Shown here: piece after piece, positions 1-64,000 of the stretch
Position numbering within the stretch: the stretch's first letter is position 1
How the letters are laid out: every line of letters begins with the position of its first letter
Source of the DNA: Clostridia bacterium
GTDB lineage: Bacteria > Bacillota > Clostridia > Christensenellales > UBA1242
Assembly: GCA_017531805.1 (NCBI GenBank)
Contig: JAFXKG010000006.1
Location: 21,395-85,394, forward strand
Direction of reading: 5' to 3'
DNA length: 64,000 bases
Position numbers and translations under genes: made by a program
The notes under the pieces: model-generated
Database searches by the model: none
What the model was told of the DNA's origin: nothing
The model's input: the letters and a program-made list of their open reading frames with translations, nothing else

Positions 1-959
1 CTAATAGGAAAAGTTTGTCTATCCCTGGTGTAAAATTCTCTACACCGTACCTAAATGCTGCAGACAAAAAAGATTTGTTGTGGGCTATAGAAAATGACAT
101 TGATTTTGTTGCCGCAAGTTTTGTTAACTCAAAAGAAGATGTTTTAACTCTTAGAAGATTTATCGCAAAGAACAATGGCGACATGAAAATAATTTCTAAA
201 ATCGAATCTTTGTTAGGTGTTAAAAACATGGACGAAATTATTGACGCTTCAGATGGCTTGATGGTTGCCCGCGGAGATTTGGGTGTAGAGGTGCCAATGA
301 GTAAATTGCCAAACATCCAAAAAACAATGATAAAAAAATCAGTATCTAAAGGTAAAGCAGTTATAACTGCAACAGAGATGTTAGAAAGTATGATTACATC
401 CAATCGTCCTACTCGCGCAGAAGTAAGCGATGTTGCAAATGCTGTTTATGATGGCACAAGTTGTATAATGCTTTCTGGTGAAACTGCTGCTGGTAAATAT
501 CCAGTAGAAGCAGTAAAAATAATGTCTGATGTTGCAGAAGAAACTGAAAAACACATTAAATATGCAAGTCAGTTTACAAAACCAAGTTTTGAGTTAAGTT
601 CAAGCACAGATATGATATCACATAGTGCTGTTGATGCAAGTTTTTCGCACAATATTAAAGCGATTGTGTCATTTACTCATACAGGACTTAGTGCTGGTAT
701 GATAAGCAGATTTAGGCCTAGTGTTAAGGTTTTAGGTTTAACACCAACACCAAAAACTTATCGTCAATTGGATCTAATTTGGGGTGTTACTCCATTGCTT
801 ACACCAGTTTATAACACTACAGATGAAATGTTTGATATTGCAGACGATTTGATAAAGAAAAAAGGTTATGTAAAATCAGGCGATTCCATTATCGTGACTT
901 GTGGTCCGGCTCAACAACCAGGCAAAACCAATATAATGAAAATCACAGAAATAAAATAA
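1..959 (+). CDS. pyk: pyruvate kinase, C-terminal ~318 codons (5' end lies upstream of the window)
   Basis: The frame is open from position 3 to the stop at 957-959. The product carries pyruvate kinase hallmarks (DFVAASFV, MVARGDLGVE, ITATEMLESM, SDVANAVYDGTSCIMLSGETA). Confidence 0.9.
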   Translation, partial: NRKSLSIPGVKFSTPYLNAADKKDLLWAIENDIDFVAASFVNSKEDVLTLRRFIAKNNGDMKIISKIESLLGVKNMDEIIDASDGLMVARGDLGVEVPMSKLPNIQKTMIKKSVSKGKAVITATEMLESMITSNRPTRAEVSDVANAVYDGTSCIMLSGETAAGKYPVEAVKIMSDVAEETEKHIKYASQFTKPSFELSSSTDMISHSAVDASFSHNIKAIVSFTHTGLSAGMISRFRPSVKVLGLTPTPKTYRQLDLIWGVTPLLTPVYNTTDEMFDIADDLIKKKGYVKSGDSIIVTCGPAQQPGKTNIMKITEIK

Positions 960-992
960 TATAATTAATATAATTTGAATATAATACAATAA

Positions 993-1751
993 ATGCAAAA
1001 TCCAATGAAAAAACTTTTTGATAAAACTACAAAGCATGGCAAAGCCATGCGTATAGTTTTTGTTTTGCTTTTGTTTGTAGCGGTTGCTGCTGCAATTTAT
1101 GCGTTTTTAAAATCTACTGGGCTGTGGATAAAAGTCAACTCTATGGATAAAATTAAAGCTATTGTAGAAAGTGGCGGTGCGTTTAGTTTTGTTATCTTTA
1201 TTATATTGCAAATTTTACAAACGACAATATTGCAAATACCTGCATTTTTTGTAACAGTTGCAGGTGCATTGGTTTTTGGTAGATGGCAGACTTTTATTAT
1301 GAGTTATATTGCCGTAATGATTGGTAGTCTAATCATGTTTTGGATTGGCAGAAAAGGTGGCAAAAAGTTTTTAAATTGGTTAGTAGGTGAGGAAGAATCT
1401 CAAAAGTGGCAAACTCGTATGTCGCATGGAAAATATTTGTTTTTGCTTATGATGTTGTTCCCTATGTTCCCAGACGATATATTATGCGTTGTCGCGGGCA
1501 TGACTAATATGAGTTTTAGTTTCTTCTTTTGGACTAACTTGATTGCTCGTGGTTTGGGTATTGCTTGTACAATTTTCTTTGGTAGTGGTGCAATAATACC
1601 TTTTTCCGGTTGGGGATTGATTGCTTGGGGTGGCATAATTTTATTTATAGCATTGTTGTTTTATTTTAGTGTTAAGTATCAAAAGAAAATTGATGAAATA
1701 TTCAGACAATTATTTAAAAAGAATAAAAAAATCAAAAAAGGCAATAAATAA
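993..1751 (+). CDS. TVP38/TMEM64-family (DedA-superfamily) integral membrane protein
   Basis: 252-aa ORF with several hydrophobic spans. Segments FGRWQTFIMSYIAVMIGSLIMFWIGRKGGKKF and FPDDILCVVAGMT resemble the family signature as I recall it. A start at M5 is also possible. Confidence 0.6.
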   Translation: MQNPMKKLFDKTTKHGKAMRIVFVLLLFVAVAAAIYAFLKSTGLWIKVNSMDKIKAIVESGGAFSFVIFIILQILQTTILQIPAFFVTVAGALVFGRWQTFIMSYIAVMIGSLIMFWIGRKGGKKFLNWLVGEEESQKWQTRMSHGKYLFLLMMLFPMFPDDILCVVAGMTNMSFSFFFWTNLIARGLGIACTIFFGSGAIIPFSGWGLIAWGGIILFIALLFYFSVKYQKKIDEIFRQLFKKNKKIKKGNK

Positions 1752-1839
1752 TGTTGTCTTTTTTGTAAAAACAAATCAATTATTTTAAATTTGCTTGACA
1801 AAGAAAAATTAAAAGTGAAATAATAATTGTGGAGGGATT

Positions 1840-2961
1840 ATGGGATTTTTTAGTAAACAATTATTAGAAGTTATAGAATGGAAAGATGCTTCTAACGATG
1901 TGTTAGTATATCGTTTTCCAATGACAAAAAGAGAAGAAATTATGAATAGTTCAACTTTGGTTGTAAGAGAAAGTCAAGTTGCTCTATTTATACATAAAGG
2001 TGAAATTGCTGATGTCTTTGGCCCGGGTACATACAAGTTGGCAACAGAAAATATTCCGTTTTTGACAAAAATGTTAAGTTTGTCAACAGGATTTAACTCT
2101 CGTATCAAAGCAGAAGTATATTTTATCAATACAAAAAGATTTATGGGGCTTAAGTGGGGCACTCAAAATCCTATCATGATGAGAGATATAGATTTTGGGC
2201 ATATCCGTTTGCGTGGGTATGGTACTTTTGCAATTAAAGTTGTAGATCCTTCAAAGTTTATGAAGGAGTGTTTTGGCACAAACCCTATTTTTAGAGTAAA
2301 TGATATTTCTACTCAATATAAATCTAGTTTGATTCAAATCTTGACAGATGTAATTGCAGAAAGCAAAATCGGTGCATTGGACCTTGCTGCAAAATATAAA
2401 GAATTAAGCAAGAAAGTGGAAGAACACGCAAAAGAAGAATTTGATGCTCTTGGTTTAAAAGTTTCAAATTTTGTGATTGAAAACTTGTCACTTCCTGAAG
2501 ATGTGGAAAAGATGCTTGACGAAAGGACAAAAATGGGTGTTATTGCTGATCAAATGGGCACTTATACTCAATATAAGGCAGCAAACGCAATGGGAGATGC
2601 TGCAAAAAATCCTAATGGCGGCAACCTCGCTGGTCTTGGTATTGGTTTGGGTGCAGGCGCTCATATGGGAGACATTTTCTCAGATTCGATTTCAAGTGCA
2701 AAAAATCGTAAACGCGATGTTGTTGTGGAATGTGTTAAATGTGGTGCGTCTATGCCAGGTAAATCAAAGTTCTGCCCTGAGTGTGGTGCAACACAAGCAT
2801 TGTCTTGCCCTAAGTGTGGCGAACCTATAAGCAAAGGTAGCAAATTTTGTGTAAATTGTGGCGAAAAACTTACAGTTAGTGGCAAAGTTTGTGGTAAATG
2901 TGGTAAAGAACTTGCTCCAGGTGCAAAATTCTGTCCAGATTGTGGAGAAAAGGTTAAATAG
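1840..2961 (+). CDS. SPFH/band-7 domain protein (YdjI/COG4260-like) with three C-terminal zinc ribbons
   Basis: RBS GGAGGG lies upstream of the ATG. The N-terminal ~280 aa look SPFH-like. The C-terminus has three CxxC..CxxC ribbons (CVKCG..CPECG, CPKCG..CVNCG, CGKCG..CPDCG). Confidence 0.65.
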   Translation: MGFFSKQLLEVIEWKDASNDVLVYRFPMTKREEIMNSSTLVVRESQVALFIHKGEIADVFGPGTYKLATENIPFLTKMLSLSTGFNSRIKAEVYFINTKRFMGLKWGTQNPIMMRDIDFGHIRLRGYGTFAIKVVDPSKFMKECFGTNPIFRVNDISTQYKSSLIQILTDVIAESKIGALDLAAKYKELSKKVEEHAKEEFDALGLKVSNFVIENLSLPEDVEKMLDERTKMGVIADQMGTYTQYKAANAMGDAAKNPNGGNLAGLGIGLGAGAHMGDIFSDSISSAKNRKRDVVVECVKCGASMPGKSKFCPECGATQALSCPKCGEPISKGSKFCVNCGEKLTVSGKVCGKCGKELAPGAKFCPDCGEKVK

Positions 2962-2969
2962 GAGGATTT

Positions 2970-3413
2970 ATGTGTCTATTTAAATATAAAGAAAAAAGAT
3001 ACGGCAAATTAACATTAATTTTGGTTTCTCTTGCACTGATTGCGTTAGCGGCTGCTAGTGTTTGGGGTGGCGTGTATGCGTTAAAACATATGGTGCATTG
3101 GTCTAGATATATTATTATCGTTGTTGCTTCTATCGTTGGATTGGGCTTGTTGGGCTTTGGCGGATTTATGTTTTCAGTTGCTTTAAGTATGTCTGGCAAA
3201 TCAAAAAGCGTGCGCGATGGCAACAAAGCAAAAGGTATTTCTGGCACAAGACTTTGCGATGTTTGTGGTAGAGTTATATCTAAAAAAGCAGAGTTTTGTG
3301 AACATTGTGGAGATAGACAACAAACTGGTCTTGGTGTTAAACAATGTCCAAACTGCAAAACAAAAAATAGTGCCACTGCAGCATTTTGCGAAAAATGCGG
3401 TACAAAATTTTAA
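2970..3413 (+). CDS. membrane protein with two C-terminal zinc ribbons
   Basis: AGGAGG RBS; the ORF starts 9 nt after the previous stop. It has two hydrophobic helices followed by CDVCG..CEHCG and CPNCK..CEKCG. An intrinsic terminator follows. Confidence 0.55.
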   Translation: MCLFKYKEKRYGKLTLILVSLALIALAAASVWGGVYALKHMVHWSRYIIIVVASIVGLGLLGFGGFMFSVALSMSGKSKSVRDGNKAKGISGTRLCDVCGRVISKKAEFCEHCGDRQQTGLGVKQCPNCKTKNSATAAFCEKCGTKF

Positions 3414-3417
3414 CTTT

Positions 3418-3446
3418 TAAAGAAGGTTATATTACCTTCTTTTTTA
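3418..3446 (+). terminator. intrinsic terminator
   Basis: Stem AGAAGGT (3421-3427) / ACCTTCT (3434-3440) followed by a T-run at 3441-3446. Confidence 0.8.
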
Positions 3447-3668
3447 TTGCTAACAACAGACTAAATTTACGAGCGTAGTCAAGTGAATTAGTTTATTATT
3501 AATAGTAAGTTTGTTTTTAATTAACAAGTGACAACAAGCGTAATTTTTGTTGTATTTTATATTACTTTCAAAAAAGACATTATTAGACAAAATATTACAA
3601 ATTCTCTCTAAGCTTTTGTTTTGATTTGATAAATATATTTTGTAACATTTAAAGGCAAAGGGGGAAAC

Positions 3669-4010
3669 ATGAAAAGAAAAGTAAAAGGTAAATTATATTT
3701 TTTGGCAAAAGACGCCAAATCACGCATGAAAAACTATAACAAAGAAAAATCTATTTTTGAGCAAATACCATACGCAAAGGCATGTTTTGGTGTGCACGAG
3801 CAAGAATTGTACGAGCGAGTATGCAGATTGCTTTCTCGTGATGAGATTGTGATAAACCCTATCCAAGAGTTAGTAGACCATAAATATTACAGCACCTTGT
3901 CACTAGAGGCAAAGCAAAAATACATATTTGATTTATCTGAAAAATATAAAGAAATGAAACTTCGTTTTGAGCGTGAAAGAGTGGAACTTGCAAAGGTGTC
4001 AAATATATAA
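3669..4010 (+). CDS. hypothetical protein (Lys-rich, 113 aa)
   Basis: Strong RBS (aaagggggaaacATG). No family recognised. Confidence 0.45.
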   Translation: MKRKVKGKLYFLAKDAKSRMKNYNKEKSIFEQIPYAKACFGVHEQELYERVCRLLSRDEIVINPIQELVDHKYYSTLSLEAKQKYIFDLSEKYKEMKLRFERERVELAKVSNI

Positions 4011-4066
4011 AATTATTTTGTACAAAATTGTTGACATTTTTACAAAATAGTGTTAATCTCGTAAAC

Positions 4067-4477
4067 ATGACTACTTTAAACTACTGCATAGAAACTGCTG
4101 CAAGATACAACAAAGAAATTGTATTTGATAAGGTATGTGCTTATCTTAAAATAGAAAAACCAAAAATGTATAGCGAAACAATAGAAGAAGGTATTAAAGA
4201 ACTTTGTGTTGCAAGGATGTGCAAATCGATAGGTATAAAATGTGCATACAACTACAAAAGCAAGTTCTTTAACTTTTTTTCTATGGTTGTGGGCGAAGCT
4301 ATTTCGCAAGAACTAGATTTAAGATTATCCATAGCGGATGCAGAAATAAGATTGATTAGGTACGACAAAATAAATTTGGTTAATCAAATTAGGTTTTTTT
4401 TAATTTCTTCTAATGTTGACGAGGCTTTTATAGACGCGTTTAACTTTTTGGATAAATTTAAATTTTTGGCAAAATAA
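4067..4477 (+). CDS. hypothetical protein (136 aa from the ATG at 4067)
   Basis: The ORF track starts at TTG 4028, but a TTGACA(4031-4036)-17 nt-TAATCT(4054-4059) promoter lies inside that extension. The first ATG (4067) is 7 nt after the -10 and has no RBS, so the transcript may be leaderless. Confidence 0.35.
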   Translation: MTTLNYCIETAARYNKEIVFDKVCAYLKIEKPKMYSETIEEGIKELCVARMCKSIGIKCAYNYKSKFFNFFSMVVGEAISQELDLRLSIADAEIRLIRYDKINLVNQIRFFLISSNVDEAFIDAFNFLDKFKFLAK

Positions 4478-4554
4478 ACAATATACTTTGCTTTGATTGA
4501 ACTTGATTTTTTTGTATAAAAAACAAATATTTATAAAAAAAGTTTAGATGTTGT

Positions 4555-5241
4555 CTAAACTTTTTTTGCTATGATATTGCCAGTATTTGCGTCAATAAGC
4601 ACACCTAAAGTCTCGCCATTTGTGGCAATTATACCAACATACCAATAATATGTTTTTAACTCGCTGTTAGAATAATCTTTTAAAATTTTCATCACAACTT
4701 CTATTTTGTTGTTTTTGTCGCTTGTAATGTTTTTAATTTCTTCTTCTAGGGTTTGATTTGCAATATTTAATGCTGTTGTTTTGTCCACAGCAAAGTTTAC
4801 AGAAGTATTTTCAAGGTCTTGATTAAAGGCATAACCTGTAAAAGTGATTTGCACATTTACACTTGCATCTGCTGGCACTGCTACGCCTAAATCTATAGCG
4901 TAAGAATTGTCATAAGGGCTTTTTTCTAATGTCCCAGTATAGTTTTGTTCGTTTATCGTTACATTGTATCGATAGGTGTCGTTTGCAAGTGGATTGCTGT
5001 CAAGACGCATAAATGTAACCACTGCAAAATCTATCATATTGCCAACAATTCCGTCAAGAGAATAGTTTTCTTCTCTCAAACCAGAAGAAAGTGTTGCAGA
5101 ATACAAACTGTCTTGTCCGGTAAAAAGTTGATTTCGTTCTTCTATCACATAATCTGCAATATTTATTTTTGTTTTTCCACATGCAGATAATGACAAAACA
5201 GAAACAATAAGCGCAACAAAAATCAAAAGTTTTTTCTTCAT
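4555..5241 (-). CDS. lipoprotein with PepSY-like C-terminus
   Basis: Signal peptide with lipobox (LSLSAC). The C-terminal GVLIDANTGNIIAKK resembles PepSY domain ends. Confidence 0.55.
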   Translation of the reverse strand: MKKKLLIFVALIVSVLSLSACGKTKINIADYVIEERNQLFTGQDSLYSATLSSGLREENYSLDGIVGNMIDFAVVTFMRLDSNPLANDTYRYNVTINEQNYTGTLEKSPYDNSYAIDLGVAVPADASVNVQITFTGYAFNQDLENTSVNFAVDKTTALNIANQTLEEEIKNITSDKNNKIEVVMKILKDYSNSELKTYYWYVGIIATNGETLGVLIDANTGNIIAKKV

Positions 5242-5339
5242 AAAATCTCCTTAAATTTCTGATAAAATATTGTATTAACTTGTCCCTAAAATTAGAACAA
5301 AACATTGACAAAAACTCACAAATATTTTACAATTTTTTT

Positions 5340-6203
5340 ATGCTATGTAATCAGTGTCCACGCGCTTGCAATGTAGATAGAAACAAATCTAAAGGTTATT
5401 GCGGTACAAAGGACAAAATAAAAATCAGCAAGGTTATGTTGCACCATTACGAAGAGCCAATAATCAGCGGACAAGAAAAAGATATTGGCAGTGGTGCAAT
5501 CTTTTTTGCGGGTTGCAATCTTAAATGTGTATATTGCCAAAACTATCCAATCAGCCACAATGCAAAAGGCAAAAATACAAGCGTAAAAAAACTTGTCAAA
5601 ATCATAAAGAAACTAGAAAAAAAGGGTGCATACAACATTAACTTTGTTACACCTACACATTATGCTGATATGATTATCCAAGCTCTTAAAATCTACAAAC
5701 CTAAAATACCAGTTGTGTGGAATAGTAGCGGATACGAAACAGTAGAAATGGTGGAAGAACTAGGTAATTATGTGGATATCTTTTTGGTAGATTTAAAGTA
5801 TATGGACAACGCCATTGCACTTAAATATAGCAAGGCAAAAGACTATGTGGAAACTGCCACAAAAGCAATCAAAAAAATGAAAGAATTACAACCTGTCGAC
5901 ATAATAAAAAACGGACTTATGAAAAAATGTATAATTATCCGTCACCTTGTGTTGCCAACGCATACGGACAATAGTTTAAAGTGTTTAGATTTTGTTGCAA
6001 ATCAAATTGGCAAGGATAGTATCGTAAGCATCATGAGCCAGTACGAACCGCGATACAAAGCACAAAATTATCCAGAAATCAATCGCAAACTAAAACCAAT
6101 AGAATATAAGCGAGTTGTATCATATGCAATTAAACTTGGTTTAAACAATGCATATACTCAAGATATGTCCAGTGCTGATAGCAAATATACTCCAAAATTT
6201 TAA
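5340..6203 (+). CDS. radical SAM protein, PflX-like (COG1313 type)
   Basis: CNLKCVYCQN matches the CxxxCxxC radical-SAM motif, and the N-terminal CNQCPRAC..GYCG forms an extra Cys cluster. I prefer the ATG at 5340 over the TTG at 5280 used in the ORF track. Confidence 0.75.
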   Translation: MLCNQCPRACNVDRNKSKGYCGTKDKIKISKVMLHHYEEPIISGQEKDIGSGAIFFAGCNLKCVYCQNYPISHNAKGKNTSVKKLVKIIKKLEKKGAYNINFVTPTHYADMIIQALKIYKPKIPVVWNSSGYETVEMVEELGNYVDIFLVDLKYMDNAIALKYSKAKDYVETATKAIKKMKELQPVDIIKNGLMKKCIIIRHLVLPTHTDNSLKCLDFVANQIGKDSIVSIMSQYEPRYKAQNYPEINRKLKPIEYKRVVSYAIKLGLNNAYTQDMSSADSKYTPKF

Positions 6204-6257
6204 AACAACCAAACAAATTTTGTATGGATATAATACAACAACCAATTTATAAAAAAC

Positions 6258-6286
6258 TAAAAAACCGACATTTTTGTCGGTTTTTT
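6258..6286. terminator. bidirectional intrinsic terminator between convergent genes
   Basis: Stem CCGACA (6265-6270) / TGTCGG (6275-6280), flanked by an A-run and a T-run. Confidence 0.8.
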
Positions 6287-6707
6287 AATATTTTGCAATT
6301 CTTCTTGCGTGGCGACCGCCTTCAAACTCGCTTGTTAAAAACACTTGTATTATCTTGATTGCTTTTCTAAAAGAAATAAACCTTGCGCCAATAGTCAAAA
6401 CATTTGCATCTTCATCCTTACGAGCAAAGAAAGCCTCTACAGTGTCACTTGCGCAAATTGCGCGTATGCCTTTGTTTCTGTTTGCAACAATATTGGCACC
6501 AGCACCACTACCGCACATAAATATGCCACAATTATCTTCGTCCTTTAGCACTTCTTCAGTTGCGGGTTGTATCAAATCTGGATAATCATCTTCCGCATCA
6601 AATTCTTTTGGCCCCATATAATTATATTCTATATTATGCTTATCAAAATATTTCATCAACTTTTGCATATAATCAAAGCCTGCATGGTCGCAAGACAAAA
6701 TAATCAT
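6285..6707 (-). CDS. rpiB: ribose-5-phosphate isomerase B (RpiB/LacAB family)
   Basis: 140 aa. Contains MIILSCDHAGF and CGSGAGANIVANRNKGIRA, typical of RpiB. Confidence 0.85.
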   Translation of the reverse strand: MIILSCDHAGFDYMQKLMKYFDKHNIEYNYMGPKEFDAEDDYPDLIQPATEEVLKDEDNCGIFMCGSGAGANIVANRNKGIRAICASDTVEAFFARKDEDANVLTIGARFISFRKAIKIIQVFLTSEFEGGRHARRIAKY

Positions 6708-6831
6708 GATAAAACCCTCCTAATTTATATGAATATTGTAAACTAAATATCAAAAAAAATCAAACAAAAATACATCAAATAAGTTTTATTGATAGATTTA
6801 CAATACAACAAATATATGTTATAATATAAAT

Positions 6832-7302
6832 ATGGAATTTTTTAAAAACAAAATATGTCCAAGATGTGGCAAAAAAGTAGACAAATCAATTGTTGTATGT
6901 CCGTCTTGCCAATTAAATTATGACAAATTTAACACTGCAACAAATGCCGAAGCAAAACAGGCCTTGGCGCAAGGGGAAACTGACCGCGTGCTTATGCGTA
7001 CAGGTTATCCAAGCGATGTCAAAAAATGGAAACTGATTTTGCTTACAATATTTTTAGGTTTTACAGGTGCACATTATTATTATGTAGGTCGCAAAAAAAT
7101 GGGTTTGTTTTTTACCGCGTTTTTCATTGTAGGTATAACGCATGCAATCATCACTGCGTATGTCGATGCATCGCCAAAAGGTGATTTGTGGCAAATTTTT
7201 ACAATGCTGACACTAATTTGGGGAGTGGTTGCAGTTTTATGGTTGGCAGATATTGCAAAAGTTGTGTTTAATAGATTTAAAATACCAGTAAGTAGAAATT
7301 AA
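6832..7302 (+). CDS. zinc-ribbon / TM2 domain membrane protein
   Basis: N-terminal CPRCG..CPSC ribbon. FLGFTGAHYYYVGRKKMG matches the TM2 domain signature. Confidence 0.7.
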   Translation: MEFFKNKICPRCGKKVDKSIVVCPSCQLNYDKFNTATNAEAKQALAQGETDRVLMRTGYPSDVKKWKLILLTIFLGFTGAHYYYVGRKKMGLFFTAFFIVGITHAIITAYVDASPKGDLWQIFTMLTLIWGVVAVLWLADIAKVVFNRFKIPVSRN

Positions 7303-7313
7303 AAGGAAGATAT

Positions 7314-8380
7314 ATGCAAAAACAGTAGTAGTTGGTTTAAGCGGTGGCGTAGATAGTTCGGTGGCGGCATATTTGCTTAAGCAACAAGGTTTTAAAGTTG
7401 TCGGTCTGCACATGAGGGGAGAAAATCAACAAACCAGACAAGAAGACGAAAATCGCGTAAAAGAACTTTGTGATAAGTTAGATATAGATTGCGTGGTTGT
7501 AGACTATCAAGACCATATGAAAATTGTCAAAGATTATTTTGTAAACGAGTATTTAGCAGGTAGAACTCCAAATCCATGTGTAGTCTGCAACAAAGAAGTT
7601 AAATTTAAACCGTTTTTAGACTATATGCAAACTCTTAGTGCAGATTACTTTGCAACAGGTCATTATGCTATTGTAGAACATAACGCAAATGGAACAATCT
7701 TAAAAAAAGCAACAGACAAAGATAAGGACCAATCATATTTCCTTTGTAAATTGTCAAACCAACAAATCTCTAAAGTTTTGTTCCCTTTAGGAGAACTTAC
7801 AAAACAACAAGTCAAACAAATTGCGCAAGACAACAATCTTATAACAAAAAACACAAAAGAAAGTTATGATGTTTGTTTTTTAGGTTCGCAAAAATTTAAA
7901 GATTTTATGACAAAAAACTATCCAGAAAAAGCAGGCAATATTGTAGATGTAAAAACTAATACAATTTTAGGTCAGCACACAGGTATATCAAAATATACAA
8001 TTGGTCAACGCCGTGGTTTAAATATTGGTGGCAAAAATGGTTTTGATGCAGATAGGTGGTTTGTTGTCAAAAAGGACATTGCAACAAACACCTTGTATGT
8101 AAGTTGTGGCGAGTGTGAAGAAATGTATTCAACCTCTTGTCTGGTTAAAGATTTTAATTGGATAACAAAAAAACCATTGCAAGACTTTGATTGCTTTGCC
8201 AAGTTGCGTTATCGTCAACAAGACCAAAAAGTGCAAGTTAAACTTTTAGATGACGATAAAGTTTTACTAAAGTTTTACACAAAACAACGCGCAGTTACAG
8301 TTGGACAGTTTGCAGTTTTGTATTCAGAAGATGGCACATGTTATGGTGGCGGAACAATTGCAGAATTATTTAACGAATAG
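7314..8380 (+). CDS. mnmA: tRNA 2-thiouridine(34) synthase MnmA (apparent 1-nt frameshift right after the start codon)
   Basis: PP-loop VVVGLSGGVDSSV and conserved NPCVVCN. The well-placed ATG at 7314 is out of frame with the body, and adding one A to the A5 run (7318-7322) restores MQKTVVVGLSGG. Confidence 0.85.
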
Positions 8381-8387
8381 TTTAAAA

Positions 8388-8428
8388 AAATTAGCAATTT
8401 AATTTTTGTAAAGTTGCTAATTTTTTTT
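8388..8428 (+). terminator. intrinsic terminator after mnmA
   Basis: Stem TTAGCAA (8391-8397) / TTGCTAA (8414-8420) followed by a T8 run. Confidence 0.65.
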
Positions 8429-8567
8429 ATTATTAAATAAAAATATTGTAATGATAAAATGTTTTATATTAAAAATCATCTATTTTTAAGTGGTTTTTAA
8501 AAATAAAAAAATTTAGCACTAAAAAAATAAAAATTTTAAAAAAAATTTAAAAAATGCAAAAAAATGT

Positions 8568-8597
8568 TTGACTATTATTGTCGAAATGCGGTAACAT
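8568..8597 (+). promoter_or_regulatory. putative sigma-70 promoter of the TasA-like gene with an embedded 0A-box heptamer
   Basis: TTGACT (8568-8573), 18-nt spacer, TAACAT (8592-8597). The spacer contains an exact TGTCGAA (8579-8585). Phased A-tracts lie upstream (8498-8564). Confidence 0.45.
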
Positions 8598-8654
8598 TAT
8601 GTTGAAAGTAGTCGATGTCGATGTAGATTGCTTTTAAGAGAGATAACTCTTTAA

Positions 8655-8678
8655 CAAACAAATTTGCAAATTTGTTTG
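8655..8678. repeat. perfect 24-bp palindrome in the long leader of the TasA-like gene
   Basis: CAAACAAATTTG|CAAATTTGTTTG reads identically on both strands. It could be an operator or a stabilising 5'-UTR hairpin. Confidence 0.7.
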
Positions 8679-8871
8679 GTGTTTAGGTACACTAACAAAG
8701 TTATACAAAAGATTTTTATATTCACCATCCAAAAGGATGAAACCATTAGGGGAAGGGTGAACTAAAAATCCAAACTCAACATGTCTATCAGGATGTTTGT
8801 TGGGTTTTAAATAAAACATTGGATAAACCTAAATTTATCCAAAATAAAATTTAAAAAGGGGAAATTAAAAA

Positions 8872-9549
8872 ATGACTAAATTGAAATCTAAAAAGATGAC
8901 AAAGTCAACATTTGCTATCATCATAATGGCAATTGCAATGGTTGCTCTTATGGCATTTGGCGGCACTTATGCTTACTTTACTGCTACAACAGACAAGAAG
9001 TCTGTTACTGGTCTTTCAACAGGTACTGTTCACTTGACAGCATCTGCAATTGCAGCTTCTCCAGATGCAGCTACAATTGAAAACAACAAAGTTGTTCCAG
9101 GACAAAAAGTTGCTGGTAGAGTTACAATCGCTAACGCATCTGATGTAAGCACATATGTTTTTGTAAAAATTGTTGCTCAATTAGAAGGCGTTGATGCATC
9201 AAATCAAGTTACAGACGAAGATGACTTGGCAGAAGGCAAATATATGCTTGACTTTGCTGACGGTGTTGCTGGATCAGGTGAAGTTGCTAAAACATTAACT
9301 CAATATAATGACGGTTCTAAAGATATTGCTGGTGTTTATTACTTTGAAACTGCTCCAGCTGATGCAAACAAAACTTTAGCTATTTATGAAAGTGTTACTT
9401 TCAAAGCAATCAGCACAAGTACAGAAGCTACTGCTGGTACTTTGATGGGCAAAACTTTAACTCTTACATTTGCTACAGTTGCAATCCAAAAAGCCACTTT
9501 TGACACTGTTCAAGACGCTTACGCTGAAGTTTCTGCTAAATTAGCATAG
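8872..9549 (+). CDS. secreted TasA/camelysin-like protein with SipW-dependent-type signal peptide
   Basis: N-terminus KKMTKSTFAIIIMAIAMVALMAFGGTYAYFTATTD..TGTVHLTAS matches the SipW-cognate signal class (GGTxAYFTD..GT..L). RBS aaaagggg. The product is Ala/Thr/Val-rich. Confidence 0.7.
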   Translation: MTKLKSKKMTKSTFAIIIMAIAMVALMAFGGTYAYFTATTDKKSVTGLSTGTVHLTASAIAASPDAATIENNKVVPGQKVAGRVTIANASDVSTYVFVKIVAQLEGVDASNQVTDEDDLAEGKYMLDFADGVAGSGEVAKTLTQYNDGSKDIAGVYYFETAPADANKTLAIYESVTFKAISTSTEATAGTLMGKTLTLTFATVAIQKATFDTVQDAYAEVSAKLA

Positions 9550-9560
9550 TCATTTACAAA

Positions 9561-9617
9561 AAAATCTCTCTAGTGTTGGAGGCATATCAGTGCTCTCTTT
9601 AAGAGAGATTTTTTTAT
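9561..9617 (+). terminator. intrinsic terminator after the TasA-like gene
   Basis: AATCTCTC..GAGAGATT outer stem, or CTCTCT-tta-AGAGAG inner stem, followed by a T7 run. Confidence 0.7.
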
Positions 9618-9629
9618 ATTGTATAAGAA

Positions 9630-9705
9630 AATCATCATATCGTTCTTAGCGACTATAATGTCATTCTGAGCAACTATGGTGTCATTCTGAGCGAAGTCGA
9701 AGAAT
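9630..9705. repeat. three tandem 21-nt repeats plus a tail; a 27-nt part recurs at 9794-9820
   Basis: Units are aatcatcatatcgttcttagc / gactataatgtcattctgagc / aactatggtgtcattctgagc. GTGTCATTCTGAGCGAAGTCGAAGAAT (9679-9705) is repeated 27/27 at 9794-9820. Confidence 0.8.
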
Positions 9706-9844
9706 TTAAAAAGGAATATGTATTAAACTTGTTATATACGCAGTATGACAAACAAAGAAGTTTAAATAACTGCACTTCCTACAACAATGTGTAGTGTCAT
9801 TCTGAGCGAAGTCGAAGAATCTCAAAAAAATGATATAATACTTC

Positions 9845-9874
9845 AAAATAAAAATCCACCAGATTGTCTGGTGA
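9845..9874 (-). terminator. intrinsic terminator (minus strand)
   Basis: Stem CACCAG (9857-9862) / CTGGTG (9868-9873). A T-run follows on the minus strand. Confidence 0.7.
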
Positions 9875-9893
9875 ATTTATATTTAAAATTGAT

Positions 9894-10798
9894 TTATATC
9901 TCTAAAATCTTTAGGTCTTTGGTATCCTGAAAAACCAAATAGTATCCTTCGCTCAATGGGTCTTCTTTATCCAAAGGTAACCATTGATAGTGATTTCCAA
10001 GTTCTTCTGGTGCGGGGGTGTTGTAGTTGCATTTTGTTGCATAGCAAATATATTTCATAATATCTTGTTCGTATATTGCACCAATAGAGTATTGTTGTTG
10101 GTCTTCGGTTATTTTTACAAACTTAGAGTTTTGTAATAATTTGTTTAAATCTTCGTCTGCTGGATAATTTCAAACACATATTTAAATTGCGGTATAATGC
10201 TATCTAAAATTGAAGCCAATTTCTCTGCTTGATTTTGTGTTTCGTCTTGTTTTAAATCTTTTGTGGTATTTGTCAAAATATCGCAATCTTTTTTTGTTTC
10301 GGTTTCTTTTTCGGTTGTTTTTTGCAAGTGTAAATTTTGCTCAGAGTAAAAGTATTCTTTATATTTGCAATTTTTACATTTGTCGCAATCTTCACAAGTT
10401 GTTTCTGGTTGTATTGTTTCTTGTTGCTCAGCTTCGTCATCAGTAGCGGATTTTGTATCAAACACTGCCGTATCATTAAAATAGTATCCCGCATATGTAC
10501 CGCCCGCCAAAATTACATTATTGTTATTTTTTGTATCTATTATGGCACAGTAAAAATCAGCATCAATATCAAAGTCGCCAACAAAAGAACTTTCGTATTG
10601 TCCGCTTTTGTTAAGCAAATTTGCCGTAAAAACTTCCTTTTTGTGATAAATACCTAATTTGCAATATGCAGTTAGTTCTGCAGTGTTATAAAGACGCAGT
10701 TTGCATTTTAGCAAGTCGTCTTCTTGATAGAGTGTAAGGATGCCACGGCCATCATGCTCTTTGGCAATAGAAGATAAAATTAATGTTTTGCTTTTCAT
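9894..10798 (-). pseudogene. conserved hypothetical protein interrupted by a frameshift (217-aa N-terminal ORF plus ~87-aa C-terminal continuation)
   Basis: The N-terminal ORF stops at 10145-10147. The adjacent frame continues NYPADEDLNKLLQNSKFVKI...GYYLVFQDTKDLKILEI to the stop at 9894-9896. One extra A in the coding-strand run at 10168-10170 fuses the two as ...KYVFENYPADED... Confidence 0.6.
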
Positions 10799-11023
10799 AC
10801 AAATATTATATCAGTTTAATTTTTATCATATGACAAGAAATTTGTTGATATTAGCACCAAACTTAAAAATAATGACGAAATCTGCATAATTTTAAAAAAT
10901 CTTTTTGGCAATATAAATAGTTTATAATTGACATAAATTTTTAGGTGTGTTATTATTGTATGGAACAAATTGTTTGCTGTTATTTTTATTTGTATTAATG
11001 GCAATAATTAATGCGGAGATATC

Positions 11024-12334
11024 ATGAAAAAGTTTACTAGAATTTTATTATGTTTGGTTTTGTGCGTGTTCAGTGTCACCATGTTTGCTTGTCGTGACAA
11101 ACGCACTGATAAGGAAAAGGCCTTTACTTATCCTACAACAGGGGATATACATGCAGGTTTTAACGATGGCATGGCAGTGCAAAAAGGCAATTACTTATAT
11201 TTTGTAAATGGTTACATTTCTTCAACTGACAACACAAAACATATTAGATATGGCTCTTATCATGTTGGTGCGCTTATGCTTGCAAAGTTTGATCAAAATG
11301 GCAATCTTGTAACCAAAGGTAACGGCGCTATTGATGACCAATATTTGATTACTATGAGTGATAAATTAAGTGGTTTCCAAGCAACAAGCCTTTTTATTGC
11401 TGGCGATTATCTATATTTTACAAGCACTTGTCAAGAAGATGACAATAACGAAACTTGGGCACAAAATCGTGTTGACTTTAATCGTATCAAGTTGGATAAA
11501 ACTTCAGAGGTGGAAAGGATTTATCAATCAGAAGTTGACCACACAGTTGGAGATACATCTAATTTGGAATTTAGATTTTATAACACTTCTTTAATTGTAT
11601 GGGAAAAGGGCACTAACTCTGATGACAAAAAAGATGTTAAAACAAGCGTTTTGTATCATATCGATTTGTATTCTTTAAACAAAACAGAAGTGGCAAGAAA
11701 TGTTAAAACAGCTGTCTTTGGCGATAATGATGTTTTCTATGTTGTTGACAACAACTTAAACAGATTGCAATCAAATGGCACAAACTCAAATTTTGTCGGT
11801 TTTGATAGCGAAGTTAAGGTTGTAGATATTCAAAGTGATTATGTTTTTGCAGTTTACAATTCAGAATTAAAAAAATATAAAATATCAACAAAAACTGATA
11901 TGGGTACAGTGCTTTTAGATTATTCAACTTATGATAAGGTAGTTATAACACCTGATGCAAAAGTTGTTATTGCTATTGGCGATAATATTATAGAATATTT
12001 TGCAAATGGTTCTCTATTGGCTGACGATAGTTTTGTGGAAGACGAAGATACAGACAAAATCAACTTTATTGGCTTTGCAAATGGTTGTATCGTTTATTAT
12101 GATGATGAAAACACAATAAAAACAGTAAGTTATGCAGAACTTAGTTCAGATATAAACACTGTAATTGAGTTAGAAACAATGAAAACAAGCTATTTTGATA
12201 TTGATGGCAGTCATTTATATTATTACGACACAGTTGGCTCTAATGATTATTTGCATAGAGTAAAACTTGACGCAGTGTCACCAGAGGCACAATTGGTGGG
12301 AAGTTACTTACAAGTTGATATCCCTACAACATAA
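11024..12334 (+). CDS. lipoprotein, DUF5050-like beta-propeller repeats
   Basis: Signal peptide ending in the lipobox-like MFAC. Recurrent YLYFVNG / YLYFTS / HLYYYD motifs. Promoter TTGACA-17-TATTAT lies upstream. Confidence 0.5.
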   Translation: MKKFTRILLCLVLCVFSVTMFACRDKRTDKEKAFTYPTTGDIHAGFNDGMAVQKGNYLYFVNGYISSTDNTKHIRYGSYHVGALMLAKFDQNGNLVTKGNGAIDDQYLITMSDKLSGFQATSLFIAGDYLYFTSTCQEDDNNETWAQNRVDFNRIKLDKTSEVERIYQSEVDHTVGDTSNLEFRFYNTSLIVWEKGTNSDDKKDVKTSVLYHIDLYSLNKTEVARNVKTAVFGDNDVFYVVDNNLNRLQSNGTNSNFVGFDSEVKVVDIQSDYVFAVYNSELKKYKISTKTDMGTVLLDYSTYDKVVITPDAKVVIAIGDNIIEYFANGSLLADDSFVEDEDTDKINFIGFANGCIVYYDDENTIKTVSYAELSSDINTVIELETMKTSYFDIDGSHLYYYDTVGSNDYLHRVKLDAVSPEAQLVGSYLQVDIPTT

Positions 12335-12340
12335 CAAAAT

Positions 12341-12369
12341 AAAAACACCTAATTAATAGGTGTTTTTTG
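12341..12369. terminator. bidirectional intrinsic terminator
   Basis: Stem ACACCTA (12345-12351) / TAGGTGT (12357-12363) with a flanking A-run and T-run. Confidence 0.8.
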
Positions 12370-12391
12370 ATTGCTTATATTGATTTTTAAT

Positions 12392-13153
12392 TTATTTCTT
12401 TTTCTTTTGTTTAGATTTTTCAAATTGTATTTTAGCTTTGTCTGCTTTTGCTTTTTGTATTTGGTCGTATTGTTTTTGTGATAATTTTCTAGCAATCATA
12501 ATTTTTGTTTCGTTTGTTGGAGTAAGTTCTTTACAGTATCTTGTAAGTTTGCTTATTAAATCTTCAAAATTTTCATCAGTTTTTGTGGAACTATGTTGAT
12601 AGATTGTCAAAATGTTTGCGTTGACTTTTTGATTTAAATAATGATTAGTATAAACATCAGTGTCAAAAGAGTAGGTGATTTTAAGCCCTGTCATATTAAT
12701 ACTGCGATACTCTTTACTTGTTGTTTCAATCACATAAGCAACTTGCAACTTTCTCATCAAAAATTCTGGGTCAAAATTAATGGAAGACATAAACATTGCT
12801 TTAAAGTTGTCAATCAAAAATTCTTTGTGTCTTAAAATTTTGTCCATTGGTTTGATTTGTTTTGTAAAGTGTTTATAGTTTGTCCTTACATTGTATTTAA
12901 AAGACGAGTTGATTTTTTCAGTTGCCATGTTTAATTCACAAAATTTGCCAATTTGTGTTTTGTATAAAACAATGTTAGATTTTTCTAAATCGTGGTTAGG
13001 AGTGTCGTAATAAGTGAAGGTTTTTTTAATTGTCTCTTCATACTCCATATTGTATTTACCAAAAAATTCGTTTAACTCCAAAACCTTGTCTTTAGATTTT
13101 GCGTTAAACATTTCAAATCTGCGTTTTTGTCTAATGATATCTAATGGACGCAT
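12392..13153 (-). CDS. hypothetical protein, possibly CYTH-like
   Basis: RBS aaagggg. FTYYDTPNHDLEKSNIVLY and the C-terminal LTPTNETKIMIARKL are reminiscent of CYTH domains, but no EXEXK motif is visible. Confidence 0.3.
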   Translation of the reverse strand: MRPLDIIRQKRRFEMFNAKSKDKVLELNEFFGKYNMEYEETIKKTFTYYDTPNHDLEKSNIVLYKTQIGKFCELNMATEKINSSFKYNVRTNYKHFTKQIKPMDKILRHKEFLIDNFKAMFMSSINFDPEFLMRKLQVAYVIETTSKEYRSINMTGLKITYSFDTDVYTNHYLNQKVNANILTIYQHSSTKTDENFEDLISKLTRYCKELTPTNETKIMIARKLSQKQYDQIQKAKADKAKIQFEKSKQKKKK

Positions 13154-13246
13154 AATACCCCTTTATATATTATTAGTTTAGATAAATTTTGAAAAAAAAA
13201 CAACAAAAATGTGGCAATTTTTAAAATTAATTGATATAATTCTTGC

Positions 13247-14554
13247 ATGACTTTATATAATCAAATTTTTTTAGATAGAATGCAACATTTGTTGCGTAAA
13301 GATTATCAAGCTTTTTTAAAAAGTTTGGAAAGTGAAAACGAAAAAGCTATTTTTGTAAATCAAAATAAAATAAAAGTAGAAAACTTTAAAAATATTGTAG
13401 ATTTTGACATAAAACCTATCCCTTACGAAAAAGCGGGTTTCTATGTTGACAATCAAAAAAAAGGCAGACATCCACTTCATCATTGTGGTGCTTTTTATAT
13501 GCAAGAGCCAAGTGCTATGTTTACGGTAAACTGCATGCAATTTAAAGGCGACGAAAAGGTTTTAGATATGTGTGCTGCTCCTGGTGGCAAAACTATACAA
13601 CTTGCCAATCGTGTACCAAATGGAGTTGTTGTAAGCAACGAGTATAACAAAGCAAGAAGTGAAATTTTGTTTTCTAACATCGAACGCATGGGTTTAAAAA
13701 ATGTTATAATAACAAACGAAGACTCTAAAAATCTTGCCAAAGCATATTCTGGTTGTTTTGATGTTGTATTGGTAGATGCTCCTTGCAGTGGAGAAGGTAT
13801 GTTCAGAAAGGGTGCTGAAATTGTTGAACAATGGAGCCCTAATCATCCTATCATGTGTCAAGAAAGACAATTAGATATTTTACAATCAGCAGACAAAGTC
13901 TTAAAACAAGACGGTTATTTGATATATTCCACTTGTACATATTCTTTAGAAGAAAACGAGCAAGTTGTCAAACAATTTTTGCAAAATCATGATTATCAAC
14001 TGATTGATATTGATGCTCCCTTTACGCGTGGTGTAGATTTACCAGAAACAGTTAGGTTGTATCCGCATATAGTAAAAGGTGAGGGTCAATTTGTTGCATT
14101 GTTAAGAAAAAAATCACCTTCTTCAGAGCAAAACTATTCTAATGTAAAATTTAATGAAGATAAAAAAGCACAGGATTTTTTTGAAAAACATACAAAAAAC
14201 AAACAAAAATTGGTAAGTTTTAAAAATTTTGCATACTATGTTCCAGATTTATCATTAATAAAGAAAGATATTAACTATGTTTCTATTGGTGTAAGGATAG
14301 GAGAATCTAAACAAGCAAGGTTTGAACCGCATCACAATTTGTATACCGCCTTTGGTAATCAATTTGTAAATAAGTTAGAACTTGATTTTAACGATGCCAG
14401 ATTGACAAAATACCTTAAAGGCGAAACATTTGATGTTGATTTGCTGGAGGGGTATGGAGCAATTATTGTAAATGGATGTGCATTAGGTGGGTTTAAGATT
14501 AGTGCGAAAAAATTTAAAAATCATTACCCAAAAGGCTTAAGAAACTTTAAATAA
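13247..14554 (+). CDS. RsmB/RsmF-family rRNA cytosine-C5 methyltransferase
   Basis: SAM motif DMCAAPGGKT and catalytic motifs VLVDAPCSGEGMFRK and YSTCT. Confidence 0.85.
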   Translation: MTLYNQIFLDRMQHLLRKDYQAFLKSLESENEKAIFVNQNKIKVENFKNIVDFDIKPIPYEKAGFYVDNQKKGRHPLHHCGAFYMQEPSAMFTVNCMQFKGDEKVLDMCAAPGGKTIQLANRVPNGVVVSNEYNKARSEILFSNIERMGLKNVIITNEDSKNLAKAYSGCFDVVLVDAPCSGEGMFRKGAEIVEQWSPNHPIMCQERQLDILQSADKVLKQDGYLIYSTCTYSLEENEQVVKQFLQNHDYQLIDIDAPFTRGVDLPETVRLYPHIVKGEGQFVALLRKKSPSSEQNYSNVKFNEDKKAQDFFEKHTKNKQKLVSFKNFAYYVPDLSLIKKDINYVSIGVRIGESKQARFEPHHNLYTAFGNQFVNKLELDFNDARLTKYLKGETFDVDLLEGYGAIIVNGCALGGFKISAKKFKNHYPKGLRNFK

Positions 14555-14617
14555 TGGCATTTTTTTGCAAAAAATTTAATTTTTTTGGTTTTTTTATAAA
14601 AAATTTTAAAAAAGGTA

Positions 14618-14646
14618 TTGAAAATTTGCAGTTATTGCTGTATAAT
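14618..14646 (+). promoter_or_regulatory. sigma-70 promoter
   Basis: TTGAAA (14618-14623), 17-nt spacer, TATAAT (14641-14646). Confidence 0.55.
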
Positions 14647-14677
14647 AATCAAAACTTTTAATGTAAGGAGAGGAATT

Positions 14678-16087
14678 ATGCAAGCATGGATGGCATTTGT
14701 TAGCATTATCGCTATTGTGGCAATCGTTTTGGTTGCTGGTGGTTTGATTGCTTTTATCGGTCACATGATTATTGGTGCTTTTGATAAAGACAACAACAAA
14801 ACTCAAAAGAAGGCAGAAATTATCGATTATTCTGAATTTAAACAACTTGAAACTGCAAAAGTCCAAGAAGACAAAGAATATGATTTTGATGCTATTGATG
14901 AAGTTAAAGCAGAAAAGGAAAAAGAACTTCTTGAAGCTGAACTTGAAGAAGATGGTTTTAAACTTGACGAAACAATCGACGATGCTGATTTAGAAGAAAT
15001 TGAAAATCGTCTTAAAGAAGAAAACGAAAAGTCAGACGAAACCTTGGAAGAAGTTACAGAAGATATATCAGAAGTTGAAAATACCGTGGACGCTGAAGAA
15101 ACAACAGAAGTTGAAGCTGAAGAAACAGTAGAAACTGAACAAGATGCAGAAGAAATAATTGAAGAAGTTGAAGCAGAAGAAGTTGACGATATGGATATAG
15201 ATAATCTTCTTGAAGAAATTTCAGAAGAAACTATTGAAGAAGCAAAAACAGAATCTCAAGAAGAAAACGCTGTAGAAATGGATCCAGTTTTGATGAATTA
15301 TAGCATTGATGATTATCTTGATTCTGATAAAGAAGATGAAGTTGTTGAAGAAGTAGAAGAAATTGAAAACGACGAAGAAACACAAGAAGTTTCAGAAAGC
15401 ATTGAAGAAGAAGTTGAATCTGAAGAAATTGAAGAAGTTGAAGAAGAAACTGAAATTGCAGAAGAAATAGTAGAAGATCAAGACGACGAAGATGAAGGTG
15501 AAGAAATTGCACCTGAACTTATTGAAGAAAAATCAGAAGAACAAAAAGAAATTGAATCTTTAAAAGCTCAACTTGCAGAACTTAACAAAAAACTTGAAGA
15601 AGCTAGAAACAACAAAACAGAAGTTATATCAATTGATATGACTGAAGAAGAATGTGTTAACAGACTTGAAGTTTTGGAAGAAAGATTAAAAAATGTTAAA
15701 AAAGAATACAAAATCAACATGAAAGAATATCGTCCATTGAAAAAAGTAATGAACGATTTAGAAAAATATCAAACAAAATTAAGAAGAAAAGAAACAATCG
15801 TTGCTAAAAAGAAGGTTGCTTTGTATGGCGTAAACAACTATGTTGATATCGACAAAGAACGTGCAGAAAAACTTGCAAACGAACTTGAACTTCTTGATGG
15901 CTTGAGATTGAGTGTGAATCACTGCGAAGAAGTGATCAGTGCAAACAAAGATAGATTCCCAATCTTAGAACATACAAACAAGATTTTGGAAGATCAAATT
16001 GCTCACATCGAAGCAGATATTGCAACAACAACTGCAACACTTAACAAAATTCGTGAACAAAACGGAGAAGAAGGTTCTGAAGAATAA
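14678..16087 (+). CDS. membrane-anchored, extremely Glu/Asp-rich coiled-coil protein
   Basis: AAGGAGAGG RBS before the ATG at 14678; the track start at 14618 overlaps the promoter. One N-terminal TM helix, about 280 aa of E/D-rich low complexity, then a conserved-looking coiled-coil C-terminus. Confidence 0.6.
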   Translation: MQAWMAFVSIIAIVAIVLVAGGLIAFIGHMIIGAFDKDNNKTQKKAEIIDYSEFKQLETAKVQEDKEYDFDAIDEVKAEKEKELLEAELEEDGFKLDETIDDADLEEIENRLKEENEKSDETLEEVTEDISEVENTVDAEETTEVEAEETVETEQDAEEIIEEVEAEEVDDMDIDNLLEEISEETIEEAKTESQEENAVEMDPVLMNYSIDDYLDSDKEDEVVEEVEEIENDEETQEVSESIEEEVESEEIEEVEEETEIAEEIVEDQDDEDEGEEIAPELIEEKSEEQKEIESLKAQLAELNKKLEEARNNKTEVISIDMTEEECVNRLEVLEERLKNVKKEYKINMKEYRPLKKVMNDLEKYQTKLRRKETIVAKKKVALYGVNNYVDIDKERAEKLANELELLDGLRLSVNHCEEVISANKDRFPILEHTNKILEDQIAHIEADIATTTATLNKIREQNGEEGSEE

Positions 16088-16094
16088 GAAATTA

Positions 16095-16121
16095 ACACCC
16101 TGTCAAAAGGGTGTTTTTTCG
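16095..16121 (+). terminator. intrinsic terminator
   Basis: Stem ACACCC (16096-16101) / GGGTGT (16110-16115) followed by a T-run. Confidence 0.8.
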
Positions 16122-16259
16122 TGCTTTTTTTTGATCTTTTGTGTGCTATTTGTGTTCAGACAAGTGTTGAATTAGTTGCCAAAATTTCATATATTTGCTA
16201 AAATATTGTCAACTATATATTATATATCTAGTAATTAGCTTTTAAAAGGAATACATTTT

Positions 16260-18956
16260 ATGGGATTATTTTCTTATTTGTTTGCATCAGACAATAAAAG
16301 AAGTTTGATGAAGATAGAAAAAATTGTAAATCAAATTGAAGACAAGGCAGATGTGTATGCTAAAATGACTGACGAAGAATTGCAAGCACAAACTCCAGCT
16401 TTTAAAGAACGCCTTAAAAATGGCGAAAAAATGGATGATATTTTGGTAGAGGCTTTTGCTGTGGTAAGGGAAGCTGCTACTCGTGTTTTAAAACAACGAC
16501 ATTTCCACGTGCAATTGATTGGTGGTGTTGTTTTGCATCAAGGTCGTATTGCAGAAATGCGCACAGGTGAAGGTAAAACATTGACTGCTACAACTGCAGT
16601 TTACCTAAACGCTTTATCAGGCCATAATGTACATGTTATTACTGTCAACGAATATTTGGCATCATCTCAAGCAGAAATCATGGGACGCTTGTACAAGTTT
16701 TTAGGTTTGACAATAGGTGTTACACTTTCTGGACAGTCTCCTGAAGAAAAGAAAAACGCATATCAATGTGATATCGTTTATGGTACAAACAGCGAATTTG
16801 GTTTTGACTATTTGCGTGACAATATGCAAGTTGACAAACAATACAAAGTACAACGCGGTCACCACTTTTGTATTGTCGACGAAGTGGACTCTATTTTGAT
16901 TGACGAAGCAAGAACACCACTTATCATATCTGGTATTGGTGGCAAAACAAGCGAATTGTATGTTGTTGCTGATAAGTTTGTTAAAGGTTTAAAAGAAGAA
17001 GATTTCGATATAGATATCAAACATAAACAAATCCGTTTGACAGAGACAGGTGTTGAAAAGGCAGAAGCATTCTTTAAATTAGATAACTTGTCTGATATCA
17101 CTAATCTTGAAATTAATCACCACATAAACAATGCTTTGCGCGCAAACAAGATTATGGTTCGTGATATAAATTACATTGTAAAAGATAACGAAATTTTGAT
17201 TGTTGATGAGTTTACTGGTCGTGTTATGCAAGGTAGACGCTATTCAGAAGGTTTGCACCAAGCAATTGAAGCTAAAGAACATGTAGATATTAAAGAAGAA
17301 AACAAAACTTTGGCTACTATTACTTTGCAAAACTACTTTAAACTGTATAGCAAACTTAGTGGTATGACTGGTACTGCAAAAACAGAAGAAAGTGAATTTA
17401 ACAAAATTTATAGTTTGGACGTTGTTACTATACCTACAAACAAACCAGTGCAAAGAATAGACGAACAAGATTTGATTTTCTTTACAGAAGATGCAAAATT
17501 TAAAGCGATTGTAGAAGAAATTAAAGAAAAATACGAAAAAGGTCAACCAATTTTGGTAGGTACTGCATCAGTAGAAAAATCAGAGCGTATCAGTAAAGAT
17601 ATCAAACGTTTAGGTATTCCGCACAACCTTTTAAACGCAAAAAATCACGAACTAGAAAGTCAAATCGTCGCTCAATCTGGACGTGTTGGAAGTGTTACTA
17701 TTGCTACAAATATGGCTGGTCGTGGTACAGATATTTTGTTGGGTGGTAATCCGGAATTTTTGGCAAAGCAAAAACTAATCAGTCAAAATGTAGAGCCAGA
17801 AATTATTGATAAAATAACAACATATAACTCAAATCTTTCAGACGAAGAATTGGTTATAAAAGAAAAGTATCAAAAATATTACCAAGAGTTTAAAAAGCAA
17901 ACAGATGAAGAAAAAGAAAAAGTTCTTGCGCTTGGTGGTCTTCATATTTTGGGTACGGAACGCCATGAATCACGACGTATTGACAACCAATTGCGCGGTC
18001 GTGCTGGTCGTCAAGGAGACCCAGGCTCAAGCATCTTCTTTATCTCTTTGGAAGACGAATTGCCACAAAGATTTGGTGAAGATAGGATGAAAAACTGGTT
18101 CTCTATCGCTTTCCGTGGCAATGAAGATATGCCTTTACAATCAAGAATTTTGACTCGTTTCTTTGAAACAGCTCAAAAGAAGGTAGAAGCAATGAACTTT
18201 GGCATAAGAAAAAATGTCCTTGAGTATGATGATGTACTAAATAAACAAAGACAAATTATTTATGCTGAACGCGACAAAACTCTTGATGGGGTAGATATTC
18301 ATCCGCAAATTGTAGAAATGATCAAAGAATATATTTTTGACCAATGTGCTATATATTTGGATGAGACAAAGCCAAGTTATGAATGGAATTTGGAACCATT
18401 AAATAATGCATTAGAAAGTAAGTTGCTAGACAAAGATACAAACCTTGTTACTAAAGAACTTGTAGAAGATATGGGTATCGAGGCAGCATCAACCGTAATT
18501 TACGAAAAGATAATCGAAATTTACAACAAAAAGATTGAAGATGTGCAAAAAATTGGTCTTGATTTCTCGCGTGTTGAGCGTGACACATTGCTTAGAGTGG
18601 TTGATAAGTTCTGGACAGACCATATCGACGCCATGAACACTTTAAGGAACGAAATCACAATTTTGGCATATGGTCAAAAAGATCCAATCGTAGCATACAA
18701 AAACCAAGGTTTTGAAATGTTTGACAATATGATTAGTGAAATAAGAGAATATACAGCATCTGCATTGTTTAGATCAAAAATCAAAATTAATGTTCTCCCT
18801 GCAAAACCAAAAGGACCTGTCGCGATGGGTAATGTAAACAAAATGGAAAACATAGTAGCAAAAAGAAGCGCACATATAGGCAGAAACGATTTATGCTCTT
18901 GTGGAAGTGGCAAAAAATATAAAAACTGTTGCATGCTAAAACAAAACAAAAATTAA
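16260..18956 (+). CDS. secA: preprotein translocase ATPase SecA
   Basis: 898 aa. Contains MRTGEGKTL, DEVDSILIDEARTPLIIS and the C-terminal zinc motif CSCGSGKKYKNCC. Confidence 0.97.
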   Translation: MGLFSYLFASDNKRSLMKIEKIVNQIEDKADVYAKMTDEELQAQTPAFKERLKNGEKMDDILVEAFAVVREAATRVLKQRHFHVQLIGGVVLHQGRIAEMRTGEGKTLTATTAVYLNALSGHNVHVITVNEYLASSQAEIMGRLYKFLGLTIGVTLSGQSPEEKKNAYQCDIVYGTNSEFGFDYLRDNMQVDKQYKVQRGHHFCIVDEVDSILIDEARTPLIISGIGGKTSELYVVADKFVKGLKEEDFDIDIKHKQIRLTETGVEKAEAFFKLDNLSDITNLEINHHINNALRANKIMVRDINYIVKDNEILIVDEFTGRVMQGRRYSEGLHQAIEAKEHVDIKEENKTLATITLQNYFKLYSKLSGMTGTAKTEESEFNKIYSLDVVTIPTNKPVQRIDEQDLIFFTEDAKFKAIVEEIKEKYEKGQPILVGTASVEKSERISKDIKRLGIPHNLLNAKNHELESQIVAQSGRVGSVTIATNMAGRGTDILLGGNPEFLAKQKLISQNVEPEIIDKITTYNSNLSDEELVIKEKYQKYYQEFKKQTDEEKEKVLALGGLHILGTERHESRRIDNQLRGRAGRQGDPGSSIFFISLEDELPQRFGEDRMKNWFSIAFRGNEDMPLQSRILTRFFETAQKKVEAMNFGIRKNVLEYDDVLNKQRQIIYAERDKTLDGVDIHPQIVEMIKEYIFDQCAIYLDETKPSYEWNLEPLNNALESKLLDKDTNLVTKELVEDMGIEAASTVIYEKIIEIYNKKIEDVQKIGLDFSRVERDTLLRVVDKFWTDHIDAMNTLRNEITILAYGQKDPIVAYKNQGFEMFDNMISEIREYTASALFRSKIKINVLPAKPKGPVAMGNVNKMENIVAKRSAHIGRNDLCSCGSGKKYKNCCMLKQNKN

Positions 18957-18978
18957 GGCATAACGCCTTAATTTTTTA
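18953..18978 (+). terminator. intrinsic terminator after secA
   Basis: Stem TTAAGGC (18953-18959) / GCCTTAA (18965-18971) followed by a T6 run. Confidence 0.8.
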
Positions 18979-18989
18979 AACTTGTGATA

Positions 18990-19018
18990 TTGACAATTAG
19001 TTGCTTGTGTGTTAATAT
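18990..19018 (+). promoter_or_regulatory. sigma-70 promoter
   Basis: TTGACA (18990-18995), 17-nt spacer, TAATAT (19013-19018). Confidence 0.5.
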
Positions 19019-19034
19019 TCTAACAGGTAAAAGT

Positions 19035-19334
19035 ATGGGTAAAAAATTCTCAAAAAGTAACAATAAATTACAAATTTTAAGCACTTTTGATAAGCATACA
19101 GCAACCAAGTTAGTTTCTGTGTTAAGCAGTCAAGGGATAAAATCTAACTATTTTTTTAATAATAGTGAATATGTTTTAGAAATTAAATATTATGATTTAA
19201 AGAAAGCTATTGAAATTTTGGCTTATTGCATAACAAAAAAGGATTTTAAAGTATATTGTTGGCTTGCACCATATTGGCAACAATATGCTCCAGAGTTTTG
19301 GCAAAAACGCAATGAAGACATTAACGAGGTTTAA
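19035..19334 (+). CDS. hypothetical protein (99 aa)
   Basis: Start moved to the ATG at 19035 because the promoter lies within the track's N-terminal extension. A terminator follows at 19336-19366. No family recognised. Confidence 0.4.
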   Translation: MGKKFSKSNNKLQILSTFDKHTATKLVSVLSSQGIKSNYFFNNSEYVLEIKYYDLKKAIEILAYCITKKDFKVYCWLAPYWQQYAPEFWQKRNEDINEV

Positions 19335-19451
19335 AATTATCCACTTTGTTGTGGATATTTTTTATTTAAAATCAACCACACTTTTCAAGTAGATATCTTT
19401 ACATTTTATGCAAAATAACATATAATTTTATTATAGGAACATAATAAATCT

Positions 19452-20282
19452 ATGGGAATAAAAAATTTTTTTGATTTAAGAAAAATAAAAAAATTTAGGA
19501 AAAAGCACAAAATTGGATTATGTCTTAGCGGTGGTGGTGCGCGTGGTTTTTCGTATATTGGTGTTTTTAAAGCCTTAGAAGAAAACGGTATAAAATTTGA
19601 TATGGTTGCAGGTACCAGTGTGGGTAGTTTGTTTGGTGCGCTTTATGCGTCTGGTATGACAGTTGAAGAAATGGCTGAGAAAGCAAAAAATATAAAAAAT
19701 AAGGATTTCAGAAACTCAAAACTTGGTTTTTTGCCATCAAAAATGGATAGATTGTCTGAAACTCTAGATAATGTATTGCCTGCTAAAAAGATAGAAGATT
19801 TGCAAATGCCATATTATGCAGTTGCAGTAGATTTAAGAACTGGTAAAGAAATACATTTTAATGAAGGTAATTTAACATCTATTATAACAGGTAGTTGTGC
19901 AATACCAGGTGTATTTGTGCCAGTAAAGTATAAAAATATGCTGTTGGTTGATGGTGGTGTGTCTAACAATATTCCAGCAGATGTTTTAAAGTCTAATGGT
20001 TGTGATTATGTTGTGACCATAGATTGTAATTGCACTCGCGGTGGTGGAACAAATAGTAATAGTTTAATAACTCAGTTTTTTACCAGCGTCGGCATAATGA
20101 TGGTAAACAACTCTAAAAAAGGTCATAAATGCAGTGATGTCCTTGTGTGTCCTGATATGAAAAGATTTAATTCTTTAAAGATTATTGATAAAGAAGAAAT
20201 GATAAAAGAAGGATATAAAGCAACTATGGAAAAGATGCCTGAAATTAAAAAATTGTTTGCAGGTAAAATTGATAAAAAATAA
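19452..20282 (+). CDS. patatin-like phospholipase
   Basis: Oxyanion GGGARG, nucleophile GTSVGS (GxSxG) and catalytic DGG (LLVDGGVSNNIP). Confidence 0.85.
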   Translation: MGIKNFFDLRKIKKFRKKHKIGLCLSGGGARGFSYIGVFKALEENGIKFDMVAGTSVGSLFGALYASGMTVEEMAEKAKNIKNKDFRNSKLGFLPSKMDRLSETLDNVLPAKKIEDLQMPYYAVAVDLRTGKEIHFNEGNLTSIITGSCAIPGVFVPVKYKNMLLVDGGVSNNIPADVLKSNGCDYVVTIDCNCTRGGGTNSNSLITQFFTSVGIMMVNNSKKGHKCSDVLVCPDMKRFNSLKIIDKEEMIKEGYKATMEKMPEIKKLFAGKIDKK

Positions 20283-21316
20283 TGACAAAACAACAAAAGA
20301 TAAAAAATTTAATTATTTCTTTAATATTTATAATGATTTTTTCATTATTTGGTGTTTTTTATGCAAATATTAATTTAAAAATAAATAATTCGTTAGCAAA
20401 TAATTTTAATTTTGTTAGTGTTAAAAATTCTTTGATGGTTCATTTTGTTTCGGTTGGACAAGGCGATGCTGTTGCAATAAACTTGCCAGATGATAAAATT
20501 ATGCTTATAGATTGTGGACCAGAAAGTTGTAACACAAATTATACACAATATTTGCAAGATACGGTTTTAAACACAAAAAGGGATAAAGTTATTGATTATC
20601 TTGTTTTAACTCACTCAGACTTAGATCATATCGGTGGAGCATTAAGACTGTTACAAAATTTTGCTGTTAAAACTATCTTTATGCCAGTAATGGTAGAAGA
20701 AACAGATTTTTATCTAGAGTTTAAAAGTATAGTTGATGCTAAAAATTATAATCAAATACAAATCGAAAATGGTTTAAACTTATCTACAAATAATTACAAG
20801 ATAGATTTTTATGTTTCAGATTTAGCAACAGAAGAAAATGATTTGTGTCCAATAATAAAATTAAATTATTTAAATAAAACTTTTTTGTTTACGGGTGATA
20901 TAAGTTCAGCAGTAGAAACTGAGATGGTTAACAAAATAGGCAATACTCTTGATTGTGATGTTTTGAAAGTGGCGCATCATGGCAGTAAATACTCTACAAG
21001 CATGGACTTTTTGACCCATACAACGCCACAATTCGCAGTTATTTCTTGTGGACAAAATAGTTACGGTCACCCAACTGCAGAGGTTGTCAATAATTTACAA
21101 TCGTGTGGTGCAAATATTTTGCGTACTGATATAAGTGGAAATATTGCATTTGTTGTTAACAATCAACTTAACTTAAAAGTTTTAAGCGGAAGTATAAAAA
21201 CGACAGGCATGTATTTGGATATCAGAATTTTAATTGTTGTGCTTGATTGTGTTATTTTAATAAACGGAATCACACTCTTTTTAAGAAAAAGCAAGAAGAA
21301 AAAACATGCAAGATAA
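20282..21316 (+). CDS. ComEC/Rec2-related metallo-beta-lactamase-fold membrane protein (MBL domain only)
   Basis: TAATG overlap with the patatin gene. Contains VHFVSVGQGDA, LVLTHSDLDHIGG and LKVAHHGSKYS. TM helices at both ends. Confidence 0.8.
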   Translation: MTKQQKIKNLIISLIFIMIFSLFGVFYANINLKINNSLANNFNFVSVKNSLMVHFVSVGQGDAVAINLPDDKIMLIDCGPESCNTNYTQYLQDTVLNTKRDKVIDYLVLTHSDLDHIGGALRLLQNFAVKTIFMPVMVEETDFYLEFKSIVDAKNYNQIQIENGLNLSTNNYKIDFYVSDLATEENDLCPIIKLNYLNKTFLFTGDISSAVETEMVNKIGNTLDCDVLKVAHHGSKYSTSMDFLTHTTPQFAVISCGQNSYGHPTAEVVNNLQSCGANILRTDISGNIAFVVNNQLNLKVLSGSIKTTGMYLDIRILIVVLDCVILINGITLFLRKSKKKKHAR

Positions 21317-21373
21317 ATTTGCTTGAAATCTTTTTTGTATTTTGATAAAATAATAAAAACTATGGGAGGGTTT

Positions 21374-21790
21374 ATGAGTAATATAACCATAGTTGGCTTG
21401 GATTATGAAAATGTAAAAATTTTTGCAAACAAGCTTGCTGAAAAAATGAATTATCAATATATAGATGCGGTAGAAGTTTTTGATTTGTATTTGGTTAAAA
21501 GTGCACAACTTCCGCTGCAATTTGCAGACGAATTGTTGCAAAAAAAAGAGGCGGAGATTTTAAAAAATCTATCAGTAAAAAATGATGTAATAATTAGTAT
21601 CAGTGCAGATATGTTTTTATCTAATCAAAATTATTTAATATTAAATAATAACTGTAAAATATTAATTAATAAAGAAAATTTAAATAATATCGATAAAAAT
21701 ATAGAAAAATTAATAAAAAATCATTGTAATTTTGAATTTAATCAAAAAAATTTAAATTATTTAGACATAATAAATAAAATAAGGGGTTAA
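21374..21790 (+). CDS. shikimate-kinase-like small protein with degenerate P-loop
   Basis: GGGAGGG RBS. ITIVGLDYENVKIFANKLAEKMNYQYIDAVE aligns by eye with shikimate kinase I.LIG.MG.GKST.G..LA..L...F.D.D, but GxxGxGKS is replaced by GLDYENVK. Confidence 0.3.
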   Translation: MSNITIVGLDYENVKIFANKLAEKMNYQYIDAVEVFDLYLVKSAQLPLQFADELLQKKEAEILKNLSVKNDVIISISADMFLSNQNYLILNNNCKILINKENLNNIDKNIEKLIKNHCNFEFNQKNLNYLDIINKIRG

Positions 21791-21793
21791 TTT

Positions 21794-23689
21794 ATGTTGG
21801 ATAAAATGGTATCAAGAGAATTAAAAATTTTGGCACTAGAAACAATCAACAATGCTGGCAGTGGACATTCTGGTTCGGTGCTTTCTTGTGGGGATATTTT
21901 GTATACATTGTATACTAGGCATTTGCTTTCAAACGGCACAAAGTCTATGAACAGAGACAGGTTTGTTTTAAGCAATGGGCATGCTTGTGCCGGATTATAT
22001 TCTATACTTGCTGGATTGCAATATTTTGATATAGAAGAACTAAAGTTGTTTAGGAAATATAACGGAAGGCTTACTGGACATCCAGAAATTGATGTGCCTG
22101 GTATTGATGCTGCAACAGGACCGCTTGGCCAGGGTGTTGCAAATGCTGTTGGTATGGCTATAGCAGAAAGCATTATGAGTCAAAGATTTAATTTAAATCA
22201 TCACACTTATTGCATGGTTGGAGATGGTTGTTTACAAGAAGGTGTTGCAATGGAAGCCTTGTCTATTGCAGGATTATATAAGTTAAACAAATTTATATTA
22301 TTATATGATAAAAACGATGTTACACTTGATGGAAAATTGTCTGATTCTAGTTCCGACAACATGGTAAGAAAATTTATTGCAATGAATTTTAATGTGATTG
22401 AGTGTAATGGTCATAATATCCGCATGATTGATGAAGCGATTGCACGAGCAAAACAATCTAAAGATAAACCAAGCGTTATTATTTTCCATACAATAATTGG
22501 CAAAGATACTGACATTGCAGGCAGCAACAAAAGTCATGGCAAAGTTTATTCAGCACAAGAGATTGATAAACTAAGAAAATACTATAAAATCAACTCACCT
22601 GTTATGGGGTTATCCGAACAAGCAAAAGAAAGATTGTTATCATTGCGTGCAAAAATTACACAAAAATTTGAAGAAAGAGTACAAAATTTTAATAATTTTA
22701 TAAAAAATGATGAAAAAATTGAAAAATTATATTTAAAATTTATAAATAATGATTTTAAATTTAAAATAAGAAGCAACAAAAAGGATATGTCAACAAGGGA
22801 AGCAAACAATATCGTTTTAAATGATATTGCAAAAACACAAGAAAACTTGTTGGTGTTATCTGCAGACTTATCAAGCAGTACAAAAGTAAAAATAAACGAT
22901 AGTAACAACTATTCCGCAAAAAACAGACTGGGTAAAAATATAGCTGTAGGCATAAGAGAACATGCCATGGGTGCTATTGCCAATGGTATTGCATTGCATG
23001 GTGGTTTTGTTGTAACTTGTTCTACTTTCTTAACATTTAGCAATTATATGATGCCAGCTATTCGTATGGCAGGGATTATGAATTTGCCTGTATTGTTTGC
23101 TTTCAGTCACTCAAGTGTTTATGAAACACCAGACGGTGTTACTCATATCCCTGTTGAGCAACTTGACCAGTTGAGAATAATTCCTAATATGACTGTTGTT
23201 CGCCCATGCTGTTTAAATGAGTGTGCAGCGGCATATGAAACGTTTTTTAAACGCAAACGACCTATGTGCTTAAGTTTATCGCGCGGAGATTTGCCAGGAT
23301 ATCCTATATATGAAAATATGGACAAAGGTGCATATTTAATGACAAATAACAAAGCAGAAATAAATATTATGGCAAGTGGTAGTGAAGTTTCAATAGCAAT
23401 GCAAGTTAAAGACATCTTGAAAGGTAAATTAATTGCAAATGTAATCAGTGTACCAAGCCTTGAAATTTTTGATGAACAAACAAAAGCGTATAAGAACAAA
23501 ATACTTAATAAACCTATTTTTGTCATAGAAAGTAGCACTTGTGTTAAATATTTAAAATATACAACAGAAGATAAAATATTTAATGTTTGTGATTTTGGTG
23601 TTTCTGGTGACGAAATCAACCTAAAAAAGCATTTTGGCTACGATGCAAATATTATTGCAGAAAAGATTTTAAAGATAATTAAAAAATAA
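21794..23689 (+). CDS. tkt: transketolase
   Basis: 631 aa. Contains SGHSGSVLS, GHPE, the ThDP-binding GDGCLQEGV and the C-terminal pyrimidine-binding/TKC regions. Confidence 0.93.
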   Translation: MLDKMVSRELKILALETINNAGSGHSGSVLSCGDILYTLYTRHLLSNGTKSMNRDRFVLSNGHACAGLYSILAGLQYFDIEELKLFRKYNGRLTGHPEIDVPGIDAATGPLGQGVANAVGMAIAESIMSQRFNLNHHTYCMVGDGCLQEGVAMEALSIAGLYKLNKFILLYDKNDVTLDGKLSDSSSDNMVRKFIAMNFNVIECNGHNIRMIDEAIARAKQSKDKPSVIIFHTIIGKDTDIAGSNKSHGKVYSAQEIDKLRKYYKINSPVMGLSEQAKERLLSLRAKITQKFEERVQNFNNFIKNDEKIEKLYLKFINNDFKFKIRSNKKDMSTREANNIVLNDIAKTQENLLVLSADLSSSTKVKINDSNNYSAKNRLGKNIAVGIREHAMGAIANGIALHGGFVVTCSTFLTFSNYMMPAIRMAGIMNLPVLFAFSHSSVYETPDGVTHIPVEQLDQLRIIPNMTVVRPCCLNECAAAYETFFKRKRPMCLSLSRGDLPGYPIYENMDKGAYLMTNNKAEINIMASGSEVSIAMQVKDILKGKLIANVISVPSLEIFDEQTKAYKNKILNKPIFVIESSTCVKYLKYTTEDKIFNVCDFGVSGDEINLKKHFGYDANIIAEKILKIIKK

Positions 23690-23921
23690 ATTAAAAAAAT
23701 TTAAATATTTGCGAATAATATATCAAATTCTTCACATGATATTAATGTAAGGTTTATCCTTACAGCTTAGAGAGACAGTTCTATGCTCTAAAAAAATTGT
23801 GTTATTTGTTTATTAACACTCAAATTGATTTAATAATTTTATTTGTTAATCCAACTTGAATTTTGTTTTTAAACTTAGATGATACACAGTTTCGAGTGTA
23901 AACAACGTCTCTCTTTTTTTT

Positions 23922-23958
23922 ACAAAAAAAGGAACGATATAAATTCGTTCCTTTTTGT
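23922..23958. terminator. bidirectional intrinsic terminator (serves rpsI)
   Basis: Stem GGAACGA (23931-23937) / TCGTTCC (23945-23951), with an A7 run before and a T5 run after. Confidence 0.8.
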
Positions 23959-23968
23959 AAATGTAATA

Positions 23969-24439
23969 TTAACGTTTGCTGAATTGTGGAGCACGACGAG
24001 CTTTCTTAAGACCGTATTTTTTACGTTCTTTCTTTCGAGCATCACGAGTTACAAAACCAGCTTTTTTAAGTTCTGGACGAAGTTCAGGTCTGAATTCGAT
24101 CAAAGCTCTTGTGATACCATGACGAATTGCGCCTGCTTGACCAGCTTTGCCACCACCATAAATGTTTACAACAACATCAACACTGTTTAATGTTTCTGTC
24201 AAAACCAATGGTTGGCGAACGATTGTCTTTAATGTTTCAAGATCAAAATATTCATCAATATTTTTATCGTTGATTGTGATGTTACCACTACCAGTAGTGA
24301 TACGAACTCTTGCTACTGAGCATTTTCTTCTGCCTGTGCCTAAAAATTCTTGAGCTTTAGATTTAGCTTTAGTAGTTTTAGTTGTTTTCTTTTCAGCAGT
24401 CTTTTTAACTGTTTTCTTTTCTACAATTTCTTCAGCCAT
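23969..24439 (-). CDS. rpsI: 30S ribosomal protein S9 with a ~30-aa Lys/Thr-rich N-terminal extension
   Basis: [14 protein letters not shown] ... the C-terminal [22 protein letters not shown] overlap with rplM. Confidence 0.95.
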
Positions 24440-24876
24440 TAGATTTTACCTCCGTTCCAAACTTCTGGTTTTTGAGCTTGATTGTTGTGTTCAGCACCTT
24501 TGTAGATGTGGCAGTGGTTAGCCATTGTTCTACCAAGAGTGTTTTTTGGCAACATACCTTTGATTGCTCTCATAAGAGCAACATCGCTTTGTTCAGCCAT
24601 CATTTTCTTATATTGAATAAGTTTTAAACCTGATGTGTAACCAGAATAACGTTTGAAGTATTTTTGTTCTTCTTTTTTACCTGTTAAGATAAGTTTGTCA
24701 CTATTTAAAATAATAACATAGTCACCACAGTCTACATTTGGTGTGAAAGTGGCTTTGTGTTTGCCACGAAGAAGCATAGCAGCTTCAGCAGCAACACGAC
24801 CTAAAGCCTTACCTTCAGCATCGATAATGTACCATTTCTTTTCAACTGTGGAGTTATTAAGCATTAATGTTTTCAT
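24439..24876 (-). CDS. rplM: 50S ribosomal protein L13
   Basis: 145 aa. [29 protein letters not shown] is typical of L13. Confidence 0.95.
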
Positions 24877-24990
24877 TATATAATATCTCCTTTAAAAATT
24901 GTTAAGCCTTATTTCGCGTTCGGCTTAAATGCTAAAGGCAACTATCCCGTGTGGCAGGAAAAATCGCCCCTTAGCGAGCAATACGAATAA
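24877..24990 (-). promoter_or_regulatory. structured ~115-nt 5' leader of rplM-rpsI (candidate ribosomal-protein leader)
   Basis: It lies between the TATAAT and the AAGGAG RBS. It contains the hairpin TTAAGCC..GGCTTAA and other pairings. I could not match it to a consensus from memory. Confidence 0.3.
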
Positions 24991-25019
24991 ATTATAGTAA
25001 AAAACAAACAAATTGTCAA
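24991..25019 (-). promoter_or_regulatory. sigma-70 promoter of rplM-rpsI
   Basis: On the minus strand: TTGACA (25019-25014), 17-nt spacer, TATAAT (24996-24991). Confidence 0.6.
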
Positions 25020-25165
25020 CACTTTTTTTAAATTTTATTTAAAATAACCGCACCCGTGTGTAAAGTATGGTTGTTGGTATAGTATTATTGTTAATTTTTT
25101 GTTATATATGTTGCTATGAAATAAAAAAAACAAGGCTGATTTGTCTTGTTTTTGTTTTAAAAATA

Positions 25166-25882
25166 TTAATATTCCACATTATAAAGATATAAATTTTCTG
25201 GTGGGGCTGTAAATTTGCATTTGTAGGTTGTAAAAAGTGTGTTTTTAAGTTCTTTTAAGTTGAGTTTACCTTCACCAACTTTTAGCATGGTTCCAACAAT
25301 GTTACGCACCATTTTATATAAAAAGCCATTGCCTTTGATGTAAAAATTTAGATAGTTGTTTTCTTTTTTAAGATTTGCTTTGTAGATTGTGCGTATAGTG
25401 GTTTCAGTTTCACTCCCGCTTGCTTGAAAACCTTTAAAATCGTGTGTACCAACAATAAGATGTAAAAACTTTTTCATTGCTTTAAAATTTAAATTTGGAT
25501 TTAAATGTAGGGCGTCACATTGTAAAGGTAATTCTATATTAGAAGTATACATTTTGTAAACATAAGTTTTGTTTTTTGCATCAAAGCGCGCATGTATTGG
25601 GGATATTTTGATGTCTAGCACACGAATATCTTTTGGTAAAATTCCGTTCATTGAATGCAAAAACTTTTTAAAATCAATTTTCTTTTCTGTTTCAAAATGT
25701 ACTGGTTGATTAAAAGCCGAAACTTTTGCGTCTGTCCTTCCACTGCCTGTGGTTAAAACATCTTCTTTAAGTATTGTTTTAAGTGCCATTTCAAGATTAT
25801 CTTGAATAGTATTTTTATTTGGTTGTTTTTGAAAACCATTATAACTAAGTCCGTTGTATTGGACACGCATTAAATATCTCAT
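25166..25882 (-). CDS. truA: tRNA pseudouridine(38-40) synthase TruA
   Basis: GSGRTDAKVSA carries the catalytic Asp motif, and GNGFLYKMVRNIVG is also present. Confidence 0.9.
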   Translation of the reverse strand: MRYLMRVQYNGLSYNGFQKQPNKNTIQDNLEMALKTILKEDVLTTGSGRTDAKVSAFNQPVHFETEKKIDFKKFLHSMNGILPKDIRVLDIKISPIHARFDAKNKTYVYKMYTSNIELPLQCDALHLNPNLNFKAMKKFLHLIVGTHDFKGFQASGSETETTIRTIYKANLKKENNYLNFYIKGNGFLYKMVRNIVGTMLKVGEGKLNLKELKNTLFTTYKCKFTAPPENLYLYNVEY

Positions 25883-25997
25883 AATAATATTCTACCATAA
25901 AATATATTAAAAGTAAAGTTTAAATTTATTTGCACTTTATTTTTCAAAATGATAAACTAAATTTAATAAATATAGTTTCTTTTACAAAAGGGGTAAT

Positions 25998-28900
25998 ATG
26001 AAAAAAGTTATTATCGATGGCAACAATGCAGCATCTAACATAGCATATATGTTTAATGATGTAGCAGTTATTTATCCAATAACACCAAGCAGTCCAATGG
26101 CGGAAAATTGCGACCAATTTGCAAGTGAAAACAAAAAGAATATTTTTGGTTCTACTTTGCGTATTGCTCAAATGCAAAGTGAGGCAGGTGTGGCAGGTGC
26201 CGTGCATGGCAGTCTTATTGCTGGTGCAAAGACAACCACTTTTACATCAAGTCAAGGATTGCTTTTGATGATACCAAACATGTATAAAATTGCTGGCGAA
26301 GGCTTGCCAATGGTTATGTATGTTGCAGCACGCAGTTTGGCAACGCATGCTCTTAACATTTTTTGTGATTATGGAGATGTGTACGCATGTCTTAAAACAG
26401 GTTTTAATATTGTAAACTGCTCTAGCGTGCAAGAAGTAAATGATATCGCCATTGCATGTGAGTTGGCTAGTGTTAAATCTGGCATACCATATATTTGCTT
26501 TTTTGATGGATTTAGGACAAGCCATGAAGTGAACACAATAGAACAAACTGAACTTAAAGATTTGTTTAAGATAGTAAATCCTACATACTTTGCAGACTTT
26601 AGAAATAGGCCAATAAACAATCACGCACCATATTCTTGCGGGACCAACCAAAACCCTGATGTGTTTATGCAAAATCGTGTGCTTGCTATTGAAAAATATT
26701 CTCATGCAATATCTGACTTTGAGTGGGCGCTTGAAAAACAAGAGCAAATTACAAAGCGTCATTACGAAACAATAGAATATCTAGGAGACGAAAATGCCAA
26801 AGATGTTGTTGTTGCTATTGGCTCTTGTGCGGATGTACTGGTTCTTGCAAAAAAACAACACAAAGGCAAGGTTGGCATAATCAAAGTAAGGATGTTAAAA
26901 CCTTTTGATGAAAAGAAGTTTATCCAAAAACTACCAAAAGGCGTAAAAAATATTACTATTTTAGAGCGTAACCTTGATGTAAACGGTGTGGATACTTTGA
27001 CAAGTTTTGTTTTGTCTGCATTGCACAAAAATAGGGTTATGGCAAAAACATATTCTGGTTGTTATGGGTTAGGAGGCAAGGAGTTTACTCCTGATATGGC
27101 ACTTGCTGTGTTTGACAACATGTTAAAACGCAAAAAAGAGTTTTTTACACTAGGTGTGTATGATGATGTGACATATACAAATCTAGAAATCAAACCTAAA
27201 TTTGTGGATAACATTTCTGATTTTAGCATGCGTGTTTATGGTTTGGGCAGTGATGGCAGTGTAAGTTCTGTAAAAAACACAATCAAAATATTAGGTGAAG
27301 AAACTACAAGTTTTGTGCAAGGATATTTTGATTACGATTCTAAAAAATCTGGCAGTTTAACAATTTCGCATATGCGTTCCAGTTTTTTGCCTATACATGC
27401 GCCTTTTAATCCGCGAGAAGTGGACTTGGTTGTTTGCAATAATGAAGGGTTTATCGAAAAATACGATATTACAGCTTGTTTAAAGAAAAATGGCACTCTT
27501 ATCATAAATACAAATTACGATTTGGAAACATTAAACAAAAAAATGCCAAACAAAATGAAGCAAGATTTGGTTAAAAACAACATTGCTTTGTATATGATTG
27601 ATGCCAATAAGATTGCAAGTGAAAATGGTCTTAAAGAAAAAATTAACACAATAATGCAAACAGCATTGTTTAAAGTTACAAATATAATACCATTTAATGT
27701 TGCAATGGAAAATATAAAGCGTACAATAGTTAAATCGTATTCTAAAAAAGGTCAAAAAATAGTTGACGCAAACTTGCGTGCGGTTGAAAGTGTAGATGGT
27801 GCAATCACAAAAATTGACACTAAAAAATTGGTAATACAAGAAGTGCCAGTGTGTAAAGTGCTACAAGATGAATATTACGAAAAAATCATTGTGCCAACTG
27901 CAAACCAAGAAGGCAATGATATACCATGTTCTCTTTTGGATGCAACAGGCAAAATGCCAACTGATACTGCCAAATTTGAAAAACGCGCACTTGCAAAAGA
28001 ATTGCCAGAATGGATAAGTGAAAAATGTATTCAATGTGGCAGATGTACAATGATGTGTCCACATGCAGCGATACGCCCTGTGATATTTGACCAAAATAAA
28101 AAAGTGCCAAAAACATTTACAAGCAGAAAGGCTTTTGTTTGTGACGGCAATTATCGTATGCAAGTAAATACACTTGATTGCACTGGTTGCGGAGTGTGTT
28201 CTACAGTTTGTCCAGTAAAAGCACTTATCATGAAAGATAGCAAAGAAATCAGGGATAAAGAAATAGCAAACGAAGAGTTTTTGTTAACACTGCCTACAAA
28301 TACACCATTTACACCTAACACAGTAAAAGGAGTGCAATTTAAAAAGCCTTATTTTGAGTTTAGTGGTGCGTGTGCAGGTTGCGGAGAAACACCTTATATC
28401 AAACTTGCAACTCAGTTGTTTGGCGATAGGATGCTTATTGCAAACGCAACAGGCTGTAGTTCTATTTATGGTGGTACATATCCAACTTGTCCGTATAGTA
28501 AGGATAAAGATGGTTTTGGGCCAAGTTGGGCAAATTCTTTGTTTGAAGATAATGCAGAATTTGGTTACGGTATCGCCATCGCAAGAAAAAATCAACGTCA
28601 AAATTTTATAAATACATTAAAAGAAAAAAAGTTTAGCAAAAAAATTGCAGAGTTATTAAATCCTTTCTTTGAAAATACAGAAAATCATGAGTACAATAAG
28701 CATTTGATTTTAAAACTTAAAGATTACAAACGCGGACACATATTAAAAAATGACGATATTTATTTGTTTGACAATTTAAGTTTGATAACCAGTCCTAGTG
28801 TATGGATTTTTGGTGGTGATGGTTGGGCTTACGACATAGGCTTTGGTGGGCTAGACCATGTAGTTGCTAGTGGCGAAAATGTTAATGTACTTATCTTAGA

Positions 28901-29432
28901 TAGTGAAGTATACTCTAACACTGGTGGGCAAACAAGCAAGGCAACACCAAGGGGTGCAACTGCCAAATTTAATGTAACTGGCAAAACAACAAAGAAAAAA
29001 GACCTTGCAAGCATGCTAATGACCTATAAAGACGTGTATGTTGCATCTGTATGTATGGGTGCTAATCCTGACCAATGCGTACAAGCTTTTGTTGAAGCAG
29101 AGCAATATAATGGTCCAAGTGTTGTTATTGCTTATTCACCTTGCATAAACCATGGTTATAACATGAGAGAAAGTCAAATACATGCCTTTAATTCAGTAAA
29201 AAGTGGTTATAACACCTTGTTTAGATACAATCCAAATCAAAAACAACCTATGCAAGTTGACAGTTACGAACCAATGATGAAGTATCGCGAATATGTTGAA
29301 ACAGAAAACCGTTTTGCTATCCTAGAAAAAATGAACAAAGAAAACAAAAATTCACTTTTAAAACAAAGCGAAAATGATGCTAAACGACGCAGAGAGACTT
29401 ATCTAAATCAACAAAAATTAAACAAAAAGTAA
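25998..29432 (+). CDS. nifJ: pyruvate:ferredoxin (flavodoxin) oxidoreductase, single-polypeptide PFOR
   Basis: 1144 aa. Two 4Fe-4S ferredoxin motifs (CIQCGRCTMMCP, CTGCGVCSTVCP) and the ThDP domain GGDGWAYDIGFGGLDHV. Confidence 0.95.
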   Translation: MKKVIIDGNNAASNIAYMFNDVAVIYPITPSSPMAENCDQFASENKKNIFGSTLRIAQMQSEAGVAGAVHGSLIAGAKTTTFTSSQGLLLMIPNMYKIAGEGLPMVMYVAARSLATHALNIFCDYGDVYACLKTGFNIVNCSSVQEVNDIAIACELASVKSGIPYICFFDGFRTSHEVNTIEQTELKDLFKIVNPTYFADFRNRPINNHAPYSCGTNQNPDVFMQNRVLAIEKYSHAISDFEWALEKQEQITKRHYETIEYLGDENAKDVVVAIGSCADVLVLAKKQHKGKVGIIKVRMLKPFDEKKFIQKLPKGVKNITILERNLDVNGVDTLTSFVLSALHKNRVMAKTYSGCYGLGGKEFTPDMALAVFDNMLKRKKEFFTLGVYDDVTYTNLEIKPKFVDNISDFSMRVYGLGSDGSVSSVKNTIKILGEETTSFVQGYFDYDSKKSGSLTISHMRSSFLPIHAPFNPREVDLVVCNNEGFIEKYDITACLKKNGTLIINTNYDLETLNKKMPNKMKQDLVKNNIALYMIDANKIASENGLKEKINTIMQTALFKVTNIIPFNVAMENIKRTIVKSYSKKGQKIVDANLRAVESVDGAITKIDTKKLVIQEVPVCKVLQDEYYEKIIVPTANQEGNDIPCSLLDATGKMPTDTAKFEKRALAKELPEWISEKCIQCGRCTMMCPHAAIRPVIFDQNKKVPKTFTSRKAFVCDGNYRMQVNTLDCTGCGVCSTVCPVKALIMKDSKEIRDKEIANEEFLLTLPTNTPFTPNTVKGVQFKKPYFEFSGACAGCGETPYIKLATQLFGDRMLIANATGCSSIYGGTYPTCPYSKDKDGFGPSWANSLFEDNAEFGYGIAIARKNQRQNFINTLKEKKFSKKIAELLNPFFENTENHEYNKHLILKLKDYKRGHILKNDDIYLFDNLSLITSPSVWIFGGDGWAYDIGFGGLDHVVASGENVNVLILDSEVYSNTGGQTSKATPRGATAKFNVTGKTTKKKDLASMLMTYKDVYVASVCMGANPDQCVQAFVEAEQYNGPSVVIAYSPCINHGYNMRESQIHAFNSVKSGYNTLFRYNPNQKQPMQVDSYEPMMKYREYVETENRFAILEKMNKENKNSLLKQSENDAKRRRETYLNQQKLNKK

Positions 29433-29463
29433 TAAAACTTCAAAATATAATGGTTACCATAAC

Positions 29464-29492
29464 AAAAAAATCCACAATTTGTGGATTTTTTT
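29464..29492. terminator. bidirectional intrinsic terminator
   Basis: Stem ATCCAC (29470-29475) / GTGGAT (29481-29486), with an A-run before and a T-run after. Confidence 0.8.
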
Positions 29493-29507
29493 ACTTGATA
29501 TGTGGGA

Positions 29508-30029
29508 TTATAAACTTACATTGTTGTCGTCTAGAGTAATTAGATAATTTGGTTTGCAAATTTCTACACTTAAAGCAAATATTTCTTTACATGGCGACAT
29601 CATGCTGTTGATAAATTCGTTTGAAGAATTTGCTGTTAGCATTTCGTATAATTCCTTTATATATGAAGGCACATGTTTTGCATTTTCTAATATGTATTTA
29701 ACATTTAGTTCTTTTTTATCTACATGCACTTTTTTAAATGCTTTTAGCTTGCTTTCAATCAATTTTAAGTTTTCTAAGTATTGTTCGATATTATATTTAG
29801 TGTCCTCAAAGGCTGTTTTTATAGTTTTTTCATCGTCACGATGAGTATAATAAGCAACACCATCTTTAAAGTGAACATGAATTAATGATTTTAAGTAGAT
29901 TAATGAATAAAGTAGTTTATCATAATACTTGTTACAATCATGTAAAACAATAAAATTTTTCCTTTCTATTTCATCTTTTTTTGTCTTTTTTGCACTAATA
30001 TTCTTTGTTATTTTTTTTAAGAAACTCAT
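29508..30029 (-). CDS. hypothetical protein (173 aa)
   Basis: Start set at MSFLKK (AAGGAG RBS 6 nt upstream) rather than the track start. No family recognised. Confidence 0.4.
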   Translation of the reverse strand: MSFLKKITKNISAKKTKKDEIERKNFIVLHDCNKYYDKLLYSLIYLKSLIHVHFKDGVAYYTHRDDEKTIKTAFEDTKYNIEQYLENLKLIESKLKAFKKVHVDKKELNVKYILENAKHVPSYIKELYEMLTANSSNEFINSMMSPCKEIFALSVEICKPNYLITLDDNNVSL

Positions 30030-30211
30030 TTTATCTCCTTGTTGTAAAATTATTATACAACACATATCACTTTTTGTCAATATATAAAAAATTAAAATTG
30101 ATCTTAAAATTTGTTTGTGTTTTTTGGTAAATTTGCTATAATGAAGTTGTTTTGTCTGACTTACAGTAATAATGGTTTATATAGTCTGATAAAACATTAA
30201 AAGGATACATA

Positions 30212-32365
30212 ATGGAAATACAAAAACAACTAGCATACGAATTTAACTTAAAAGAATCTTATGCGGAAAACATCATAAATCTTATTGACGAAGGAAACAC
30301 TATTCCGTTTATCGCGCGTTATAGGAAGGAAATGCACGGTGCATGTGACGATCAAGTATTGCGTGATTTTGCAGATAGACTTAACTATTTGCGTAATTTA
30401 AATAAAGAAAAAGAAAAAGTAGAAAAAGTAATTAAAGAGCAAGAAAAGTGGACGCCTGAAATAGAAAAAGCATTGGCAGAAGCACTCACTCTTACAGAAG
30501 TGGAAGATATTTACCGTCCATACAAGCCAAAACGCAAAACAAGGGCAACTATGGCAATCGCAAAAGGTTTAGAGCCACTTGCAAATATTATACAAGAACA
30601 AGTTGTGACAGAACCAATAGAAAATATTGCAATCCAATATATTGACGAAGAAAAAGGCGTAAAAACAGCAGAAGAAGCTATTGCTGGTGCTAAAGACATC
30701 ATAGCAGAACGAATCAGTGACGATGCAAACTTGCGTAAAGTTCTTCGTGAAATCATTGCAAAAAAAGCTCAAATCAAAGCTGTTTGGGTAGAAGAAGATG
30801 ACGAAAATAAAACATACGAAAACTACAAAGACTTTGCTGGCGAAGTTGCAAAAATCCCTAGTCATAGAATCCTAGCACTAAATAGGGGAGAAAAAGAAGA
30901 TTGCTTGAAAGTTTCAATCGAAATCAACCCAAAACTTACTTTGACAGAAATTGAAAAAGCATATAAAAAGGAAAACGAATTTACAAATCAAATAATCTTA
31001 GATACTATTTTGGATAGTTATGATAGATTGTTGTTCCCGTCATTAGAGCGTGAGTGTAGAACTGCTTTAACAGACAAAGCAAACGAACAAGCAATAAAAA
31101 TGTTTGAAGTCAACTTAAAACCACTTTTGCTTCAAGCCCCTTTAAAGAAAAATGTAATTATGGGTTACGACCCAGGTTATTACAATGGTTGTAAAATTGC
31201 AGTTATTGATACAAAAGGTGATGTGTTGGATACGGCAGTTGTACATCCAACTCCACCACAAAACAAAGTAGAAGAAGCAAAGAAAAAACTTACAGAGATG
31301 ATTGTAAAAAACAATGTAGATATTGTTGCAATCGGCAATGGTACTGCAAGTAAGGAAAGTGAAATTTTGGTGGCGGAATTAATCAAAACTTGCCCGCGTA
31401 AAGTAAGCTATGCTATGGTTAATGAGGCGGGTGCGTCAGTATATTCTGCATCAAAGCTTGCGGCAAAAGAATTCCCGGATTTTGATGTAAATTTACGTAG
31501 TGCAGTTTCTATTGCGCGTCGTCTTCAAGACCCACTTGCAGAACTTATAAAAATTGATGTTAAATCTATTGGTGTTGGTCAATATCAACACGATATGCCA
31601 CAAAATCGTTTGACTGAAGTTTTAACCAATACTGTAGAAGATTGTGTAAACAGTGTTGGTGTAGATTTAAACACAGCGTCAGTAAGTTTACTTTCTTATG
31701 TGTCTGGTATTTCAAACAGTTTGGCAGAAAATATAGTTGATTATCGTTCTCAAGTTAAACATATTGATGATAGAGCAGAACTTATGAAAGTTAAAAAGAT
31801 GGGACCTAAAGCCTACGAGCAATGTGCAGGTTTCTTGCGTATTACTGATGGTAAAAATATTTTGGATAACACGGCAGTTCACCCAGAAAGTTATGGCGCA
31901 GTAAAAAAATTGTTGGATTTGTTTAATCTAACTGATGAACATATCAAAGCAGGTGAATTGAACATGTTGCCTAGCTTGATAGACAACAAGGGCGAAACAA
32001 AAGTGGCAGAAGAAATTGGCATTGGTGTACCAACCTTGCAAGATATTGTTAAAGAACTTTTAAAACCAGGTAGAGATATTCGAGAAGATATGCCTTTGCC
32101 AGAACTTAGAAGTGATATCTTATCAATGGAAGATTTGAAACCAGACATGGTACTTGATGGTGTAGTTAGAAATGTTATTGACTTTGGCGCATTTGTGGAC
32201 ATTGGTGTTCACCAAGATGGACTTGTACATATTTCTCAAATAAGTAGCTCGTATATTTCTCATCCAAGTGATGTGCTTAAGGTTGGAGAAAAGGTTAAAG
32301 TTAAAATTCTTTCTGTAGACCTTCAAAAGAAGCGTATTTCTTTAACAATGAAGGATATAAACTAA
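30212..32365 (+). CDS. tex: Tex-like transcription accessory protein (S1 RNA-binding domain)
   Basis: 717 aa. N-terminal IPFIARYRKE, a YqgF-like core, HhH region and C-terminal S1 domain (GVVRNVIDFGAFVDIGVHQDGLVHISQ). Confidence 0.9.
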   Translation: MEIQKQLAYEFNLKESYAENIINLIDEGNTIPFIARYRKEMHGACDDQVLRDFADRLNYLRNLNKEKEKVEKVIKEQEKWTPEIEKALAEALTLTEVEDIYRPYKPKRKTRATMAIAKGLEPLANIIQEQVVTEPIENIAIQYIDEEKGVKTAEEAIAGAKDIIAERISDDANLRKVLREIIAKKAQIKAVWVEEDDENKTYENYKDFAGEVAKIPSHRILALNRGEKEDCLKVSIEINPKLTLTEIEKAYKKENEFTNQIILDTILDSYDRLLFPSLERECRTALTDKANEQAIKMFEVNLKPLLLQAPLKKNVIMGYDPGYYNGCKIAVIDTKGDVLDTAVVHPTPPQNKVEEAKKKLTEMIVKNNVDIVAIGNGTASKESEILVAELIKTCPRKVSYAMVNEAGASVYSASKLAAKEFPDFDVNLRSAVSIARRLQDPLAELIKIDVKSIGVGQYQHDMPQNRLTEVLTNTVEDCVNSVGVDLNTASVSLLSYVSGISNSLAENIVDYRSQVKHIDDRAELMKVKKMGPKAYEQCAGFLRITDGKNILDNTAVHPESYGAVKKLLDLFNLTDEHIKAGELNMLPSLIDNKGETKVAEEIGIGVPTLQDIVKELLKPGRDIREDMPLPELRSDILSMEDLKPDMVLDGVVRNVIDFGAFVDIGVHQDGLVHISQISSSYISHPSDVLKVGEKVKVKILSVDLQKKRISLTMKDIN

Positions 32366-32371
32366 TATAAA

Positions 32372-32398
32372 AGCAACGGGTAATCCGTTGTTTTTTTA
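32372..32398 (+). terminator. intrinsic terminator after tex
   Basis: Stem CAACGG (32374-32379) / CCGTTG (32385-32390) followed by a T7 run. Confidence 0.8.
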
Positions 32399-32497
32399 TT
32401 TTTAAAAAGTTTTTTACAAAAATAAATAATTTTGTACAAAAATGTTGACTAATGTAGAATTTTGTGATAAAGTGTAGTTGAAAAAGGTTAAAATAAT

Positions 32498-32863
32498 ATG
32501 TGCGAAAAAGAAAAGATTTATGGACAAATTTTACCTAACTATTACTTTATAATAAAAATACTTCAAGATTTAGGCATAACAAAAAAGTATATGGGTTTTT
32601 ATTATTTGGCAGAAATTTTAAATTTACTTATTAATGAAGATTTAAAGATAAGGTCTTTTTCAAGGCAGGTTTATCCTATGCTTGCATCAAAGTATAACAA
32701 AAACAGCTGTACTATAGAGCGTGATATCAGAAATGTTATTTCAAGATTTTGGGATGAGCAATTAAAAAATAAACTCAAACTTTTTTGGGATAGGGAAGAT
32801 ACTCCAAGTTGTTGTGAGTTTATTTATATTTTAAAAAATTATTTAGTTATGCAAATTGCTTAA
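32498..32863 (+). CDS. stand-alone Spo0A C-terminal (DNA-binding) domain-like protein, no receiver domain
   Basis: LGITKKYMGFYYLAEIL...VYPMLASKYNKNSCTIERDIRNVISRFW parallels Spo0A-C (GVPAHIKGY.YLREAI...LYPDIAKKF.TT.SRVERAIRHAIE.AW) as I recall it. Confidence 0.55.
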   Translation: MCEKEKIYGQILPNYYFIIKILQDLGITKKYMGFYYLAEILNLLINEDLKIRSFSRQVYPMLASKYNKNSCTIERDIRNVISRFWDEQLKNKLKLFWDREDTPSCCEFIYILKNYLVMQIA

Positions 32864-33255
32864 AAATTTGCTAAAATATATGCTTTAAGTACTCTTATTT
32901 TATTAAGTGTACTTTTTTTATTTAAATTAAATTGAGCTTTAGAAAATATATCTTCGTTATTGCACATTTTAATTAATTTGTTTAAACCGCAAGTTATTGC
33001 TCTGTTTGTGATAGCATACTTTTCTTGTAAAATTGCGATAGCTTGGTTGTATGTTTCGGTAGATTCGTTGTCTTGTTTTATCATATATGTAATAATAAAA
33101 GAAAGATATTCAAAAGCGTTGTATCTTTCGTTCATGCCTAAAGTGGACAATAACACATTTACTTTGTTATTAATTAAATTTATTGACAGATTTGTAATTT
33201 GGTTTTGCATATTTATATTGTAATATAAATTATAAAAAAAATCAATATTTTTCAA
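32860..33255 (-). CDS. second Spo0A-C-like small protein (more divergent)
   Basis: LGMNERYNAFEYLSFIITYM...AIAILQEKYAITNRAITCGLNKLIKMC follows the same pattern. It is convergent with the previous gene (4-nt overlap) and divergent from the TasA-like gene. The start codon is uncertain (TTG 33255 or ATG 33210). Confidence 0.4.
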   Translation of the reverse strand: MKNIDFFYNLYYNINMQNQITNLSINLINNKVNVLLSTLGMNERYNAFEYLSFIITYMIKQDNESTETYNQAIAILQEKYAITNRAITCGLNKLIKMCNNEDIFSKAQFNLNKKSTLNKIRVLKAYILANF

Positions 33256-33373
33256 TGGATATATAAATTACATTTTTTATTTATAAAATTTATTTTTTTA
33301 CAAAAAATTACATATTTCGTTTGACAAAGGTTTGTATATATTTTAGAATAATATAAATATTTAGGGGTAAATA

Positions 33374-34099
33374 ATGACAAAAAAGAAGGTTTCTGGGCAA
33401 ACCATTGCAATAATAGTGTTGGCTATTATATTGATGGCAACTGTTGCATTTGGTGGTGTTTATGCTTATTATAGTACAAGTACCAATAAAGTATCTGGTA
33501 AAATAGTTATGGCTACTTTATCTATTGATTATAAATATGATGACCCTGATACTCCAGAAGTGGAAGGTGTAAAGGGTGATAGTGGTGAAAGTCAAATCTT
33601 AATTACCAATGTAACAGAAGTTGTTCCTAACGAGATATTGGAAAATACGCCACTGATAGTAACAAATGGTTCTACAGCTCCAATATATCTTGTTGTGTTT
33701 TATAGCGTTATTGCAGAAAATAGACTAACACATGTTCCGGTGGTAGATGTAAAAACTGATGGTAAAAAAGTAATTGATGTTGGTGCTGATAAACCAGGCA
33801 GTGAGTGGGCAGATTATGTGTTTATGTCTGACAAAAGTGGGTCTATCAATATCATGAGATGTTTGGTTACAATAATTCCACAAAACAAAAGCGAAATTAC
33901 AGTTATTGGTTCAAATGGTCTAAAATTGCATAAAGATATGAATAACGATTATCAAAATTGCGACATTTGCTTTACGTTCCATGCTTATGCAATAGGTTCA
34001 AATGGTTTCCAATTTTCTGACACTACTACAAATGCAGAAAAGTGTGAACAAATTGTATCCGCAATTTACGAAGCTTATGAATATAAAATTACTATCTAA
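33374..34099 (+). CDS. second TasA/camelysin-like protein with SipW-dependent-type signal peptide
   Basis: QTIAIIVLAIILMATVAFGGVYAYYSTSTNKVSGKIVMATL. RBS taggggt. A terminator follows. Confidence 0.65.
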   Translation: MTKKKVSGQTIAIIVLAIILMATVAFGGVYAYYSTSTNKVSGKIVMATLSIDYKYDDPDTPEVEGVKGDSGESQILITNVTEVVPNEILENTPLIVTNGSTAPIYLVVFYSVIAENRLTHVPVVDVKTDGKKVIDVGADKPGSEWADYVFMSDKSGSINIMRCLVTIIPQNKSEITVIGSNGLKLHKDMNNDYQNCDICFTFHAYAIGSNGFQFSDTTTNAEKCEQIVSAIYEAYEYKITI

Positions 34100-34102
34100 T
34101 AC

Positions 34103-34137
34103 AAAAAAAAATACGCTTTTTAAGCGTGTTTTTTTTC
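34103..34137 (+). terminator. intrinsic terminator
   Basis: Stem ACGCTT (34113-34118) / AAGCGT (34122-34127) followed by a T-run. Confidence 0.75.
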
Positions 34138-34169
34138 ATATCTAAATCAGGACAAGCATAAATTATGTT

Positions 34170-34733
34170 ATGAGCAAAATTTGGTTATTTATGATAGTTT
34201 TAAGTCTTATAGTGACAGCTATTTTTATGCCAAGTACGATAATATCAACAATGATGAATGCAGCAAAGATGGGTGTGACAATGTCGATAGAATTTATTGG
34301 TATTTATGCTGTATGGATGGGTTTTATGCAAGTTATGGACGATTGTAAATTAAGCCATAAACTTTCTGATATATTAAGCAAACCTGTTCAATATATCTTT
34401 GGCAAAACGGATAAAGAAACCGAAAAAAACATATGCTTAAACATAGCATCTAATATTATTGGATTGGGCAGTGCTGCCACACCGTATGGCATCCAGGCCA
34501 TGAAAGGTTTAGATAAAGGAGAAAAAAAGGCAAACAGAGCAATGATAATGTTGGTGGTTATAAATTCAACAGGCATACAATTATTACCAACAACTGTAAT
34601 AGGTATGAGAGCTTTAGCGGGCAGTGTCAATCCAAGTTGTATTTTGTGGCCTACAATAGTAGCAACTTTTGTACCAACCATTTTAGGTATGATTTTAGTA
34701 TCTCTATTTTATAGGAGAAAACGACATGGTTGA
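34170..34733 (+). CDS. spmA: spore maturation protein A (nucleoside-recognition/Gate domain)
   Basis: 187-aa polytopic protein. The N-terminus MSKIWLFMIVLSLIV..MNAAKMGV and the pairing with spmB are typical. It ends at a TGA that overlaps the spmB start. Confidence 0.75.
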   Translation: MSKIWLFMIVLSLIVTAIFMPSTIISTMMNAAKMGVTMSIEFIGIYAVWMGFMQVMDDCKLSHKLSDILSKPVQYIFGKTDKETEKNICLNIASNIIGLGSAATPYGIQAMKGLDKGEKKANRAMIMLVVINSTGIQLLPTTVIGMRALAGSVNPSCILWPTIVATFVPTILGMILVSLFYRRKRHG

Positions 34734-35232
34734 TATTGTTATACCTATGTTAATTGCATTTGTTTTAATTTATGCAATGATAAAAAAAGTGGATGCTTAT
34801 TCGTCGTTTGTAAAAGGAGCAAAAGGTGCTTTACCGCTTATGGCATCACTGTTGCCTTTTATTATAGCAATGTTTGTTGCTGTAGAATTGTTTAGGAACA
34901 GTGGTTTAAGTAAATATTTGTGCGAATTTATTGCTCCTATTTTTAAATGTGTAGGAGTTCCGTCTCAAGTTTGTGAGTTGATTTTAATACGACCGTTTAG
35001 TTCTAACGCGGGATATGTTTTGCTAAGAGAAATTTTTTCGCAATATGGCGCAGATAGTTATATAGGTAAATGCGCCAGCGTTATTATGGGTAGTAGCGAT
35101 ACAATTTTTTATGTTAGTAGCATCTATTTTGCGTCAACAAATGTAAAGAAAACATTGTTGACAATTCCAATTGCGTTGGTGTGTAATGTTGTATGTGCAT
35201 TATTGGCTTGTTTTTGCTGTAGATTTATATAA
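34726..35232 (+). CDS. spmB: spore maturation protein B
   Basis: 168-aa membrane protein that overlaps spmA by 8 nt. Family-typical arrangement. Confidence 0.75.
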   Translation: MVDIVIPMLIAFVLIYAMIKKVDAYSSFVKGAKGALPLMASLLPFIIAMFVAVELFRNSGLSKYLCEFIAPIFKCVGVPSQVCELILIRPFSSNAGYVLLREIFSQYGADSYIGKCASVIMGSSDTIFYVSSIYFASTNVKKTLLTIPIALVCNVVCALLACFCCRFI

Positions 35233-35414
35233 TTTTATGTTAATATTTTTTAAAAATTTTACAAAATAAAATATTAAATAAAATTGCTATTTATTTATGT
35301 GTATGATATAATAGCATCATGAAATTTATTAAGTGGACAATACTATTTGCATTGTTGGTTGTAGTGGCTTGTTTTATATATCAATGCGGATGGATAGGTT
35401 AACAAAAGGCGGAT

Positions 35415-36326
35415 ATGCATCATTATTGGCATGTAATACTTGAATCGTTGATTGATACAGCAAAAATTTTGCCTTTTCTTTTTATTGTCTATTATTTGAT
35501 AGAGTTGTTGGAATTTAAATGGGCTTTTAAAATACAAAACAACAAATGGTTAAAGGGTAAAGGTAGCCCATTGTTTGGTTCAATGCTAGGATGTGTTCCG
35601 CAATGTGGATTTTCTGTAATCTCTACTGACCTATACTCTAAGGGTGCAATTTCAGTTGGTGCATTGTTGGCAGTTTATATCGCAACAAGTGACGAAGCAT
35701 TTCCTTTAATGGTTGCAAATCCAAAATCATTGCCGTGGCTAATTGCGCTTATTGGTGTAAAAATAGTTATGGGTATATTGGTTGGGTATTTGTCAATTTT
35801 GTTATATAAAATATTTTTTAAAAAACGTAATATCGAAAATATAGTTCGCACGATAGACCAAAAACACGAACATAACGAAGACGAGCAAGAATTTGAATTG
35901 TCACATGGTGGTTGTTGTCATCATCATGTAGAAGCAAAAAGTTTTGATTGGTTGCATCCTATGTTGCACTGCCTAAAAATCAGTAGTTTTATTTTGATAA
36001 TAAATATTCTGTTTGGTTTACTTACACATATTTGGATTGGTGAAGCAACTTTAATGAACTTCTTAAACAAAAGTTTGTGGGCTCAGCCTTTGCTTGCCGT
36101 ATTGATAGGATTAATACCAAATTGTGCATCCAGTGTTGTTCTTACGGAATTTTTCTTGCTTGGTGGACTTTCGTTTGGTGCGCTATGTGCAGGTCTTTGT
36201 GTAAATGCTGGTTTAGGCATTGTGTTCTTGTTTAAACAAAATAAAAATTGGAAGGAAAATTTATTTATCCTTTGTATGCTTATAGTCCCAAGTTTGATAT
36301 TGGGTTATGCACTTAACTTTGTTTAA
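35415..36326 (+). CDS. putative 10-TM metal transporter (ArsP_2-like family)
   Basis: LIDTAKILPFLFIVYYLIELLE, VPQCGFS, ATSDEAFP and a His-rich loop (HGGCCHHHVE) match my recollection of this family. Confidence 0.5.
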   Translation: MHHYWHVILESLIDTAKILPFLFIVYYLIELLEFKWAFKIQNNKWLKGKGSPLFGSMLGCVPQCGFSVISTDLYSKGAISVGALLAVYIATSDEAFPLMVANPKSLPWLIALIGVKIVMGILVGYLSILLYKIFFKKRNIENIVRTIDQKHEHNEDEQEFELSHGGCCHHHVEAKSFDWLHPMLHCLKISSFILIINILFGLLTHIWIGEATLMNFLNKSLWAQPLLAVLIGLIPNCASSVVLTEFFLLGGLSFGALCAGLCVNAGLGIVFLFKQNKNWKENLFILCMLIVPSLILGYALNFV

Positions 36327-36352
36327 GTTTCTTGAAAACAAATTTATAATAT

Positions 36353-36381
36353 AAAAAAACCGATTATAAGTCGGTTTTTTA
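36353..36381 (+). terminator. intrinsic terminator
   Basis: Stem CCGAT / GTCGG around the loop tataa, with an A-run before and a T6 run after. Confidence 0.7.
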
Positions 36382-36469
36382 TATTTGATTTTATAATTTA
36401 GTTTTTTAATTAAATCTATATTGACATGATAATGTTTTTGTGTTATGATTTGGCTCGCAGGAGATAAAT

Positions 36470-36745
36470 ATGGATTTTAAAATTAGTAGTGTATATAGAG
36501 CAATTATGATAGACGGTGATTATTGCTATAGGCAAGGCAGAGAAGCAGAAGAACAATGCTTTTATTATCAAGCAAAAGATTGGTTTAGTAAAGCATGTAA
36601 AAGGTTTGCGGAAGCAGAAAGTGTTGTTAGTGAACATGATGAAAAAAAAGCAAATTTAGCAAAAAGAAAAAAGATTGCAAGCAACAAAAAACAATTAGAA
36701 ATGCGTAAAAAACTTTACAGCAAAATCAATATGTTGGATTTATAA
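36470..36745 (+). CDS. hypothetical protein (91 aa)
   Basis: RBS gcaggagat upstream. Basic C-terminal half. No family recognised. Confidence 0.3.
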   Translation: MDFKISSVYRAIMIDGDYCYRQGREAEEQCFYYQAKDWFSKACKRFAEAESVVSEHDEKKANLAKRKKIASNKKQLEMRKKLYSKINMLDL

Positions 36746-36805
36746 AAATTTAAGATGCAAAGTTAAAGTATGTACAGGTAGTCAATGTGACTACCTTTTT
36801 TTAAT

Positions 36806-37066
36806 TTAATAACGCTTTCTACAACAATCGCATTTTTGATATTTATCATAATCATTGTCATTATATCTGTCAAAATGTTTTTGTTTACACGGTACAGTTC
36901 TAATGCAATATTCTATAGTTGTTTCCCAACAAAAGCGTTGTTTGTGACAATTATCTTCTTTTTTGCGATCATAATCTTTATCGTTGCGACACCAAACTTC
37001 TGGGTAACAGCATACTTCTTGTCTTATGTCTTTGTTGTAATCGTTATCATTATATCTATCGTACAT
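36806..37066 (-). CDS. small Cys-rich protein (11 Cys) with terminal DRYNDNDY(N/D)K repeats
   Basis: The AAGGAG RBS favours the ATG at 37066. The D/N/K/Y/C-rich composition is reminiscent of spore coat/exosporium Cys-rich proteins. Confidence 0.45.
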   Translation of the reverse strand: MYDRYNDNDYNKDIRQEVCCYPEVWCRNDKDYDRKKEDNCHKQRFCWETTIEYCIRTVPCKQKHFDRYNDNDYDKYQKCDCCRKRY

Positions 37067-37220
37067 TTGCATCTCCTTATTTTTACAGCATCAAATTGAT
37101 GCCTACTACATGGTATTAAAAAAATAAAAAAATGGTTAATCTTTTAAAATGATAACAAAAAATTATAAATAAAACTTAATCTAGATAATTAATCATATGT
37201 ATATTTTATTATCTGTAAAA

Positions 37221-37252
37221 ATAAAAAAATGTGCCCGACCATGTCAGACACT
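37221..37252 (-). terminator. intrinsic terminator of the tRNA operon (minus strand only)
   Basis: The hairpin at 37231-37251 pairs perfectly only as minus-strand RNA (two G-U pairs). A U7 run follows. Confidence 0.7.
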
Positions 37253-37256
37253 TTCG

Positions 37257-37333
37257 TGGTAGAGATGAGTGGACTCGAACCACCGACCCCCACCTTATCA
37301 GGGTGGTGCTCTAACCTGCTGAGCTACATCTCT
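37257..37333 (-). tRNA. tRNA-Ile (anticodon GAU), CCA encoded
   Basis: Hand-folded cloverleaf: AGAGATG TA GCTC AGCAGGTTA GAGC A CCACC CTGATAA GGTGG GGGTC GGTGG TTCGAGT CCACT CATCTCT ACCA. It has an unusual A1-U72 pair. Confidence 0.9.
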
Positions 37334-37462
37334 TTAAAAAATTTTGTTTTTAAGACTTTATCAACTGTCTTAGCACCCAGATAAGGTTATTCTTCGCCTT
37401 GATAAATCAAGTCGCCCACCTTAACTCGTGCAAGCACGAGGTGCGTTCGCTTTGCTCGGCAA

Positions 37463-37497
37463 CAGGGTGGTGCTCTAACCTGCTGAGCTACATCTCT
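37463..37497 (-). pseudogene. duplicated 5' half of tRNA-Ile (positions 1-34), no matching 3' half
   Basis: 35/35 nt identical to 37299-37333. Identity stops after anticodon base G34. No T-arm occurs in the following 129 nt. Confidence 0.75.
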
Positions 37498-37566
37498 TGG
37501 TGAAGAATAATATATTCTCTGCACTTTGTGCTGGTGGAGAATAATTCCATTCTCTGCACCTTGTGC
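37498..37566 (-). repeat. two tandem 34-35-nt repeats that each regenerate the tRNA-Ala 3' acceptor strand plus CCA
   Basis: On the minus strand: GCACAAGGTGCAGAGAATGGAATTATTCTCCACCA, then GCACAAAGTGCAGAGAATATATTATTCTTCACCA. They sit directly between tRNA-Ala and the tRNA-Ile fragment. Confidence 0.8.
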
Positions 37567-37643
37567 TGGTGGAGAATATCGGGCTCGAACCGATGACCTC
37601 CTGCTTGCAAGGCAGGCGCTCTAGCCAACTGAGCTAATCCCCC
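37567..37643 (-). tRNA. tRNA-Ala (anticodon UGC), CCA encoded
   Basis: GGGGGAT TA GCTC AGTTGGCTA GAGC G CCTGC CTTGCAA GCAGG AGGTC ATCGG TTCGAGC CCGAT ATTCTCC ACCA. The G3-U70 identity pair is present. Confidence 0.92.
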
Positions 37644-37665
37644 AAGGTTTTCAAAGTACTTGACT

Positions 37666-37694
37666 ATATTAGCAACATTTAAATCATTTGTCAA
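37666..37694 (-). promoter_or_regulatory. sigma-70 promoter of the tRNA operon
   Basis: On the minus strand: TTGACA (37694-37689), 17-nt spacer, TAATAT (37671-37666). Confidence 0.55.
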
Positions 37695-37733
37695 TAAATT
37701 TTTACAAAAATTTTAAATTTTCTTAAAATTGTT

Positions 37734-37763
37734 TAAAAAAAGTTTCTGACCTAGATCAGAAAC
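37734..37763 (-). terminator. intrinsic terminator of the Rho-like gene
   Basis: Stem GTTTCTGA (37742-37749) / TCAGAAAC (37756-37763), with the stop codon in the loop. A U7 run follows on the minus strand. Confidence 0.75.
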
Positions 37764-38791
37764 ATTTTATCGTTTTCTATTTTATAGCGCTTGTCTGCAA
37801 GTTTTTCTATCAAATCAATGGTTTTGTTGTTCGCGAAAATTGCAAACAATGTGATACTGCCATTACTGCTTGCTTTTGCAACAGAGATAAGATTTTTAGT
37901 GTTGGTCAAAATTTCATCATCAACACTTGCAACAGAAATTGCATCGTCAACCGCAATGGCAACATGTTCGCCATTTTCCATAAGTCGTTTTGCGTATTCT
38001 GTGGCAATGTTTACTATCCTTCTTGCTGTATCAGGTGTATCAGTTATATTGGCAACAAATTTTTCCGCGTCTTGCAAATCGTCTAAAAAGAGTTTGTTTT
38101 TTTCTGCGATTGTAACATTTATATAAATCTTTTTTGTGGCATTGCATTTGTTTAAAATGTTGATTATGTTTTGAGTGTTTTCGTTGTTGTTTGTGCCATA
38201 AAAATATGCGTTTTCACCAAACTTAATATCAAGATTGTCGATATTGATTTTTTTATTTGGCGCAACTGGTTTTATTGCGTAATAATTGGTTCTTTCCTTA
38301 TTAAATTTTTTAATAGGGCAACCGTTGATGTTAAAGATATCCTTTACAACCAACTGATTATTTACATTATTAAATTCAAAAGTGACATAATCGCCAGATT
38401 TGATGTTGTAATTGTTGAGTAAAATTGTTGGAGTATAGTAGCAGGTTGTACATTCTTTTATGCACCAGATATAAGAAGTGTTTTGGTTTAATTTTTCCAC
38501 AAAACCAGCACCAGTTTTTACATCATCATAACTAAAAGTTTTGTTTTGGTTAAGCGACATAGTATTGTCAAATGTAGGAGTGGTGTTTAAGATGTCAAAA
38601 GAATAACCAAAATACTTTGGCGGGCGTCCTTGTTTTGTTGATGCTTGTGGTGCACGTTTACCTGCATTTATTTCTAAAATTTCGTGTATTAATTGGGCTT
38701 TTTTCTTGCTTGTAGGCGTTGCCACGCCAGTTTTTCTGGCCAATTCTCTAAGGGTAAAAATGCTATATTCGTTTAATTCTTTTTCTGTCAT
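37751..38791 (-). CDS. Rho-derived protein: Rho_N-like helix, CSD-like region and RecA-like core lacking the Walker-A P-loop, C-terminally shorter than Rho
   Basis: FTLRELARKTGVATPTSKKKAQLIHEILE (Rho_N-like). GAGFVEKL..IKSGDYVTFEF (Rho RNA-binding-like). TARRIVNIATEYAKRLMENGEHVAIAVDDAISVA resembles the Rho core, but the P-loop position reads YGTNNNENT. Start set at the ATG at 38791 (AGGTG RBS). Confidence 0.6.
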   Translation of the reverse strand: MTEKELNEYSIFTLRELARKTGVATPTSKKKAQLIHEILEINAGKRAPQASTKQGRPPKYFGYSFDILNTTPTFDNTMSLNQNKTFSYDDVKTGAGFVEKLNQNTSYIWCIKECTTCYYTPTILLNNYNIKSGDYVTFEFNNVNNQLVVKDIFNINGCPIKKFNKERTNYYAIKPVAPNKKINIDNLDIKFGENAYFYGTNNNENTQNIINILNKCNATKKIYINVTIAEKNKLFLDDLQDAEKFVANITDTPDTARRIVNIATEYAKRLMENGEHVAIAVDDAISVASVDDEILTNTKNLISVAKASSNGSITLFAIFANNKTIDLIEKLADKRYKIENDKMFLI

Positions 38792-38806
38792 ATTAACACC
38801 TATTTT

Positions 38807-38868
38807 TGTCGAAATCATGATACCATAATATAATTTGCTTGTAAAGTATTTTTGTAAAAAATTCGACA
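38807..38868 (-). promoter_or_regulatory. putative promoter of the Rho-like gene bracketed by inverted 0A-box heptamers
   Basis: On the minus strand: TGTCGAA (38868-38862), 16 nt, TTTACA (38845-38840), 17 nt, TATCAT (38822-38817), gat, TTCGACA (38813-38807). Confidence 0.45.
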
Positions 38869-38877
38869 TTTTTGAAT

Positions 38878-38906
38878 AAAATAAAAAACTAGGCGGTTAT
38901 GCCTAG
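38878..38906 (-). terminator. intrinsic terminator of mazF
   Basis: Stem CTAGGC (38889-38894) / GCCTAG (38901-38906). A U-run follows on the minus strand. Confidence 0.7.
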
Positions 38907-39236
38907 ACTTATCAATATTGCAATGTCTACTTTTTGCATTGTGTCTTTATCAAGGGCACAAACAAGGTCTTTTAGCCTGCGCTTGTCAAGAGTTCGTATT
39001 TGCTCAAGAAGAACCACACTGTCTTTTTCTAAATTAAATTTATCTTTTTTTAGTTCTATGTGTGTAGGTAGTTTGGCCTTGTCTAATTGACTTGTGATTG
39101 CGGCGATAATGACAGTGGGGCTGTATTTGTTGCCAACATTGTTTTGCACAACCAAAACAGGGCGTATTCCGCCTTGTTCACTGCCAACAACTGGGCTTAA
39201 GTCTGCATAGTAGATATCGCCACGACTAACTTCCAT
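38889..39236 (-). CDS. mazF: MazF/PemK (EndoA-type) toxin endoribonuclease
   Basis: [48 protein letters not shown] is a near-canonical MazF/EndoA sequence. Confidence 0.9.
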
Positions 39237-39427
39237 TATTCTCCTTTAAGATATTTAAGCGAAATGTCAAAATCATCAATTTGGTCAAAATCTTGCATGA
39301 TGTCATGTATTGCGCAAAGATATTCATTGTCAGTATATGCAGAACTCGAAAATCTTGGTATATATGGTTTTTTAACTTCTTTAAAAGTATCCATATATTT
39401 GATGTATTCTTCAATTTCTTCTCTCAT
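39236..39427 (-). CDS. putative cognate antitoxin, acidic 63-aa protein with no recognisable RHH or AbrB fold
   Basis: AAGGAG RBS. TAATG overlap with mazF (translational coupling). Acidic C-terminus ([16 protein letters not shown]). Confidence 0.45.
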
Positions 39428-39449
39428 ATAATCTCCTTTACGATGTTTT

Positions 39450-39902
39450 TTAAACCTTGGCTAAAAGTTTTTTTAGTTTTTCGTAAAAATCTTCTTGCAT
39501 TTTCTTAAATTCGGCAACAAGTTCGTTTAGTTCTTGGTTGTTTGTTTTAAGGTCTTTTTGTGCTTTTATTGTGTCAACAATACCCATAACTGTGCCTGTT
39601 ATCATCATTTCTACAATGTGTCGTGGTGATTTGTCCATCCACAAAGACATATAAAGCATGGTTGTTTGTTTGGCTTTTTTAAAAAAACTATTTTCCTTAA
39701 CTTCTTTATCTTTGCTTAAAGCAAAAGCATCACATTTTTCTGCAAACTTTTCGTATGCTTCAAATTGCTTTTTAAACATTTTTTTAAGCGTCTCGTCTTC
39801 TATTTTCTTTAAAATTTTATTGATTGCCAACATACCAACAGTTGCATCTTGATAAATACGGTTTAATAATCCCATTTCTTTGTCTTCCATATGTTCCTCC
39901 AT
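39450..39902 (-). CDS. hypothetical helical protein (150 aa)
   Basis: Predicted all-helical, K/E-rich. It lies 22 nt upstream of the antitoxin-like ORF on the same strand. No family confidently recognised. Confidence 0.4.
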   Translation of the reverse strand: MEEHMEDKEMGLLNRIYQDATVGMLAINKILKKIEDETLKKMFKKQFEAYEKFAEKCDAFALSKDKEVKENSFFKKAKQTTMLYMSLWMDKSPRHIVEMMITGTVMGIVDTIKAQKDLKTNNQELNELVAEFKKMQEDFYEKLKKLLAKV

Positions 39903-40008
39903 GCATAGTTTTTGCTAAATATTGGGTATTATGCAAGTTTTAATCAATAATTTAAATTTGTTTGTAATAAAAAAATCCATTTAGGTAACAATGGATAAAG
40001 GAGGAAAT

Positions 40009-40596
40009 ATGGATTTTCAAGAAAGTAAAACAAAAGAAAACTTAGCACGCAGTTTTGCGGCAGAGTGTCAAGAAGGAGCGCGCTATCAATTTATGGCGAA
40101 AATGGCACAACAACAAGGTTATCAATACATGAGTATGTTGATTCGTACACTTGCGCATAACGAAATGGCGCACGCACAACAATTTTTTAATAAGATTGTA
40201 GAACTTGGTGGCAACCAAACACAAAATATCGAAATCACTGCCGGGTATCCTTTTAAAAGCGGTGAGTTGCTTGATGTATTAAAACAAGAAGCAGAAAACG
40301 AACACATGAGTGCAGAAAGTATATATCCAAAGTTTGCAGATATAGCGCGTGATGAAGGCTTTGAAGATGTGGCAAATTTGTTTGATATGGTAAGCAAAGT
40401 AGAACGCACACACGAGCGTACACTAAAAAAACTACACGAAAACTTAAGTTGCAATTGCTTGTACAAATGCAATGATGAGCATGCTTTCAAATGTGACGAA
40501 TGTGGCACAATAATCATGAACAAATGCGCACCAAAAACTTGTCCACTCTGCAAAATGGGTCAAGGTTATTATAGAATAGATTTTAGCATCAACTAA
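40009..40596 (+). CDS. rbr: rubrerythrin (ferritin-like diiron domain plus C-terminal rubredoxin-like CxxC..CxxC)
   Basis: AAGGAGGA RBS before the ATG at 40009. Contains ENLARSFAAECQEGARYQF, HNEMAHAQ, ERTHERT and CDECG..CPLC. Confidence 0.9.
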   Translation: MDFQESKTKENLARSFAAECQEGARYQFMAKMAQQQGYQYMSMLIRTLAHNEMAHAQQFFNKIVELGGNQTQNIEITAGYPFKSGELLDVLKQEAENEHMSAESIYPKFADIARDEGFEDVANLFDMVSKVERTHERTLKKLHENLSCNCLYKCNDEHAFKCDECGTIIMNKCAPKTCPLCKMGQGYYRIDFSIN

Positions 40597-40611
40597 AGAT
40601 AAGTTTTAATA

Positions 40612-40641
40612 TAAAAAAATAGAGCGTCGGCTCTATTTTTA
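40612..40641. terminator. bidirectional intrinsic terminator
   Basis: Stem TAGAGC (40620-40625) / GCTCTA (40630-40635) with a flanking A-run and T-run. Confidence 0.8.
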
Positions 40642-40851
40642 AATCTCTTCAATACCTAAAAGATAATCAGTAGAAACTTCAAAAAACTCTGCAATTTTTA
40701 TAAGGGTGTCTAGGTCAGGTTCGTTTATACCTTTTTCCCAAGAACTTATTGTTTGATTTGCGACACCAAAAAACTCACCCAACTTTCTTTGGGAAATATT
40801 TTTACTTTCACGTAATTCTTTTAATGTTTTACCAAAATAATTGTTTTTCAC
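40639..40851 (-). CDS. XRE-family helix-turn-helix transcriptional regulator (70 aa)
   Basis: LKELRESKNISQRKLGEFFGVANQTISSWEKGINEPDLDTLIKIAEFF is a classic HTH_3 pattern. Confidence 0.85.
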   Translation of the reverse strand: MKNNYFGKTLKELRESKNISQRKLGEFFGVANQTISSWEKGINEPDLDTLIKIAEFFEVSTDYLLGIEEI

Positions 40852-40885
40852 TATAAATAGTTTAATAAAATTTTACAATATTATG

Positions 40886-40914
40886 TTGACATCCCATAAA
40901 TTATGTGATAATAT
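40886..40914 (+). promoter_or_regulatory. sigma-70 promoter (divergent from the XRE gene)
   Basis: TTGACA (40886-40891), 17-nt spacer, TAATAT (40909-40914). Confidence 0.5.
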
Positions 40915-40931
40915 AAATTAAAGGTGGATGC

Positions 40932-41246
40932 ATGAATAATGATATTTTAGTAAAAATGTATAATGCATTTTTAAAGGATAACAAAATGAGTTTTGAAGAT
41001 ATAAAAACGCAATATACAGAGCAAATTGATGAATTATACAAAGCAAATAAACAATATATTCCTTTTGATAAATATAATGATTTTGATAAATTAATAGAAC
41101 TTGTAAAACTAGATATGAAGGCAAAATTTGAATACGAAAAAAGATTAATAATAAAAATGGGTATGCAAATAGGGTTAGATGCTCCACCAAGATTGGTAGA
41201 AGAAGAAATAGAACTACTTGAAAAGGTTAGCAAGATAAAAAAATAG
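40932..41246 (+). CDS. hypothetical protein (104 aa)
   Basis: RBS aaaggtgg. Helical, K/E/D-rich. A terminator lies at 41240-41266. No family recognised. Confidence 0.4.
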   Translation: MNNDILVKMYNAFLKDNKMSFEDIKTQYTEQIDELYKANKQYIPFDKYNDFDKLIELVKLDMKAKFEYEKRLIIKMGMQIGLDAPPRLVEEEIELLEKVSKIKK

Positions 41247-41260
41247 GTCACTGTGACCTA

Positions 41261-41317
41261 TTTTTTAGTTGGATTTATTCTAAATATAGTTCCGCGTTGT
41301 TCATGATGGGCGGCGTC
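41261..41317 (-). repeat. degenerate duplicate (~51/57 nt) of the 3' end of the MBL gene (compare 41432-41488)
   Basis: The minus strand reads DAAHHEQRGTIFRINPTKK-stop, against the DIAHHEQRGTIFRINPTKK-stop of the intact gene 171 nt away. Confidence 0.75.
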
Positions 41318-41428
41318 AAAACTCTCGCTTTTAATAATTGCGCAAAAATTCGCAATTAGTGTCTTAGGCTCGGTTTTTCCTTATCCCTTCAAAACATGTG
41401 TTGTGTGGGAACCCTGTTAGACATATTT

Positions 41429-42226
41429 TTATTTTTTAGTAGGGTTTATTCTAAATATAGTCCCGCGTTGTTCATGATGGGCGATGTCTAGGCGGATGTT
41501 TACATTTGGTATTATATTTTTGCTTTCTAAATAGTTTGCTATTGTACCAACGGCAAGGTTGGTGGTGTTGCTGTGCTCACTTATATGAGAAAGCACAACC
41601 ATGCGTGTGCCAGCGTGCACAAGTTTTTCTATAGCTTTTGCACAATTTATGTTAGACAAATGCCCATTTGGTCCATTTATGCGTCTTTTTAAAAATGGTG
41701 GATAATTTGGGTACGCCATAAGCATTTCTGGGTCGTAGTTTGCTTCTAGGTATACAAGCGCACTTGATTTTATGATTTCAAATGTATTTTCGCTAAAATG
41801 ACCTAAGTCTGTACAAACAGAGATAACCGCATCTTGTTCGCTTACACGATATCCAACGCAAAATTTGCTATCGTGGGGTAGTGCAAAAGGTGTAATCACC
41901 AAATCTTTTATTTCAAATTGATTGTCAAAAAAGTTGAATAGACTTTCATCGGTATGTATTTGATTTTTTAAAATTTCATTTATGTTCACATGTGCATAAA
42001 TTGGTGTGTTGTACACTCTAGAAAATTTTTCAATACCTTTAATATGGTCGCTATGTTCATGTGTGATTAAAATTGCGTCAATTTGGCATGGGTCTACACC
42101 AAGTTCGGTTAGGGCAGTGCAAACATATTGCAAAGACTTTCCATTATCAATAAGTATCTTTGCATTTTCGCTTTCAATATATGTGCAGTTGCCACTGCTT
42201 CCACTTGCCAAATTACATACGCGCAT
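41429..42226 (-). CDS. MBL-fold metallo-hydrolase (YycJ/WalJ-like)
   Basis: MRVCNLASGSSGNCTYIE start is typical of the family, with HEHSDHIKG. The track's TTG-initiated extension was not adopted. Confidence 0.75.
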   Translation of the reverse strand: MRVCNLASGSSGNCTYIESENAKILIDNGKSLQYVCTALTELGVDPCQIDAILITHEHSDHIKGIEKFSRVYNTPIYAHVNINEILKNQIHTDESLFNFFDNQFEIKDLVITPFALPHDSKFCVGYRVSEQDAVISVCTDLGHFSENTFEIIKSSALVYLEANYDPEMLMAYPNYPPFLKRRINGPNGHLSNINCAKAIEKLVHAGTRMVVLSHISEHSNTTNLAVGTIANYLESKNIIPNVNIRLDIAHHEQRGTIFRINPTKK

Positions 42227-42293
42227 ATGTGCATAATAACAAATTAAACAAAATTTTGCAAGATTTTTGGCACTGGTTTTTTCTTCCAATAAA

Positions 42294-42322
42294 TTGACAA
42301 TACTCTTATTTTATGGCATAAT
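42294..42322 (+). promoter_or_regulatory. sigma-70 promoter of hflX
   Basis: TTGACA (42294-42299), 17-nt spacer, CATAAT (42317-42322). Confidence 0.5.
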
Positions 42323-42355
42323 AAATTTTAAAAGAAATGTGTAAGGAGGAAATTT

Positions 42356-43450
42356 ATGTTTGAAACAAAAACAGAGAAACAAGAAAAAGTGTACATTGTT
42401 TGTCCTTACACGGATATGGATAATGCGGACTATAGAACCAAAGAATTAGAGCAACTTGCAGAAAGTGCATTGCTTGACATTGTTAAGACAAATTGCTTTT
42501 TGGTTAAAGAAATAAATGCACGCACTTATATGGGCATTGGTAAGGTGGAAGAAATTGCCAAAGATGTGGAAAACTTGGGTGCGGATGTTGTGCTTTTTGA
42601 TTGTCCACTTACTGGATCTCAGTTAAGGAACTTAAACGAAACAATAGGTGTTAAAACTATTGATAGAACAATGCTTATTTTAGATATATTTGCAGGGCGC
42701 GCAAAGAGTAGTGAAGGCAAGTTGCAAGTAGAACTTGCTCAACTTAAATATTCGTTACCTAGATTAAGTTCGCTTACTGCCAATAGCAATAGGTCAAGCA
42801 CAGGTGTAGGTATGCGTGGAGCAAGTGAAACCAAGTTGGAACTTGACAGGCGTAAAATTCAAGAAAATATTGTCCGTCTTGAAAAAGAGATTAAAGAAAT
42901 TCAAAAACATCGTCAAACAACACGAAAACAACGCTTAAGCAGGATGAACAGCGTCGCGCTTGTTGGTTATACAAACGCAGGTAAGTCAACTTTGATGAAT
43001 ACAATTGCCAAAGCGGAGACTTATGCGGACAATAGATTGTTTGCAACACTTGATGTTTTAACCAAAAAAGTTTGGGATGATGGTGTGGAATATGTGCTTA
43101 TTGATACAGTTGGTTTTGTAAGCAATCTTCCACACGAACTTATGTATGCATTTTCTGCCACATTAGAAGAAACAATAGATGCAGATGTTCTTTTGGTTGT
43201 GGTTGATGCTAGCGATAAGCATAAATACGAACAAATAGAAGTTGTTGAACGCGAATTGGATAGATTAAATGTAGAAAAATCTCGCGTAATTTTGGTGTTT
43301 AACAAAATAGATAAGATTTCAGATGAAGAAATTGCAGACCTTGTTAAATATCCTTATACCACTTGCTATATTGGTGCAAAAAAAGGCATAAACATTGTCC
43401 AACTTAAACAACTTATTAAAGAAAAATTGCAAAACACAACAAGATATTAA
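42356..43450 (+). CDS. hflX: GTPase HflX
   Basis: G1 [10 protein letters not shown]3 DTVGF, G4 NKID. The N-terminal HflX domain is present ([15 protein letters not shown]). Confidence 0.9.
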
Positions 43451-43534
43451 TATAAGTCGTTTTAATAATCAAAAGTGTGGCAGATAAAATTATGTCACGC
43501 TTTTTTGTTTGCTCTGTTGCGGTTAAAAAAACGG

Positions 43535-44752
43535 CTATAATGTATAGCCATTTTCTTCTAACAATTCTTGAGCGCTTTCCACAGAATCTACTCCGGATTT
43601 GTTTTTTATTGGGGCAAATTCTTTTTCTCTAGCAACTTCAAAAGGCAAACAATTGGATGCAAGTTCAACCATGTCAACACAAAGCATTTCAAATTTATGT
43701 GCATTTGGTGTTTCAGGTTTTACGTGTTCACCTTTTTCATTTATGTGATTAACTTTTTTTGTTACAATATGAATTGGCAATTTTTTATCTTTAATTTTAT
43801 AAAGCAAATCTATGCTGAAAAGATAATTTAAAATAACTCCAAAATTGTATAATCTTTCTCCGTTGTCATCTACTGCTGTTGCCATTTCTTCTGTTAAGTC
43901 TATATATTCAACAACAGAAGGCTTGCCGTTTTTAAGACACATAACACCAACTTTTTCGTATGGGTCTACTTTTCTGATTACTTTTGAACTTACTTCATAA
44001 CCGCCAGAAAGGGTGGCGCCAATAAATACAGGGTCTGCAATTTGTTGCAAAACATTATCGACAGCAAATACGTTTATCCATTTTAGGTTGTGTTTTTTAA
44101 GCATTTGATGTGCTTCTTTGTTGTTTAACAAAGAGTTAAACCAACCACCGTTTCCGTTTGGTGACGTTGCAACTTTGTTTTTTTCTTCTAACAATACTTT
44201 ACCACTTAAGTCTACACAAGGTGCCATATCTTGAATAAAGAAACTAATATAATTTTCATCGTATCCAAAGTAGTTATGCTCTTTTAAAAACTCAATTGTT
44301 TCTGCATTATTACTTTCGCTTGTCATAATAAAGAAAGGTATAAACTTACCACATTTTTTTACCACTTCTAAAGTGTTTTCAAAAAGTCTTTGAAAAATGT
44401 AAACATTTTTTGTTTTGTCAATATTAAACATGCCTTTTGGCTTGTCTGAGCCAAGTCTTGTACCCATACCGCCTGCTAAAAGCAAAATTCCAATTTCTTG
44501 ATTTTTAAGTGCTTCAATACCAATAGTTTCAAAAGTTTGTCTTTGTTTTTGAATTTCAGAAATAGTCATTGCTTTAATTGGAGTGATTACACTTTCACTT
44601 GACTTTTCGCCTTGATTAAGAGATTGAAGATATGAAAAGTCTAATGAATTGATTTGGTTATATAGTTGGTTTCTCTCAATGTCTGATATTTCTTTTTCAA
44701 ATTGAACCAAGTGAAGTTGATTTAATTCTTCTAATTTTTTTCTAATAAGCAT
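43535..44752 (-). CDS. UDPGP-family (eukaryotic-type) UDP-sugar / UDP-N-acetylhexosamine pyrophosphorylase
   Basis: LLLAGGMGTRLGSDKPKGM, SPNGNGG and a left-handed C-terminal region. The terminator hairpin overlaps the stop codon (43522-43549). Confidence 0.75.
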   Translation of the reverse strand: MLIRKKLEELNQLHLVQFEKEISDIERNQLYNQINSLDFSYLQSLNQGEKSSESVITPIKAMTISEIQKQRQTFETIGIEALKNQEIGILLLAGGMGTRLGSDKPKGMFNIDKTKNVYIFQRLFENTLEVVKKCGKFIPFFIMTSESNNAETIEFLKEHNYFGYDENYISFFIQDMAPCVDLSGKVLLEEKNKVATSPNGNGGWFNSLLNNKEAHQMLKKHNLKWINVFAVDNVLQQIADPVFIGATLSGGYEVSSKVIRKVDPYEKVGVMCLKNGKPSVVEYIDLTEEMATAVDDNGERLYNFGVILNYLFSIDLLYKIKDKKLPIHIVTKKVNHINEKGEHVKPETPNAHKFEMLCVDMVELASNCLPFEVAREKEFAPIKNKSGVDSVESAQELLEENGYTL

Positions 44753-44984
44753 AAATATTTGTCTCCTGTTGCTATTATATAAGAATTTTAAAGATTTTAC
44801 AAATGTTTTGCTGTTTAAGTTCTAAATAACTTCAAAAAGGAATATATTTAATTTTTATGATTTTCAAATTTACTTGTGAACAAATTTAAAAATTGAGCGT
44901 AATATGTAGTATACAAAAGAAAATAAATGCACTAAAGACAAAATCTTTTGTAGTACATATTGAAATACATTTTAGGAGGAACTT

Positions 44985-45191
44985 ATGTTCAACAAATTTT
45001 TTGGCGGAAACGACTGCGGTTGTGGCCATGACACTGGTTGCAACAGCGGATGCGACTGCACTTGGATTATTATTTTAATCTTATTGCTTTGCAACTGCGG
45101 ATGCAAAATTGACCCATGCTTGCTTATCATAATTTTATTGTTACTTTGCGGTTGTGGCTGTGGTGGCAAAAAAGATAAAGATTTCTGTTAA
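44985..45191 (+). CDS. small Cys/Gly-rich hydrophobic peptide (68 aa, 17 Cys, repeated CGC motifs, two Leu/Ile-rich segments)
   Basis: TAGGAGGA RBS, and a terminator immediately downstream. The sequence reads ..DCGCGHDTGCNSGCDCTWIIILILLLCNCGCKIDPCLLIIILLLLCGCGCGG.. Confidence 0.5.
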   Translation: MFNKFFGGNDCGCGHDTGCNSGCDCTWIIILILLLCNCGCKIDPCLLIIILLLLCGCGCGGKKDKDFC

Positions 45192-45223
45192 TCAAAAAGC
45201 AAGAAGCTTGTAATTCCAAAGAT

Positions 45224-45252
45224 AAAAGAAGGTTTTGTGCCTTCTTTTTTTT
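45224..45252 (+). terminator. intrinsic terminator
   Basis: Stem AAGAAGG (45226-45232) / CCTTCTT (45240-45246) followed by a T-run. Confidence 0.8.
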
Positions 45253-45366
45253 GTTTAGGCATTAAACATCAACAAAAAGTTATAAATTGGTTTGGTTGGA
45301 CAAATTTTGTCTTTTTTAAGATAAAAATTGATGATAAAATTTATAAAAAATCTTTACCAAAATCTA

Positions 45367-45395
45367 TTGACATTACTTGTTTATTATGCTAAAAT
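45367..45395 (+). promoter_or_regulatory. sigma-70 promoter of rpoB-rpoC
   Basis: TTGACA (45367-45372), 17-nt spacer, TAAAAT (45390-45395). Confidence 0.6.
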
Positions 45396-45473
45396 TTACC
45401 AGTATGAATAATAGTCGCTACTAAAAAGTACCGTTTTTGGTGGTGATATTACAACTTAATAAGGAGTAAATGA

Positions 45474-48400
45474 ATGAATTCAACCACACTCAATATCAAA
45501 AAGTTGAAACAAGGCAAAGCAGAAAGAATGTCTTTTGCCAAACGTGAAGTCCCTTATGTTATGCCAGACTTGCTTAACATACAAAAGGATAGCTACAAAA
45601 AGTTCTTAGAGGAAGATATTGGTGAAATTCTTAATGAGTTTAATCCTATTATAGACTACTCTAACAAAGCAGAGTTGTCTTTTTTGGGTTATGCTATAGA
45701 AAAAACACCAAAATACTCTTGGGCAGAATGTAAGCGTAGAGGTGTAAGTTACACTGTTCCACTTAAAGTAAACGTGCGTTTGCTTGTTAAAGAAACTGGT
45801 CAAATCATGGATCAAGAAGTGTTTATGGGCGATATCCCTTATATGTCTAAGGATGGTTCGTTCATATGCAATGGTGTAGAAAGGGTTGTTTTAAACCAAC
45901 TTATCAAGTCACCAGGTGTTATATTTGACGGACAAATCAACAAGTATGGTCGTATGGACTACTTTGGTAGTGTACAACCAAGCTACGGTATGTGGGTTCA
46001 AACAGAACAAGTTACTGGAGATTGCCTTCGCGCTATTGTAGAACGCAAGTTCAAAATGAGTTTGGGCGTTTTCTTAAAATGTTTTGGTTACACCAACGAA
46101 GAATTGTTGGATATTTTTGCTCACCATCCATTTATCGTTAACACTCTTGATAAAGAGCCACAAATCACACAAGAAGACGCTTTAATTGAATTTGGTCGTC
46201 GTACACGCCCAGGTGAAATCCCTAACCCAGACAATACATTATCATATATCAACGACCGTTTCTTCAATCAACAACATTATAATTTAGAAAAAGTTGGTCG
46301 TTTCAAAATCAACAAAAAATTGTCAGTTGCAAACCGTATCACTGATCAAATTGCTGCAAAAGATATCAAATCTGGCAAAAAATTATTTGTATCTCAAGGC
46401 GAACTTATCACAAAAGATGTTGCTACAGCAATCCAAAATGCAGGTATCAACGAAGTTGACATTTTGGTAGAAGATAAAGTAGTGCGTGTTGTTGGTAACA
46501 AACGCGTTGACCTAAAAGCGTATACAAAACTTAATCCAGAAGAATTTGGTATTACAGAACTTGTATATCTTCCACTTCTTCAAGAAATTATCAAAGCAAA
46601 CAAAGATGATAGCGACGCATTAAAGGCAGCAATCAGAGCAAATGCAAGAAAACTTGAAGATTATCAAGTTACTTTAGACGACTTTATCGGTATGGTAAGT
46701 TATCACTTAAATATGATTGACGGCATTGGCGAAAAGGACGAAATTGACAACTTGTCTATGAGACGTGTTGCAACATCTGGCGAACTTCTTCGTGACGAAT
46801 TCCGTAGAGGCATGTCAAAACTTCAAGCTCAAGTGCGCGAAAGTTTGCAAAGCCGTGACTTGACAGATATCACTCCAAGTCAAATCGTAAACGCAAGACA
46901 CATCAATAAAGTATTTAAAGAATTTATGGCAACAAGCCAACTTTCAGCATTGATGGATCAAATCAACCCAGCTGCAAGTTTGCGTCATAAACGTCGTTTA
47001 AGTTCGTTTGGTCCAGGTGGTGTTAAAAAAGAACGTGCTACTGTAGAAGTGCGTGACATCAACCCTTCTCACTACGGACGTATATGTGTGGCGGAAACTC
47101 CAGAAGGTCAACCTATTGGTTTGATGACATCTCTTGCAAGTTACGCACGCGTAAATAGATATGGATTTATAGAAACTCCTTATAGGAAAGTAGATCCTAC
47201 TACAAGGAAAATTACAAATGAATTAGTATTCATGATGGCAGACGAAGAACGTGGCCACTATATTGCACAAGCAACAGTTGATGTAAACGAAGACAACACT
47301 ATCAAAAGTGGTTACATCGATGCTCGTCACAATGGTTTGGCAGAAAAAGTTGATGCTAGCATGATCGACTTAGTAGAACTTAGCCCTAGACAAGAATTGT
47401 CTGTTGGTGCAAGCCTTATCCCATTTGTAGAACACAGCCCAGGTAACCGTGCCTTGATGGGTTCTAACATGCAGGCGCAAGCAGTTCCAGTGCTTAGAGC
47501 AGATAGCCCTATTGTAGGTACTGGTATCGAACATAAAATCGCAGTAGACTCTGGCGTTGTTGTATTGGCAGAACAAGACGGCGTATGTAAATACGTTTCT
47601 GCAGATTACATCACTATGGAGTATGCAGATGGTAGCATTGTAAATCACAAATTACGTAAGTTTGAAAGAACAAACGAAAAAGCTTGTTTCAACCAAAAAC
47701 CTCTTGTAAAGAAAGGTGAAAAGGTTAAAAAAGGTGATGTTCTTGCAGACGGTCCTTCAACAGACAAAGGTGAAGTAGCTCTTGGTAAAAATATGACAGT
47801 AGCTTTCATCAACTGGGAAGGTTTCAACTACGAAGACGCTATCTTGGTTAACGAAAGAGTAGTTCGTGACGATGCTTATACATCAATTAGTATCCAACAA
47901 GTTAAAGTTGAAGCAAGAACAACAAAACTTGGCGATGAAGAAATTACAAGAGATATCTCAGGTGTAAGCGAAGAAGCATTAAAGAATTTGGACGAAAACG
48001 GTATTGTACGCGTTGGTACAGAAGTTAAAGTTGGTGATATCCTTGTAGGTAAAGTTACACCAAAAGGTGAAACAGACTTAACACCAGAAGAAAGATTGTT
48101 GAAAGCAATCTTTGGTGAAAAGACAAAAGAAGTTAAAAACACATCTTTAAAAGTTAAACATGGCGAAGAAGGTGTGGTTGTCGGCATCGAAATCTTGTCT
48201 CGTAAAAACAAAGATGAACTTGATGCAGGCGTAAATATGCAAGTAAAGGTGTTTATCGCTCAAAAACGTGTACTTCAAGTTGGTGATAAACTTGCTGGTC
48301 GTTATGGTAACAAAGGTGTTATATCAGTTGTTCTTCCTGAAAGCGATATGCCTTATATGCCAAATGGTGAAACAGTTGATATCTGTTTGAACCCATTGGG

Positions 48401-49148
48401 TATCCCTTCACGTATGAACTTGAGTCAGTTGTTGGAAATCCACTTAGGATGGGCAGCAAAACATCTTGATTGGAAGGTTGCAACTCCGGGCTTTGACGGT
48501 GCTACAGAAGAAGAAATCAAAGAATTGTTAAAAGCAAACAACTTGCCAGAAGATGGTAAGATGCAATTATACGATGGTCGTACAGGTCTTCCGTTTGAAA
48601 ACAAAACATCAGTTGGTGTTATGTACATGTTAAAACTTGACCACATGGTAGAAGACAAAATTCACGCTCGTGGTATCGGAACATATGCGCTTATCACTCA
48701 ACAACCACTTGGTGGACGTAGTCAACTTGGTGGACAACGTTTTGGTGAAATGGAAGTGTGGGCATTGGAAGCTTATGGTGCATCAAGATTGTTGCAAGAA
48801 ATGCTTACAATCAAGTCGGACGACGTTGAAGGTCGTATCAAGACTTACGAAGCAATCGTTAAAGGTGAACCTATACCAGAGCCTGGTATGCCAGAATCCT
48901 TTAAAGTATTGGTTAAAGAAATGCAAGGTTTGTGCTTAGATGTCAAGATATTGACAGCAGACAATCACGAATTGACTATTAACGAAGTCAGCGAAGAAGG
49001 TGAAGAAATCACAGCAGTTGAACCAGTTAATAAGCAAGCGCTTGAAGATGTTACACTTGCATTTGATGATATACAAAAAGAATTTGAATCAGACATCGCA
49101 AGCAGTGTGTTTGATGAGTCTGAATTATTCGATGACTTAGATGATTAA
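45474..49148 (+). CDS. rpoB: DNA-directed RNA polymerase subunit beta
   Basis: 1224 aa with unmistakable RpoB motifs (GRYGNKGVIS, NPLGIPSRMN, GGQRFGEMEVWALEAYGA). Confidence 0.98.
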   Translation: MNSTTLNIKKLKQGKAERMSFAKREVPYVMPDLLNIQKDSYKKFLEEDIGEILNEFNPIIDYSNKAELSFLGYAIEKTPKYSWAECKRRGVSYTVPLKVNVRLLVKETGQIMDQEVFMGDIPYMSKDGSFICNGVERVVLNQLIKSPGVIFDGQINKYGRMDYFGSVQPSYGMWVQTEQVTGDCLRAIVERKFKMSLGVFLKCFGYTNEELLDIFAHHPFIVNTLDKEPQITQEDALIEFGRRTRPGEIPNPDNTLSYINDRFFNQQHYNLEKVGRFKINKKLSVANRITDQIAAKDIKSGKKLFVSQGELITKDVATAIQNAGINEVDILVEDKVVRVVGNKRVDLKAYTKLNPEEFGITELVYLPLLQEIIKANKDDSDALKAAIRANARKLEDYQVTLDDFIGMVSYHLNMIDGIGEKDEIDNLSMRRVATSGELLRDEFRRGMSKLQAQVRESLQSRDLTDITPSQIVNARHINKVFKEFMATSQLSALMDQINPAASLRHKRRLSSFGPGGVKKERATVEVRDINPSHYGRICVAETPEGQPIGLMTSLASYARVNRYGFIETPYRKVDPTTRKITNELVFMMADEERGHYIAQATVDVNEDNTIKSGYIDARHNGLAEKVDASMIDLVELSPRQELSVGASLIPFVEHSPGNRALMGSNMQAQAVPVLRADSPIVGTGIEHKIAVDSGVVVLAEQDGVCKYVSADYITMEYADGSIVNHKLRKFERTNEKACFNQKPLVKKGEKVKKGDVLADGPSTDKGEVALGKNMTVAFINWEGFNYEDAILVNERVVRDDAYTSISIQQVKVEARTTKLGDEEITRDISGVSEEALKNLDENGIVRVGTEVKVGDILVGKVTPKGETDLTPEERLLKAIFGEKTKEVKNTSLKVKHGEEGVVVGIEILSRKNKDELDAGVNMQVKVFIAQKRVLQVGDKLAGRYGNKGVISVVLPESDMPYMPNGETVDICLNPLGIPSRMNLSQLLEIHLGWAAKHLDWKVATPGFDGATEEEIKELLKANNLPEDGKMQLYDGRTGLPFENKTSVGVMYMLKLDHMVEDKIHARGIGTYALITQQPLGGRSQLGGQRFGEMEVWALEAYGASRLLQEMLTIKSDDVEGRIKTYEAIVKGEPIPEPGMPESFKVLVKEMQGLCLDVKILTADNHELTINEVSEEGEEITAVEPVNKQALEDVTLAFDDIQKEFESDIASSVFDESELFDDLDD

Positions 49149-49179
49149 TCGTTCAAAAAATATATAGGAGAAGAAAAGA

Positions 49180-52100
49180 ATGTTTGAATTAAACAATTTT
49201 GACTCAATCCGCGTTTCAATCGCTTCACCAGAGACTATCAGAAGTTGGTCTCGTGGTGAGGTGACTAAACCAGAAACAATCAACTATCGTACGCAAAAAC
49301 CAGAAAAAGATGGTTTGTTCTGCGAACGTATTTTTGGACCTAAAAAAGACTGGGAATGTCACTGCGGAAAGTATAAAAGAGTTAGATACAGAGGCGTTGT
49401 CTGTGACAAGTGTGGCGCAGAAGTTACACGTAGCAAAGTTAGACGTGAACGTATGGGTCATATCGAACTTGCTTGTCCAGTAAGCCATATTTGGTTCTTC
49501 AAGGGTGTGCCATCTCGTATTGGTATTGTACTTGATATGTCTCCAAAACTTTTGGACGAAGTATTGTACTACGTAAGTTACGTTGTGCTAGACCCTAAGA
49601 ACACAGATTTCACTTATAAACAAGTTATTCGTGATAGAGAATATCGCGAAGCACTTGAAAAATACGGCCCAAACGGCTTTAGAGCTGGCATGGGTGCAGA
49701 AGCAATCAAAGAATTGCTTAATGATATCGACCTTGAAAAAGAACGCGAAGAATTATCTCAAATTATGCACACTTCTAAAGGTCAAAAGAAGCTTAAAGCT
49801 ACTAAAAAATTGGAAGTTGTTGAAGCTTTCATCAAAAGTGGCAACAAACCAAGTTGGATGATTTTGGACGTTGTTCCGGTTATTCCACCAGATTTGCGTC
49901 CACTTGTTCAAATTGACGGTGGCAAATTTGCTGCTTCAGATTTAAACGATTTGTATCGTCGTGTAATCAACCGTAACAATCGTTTAAAGAAATTGATGGA
50001 ACTTGGTGCTCCAGAAATTATCGTACGTAACGAAAAACGTATGTTACAAGAGTCTGTAGACGCATTGTTTGACAACGGTAAACGTGGTCGTCCAGTACAA
50101 GGCAGTCGTCAACGTGATTTGAAATCACTTACTGCATCTTTAAAGGGTAAACATGGTCGTTTCCGTCAAAACTTGTTAGGTAAACGTGTAGACTATTCTG
50201 GTCGTTCAGTTATCGTTGTTGGTCCAGAACTTAAAGTTTATCAATGTGGTTTGCCTAAAATGATGGCTCTTGAATTGTTCCGTCCGTTTATCATCAAAAG
50301 ATTGCTTGAAATCAATGCTACAAACAACTTGAAGAAAGCAACTCGTATGATAGAACAAGAACGTCCAGTGGTTTATGATGTGTTGCAAGAAGTTGTTCAA
50401 GGACACCCAGTGCTTTTGAACCGTGCTCCTACACTTCACAAACTTAGTGTACAAGCATTTGAACCTATCCTAGTTGAAGGTAAAGCAATCAGACTACCGC
50501 CTTTGGCATGTAGTGGCTTTAACGCCGACTTCGACGGTGACCAAATGAGTATGCACGTTCCGTTGTCAGTAGAAGCTAGAACAGAAGCTAGAATGTTGTT
50601 GCTTGCTTCTAACAACGTTTTAAAACCAAGTGATGGTGCTCCTAACATGGTGCCATCTCAAGATATGATTTTGGGTAACTACTATCTAACCGTTATCCGT
50701 GAAGGTTCTAAGGGCGAAGGCATGACTTTTGCAAACGAAGACGAAGCAATGCTTGCATACGAAAATGGTATGTTAAGCTTGCAAGCAAAAATCAACCTTA
50801 GACGTACAGTTGAGTTCGAAGGTGAAACAATCACTGGCAGAACAGAAACTTCTCTTGGTCGTATTATATTTAACGGTATTATTCCTCAAGATTTAGGTCT
50901 TGTAGACAGAAGCAAAAAAGAAAATGCTTTTGAATATGAAATCAATCAAGAAGTTAAAAAAGGTCTTTACAAAAACCTTATCGAAACTTGTTATCGTAAA
51001 CATGGTACAAACACAACAGTTACTATGATCGACAACATGAAAAATATGGGTTATAAATACAGTACATTGAGTTCAATATCTTTCTCTATCTTCGATTTGA
51101 CAGAAGCAAAAGAAAGAGACGAAATCATTGCAGAATCTGAAAAATTGCACAAGCAAAATGATGATTTGTATATGCAAGGTTTCATTAACTACGAAGATAA
51201 AAAGTCAAAAAATATGACTATTTGGGAAAATACAACTCAAAGTCTTATCCGCGTTACAGCTGACCAAATGGATAGATTCAATCCTTTGAAAGTTATCTTG
51301 GTTTCTGGTGCGCGTGGTAGTGAAACTCAATTAAAACAACTTTCTGGTATGTTGGGTAACATGGACGCTGCTTCAGGTGGTATATCTGACGTTCCAGTTA
51401 AATCAAACTTCAGACGTGGCCTTACACCGCTAGAATATTATAGCGCTGCGCGTGGTAGCCGTAAGCAATTGATGGATACAGCGCTTAAAACAGCAGACTC
51501 TGGTTACTTGACAAAAAGACTTGTTGATATTGCTCAAGATACAACAATTACAGAACATGACTGTTTTGAAAATCTTGGTGAGTCAATTAAGGGTATAGAA
51601 GTTACTGAAATCAGACAAAATGGTTCAGTGGTTGAAACTCTTGAAAACAGAATAGTAGGTAGATTTACTGCTAGTGCAATTATCGATCCTAAAACTAAGA
51701 AAGAAATTTGTCCAGCAGATACATTTATCACTAATGACCTTGCAAAAGCAATCGTTGCAACAGGTACTGAAAAAGTAAATATCAGAAGCTTGCTTACATG
51801 TAAAGCAAAAACTGGTGTTTGTGCTAAATGTTATGGTAAAGACATGTCTACTAACGACATTGTTCATATTGGTGAAGCAGTTGGTGTTATCGCTGCTCAA
51901 TCAATTGGTGAACCAGGTACTCAGCTTGTATTGCGTACATTCCACAGTGGTGGTTCTGCATCTGCCGACATTACTACAGGTTTGCCACGTGTTGAAGAAA
52001 TTTTCGAAGCCCGTAATCCTAAAGGTGCTGCAGTTATTTCTGAAATTGGTGGTAAAGTTTCTATCAATCAAATCGACAAGCGTTTCGAAGTGGTTGTTAA

Positions 52101-52749
52101 AGGAACAACAGAAGAAAGTTACATCCTTCCATTTGGCTCTACAATCAAAGTTAAAAATGGTGATGTAGTTACTCCTGGTACAGCACTTACTGAAGGACCT
52201 CTAAACCCAAGAGATGTATTGCGTACTCGTGGTGTTAAAGCCGTACAAGAATACTTGCTTAACGAAGTATTAGAAGTGTACAAATCTCAATCAGTTTCAA
52301 TCAATGCAAAACACTTGGAAATCATCATCAAACAAATGCTTAGAAAAGTTAAAATCGAAAATGCTGGTGATACAAACTTGCTTCCTGGCGATATTGTAGA
52401 TATCCGCGTTTACGAAGAAGCGAACATGAAAGCATTGCAAGAAGGTGGTGTGCCTGCGACTGCAAAACGTGAGTTGCAAGGTATTACAAAAGCAAGCTTG
52501 ACAACAGAATCATTCTTGTCAGCTGCATCGTTCCAAGAGTCAAGCAATGTGTTGACAGAAGCTGCGCTTAAGGGTAAAGTAGACCACCTTGTAGGTCTCA
52601 AGGAAAATATTATTATCGGTAAGATGATTCCAGCTGGTACTGGTGCTCCTCAATATAGAAATATCCTTCCAAAACAAATCAAAGCAGATGACGCTATGTT
52701 GGGCGACCAAGATATCGATATCAAATTTGATGACATTGACGAAGAATAA
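49180..52749 (+). CDS. rpoC: DNA-directed RNA polymerase subunit beta'
   Basis: 1189 aa. Zinc motif CHCGKYK..CDKCG, the catalytic NADFDGDQM and [10 protein letters not shown]. Confidence 0.98.
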
Positions 52750-52893
52750 TGTTAAAACCACATATCATGAGATATGTGGTTTTTCAATTATAGAGAATAA
52801 TGTTAAGACCACATATCGTAAGGTATGTGGTTTTTCAATTATAGAGAATAATGTTAAGACCACATACTAAAACAGTATGTGGTTTTTCAATCC
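52744..52893 (+). terminator. three tandem 51-nt repeat units, each an intrinsic terminator hairpin plus T-run, starting inside the last rpoC codons
   Basis: Units start at 52744, 52795 and 52846. Stems are ACCACATATC/GATATGTGGT, ACCACATATC/GGTATGTGGT and ACCACATAC/GTATGTGGT, each followed by TTTTT. Confidence 0.85.
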
Positions 52894-53121
52894 TTAATGT
52901 AAATATTTATAAAATAACATCTTTATGTAGTTAATAAAAAGTTCTAAAATTAATTATAGATAAATTAAAAAACAAATTTTAAAAAAATTAATTAAAAAAT
53001 TCAAAAAAATACTATTTTATAGTGGTTTTTGGATAATTAAAAAATTTAAAAGAAAATAGCAAAAAACTATTTACAAATTAATATTTTTATGTTATTATGT
53101 AGTCATAAATAAGGAGGACTT

Positions 53122-53409
53122 ATGCGTACAGTTAAAAGTTATCAATTAAGTGATGGTCGTTCAGAATTTACAGGTAGAAGGCTTCTTTCTGCTCAAAAAA
53201 TAGGTAAAAGAATTCCAGATTCTTCTAAACCAATTTTGTCAGAATCTGAAATTTTAAAAAGCCAAATCAAATTTGCTGATGGTCGTAAAACTGCATTTGA
53301 TGAAGTTTCTCCTATCTTTGAAGCTAATGCTGGTAAATCTGTTGATTTAAAAGGTATTAAGATCAATCAATTTGGTGAAATAGAAAGAGAAGAAGGTGTA
53401 ACAGTTTAA
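53122..53409 (+). CDS. hypothetical protein (95 aa)
   Basis: AAGGAGGA RBS. A-tract-rich upstream region with TTTACA-17-TATTAT. Terminator at 53416-53444. No family recognised. Confidence 0.4.
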   Translation: MRTVKSYQLSDGRSEFTGRRLLSAQKIGKRIPDSSKPILSESEILKSQIKFADGRKTAFDEVSPIFEANAGKSVDLKGIKINQFGEIEREEGVTV

Positions 53410-53522
53410 TACTATGCTCCCAAGATTTTTTGGGGGCTTTTTTCTTTCAAAAAATGTAATGTAATTTATTTTACATTCATATTTTTTTATGATATAATAA
53501 TTAAAATTTTGAGAGGTAGAAA

Positions 53523-53792
53523 ATGAAAGATTTAGTTTATCCTGCAGTTATATATAAAGATGACGAAAAAGGCACCAACACTGGTTGGTACACAATAGCA
53601 ATCCAAGATTTAGGCATTGTTACAGAAGGTGAAACAGTTGTAGAAGCATACATAAAAGCAAAAGAATATCTTTGTGCAATGGTTGACTGTGCAATCAAAT
53701 TTGATTGTGAAATTGAAGCACCATCTGATTTTGAAAAGGTTTATAGCGATAACAAAGGCAATATTGTCTTGTTGGTTGATGCGTTGGCTTAA
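53523..53792 (+). CDS. HicB-like (UPF0150 / HicB_lk_antitox) N-terminal-domain protein with no DNA-binding domain and no HicA neighbour
   Basis: YPAVIYKDDEKG..GWYTIAIQDLGIVTEGETVVEAYIKAKEYL follows the YPA.F..D..GGY.V.FPDLPGC.T.G.T.EEA pattern. Confidence 0.5.
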   Translation: MKDLVYPAVIYKDDEKGTNTGWYTIAIQDLGIVTEGETVVEAYIKAKEYLCAMVDCAIKFDCEIEAPSDFEKVYSDNKGNIVLLVDALA

Positions 53793-53804
53793 AAGGAATT
53801 GCTT

Positions 53805-54326
53805 ATGACAAAAGTGAACAGTCTAAACTGGGCACAATTGGACTTTTTGATAAACAATTTCTATGAAATTGTAGAGTATAAACGCGGTCGTGGTATATAT
53901 GGCGATAGAGTGATTTTAAAACGTCCAAGGCGTGCCGAATCTATTTTGGGTGAGCCTGACAGATTGGTAGAGTTCTATTATATGGATGCAAATGCAGTTA
54001 AAGAATTGCCAATGACAGTGTCGCTCCGCATCAAAAATATTATTCAATTTGTAACATCTCCGGAGCATATGAATGTGCTTTGTGAGTTTTCTTCAGAAAT
54101 TGATCCAGCAGAGTGGGCATTGGTTACTTCTGAGACATTTGCAAATGCAAAAACCATTGATTTTGAAATTCTTAATAATATTTTAATTGAGCGTTACAAG
54201 TTGCTTGATGGCAAGTTTTTGTCTAAGTTGAATAAACATAGAGAAAAACAATATTTTTTGGCAAGTAGTGATACATTTAATCTTATTTCAAAAGATTATG
54301 CTAACAAGCAAGTAACTCGTTTATAA
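53805..54326 (+). CDS. hypothetical protein (173 aa)
   Basis: The ATG at 53805 lies after the aaaagga RBS, 13 nt downstream of the HicB-like stop. A strong terminator follows. No family recognised. Confidence 0.4.
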   Translation: MTKVNSLNWAQLDFLINNFYEIVEYKRGRGIYGDRVILKRPRRAESILGEPDRLVEFYYMDANAVKELPMTVSLRIKNIIQFVTSPEHMNVLCEFSSEIDPAEWALVTSETFANAKTIDFEILNNILIERYKLLDGKFLSKLNKHREKQYFLASSDTFNLISKDYANKQVTRL

Positions 54327-54334
54327 CAATATTT

Positions 54335-54374
54335 CTAGTTATGTTTGGTTATTCGACATAACTAGTTTTTTTTC
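54335..54374 (+). terminator. intrinsic terminator
   Basis: 10-bp stem CTAGTTATGT (54335-54344) / ACATAACTAG (54356-54365) followed by a T8 run. Confidence 0.85.
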
Positions 54375-54441
54375 TTTTAATATTTTCTGTTTAAAATCTT
54401 AAACTATTTATGTGAAGTTTAGAAATATGGGCTTAATTTGT

Positions 54442-54470
54442 TTGACAATATTGTCGATTTTTTATAGAAT
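54442..54470 (+). promoter_or_regulatory. sigma-70 promoter of the surface protein gene with a 0A-box-like heptamer in the spacer
   Basis: TTGACA (54442-54447), 17-nt spacer containing TGTCGAT (54452-54458), TAGAAT (54465-54470). Confidence 0.5.
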
Positions 54471-54503
54471 AAACTAGACTTAATACTTAAATAGGAGACA
54501 ACA

Positions 54504-57500
54504 ATGAAAGTAATTAAAAAATATTTTAAAGTCGCATTATGTTTTATGGCTTTTGCAATTATGAGTTTCATTTTTGCATTTAATCCATCAATCGCTTCAT
54601 TTGCTGCGGTAGAAGCTACTGGTTCAGCAGTGATCACAGAGTTCAATGCTCTTAAATTGCCTACAAAATTTGATGTAGAATCTTCAGCAGATGGCATGTT
54701 GAGAGTTCCTCTATTAACATCAGGCACAGGTTACACTGTAAGAGTTATCGATCCGGCTGGTCAAGAACACAACTATGTACAAGGTTCATCAAGTGATGAC
54801 TATTTTTCAGTTGATGGTAATCAATTAAAGATTGCCACACTTACAAACGGCACATATAAAGTTGTTTATATTGTAACAAACAATGGCAAAACTTACTATT
54901 CTAACACTCACAGAATCACAGTTACAAATGTTTCTTACGAACTCAACTTTAAAAATGCTGACAATACTGTAACACTTGTAAAACCTACAGTTGCAGCAAA
55001 TTCTGCACTAGTTGAATTACCAAATCCTACAATCAGAAAAACTGGCACAGAAACTGATATCACTAACAAAACTTTTGAAATTGAAGTTACAAGAGATGGT
55101 GAACGTTTAGACCCTCAAGTTAAAGCATCTGAAGATGAAGTTACTGCCAACGATTTCTTTGTAAAAATTGGTGATACTTATTATTTAAATCCAAGTTTTA
55201 CACAAACTGAAATAAACGATAACAAAGAAAAAGCTCAGTTTGTAATCAAATATTCATTTAATGAAGGTTACAATCCACCTTCAAAGCCTTTCACTGTCAA
55301 TGTTGTTAAAGGTTTTGAAGAACCAAAAGAATTGGAAATTGCAACTCCAACATTGCCTAAATTTGAATTAGGCGATAAAGATATTGAATTGCCAAGACCA
55401 ACATTAAGCAACGAATATAGCAACAATGCAGAATACAATATCACATCTATTGTAATTGAAAAAGAAAGTGACAGTTCTATCAAATTAGAATTGCAAAAGA
55501 ATACTACAAAATTTGATATGACTTTAGAAGCTTTCAAAGCTGCTGGTGTAAATGTAACAAGCTATAGCCAACTTGTTGGTAACTACTTGATTAAATACAC
55601 ACTTGAAGATGCTTACGGTAAATCTGTTTCAAAAGAACTTAGAAAAGAAGGTTTAACAATTTCTTCAAATCCTACAGCTTACATGGCTTATAACTACACA
55701 ATTACAGACACTGAAGGTGTAAAAACTGTATCTGCTAAACCAGACACAGATTATGCTGCAGATTTAAAATCTGAATACTTATACAGCAATATTGTATTGC
55801 CAGGTATTTACGGTGAAGATAAAGTTTCTAGTTTCAACGACTTAGTTTTAGTGCGTACAATAGTAGACAGCGAAACAAAAGAAGTTTACTATGTAGATAA
55901 CTATAAGTATGATAGTGCACAAGGTAAGGCTGTTCCATTGTCATCTGCTGATAATGGTAATGCTGCTATTACTGTTGATGTAACTGAAGACAATATTAAT
56001 GAATTTGTTTTGTCAGCATCATCAGCAAGAGTATTTAAATTTAAGGGTGAAGATATAGACCAAGCTGCTAAAGCTGGTAAATATATCCTTCGTTATGAAG
56101 TATACTCAAAAAATGTTAAATCTCGTTCAGGCAAGTTAGTAGATGCTTCAGGTTCAGAATATACATTCCAAGTTAAAACAGCTAAATCTGTTAGCACTCA
56201 AGAAATTAAAATTACAAATATCAGCAAAACAGTTGCAGCTGAAAAAGGTGAAGAAATCACTGTTAAAGTATCTGCTACAGACACTGTTGACTCTAGACAA
56301 CAAACTTATGTGTTTATAACAAACACTTCAGACAATCTAACAACTATTCAAAGCAAATTCCAACAAGCTGCAAATGAAGCAAATGAAGCAATGCCTATTG
56401 GTCAAAGTCGCTTGTTTGATTACGAAACATTTAAAACAGAATTGGGGTACACTTTAACACCAGCAACTTTAGTTGAAGGTACTACAAACACATATAAATT
56501 TACTGCAACAGAAACTGATAACAAAGTCATTGCTGTAACACTTAATGATAATGGTGATGTTTTGGTTGCAACAAGAGACATTTCTCTTAAAAATACAGAA
56601 CATGACTCAGTTCCTGCAACTTCTGCAATCATAAAAGCAAATGATTTCAATACAGATAAAAATGCAACAACTTTACAACAAGTTAAAGCATATATTGGTG
56701 ACGTAATCACTTTACCAGATATCCAATTTACTGATACAGCAGATTCAACTTATAATGGTGATAGTTCACTTTCATTAAATGTTGTTTACTATATCGATAC
56801 ACCAGAAACTGAAATTGGTTTAAAATACATGTCTCCTTCTGATTGTATATTTACAAATGATACTGTATATGGTGGTCAAATCACTGCAAGCAAAAAAGGC
56901 ACTTATCATGTTGTATATAGTGCAACTGACGATGCTGGCAACACAAGTGTAGTAGCATTCTCATTTGTTGTTGATGAAGTAATCGAACCAGTTATCACAC
57001 TAGATGTAACAAGTGATAACGATACATTTAACTTTGAAAATGGCACTGTAACTACAGAATCAGGCGCTATTGTAACAATTGATGCAAGAGACGAAGTTTC
57101 TAGCGAAGTTGCACAAGTTAAAATTTCTCAAAAAGGTTTGTACTATCAATCATTAGGTGATGGAAAATATCAATTCTTTGGAGTTGGTACTTATAATGTA
57201 GATGTAAGCTTAGCTTCAAATCCAGAAATTTCTAGATCATTTAAAATCAAAGTTAACGAACAAAAACTTGAATGGTCAGAAGATTTCAGCTCAGTACCAG
57301 AATATGGTAAAAACGGCGAAGAAGTCTTCTTACCAATGGCAACAACAAATGACGGATCTCAAGTTAGCGTAAAAGTTACTCTTGGTAAAGATGGTGAAGA
57401 AGTTGATGTAGAATATGTAAACAACGGATGGAAATTTACTCCAACAAAAAATGGTGTTTATTATGTACAATATAGCGCAGAAAATGAATATGTTGTGCTT

Positions 57501-58172
57501 GATGACTCTACATCTCAATTCACTATTAATGTGGGTGACAGCGTTCCACCTCAACTTACAATGACTGCTAAAAATCAATTATCTCAAGATATTGTTTATA
57601 ATGGCTCAAATATCGAACTTAACTTCGACATTAACACTTCAAGCAAAAAATTGATTGTTACTGCTGTAAGCAATGGCACTCAATTGTTCAGTGTTGATAC
57701 AGGCCTTTCTATCACAGACAAAAACGACGCTGGCCAAATTGATAGAAACACTTATGCTTTATGGAGCAAGTTAAAAGTAGAACTTTCTAGTACAAAGGGT
57801 AGTTTTGAAGAAATTGATCAAGATGTTTATGATTATCAATTTGTTCTATCTAGCACAGGAAAGTATACAGTAAAACTTACTGCAGAAGATAAGTATGAAA
57901 AAATTGGCGAATTGGAATTTAGTTTCAATGTTGTAAGCAACTCAGTTGAAGCTGAGAAAAATGATAATGCTGCAGGTATTGCACTTATCATCACATCAGC
58001 TGTTATCCTTGTTGGTGTAATTGCATTCTTTGTTCTTACAGGCAAAAAGGGTGGCACTAAAAAATCTAAAAAGTCTAAAACTACTGTTGCTGAAGAAGTT
58101 GAAGTAGAAGATAAGACTGAAGAAAAAACTGAATCTTCTGAAGAAGCTAAATCTGGCGAAATTGAAGAATAA
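54504..58172 (+). CDS. 1222-aa cell-surface protein: signal peptide, about 7 Ig-like/DUF5011-like modules, C-terminal TM anchor and charged tail
   Basis: TAGGAGA RBS. N-terminal signal (..SIASFAAVEA). Recurrent GxYxVxY..D..G motif (e.g. GTYHVVYSATDDAGNTS). C-terminal AAGIALIITSAVILVGVIAFFVLTGKKGGTKKSKKSK. No LPXTG. Confidence 0.7.
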   Translation: MKVIKKYFKVALCFMAFAIMSFIFAFNPSIASFAAVEATGSAVITEFNALKLPTKFDVESSADGMLRVPLLTSGTGYTVRVIDPAGQEHNYVQGSSSDDYFSVDGNQLKIATLTNGTYKVVYIVTNNGKTYYSNTHRITVTNVSYELNFKNADNTVTLVKPTVAANSALVELPNPTIRKTGTETDITNKTFEIEVTRDGERLDPQVKASEDEVTANDFFVKIGDTYYLNPSFTQTEINDNKEKAQFVIKYSFNEGYNPPSKPFTVNVVKGFEEPKELEIATPTLPKFELGDKDIELPRPTLSNEYSNNAEYNITSIVIEKESDSSIKLELQKNTTKFDMTLEAFKAAGVNVTSYSQLVGNYLIKYTLEDAYGKSVSKELRKEGLTISSNPTAYMAYNYTITDTEGVKTVSAKPDTDYAADLKSEYLYSNIVLPGIYGEDKVSSFNDLVLVRTIVDSETKEVYYVDNYKYDSAQGKAVPLSSADNGNAAITVDVTEDNINEFVLSASSARVFKFKGEDIDQAAKAGKYILRYEVYSKNVKSRSGKLVDASGSEYTFQVKTAKSVSTQEIKITNISKTVAAEKGEEITVKVSATDTVDSRQQTYVFITNTSDNLTTIQSKFQQAANEANEAMPIGQSRLFDYETFKTELGYTLTPATLVEGTTNTYKFTATETDNKVIAVTLNDNGDVLVATRDISLKNTEHDSVPATSAIIKANDFNTDKNATTLQQVKAYIGDVITLPDIQFTDTADSTYNGDSSLSLNVVYYIDTPETEIGLKYMSPSDCIFTNDTVYGGQITASKKGTYHVVYSATDDAGNTSVVAFSFVVDEVIEPVITLDVTSDNDTFNFENGTVTTESGAIVTIDARDEVSSEVAQVKISQKGLYYQSLGDGKYQFFGVGTYNVDVSLASNPEISRSFKIKVNEQKLEWSEDFSSVPEYGKNGEEVFLPMATTNDGSQVSVKVTLGKDGEEVDVEYVNNGWKFTPTKNGVYYVQYSAENEYVVLDDSTSQFTINVGDSVPPQLTMTAKNQLSQDIVYNGSNIELNFDINTSSKKLIVTAVSNGTQLFSVDTGLSITDKNDAGQIDRNTYALWSKLKVELSSTKGSFEEIDQDVYDYQFVLSSTGKYTVKLTAEDKYEKIGELEFSFNVVSNSVEAEKNDNAAGIALIITSAVILVGVIAFFVLTGKKGGTKKSKKSKTTVAEEVEVEDKTEEKTESSEEAKSGEIEE

Positions 58173-58176
58173 TTAT

Positions 58177-58209
58177 AAAAAACGAGTTTAATTAAACTCG
58201 TTTTTTTTG
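58177..58209 (+). terminator. intrinsic terminator
   Basis: ACGAGTTTAA/TTAAACTCGT palindromic stem followed by a T8 run. Confidence 0.8.
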
Positions 58210-58211
58210 TA

Positions 58212-58237
58212 TAAAAAAATAGCGCATAAACGCTATT
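58212..58237 (-). terminator. intrinsic terminator of uvrB
   Basis: Stem ATAGCG / CGCTAT overlapping the stop codon. A U7 run follows on the minus strand. Confidence 0.7.
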
Positions 58238-60185
58238 TTAATTTTCTTTTAAGTTTTGCAATCTCTTCACGCAATTTTATAGCTGTTTCAAAGTCTAGTT
58301 GTGAAGCAGCAGTGTTCATCATACCTTTTAAATGTTCTATTTGCTTTAAAATTTCAGATTTTGTAAGTTTTTCTTCTTTGTCTACGCGTATTTTTAATGT
58401 ATCAACAATACCTTTTTTGATTGTCATAGGTTTTACATTATGTTCTTTATTATATTGCATTTGTTTTTGACGTCTATTATTTGTCTCATCAATTGCCAGT
58501 TTCATGCTTTCTGTTATTCTATCGGCATACATAATCACTTTGCTTTCATTATTACGAGCCGCACGACCAACAATTTGGATAAGAGAAGTTGCACTACGCA
58601 AAAAGCCTTCCTTATCTGCATCAAGAATAGCAACTAATTTTACTTCTGGCAAATCTAAACCTTCTCTAAGCAGATTAATGCCTATCAAAACATCAAATTC
58701 GTCCGCGCGTAGTTCATTGATAATTTTTACACGTTCAAGAGTATCAATATCACTGTGTAAATATTTTACTCTTACGCCATTTTCTCCAAAGTAAGCACAC
58801 AAATCTTCTGCCATCTTTTTTGTTAGAGTAGTAACCAAAATCTTGCCTTGATTTTTTATAGTTTTGTTTATTTCGTCATAAAGATTATCAACTTGTCCAT
58901 TGCTTGGTCTTACATCAATTTCTGGGTCTAATAAGTATGTTGGACGAATAACTTGTTCAACTATTTGACTAGATAAAGATTTTTCATAGTCATTAGGTGT
59001 TGCTGATACATATATAGTTTGTCCAATGCGTTCATTAAACTCTTCAAAATTTAATGGTCTGTTGTCAAAAGCGCTTGGCAATCTAAATCCATAATCAACC
59101 AAATTTGTTTTGCGTGCTCTATCACCATTGTACATGCCTCTTACTTGTGGTAATGTGATGTGACTTTCATCAACAAACAACAAAAAACCATTAGGGAAAT
59201 AGTCAAGTAAAGTATAGGGTGGTTCGCCAGCACGCCTTCCGTCAAAGTATCTTGAATAGTTTTCTATGCCAGAACAATATCCCATTTCTGTCATCATCTC
59301 TAAATCGTAGTTTGTGCGTTCCTTAATGCGTTGAGCTTCTATATATTTGCCTTGTTTGGTGAAACTTTCTTCACGCTCTTTGGCATCTAATCTTATTTGA
59401 TCTAAAGCTTGATTTAATTTTTCACTGCCTACTGCATAGTGACTTGCAGGGAAGATAGATGCATGCTTCAACTGAGATAAAACTCTACCATTTACAACTT
59501 CAAATTCGCTGATTTTTTCTATCTCATCGTCAAAAAATTCAACTCTAATTGCGCGTTCACTGCTGTCTGCAGGAAAAATATCAACAACATCACCATGTGC
59601 ACGGAAAGTAGAACGAGAAAAATCAATTTCGTTGCGTGAATATTGTATGGAAATAAGGCGTTTTATCAAGTCTTCTCTTGTTAATTTGTCTCCAACACGC
59701 AAAGAAATGTGCAAGTCATAATATTCTTTTGGTGCACCTAAACCATAAATACACGATACAGAAGCTACAACTATTGTGTCACTGCGCTCCAACAAACTGC
59801 TTGTTGCGCTGTGACGAAGTTTGTCTATTTCGTCGTTGACACTCATGTCTTTTTCAATATATGTGTCGCTAGAAACAATGTATGCTTCTGGCTGATAGTA
59901 ATCATAATACGAAACAAAAAATTCCACGCGGTTGTTCGGGAAAAATTCTCTAAATTCATTGCAAAGTTGTGCTGCTAAGGTCTTGTTGTGTGCCAAAATC
60001 AGTGTAGGGCGATTGACCTGAGCAATAACATTTGCCATTGTAAAAGTTTTACCACTGCCTGTAACACCTTTCAAAACCTGAGCAGATAAGCCATCGTTTA
60101 TGCCTTCTACAAGACTTTTGATGGCTTCTGGCTGATCGCCAGTTGGTTTGTAGTTTGATACTAATTCAAATTTTTTAAATTCCAT
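58233..60185 (-). CDS. uvrB: excinuclease ABC subunit B
   Basis: 650 aa. Contains [12 protein letters not shown], helicase motifs and the C-terminal UVR domain ([11 protein letters not shown]). Confidence 0.97.
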
Positions 60186-60186
60186 T

Positions 60187-60551
60187 TTAAATCCATGTAA
60201 ACATTAATTTAATAAGCACACCAGCAAGTGCACCTACAACTGCCAAAATGGCACTTCTGCCAACCCAAAAAAACCAATTGCGCTTGTTGTTTGTAAGTTC
60301 TCTATGGAAGCCTTCACCTTTAATTTTAAGTGACACGCAATATACAGGGCTACCTTTTTGTCAGATTTTAACAACTCTATATAATTATCATAACTTAAAT
60401 TGGTCATGATTTTTTCTAATTCGTCAGGGTAGATAATATATTTATCTGCAGCAAAAGAAATAATTTCTCGTGGAGAAATAAGACAAGACTTTTTGCCTTG
60501 ACATTTTTGATAAACATATTCCATAATGTATTTTTCTTTTAAAGTTAGCAT
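60187..60551 (-). pseudogene. small winged-helix-like plus C-terminal TM protein, interrupted by a frameshift in an A5 run
   Basis: The track ORF ends ..KSDKKVALYIACH..WQL. The adjacent frame reads [56 protein letters not shown], with its stop at 60187-60189. One extra A at 60355-60359 (coding strand) joins the two. Confidence 0.55.
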
Positions 60552-60560
60552 AATTTTTCC

Positions 60561-60929
60561 TTAAAAAGTTAGATAAAAGAAAATCAACAGCGCAATCATT
60601 GTTCCAACAAAAGCAGATATCATTGTATAAACATAAATCATAACAGGAAAGTTATGTTTTTTTGTTTTGTTTTTTGTTGTTTCTTGCTCCAAATAAATCC
60701 TTGCCTTTGGCAGTAAAGAAAAGCAATATGTGTTTTCTTCACTGAACTTGATGTTTAAATATTCTTGCTTTTCCAAAAACTCTATGATTTGCCTTACAGT
60801 ATCTGCATCATATTGAGATTTTTGCGTAAGCGACATAATGATTTCATCACTGGTTACGACCTTGTATGCACTGCCATCTGCAAGCTTGTTTAATGCTTTT
60901 AAAACTGCTATTGTTTTTTTATCTAGCAT
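60561..60929 (-). CDS. small winged-helix-like plus C-terminal TM protein (paralog-like to the downstream gene)
   Basis: 122 aa. The N-terminal ~85 aa look wHTH-like (LKALNKLADGSAY..SDEII). The C-terminal hydrophobic helix is VMIYVYTMISAFVGTMIALLIFFYL. Confidence 0.5.
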   Translation of the reverse strand: MLDKKTIAVLKALNKLADGSAYKVVTSDEIIMSLTQKSQYDADTVRQIIEFLEKQEYLNIKFSEENTYCFSLLPKARIYLEQETTKNKTKKHNFPVMIYVYTMISAFVGTMIALLIFFYLTF

Positions 60930-61015
60930 ATTTCACTCCTATTATATCATCTGTAAATATTTTTTGCAATCTTTTCAAGATTATTTATATTAGCACAACA
61001 GAAGCATTATATACG

Positions 61016-62782
61016 CTAAACTGACAATTTTTTATATTCTTCTAGTTGTTGTTTAAAGAAATCAAAAGCAATTTCATACGGCGTATCTGTTGCCAAGTCT
61101 ATTCCAATTTCTTTTAAAATATCATAGGCTGGTTTATTTAGTCCATTTTTTAAAAACATTATATATTTATTGACATAAGAACTGTCTTTTAAAATGTTAG
61201 AAACAATATTAATAGCAGTTATCATACCTGTAGAATAGCAATAATAGTAGAAAGGTCTGTAAAAATGAGAGATTTTCGACCATTGATATTTTATACTATT
61301 CGGAATAAGACATGAATTACCATAATATTTTTTGTTTAATTTATAGCATTTATCGTTTAAGTCTTGATACGTTATTAACAACTCATTTTGAATACTATTA
61401 TGTGCAAATAATTCAAATTCAGTATACATAGTTGTTTTAAATATTGATGAACTAATTTGATTTAAAAATTGATTTATATAATAAGATTTATGCTTTGTTG
61501 TACAATTGTTTTGAATATAAATGCCGAGCAATAATTCATTAACTGTGCTTGCAATTTCTGCAGCAAAAGTAGTTGTATCTGCTTTTTCCATAGGTTGTGC
61601 AGAATTAAAGTATTCTGCATTAACGCAATGACCCATTTCATGAACTAAAGCAGACAAAGAGTCATAATCATAAGTCCAATTTAAAAGAATAACAGTTTTT
61701 GTATCGTAAGCATTATCACAATATCCTCCAGAATATTTATCCTTATTTGTAAGATAATCTATTGATTTGTCATTAAGCTTATGATTGACTATTTTAAGAT
61801 ATTCTACACCCAATGGTGCAAGAGACTTTAACATAATTTCTTGTGCTTTCTCAATTTTAATTTTTCCGCCAACTTTTTTGTCTTCAAAAATATCAAAAGT
61901 TGAGAAGTCCTTAATGCCACTTATCTTTGCTTGCGTTTTGATAAAATTTTGAAATAAATTTTTATGTTTGAAAACTTGTTCTATATTTTTTTCAAATACT
62001 GCCAGCGGAACATCATTGTTGTGTAACATTCGTTCAAGAGTACTATTATAGTTTTGTAATCTGCTAAATTCAAAAGCGGTTTTTACAGATGAAAGATACA
62101 ATTCGGAAATAGTTTTATTGATGTCAGCATAAGCATTTATCATTGAGTTAAATGCAGATTTTCTTATTTCTCTATCTTTACTAGAAATTAGATTTGTATA
62201 GGTTGAATTATCTACTTTATGTGTTTTGCCTTTGCTATCTTTAGCGTCTTGATATTTCATTTCAGAATTTTGCAACAAATCATAAATGGTATAAGAATTA
62301 TTAAAAGAGTTATCCATTTTAGATAAAATTTCATTTGTTTTTTCATCTAATCTGTGTGGTTTGTTTTTAATAACTTCTTTGATTTTTACATCTAAATCTT
62401 TTGCTCTTTCATCATTTAACAAAGATAATAAATAATCTTCATCCAAATCGTCGATTTGCGGATCAACAAAACTTATTGCTTTATTTAATTTATTATACGA
62501 ATTTGAAAATCTTTCAGCCAATTTTAATATTGAAACATCTGTTAAATTTGTCATTTGAGTATTAGAAATATAGAAACACATTTTTTCTATTTTTAACCAA
62601 TCGTCTTTATAATTGTTAAAATATTCAAAAAATTTATCCTTATCGTTAAATTTGCCATAATATGACGGCAAAACTTTTGTTAGTTTTTCGATAGTATCAA
62701 AAACAGCATCTATATCTGCTGTGGTTTTAAACATGTCTAAATCCCATTTGTATTTATCTTCAATTTGGTCTCGTGTTTTCAT
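61016..62782 (-). CDS. pepF: oligoendopeptidase F (M3B family)
   Basis: 588 aa. Zinc motif HEMGH (LVHEMGHCVNAEY). Length and architecture are typical. Confidence 0.88.
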   Translation of the reverse strand: MKTRDQIEDKYKWDLDMFKTTADIDAVFDTIEKLTKVLPSYYGKFNDKDKFFEYFNNYKDDWLKIEKMCFYISNTQMTNLTDVSILKLAERFSNSYNKLNKAISFVDPQIDDLDEDYLLSLLNDERAKDLDVKIKEVIKNKPHRLDEKTNEILSKMDNSFNNSYTIYDLLQNSEMKYQDAKDSKGKTHKVDNSTYTNLISSKDREIRKSAFNSMINAYADINKTISELYLSSVKTAFEFSRLQNYNSTLERMLHNNDVPLAVFEKNIEQVFKHKNLFQNFIKTQAKISGIKDFSTFDIFEDKKVGGKIKIEKAQEIMLKSLAPLGVEYLKIVNHKLNDKSIDYLTNKDKYSGGYCDNAYDTKTVILLNWTYDYDSLSALVHEMGHCVNAEYFNSAQPMEKADTTTFAAEIASTVNELLLGIYIQNNCTTKHKSYYINQFLNQISSSIFKTTMYTEFELFAHNSIQNELLITYQDLNDKCYKLNKKYYGNSCLIPNSIKYQWSKISHFYRPFYYYCYSTGMITAINIVSNILKDSSYVNKYIMFLKNGLNKPAYDILKEIGIDLATDTPYEIAFDFFKQQLEEYKKLSV

Positions 62783-62958
62783 AAAAACTCCTTTTTTTAT
62801 TAATATATAGTTTAAATTTTAACCAAATTTTGTCAAGTAATATATATTTATTATAAATATTTTTAAATTTTAGAGTTTTTCAAACATATTTCAACAATGT
62901 CATAAATTGTTGACTTATTAAATAAATTATTTTATAATGACAGAAAGAGAGGTGGGAT

Positions 62959-63339
62959 ATGAGAAAAATTTTATTATTAATTTGTATCGCTTTTGTTGTT
63001 GTGTGCTATGGTTATCCTTGCTTAGTTTTGCCTTTTGGGGAATATACTTACACAACAAAAGTTGCAGATCAAGAAATTACATCTACAATCAAGTTTAATT
63101 TTAAGAAAAAAGCAACATGGACAATTGGTGATTTAAGCGCTACATACAACTATAAACTTAAAGGTAATGAAGTTGTTTTGAGTTTGGACGACACTTTTGA
63201 CAACGAAGATGATGTTAAATTATCAATCAGCTCTATTTACCGTTTAGGTGAATACAACAACCAAATTGGATTGTGGACTACAATTGGTGTTGGCGTTGCT
63301 GCATTGGTTTTGGTTATAACCATACCTAAAAAAGATTAA
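62959..63339 (+). CDS. small membrane-anchored protein (126 aa)
   Basis: RBS agagaggtgg. N-terminal signal/anchor and C-terminal TM helix. Terminator around 63350-63378. No family recognised. Confidence 0.4.
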   Translation: MRKILLLICIAFVVVCYGYPCLVLPFGEYTYTTKVADQEITSTIKFNFKKKATWTIGDLSATYNYKLKGNEVVLSLDDTFDNEDDVKLSISSIYRLGEYNNQIGLWTTIGVGVAALVLVITIPKKD

Positions 63340-63506
63340 TCAATTTTTAAAGTGTACCTTAGTGGTGCACTTTTTTATGTTATAAATTTTTACTTTGACT
63401 ACTTGAAATTATAATAATTATCTGATACAATAATAGGTGAACAATAATATTTTTGAGATTAAATTGTTTTCTTGCTAAAAATTTTGGCAAAAATAAAGGA
63501 TAAAGT

Positions 63507-64000
63507 ATGTTAGAAAATATTGTAATAAAAGGTGCAAAGGAAAACAACCTTAAAAATATCAATCTTACAATACCAAAAAACAAGTTGGTAGTTTTTTCTG
63601 GTGTAAGTGGATGTGGCAAATCAACACTTGCTTTTGATACGATTTTTGCAGAAGGACAACGAAGGTATATGGAAAGTTTGTCTAGTTATGCAAGACAATT
63701 TTTAGGTCAAATGACAAAACCTGATGTAGAGTATATTGATGGACTTAGTCCTGCAATTTCTATAGATCAAAAAAGTACAAACAACAATCCAAGGTCGACA
63801 GTTGGTACCATTACAGAAATTTATGATTATATTAGGTTGTTGTTTGCTCGTATAGGAAAACCATATTGTCCAAAATGTGGCAAACCTATCACTATACAAA
63901 CCTTAGATCAAATAGTGGATAGAGTTATGGAAGCGGAAGACGGAACTAAAATGCTAATCATGGCACCAATCATAAGAGGACAAAAAGGTACACACGAAAA
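63507..64000 (+). CDS. uvrA: excinuclease ABC subunit A, N-terminal ~164 codons (continues past the window end)
   Basis: Absent from the ORF track because it has no stop in the window. It translates to [65 protein letters not shown]... Confidence 0.95.

Follow-up and report, generated by a model that had tools for sequence, protein, structure and literature searches.

Introduction

Rho is an ATP-driven ring helicase, and it is debated how much of its biology is owed to translocation and how much to the binding of RNA and RNA polymerase. In P-loop NTPases, loss of the Walker A lysine abolishes hydrolysis, and in the hetero-hexameric F1 and V1 ATPases the non-catalytic subunits have degenerate nucleotide-binding sites. 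A literature search for a described "pseudo-ATPase" Rho returned none, and a 2025 review of Rho does not mention degenerate or Rho-like forms. A survey of 2730 RefSeq genomes reported "Rho-like" sequences in 421 species, e.g., Conexibacter woesei and Baekduia soli, that consist of a single Rho domain or of the N-terminal domain together with the RNA-binding one; these have been catalogued without being characterised (Moreira et al. 2024, NAR 52:8979; PMC11347177). According to the same survey, many members of Bacillota encode no Rho at all. In Bacillus subtilis, Rho and Spo0A~P are parts of one regulatory circuit (PMC11599450). Here we describe a Rho-derived protein from a family in uncultured Christensenellales that has kept the three-part Rho architecture and lost the motor.

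The gene and its product

The gene is located on the minus strand of the window (the whole 64-kb stretch of DNA that was analysed) at positions 37751 to 38791 and encodes a protein of 346 amino acid residues plus a stop codon. The original prediction had extended it to position 38868; the end at 37751 stands, whereas positions 38792 to 38868 comprise the promoter and the 5' leader and are not coding. The longest open reading frame in this region begins at the ATG at 38869. The true start is the ATG at 38791 (MTEKELNEY...), because a ribosome-binding site, AGGTG, is found 5 nt upstream of it (38797 to 38801, minus strand), it is the start of all 35 aligned homologues, and a product of 346 residues was also called independently on the source contig. 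An NCBI entry with a 100% identical sequence is named [quoted passage not shown]

Relationship to Rho

The sequence similarity of this protein to Rho is far beyond chance. A profile of the family retrieves Rho chains from the PDB with E values from 1.3e-13 to 3e-9 (1.3e-13 and 5.7e-12 among them), and one of these alignments covers the OB fold, Walker A, and Walker B in a single run. The TIGR00767 (rho) model is matched by 36 of the 36 aligned members, with a best E value of 1.7e-15 and with all scores far below the cutoff; the window protein itself scores 27.9 bits (cutoff, 509) against this model and 30.8 bits (cutoff, 315) against NF006886. In a Foldseek search with an AF2 model of the window protein (pLDDT 84.5), the best 50 PDB matches were all Rho (E of ~3e-16, TM score of 0.64), superposing at ~3 A over ~300 columns. 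A few family members also match the Pfam "TOTE S1/CSD" and "ATPase_2" entries, which we attribute to generic OB-fold and P-loop-fold similarity.

The profile, structural, and sequence comparisons thus agree with the original prediction of a Rho-derived protein without a P-loop and extend it to a whole conserved family. The segment pairings noted there by eye were reproduced: GAGFVEKL and YNIKSGDYVTFEF pair with GDGVLEIL and FNLRTGDTISGKI of the Rho OB fold, TARRIVNIATEYAKRLMENGEHVAIAVDDAISVA pairs with a Rho helix and Walker B, and NGSITLFAIF pairs with GGSLTIIATAL. At the Walker A position, GENAYFYGTNNNENT is aligned with GQRGLIVAPPKAGKT of Rho with identical spacing. The protein ends at approximately residue 347 of Escherichia coli Rho, so that the earlier estimate of a 100-residue shortfall was approximately right: ~70 residues are missing at the C terminus and ~15 to 17 in a deletion of the Q-loop.

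Domain architecture and loss of the motor

Residues 1 to 42 (38666 to 38791, minus strand) form a Rho_N-like helical subdomain, recognised by Pfam, by the AF2 model (helices 3 to 7, 11 to 21, and 31 to 42), and in the family alignment. The match to Rho_N (PF07498) has an E value of 4e-4 and a score of 20.7 bits, just below the gathering threshold of 24.9, and 29 of 36 members match at an E value of ≤0.01, in line with the helix proposed initially. Conservation within the protein is highest here (dN/dS of 0.05). The subdomain is followed by an invariant basic motif, G..(.)P....K(Q)GRPPK, at residues 43 to 59 (38615 to 38665, minus strand; dN/dS of 0.03 in the family alignment), whose Lys-flanked GRP core resembles an AT-hook. 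A variable linker, residues 60 to 90 (38522 to 38614, minus strand), is predicted to be disordered (pLDDT of <50) and leads to an OB fold homologous to the primary RNA-binding domain of Rho, residues 91 to 160 (38312 to 38521, minus strand), which is supported by profile, structure, and alignment, with β-strands across residues 92 to 155 in the AF2 model. The Rho_RNA_bind domain (PF07497) is matched by 18 of 36 members. Among the residues of the primary binding site (PBS), the equivalents of F64 and Y80 are aromatic, that of R66 is Trp, and those of E108 and Y110 are not conserved. The site is only partly kept, and no other folded part of the protein is under less constraint than the OB fold, so that the ability to bind RNA may have changed or disappeared.

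The nearly invariant residues 1 to 59 (dN/dS of 0.03 to 0.05), compared with an OB fold at 0.26, would suit a protein that mainly binds DNA, as a transcription factor or in association with the nucleoid, and for which the Rho-derived body serves only as a scaffold. The SAP/HeH-like Rho_N helices and the AT-hook-like motif would then act on an AT-rich genome (32.6% GC); weak Fan1_SAP matches in three members point the same way. However, fully canonical Rho proteins of related Christensenellaceae bear the same basic motif (e.g., RRGRPPK), which argues that it is older than the loss of the motor and, in those proteins, has a Rho function that involves RNA or the transcription complex. We therefore regard a mainly DNA-binding role as unlikely.

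The RecA-like core, residues 191 to 346 (37754 to 38221, minus strand; dN/dS of 0.15), is homologous to the Rho ATPase domain by profile and structure and is devoid of the Rho catalytic set. PF00006 gives a weak match in the window protein and none at an E value of ≤0.01 among the 36 members. The degenerate Walker A, GENAYFYGTNNNENT (38174 to 38218, minus strand), follows the family consensus GENxYxYGxNNNxNT. The window protein has YGTNNNENT, and YGxNNNxNT is found in all members; of the GxxxxGK[ST] residues K181, K184, and T185 of Rho, Thr alone is kept and Asn replaces K184, and an intact GxxxxGK[ST] is absent from every family member in the alignment. The original prediction of a lost P-loop lysine is therefore correct, and the loss is wider than it had stated. 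In the catalytic stretch, IAEKNK stands opposite IDERPEE of Rho (E211 and R212), so that most members retain the Glu and Lys takes the place of the Arg valve, in an alignment that shifts by 1 or 2 residues between methods. The Q-loop (K283 and T286) is gone, the segment that matches YNTVVPASGKVLTGG having been deleted. The equivalent of the R-loop TGSKMD (K326) is NNK-T-ID, with the Lys out of register. The SGTR motif occurs in no family member, and the chain stops after the strand that matches NMELHL, without the Arg finger R366 and the C-terminal helical subdomain. With Asn in place of the Walker A Lys, the Q-loop deleted, and a chain too short to include the Arg finger and C-terminal helices, the protein is predicted to be incapable of acting as a Rho-type motor.

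Other features of the site are conserved. The length of the P-loop is kept, G192, Y198, and G199 are invariant, N202 and N205 are conserved in at least 90% of the sequences, and D282 and D283 of the Walker B-like strand VAIAVDD (37943 to 37963, minus strand) are invariant. With the Glu in the catalytic position, these residues could mean that a nucleotide or ligand chemistry of some kind persists. The same residues, together with the terminal Thr, could even be taken to mean that nucleotide is still bound, and perhaps hydrolysed, through the Asn-rich P-loop in an NTP-dependent switch or motor. However, with the Walker A Lys missing from all members, and the Arg finger, the Q-loop, the R-loop Lys, and the C-terminal subdomain gone as well, we consider this very improbable.

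Phyletic distribution and selection

The family comprises ~120 sequence clusters, all of 340 to 375 residues with an intact open reading frame. The species that carry the gene number at least 35 and are low-GC Christensenellales of the gut ("Ca. Onthoplasma" and its relatives). The gene is under strong purifying selection in these species: dN/dS for the whole gene is 0.04 to 0.15, and the alignment of 36 members has 35 invariant columns. The promoter, the ribosome-binding site, the Spo0A (0A) boxes, and the terminator (see below) are all kept among the orthologs. The lineage has a low GC content and appears streamlined, sister lineages display a graded decay of Rho, and Rho has been lost altogether in many Bacillota (PMC11347177), all of which would be expected if the gene were a nonfunctional relic of rho heading for deletion. 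However, in ~120 clusters and at least 35 species the frame is intact and the length does not vary much; combined with the low dN/dS, the invariant columns, and the conserved signals, this leads us to reject relic status, which the selection data effectively refute.

The same profile matches 980 clusters (at 50% identity) with E values of ≤1e-10, and neither DERPEE nor SGTR is present in the best 150 of these 980 clusters. Hundreds more degenerate homologues of Rho come to light in metagenomes with this profile.

Origin of the gene

The N-terminal sequence GVxSPTSKKK...GRPPK is shared by canonical Christensenellaceae Rho proteins and the present family, and descent from the Rho of the local lineage appears to be the best explanation for it. 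The genomic context of related forms bears on whether the gene is the rho ortholog itself or a copy of it. Short or degenerate Rho forms at three loci (L051, L057, and P0175) lie after veg-sipL-spoIIR-sleB-ypeB, which is the site of canonical rho at locus L054. Another degenerate form (P0183) comes after DUF1934-MBL, the same position as that of canonical Christensenellaceae rho, and at loci L041, L046, and L056 such a form follows veg-sipL and precedes spmB-spmA. The spmAB genes are also found within 3 to 4 kb of the gene family described here. The locus of the latter, with mazF upstream, is unlike the ancestral rho context, and orthology consequently rests on a chain of synteny. Since the degenerate forms occupy the ancestral rho locus and proximity to spmAB is shared, a decayed rho ortholog is more likely than an additional paralog; the word "paralog" in the original prediction was probably wrong, the synteny in sister lineages pointing to a rho ortholog that decayed in situ. 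The presence of several degenerate homologues at the ancestral locus also suggests that the conversion of the motor into a pseudo-enzyme is a recurrent route in reduced, low-GC Clostridia.

The departure of the locus from the classical rho context would also fit a non-catalytic paralog that cooperates with, or opposes, a canonical Rho whose gene lies in another part of the genome, and the window organism may carry such a rho beyond the 64 kb. The paralog could be an inactive subunit of mixed rings, like F1 alpha or V1 B, with whose hetero-hexameric ATPases it shares the fold family and a weak PF00006 match; alternatively, it could compete for rut RNA or RNA polymerase and tune Rho-dependent termination under Spo0A control, given that its best-conserved part, the N-terminal module, is the one that in Rho contacts RNA and the transcription complex. 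However, seven independent degenerate forms at the ancestral rho position argue for replacement rather than duplication, and it is doubtful that a protein without the Arg finger and the C-terminal part of the inter-subunit interface would take its place in a Rho ring in an orderly way. Furthermore, tblastn searches with five canonical or short Rho proteins detected no second Rho homologue in the 64-kb window, and no second Rho-like gene was found in 35 family loci of ~20 kb each. A working partnership with, or antagonism to, a canonical Rho therefore seems rather unlikely.

No assembly had two loci with the N-terminal motif, which might suggest the absence of canonical rho; however, among 120 canonical relatives of Rho the motif as scanned occurs in just 4, and this argument was dropped. 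A database search with the canonical Rho from locus L045 returned 5617 matches, whose names were uninformative and could not be linked to assemblies. A patatin-MBL gene pair follows the Rho-like gene at locus L061 and in the window follows secA and a 116-residue open reading frame; as a sign of an "empty" rho site, it was set aside since it rests on one comparison.

Genomic neighborhood and transcription signals

As originally described, the gene lies between mazF (upstream) and tRNA-Ala and tRNA-Ile genes (downstream). ARAGORN with introns allowed finds only these two normal tRNA genes and no intron-containing tRNA between them. The gene has its own sigma-A-type promoter, TTTACA and TG-n-TATCAT with a 17-nt spacing (38845 to 38817, minus strand), and its own intrinsic terminator, a 9-bp stem followed by TTTTTTT that overlaps the stop codon (37763 to 37742, minus strand), both of which had been anticipated. 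The -35 region is contained in a TTTTTGTACAAAAATACTTTAC motif that is kept upstream of many orthologs. It had also been claimed that nearly every gene in the window has a strong terminator. A hairpin with a T-run is found at 31 of 55 gene ends; most ends of transcription units do have one, so that "nearly every" holds only roughly, and the reduced reliance on Rho that had been read from these terminators is only weakly addressed by this count.

The association with mazF is common among the family loci. However, it is broken or inverted at loci L013, L016, and L023, and at L010, L014, L015, and L022 an XRE gene stands in between. Because synteny breaks in this way and each gene has its own signals (mazF a separate terminator, the Rho-derived gene a separate promoter and terminator), we interpret the adjacency as inherited gene order rather than a module. 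Functional coupling with mazEF and a toxin-antitoxin module with the adjacent mazF, for which there is no obligate operon with mazEF, were both rejected. The same applies to an origin as a defence system or from a phage, as PADLOC defence-system models had no match for the gene and an IMG/VR search revealed no viral relatives of the protein.

Spo0A boxes at the promoter

The promoter is bracketed by inverted TGTCGAA boxes, as had been observed from the start. The upstream box (38862 to 38868, minus strand) lies 16 nt upstream of the -35 hexamer, and the downstream one (38807 to 38813, plus strand) lies between the -10 element and the ribosome-binding site, over the predicted transcription start. 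These are more than a plain inverted repeat: both match perfectly the Spo0A-box consensus TGTCGAA, which is used in Clostridia (PMC3485338), and only five such boxes occur in the entire window. Upstream regions of orthologs (31 regions of 140 nt) contain 26 TGTCGAA boxes versus 0.31 expected from the flanking 530 kb, an 84-fold enrichment whose P value ignores the relatedness of the species. Across species, the boxes lie on either side of the promoter or over it. These conserved consensus boxes suggest that the gene belongs to the Spo0A regulon. Because they overlap the core promoter, control would probably be by repression. Inspection of the 64-kb window revealed no full-length spo0A; a stand-alone, receiver-less Spo0A_C gene is found at 32498 to 32863.

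Proposed function

We propose, with a probability of roughly 50%, that the protein is a Spo0A-controlled, ATP-independent nucleic-acid-binding pseudo-helicase, that is, a catalytically dead, C-terminally truncated descendant of the lineage's own Rho. It keeps the three-part Rho architecture of Rho_N helices, OB fold, and RecA-like core; presumably unable to hydrolyse ATP or to thread RNA, it would take no part in classical Rho-dependent termination. As an ATP-free factor, it would bind nucleic acid, most likely RNA, through a near-invariant N-terminal module that comprises Rho_N, the basic GRPPK motif, and the OB fold, and possibly it still touches the transcription complex. As for the RecA-like domain, which is remodelled yet conserved, it may serve as a scaffold, an oligomerisation module, or a ligand pocket. 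Expression would be controlled by Spo0A or by the nearby receiver-less Spo0A_C protein, which would keep the gene within the Spo0A-Rho circuit known from B. subtilis. RNA binding, the oligomeric state, and the lack of ATPase activity are predictions from the sequence, and the earlier designation "RNA-binding regulator" appears to be a reasonable one.

A more far-reaching version, possible but considerably more tentative, is that this protein is the sole Rho homologue in "Ca. Onthoplasma"-like Christensenellales, an ATPase-dead, ring-incompetent ortholog under direct Spo0A control that still acts on transcription. Its invariant N-terminal module could bind nascent RNA and/or RNA polymerase-NusA/NusG and could thereby bring about or block pausing or termination with no translocation involved. 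Within a large and unrecognised radiation of Rho derivatives that have no motor, the family would be the best-conserved tip. If true, pseudo-helicases would emerge as a new class of transcription regulators, and translocation-independent ("allosteric") functions of Rho would have a natural test.

For the proposed pseudo-helicase, the loss of the motor in a family that selection keeps in at least 35 species suggests that the Rho scaffold has a function independent of ATP, one that can be tested directly with one small protein. The family is an evolutionary motor knockout that has long been kept by selection, with an almost frozen N-terminal module, and the conserved Spo0A boxes would tie it to the switch to sporulation and stationary phase, in parallel to the B. 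subtilis circuit. Surveys would score these genomes as "Rho absent" or, by weak matches, as "Rho present," both of which are misleading.

Comparison with known systems

The structures of canonical Rho from E. coli, Mycobacterium tuberculosis, and Thermus thermophilus share with the family the domain order and the fold, including the connector, and differ from it in the motor features, i.e., the Walker A Lys, Q-loop, Arg finger, and C-terminal helices, all of which the family lacks. The short Rho forms (Group B of D'Heygere 2013, Type 4 of Moreira 2024, and the NF041509 paralog_Rho2 "short form") are also ~360 residues long. However, they have lost the N-terminal domain and kept the ATPase, whereas the present family shows the reverse, its N terminus being kept and its motor lost; the window protein scores 19.2 bits against NF041509 (cutoff, 628). 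As a working analogy, F1 alpha and V1/A1 B have the same PF00006 RecA-like fold with a degenerate nucleotide site and are kept as structural or regulatory subunits. In contrast to the present protein, which is additionally truncated and has no known partner, they form obligate hetero-hexamers with a catalytic subunit. The "Rho-like" sequences of the 2024 survey (PMC11347177) are defined by a detectable N-terminal and/or RNA-binding domain and the absence of a functional Rho ATPase domain, a description that applies to the family as well, although these uncultured Christensenellales are outside the RefSeq genomes on which that survey was based. What distinguishes the family from them is a recognisable and conserved remnant of the ATPase domain, purifying selection, a place in the rho lineage supported by synteny, and the Spo0A boxes at its promoter.

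Homology to Rho

The minus-strand open reading frame (ORF) ending at position 37751 of the window encodes a protein that, as judged by profile searches and a structural model, is derived from Rho. It is identical to the database entry [quoted passage not shown] Single-sequence matches are weak, with E values of 4e-4 for Rho_N, 0.019 for ATP-synt_ab, and 0.016 for T. thermophilus Rho (phmmer); the NCBIfam rho models give 1e-7 but only 28 to 31 bits, against curated cutoffs of 315 and 509. The close relatives number about 120 (90% clusters), every one 340 to 375 aa long, and a family profile built from 36 of them matched the PDB Rho chains of M. tuberculosis (1.3e-13), T. thermophilus (5.7e-12), and E. 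coli (~3e-9) in an alignment that spans the OB fold, Walker A, and Walker B without a break. The canonical Rho model TIGR00767 was matched by all 36 members (best, 1.7e-15), Rho_N by 29, and Rho_RNA_bind by 18. An AlphaFold2 model computed from the alignment (pLDDT, 84.5; pTM, 0.71) confines disorder to residues 60 to 85, and its best 50 PDB matches are all Rho (E of ~3e-16; TM, 0.64; ~3 Å over ~300 columns). The original prediction of a Rho-derived protein with a lost P-loop was thus largely supported: profiles, model, and column alignment all bear it out, similarity to Rho being significant in the profile and structure checks that the note had proposed, and each resemblance noted by eye was recovered in a MAFFT alignment with E. 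coli Rho.

The range first assigned to the gene, 37751 to 38868, contains this ORF, whose longest reading begins at ATG 38869. The sequence signals place the true start at ATG 38791 (MTEKELNEY...; 346 aa), because this codon has an AGGTG ribosome-binding site 5 nt on its 5' side, all aligned homologs begin at its Met, and the source contig (ENA ERZ28018841; 135,478 bp) carries a gene call of 346 aa as well. The remaining 78 nt of that range lie upstream of the gene and are regulatory DNA.

Loss of the motor

Aligned with E. coli Rho, whose residue numbers are used here, the protein has lost the whole motor and not the Walker A lysine alone. Walker A, GQRGLIVAPPKAGKT in E. coli, reads GENAYFYGTNNNENT, with K181 and K184 both replaced by Asn and the Thr retained. 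The segment with the catalytic Glu and the Arg valve (LLIDERPEE) reads IYINVTIAEKNK; the Glu is retained in most members, and the Arg is changed to Lys. Walker B (DVIILLDS) reads HVAIAVDD, with an invariant DD, the Q-loop (YNTVVPASGKVLTGG) is deleted, and the strand that follows it (GGSLTIIATAL) reads NGSITLFAIF. The end of the chain lies just past the counterpart of the NMELHL strand, near residue 347; the protein therefore has neither the Arg finger (R366) nor the C-terminal helical subdomain. The motifs GK[ST], DERPEE, and SGTR were sought across the family members and found in none. Given these losses, and judged by what is established for P-loop and RecA-family motors, the protein would be unable to hydrolyze ATP at a Rho-type intersubunit site or to grip RNA in the central channel.

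Conservation and selection

The gene is not a dead one. The ORF is intact and constant in length across 35 species-level genomes, the alignment has 35 invariant columns, and the closest pairs have Nei-Gojobori dN/dS values of 0.04 to 0.15. That we are looking at a relic of rho is therefore highly improbable, being contradicted by these selection data. Constraint differs between regions: dN/dS is 0.05 in the Rho_N helices, 0.03 in the basic motif that follows them, G...P...K(Q)GRPPK, 0.15 in the RecA-like domain, 0.26 in the OB fold, and 0.24 in the linker. The altered P-loop region is itself kept across the family as GENxYxYGxNNNxNT; that it serves some leftover nucleotide chemistry at this Asn-rich loop is nonetheless very unlikely.

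Distribution of degenerate Rho forms

The focal family was found only in low-GC (27 to 38%) MAGs labeled as “Ca. Onthoplasma,” “Christensenella,” or uncultured Clostridia and obtained from chicken, human, rabbit, and ruminant guts. The genome scan that yielded these MAGs, with GVx[SA]PTSKKK as its key, additionally recovered fully canonical Rho proteins of 480 to 550 aa from higher-GC Christensenellaceae, which carry SPPKAGKT, DERPEEV, and SGTR/SSTR. The distinctive N terminus, including RRGRPPK, is common to both, so the focal family descends from the local Rho.

Other degenerate forms show different patterns of damage. These include six proteins of 303 to 382 aa in related genomes (loci L036, L041, L046, L051, L056, and L057) and two homologs from the protein profile search, P0175 (L062, 8001 to 9416; 471 aa), which has lost the P-loop Lys and retains DER and R366, and P0183 (L061, 8001 to 9392; 463 aa), which retains GKT and has E211A and R366Y. 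In a “Ca. Scatosoma” sp. MAG (L060, 9953 to 11458), Rho is full length (501 aa) and its P-loop is intact (SSPKAGKS); it carries E211Q and R212L (VDQLPE) and is devoid of the Arg-finger motif SGTR, by its sequence another, different route of Rho inactivation in a related lineage. Searched against the protein library, the family profile matched 2196 representatives at E≤1e-3 and 980 at E≤1e-10. Among the best 150 of the 2196 matches (340 to 490 aa), DERPEE and SGTR are absent, any GK[ST] motif occurs in 11, and nearly all are without the Walker A Lys. More distant matches exceed the Pfam thresholds for Rho_RNA_bind and ATP-synt_ab, and all matches in the subset whose source was checked come from uncultured samples. 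These patterns suggest that motor-less derivatives of Rho form a large radiation, as yet undescribed.

Genomic context

The window is ordinary chromosome (32.6% GC) with genes for pyruvate:ferredoxin oxidoreductase, tex, rpoB, rpoC, uvrB, rpsI, and rplM, and no link of the focal gene to a defense system or phage was found. The gene had been described as an independent unit between mazF and tRNA genes, with its own terminator and a promoter bracketed by inverted TGTCGAA boxes, and all of these could be located by coordinates. A sigma-A-type promoter (TTTACA-17-TGnTATCAT; 38845 to 38817, minus strand) is flanked by TGTCGAA heptamers at 38862 to 38868 and 38807 to 38813, and a 9-bp hairpin with a T-run (37763 to 37742, minus strand) closes the unit. 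Upstream lies a PemK/MazF gene (38889 to 39236; E=8e-37) with its own terminator, and downstream are tRNA-Ala(UGC) and tRNA-Ile(GAU).

Several neighboring features deserve a record. A 63-aa acidic ORF (39236 to 39427, minus strand) shares one base with the start of mazF and is conserved at 29 related loci; it has no Pfam match and does not resemble the usual RHH/AbrB MazE families, but presumably encodes the cognate antitoxin. The tRNA spacer (37299 to 37576, minus strand) holds an exact duplicate of the first 35 nt of tRNA-Ile, up to the anticodon loop (37497 to 37463), and two or three repeats of the tRNA-Ala 3' end, TTCTCCACCA plus GCACAA(G/A)GTGCAGAGAAT (37576 to 37498). These could be an integration or recombination scar; ARAGORN with introns allowed finds two intact tRNA genes only. 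Antisense to tRNA-Ile and its terminator runs a match to the Helicobacter antisense RNA HPnc0260 in Rfam (37141 to 37295, plus strand; 57.8 bits, just below the gathering score of 59), probably a tRNA-driven artifact. An 88-aa Cys/Asp/Tyr/Lys-rich ORF (36806 to 37072, minus strand), with a DRYNDNDY(N/D)K motif toward each end and multiple CC/CxxC pairs, has no Pfam match and no homolog in related loci and could be either a spurious ORF or the gene for a small spore-coat-like or redox peptide.

Gene order bears on the origin of the family. In L054, canonical rho comes after veg-sipL-spoIIR-sleB-ypeB, and exactly this position is held by the short forms of L051 and L057 and by P0175, which follows spo0A...veg-sipL-spoIIR-sleB-ypeB. 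P0183 comes after DUF1934-MBL, and canonical Christensenellaceae rho likewise follows an MBL gene. In L041, L046, and L056, the order is veg-sipL, the degenerate gene, and, further along, spmB-spmA; focal-family loci have spmA-spmB-arsP_2-DUF2383-c6-mazF before the gene, and in the window the gene and tRNAs are followed by arsP_2, spmB, and spmA. This chain of synteny speaks for in-place decay of rho on several occasions and makes it probable that the focal gene descends from the ancestral rho locus, i.e., is an ortholog. A canonical rho could still be co-resident in these genomes, and the focal protein could then be its noncatalytic partner or antagonist, a reading that we consider unlikely. 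Elsewhere in the window (18984 to 21316, plus strand), a patatin gene (19452 to 20282) and an MBL-fold gene (20282 to 21316) are syntenic with L061, where the Rho-like gene lies directly upstream of the pair; the window has secA and an unannotated 116-aa ORF there. As a single comparison, this is not taken as evidence for a vacated rho site.

Spo0A boxes at the promoter

TGTCGAA is the core Spo0A (0A) box in Bacillus and C. difficile (PMC3485338). The whole window has five copies (5.9 expected), i.e., no overall enrichment, and two of the five flank the focal promoter. Upstream regions of 140 nt at 31 orthologs hold 26 boxes, where the surrounding 530 kb would predict 0.31, with at least one at 17 of the 31 loci. 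Their placement differs by species (upstream of −35, in the spacer, or between −10 and the ribosome-binding site), which argues for selection on the boxes and not mere inheritance. Overlap of the boxes with the core promoter and start site suggests repression. B. subtilis has a regulatory loop between rho expression and Spo0A~P, with rho dropping on entry into stationary phase (PMC11599450); the decayed gene appears either to have stayed in this circuit or to have joined it.

A candidate reader of these boxes is a receiver-less Spo0A_C protein (32498 to 32863, plus strand; 121 aa; Pfam E=3.5e-20) encoded 5 kb from the focal gene; it adjoins the family locus in 27 related loci, retains the ...ER.IR..I...W helix of Spo0A, and may act without phosphorylation. 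Convergent with it is a second such gene (32860 to 33255, minus strand; 131 aa), a weak match (E=0.0066).

The promoter also has a second conserved element, TTTTTGTACAAAAATACTTTAC, with the palindrome TTGTACAA (38840 to 38865, minus strand), just upstream of the −35 hexamer and including it. It is found upstream of the gene in L007, L010 to L012, L014 to L017, L020, L022, and L033 and is present in many orthologs without perfect TGTCGAA boxes.

Proposed role and comparison with known Rho forms

We favor, at a probability of about 0.5, a Spo0A-controlled RNA-binding factor that possibly also binds RNA polymerase. Such a protein would work ATP-free through its frozen N-terminal module, with the RecA-like body as a scaffold, oligomerization module, or ligand pocket. 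The OB-cleft aromatics equivalent to F64 and Y80 are retained, and removal of the N-terminal basic residues of E. coli Rho is cited as abolishing RNA binding (PMC11347177). The same N-terminal region, with HeH-like helices and an AT-hook-like motif, could instead bind DNA, which strikes us as quite unlikely.

Moreira et al. (2024) defined “Rho-like” sequences as having N-terminal and/or RNA-binding domains and no ATPase domain and put them aside, in 421 of 2730 RefSeq genomes, as nonfunctional Rho (PMC11347177); degenerate or Rho-like forms do not come up in a 2025 review of Rho. The focal family, previously undescribed, fits this loose category. So long-conserved a motor-less Rho, with a wider radiation of such forms, would surprise a specialist and gives direct access to Rho functions that do not depend on translocation. 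The protein lacks the catalytic features that define Rho and should not be annotated as such; it is a conserved Rho pseudo-helicase, with a putative function as outlined here. The short “Group B/Type 4/Rho2” forms are missing the N terminus and keep the motor, whereas the focal family is the reverse.
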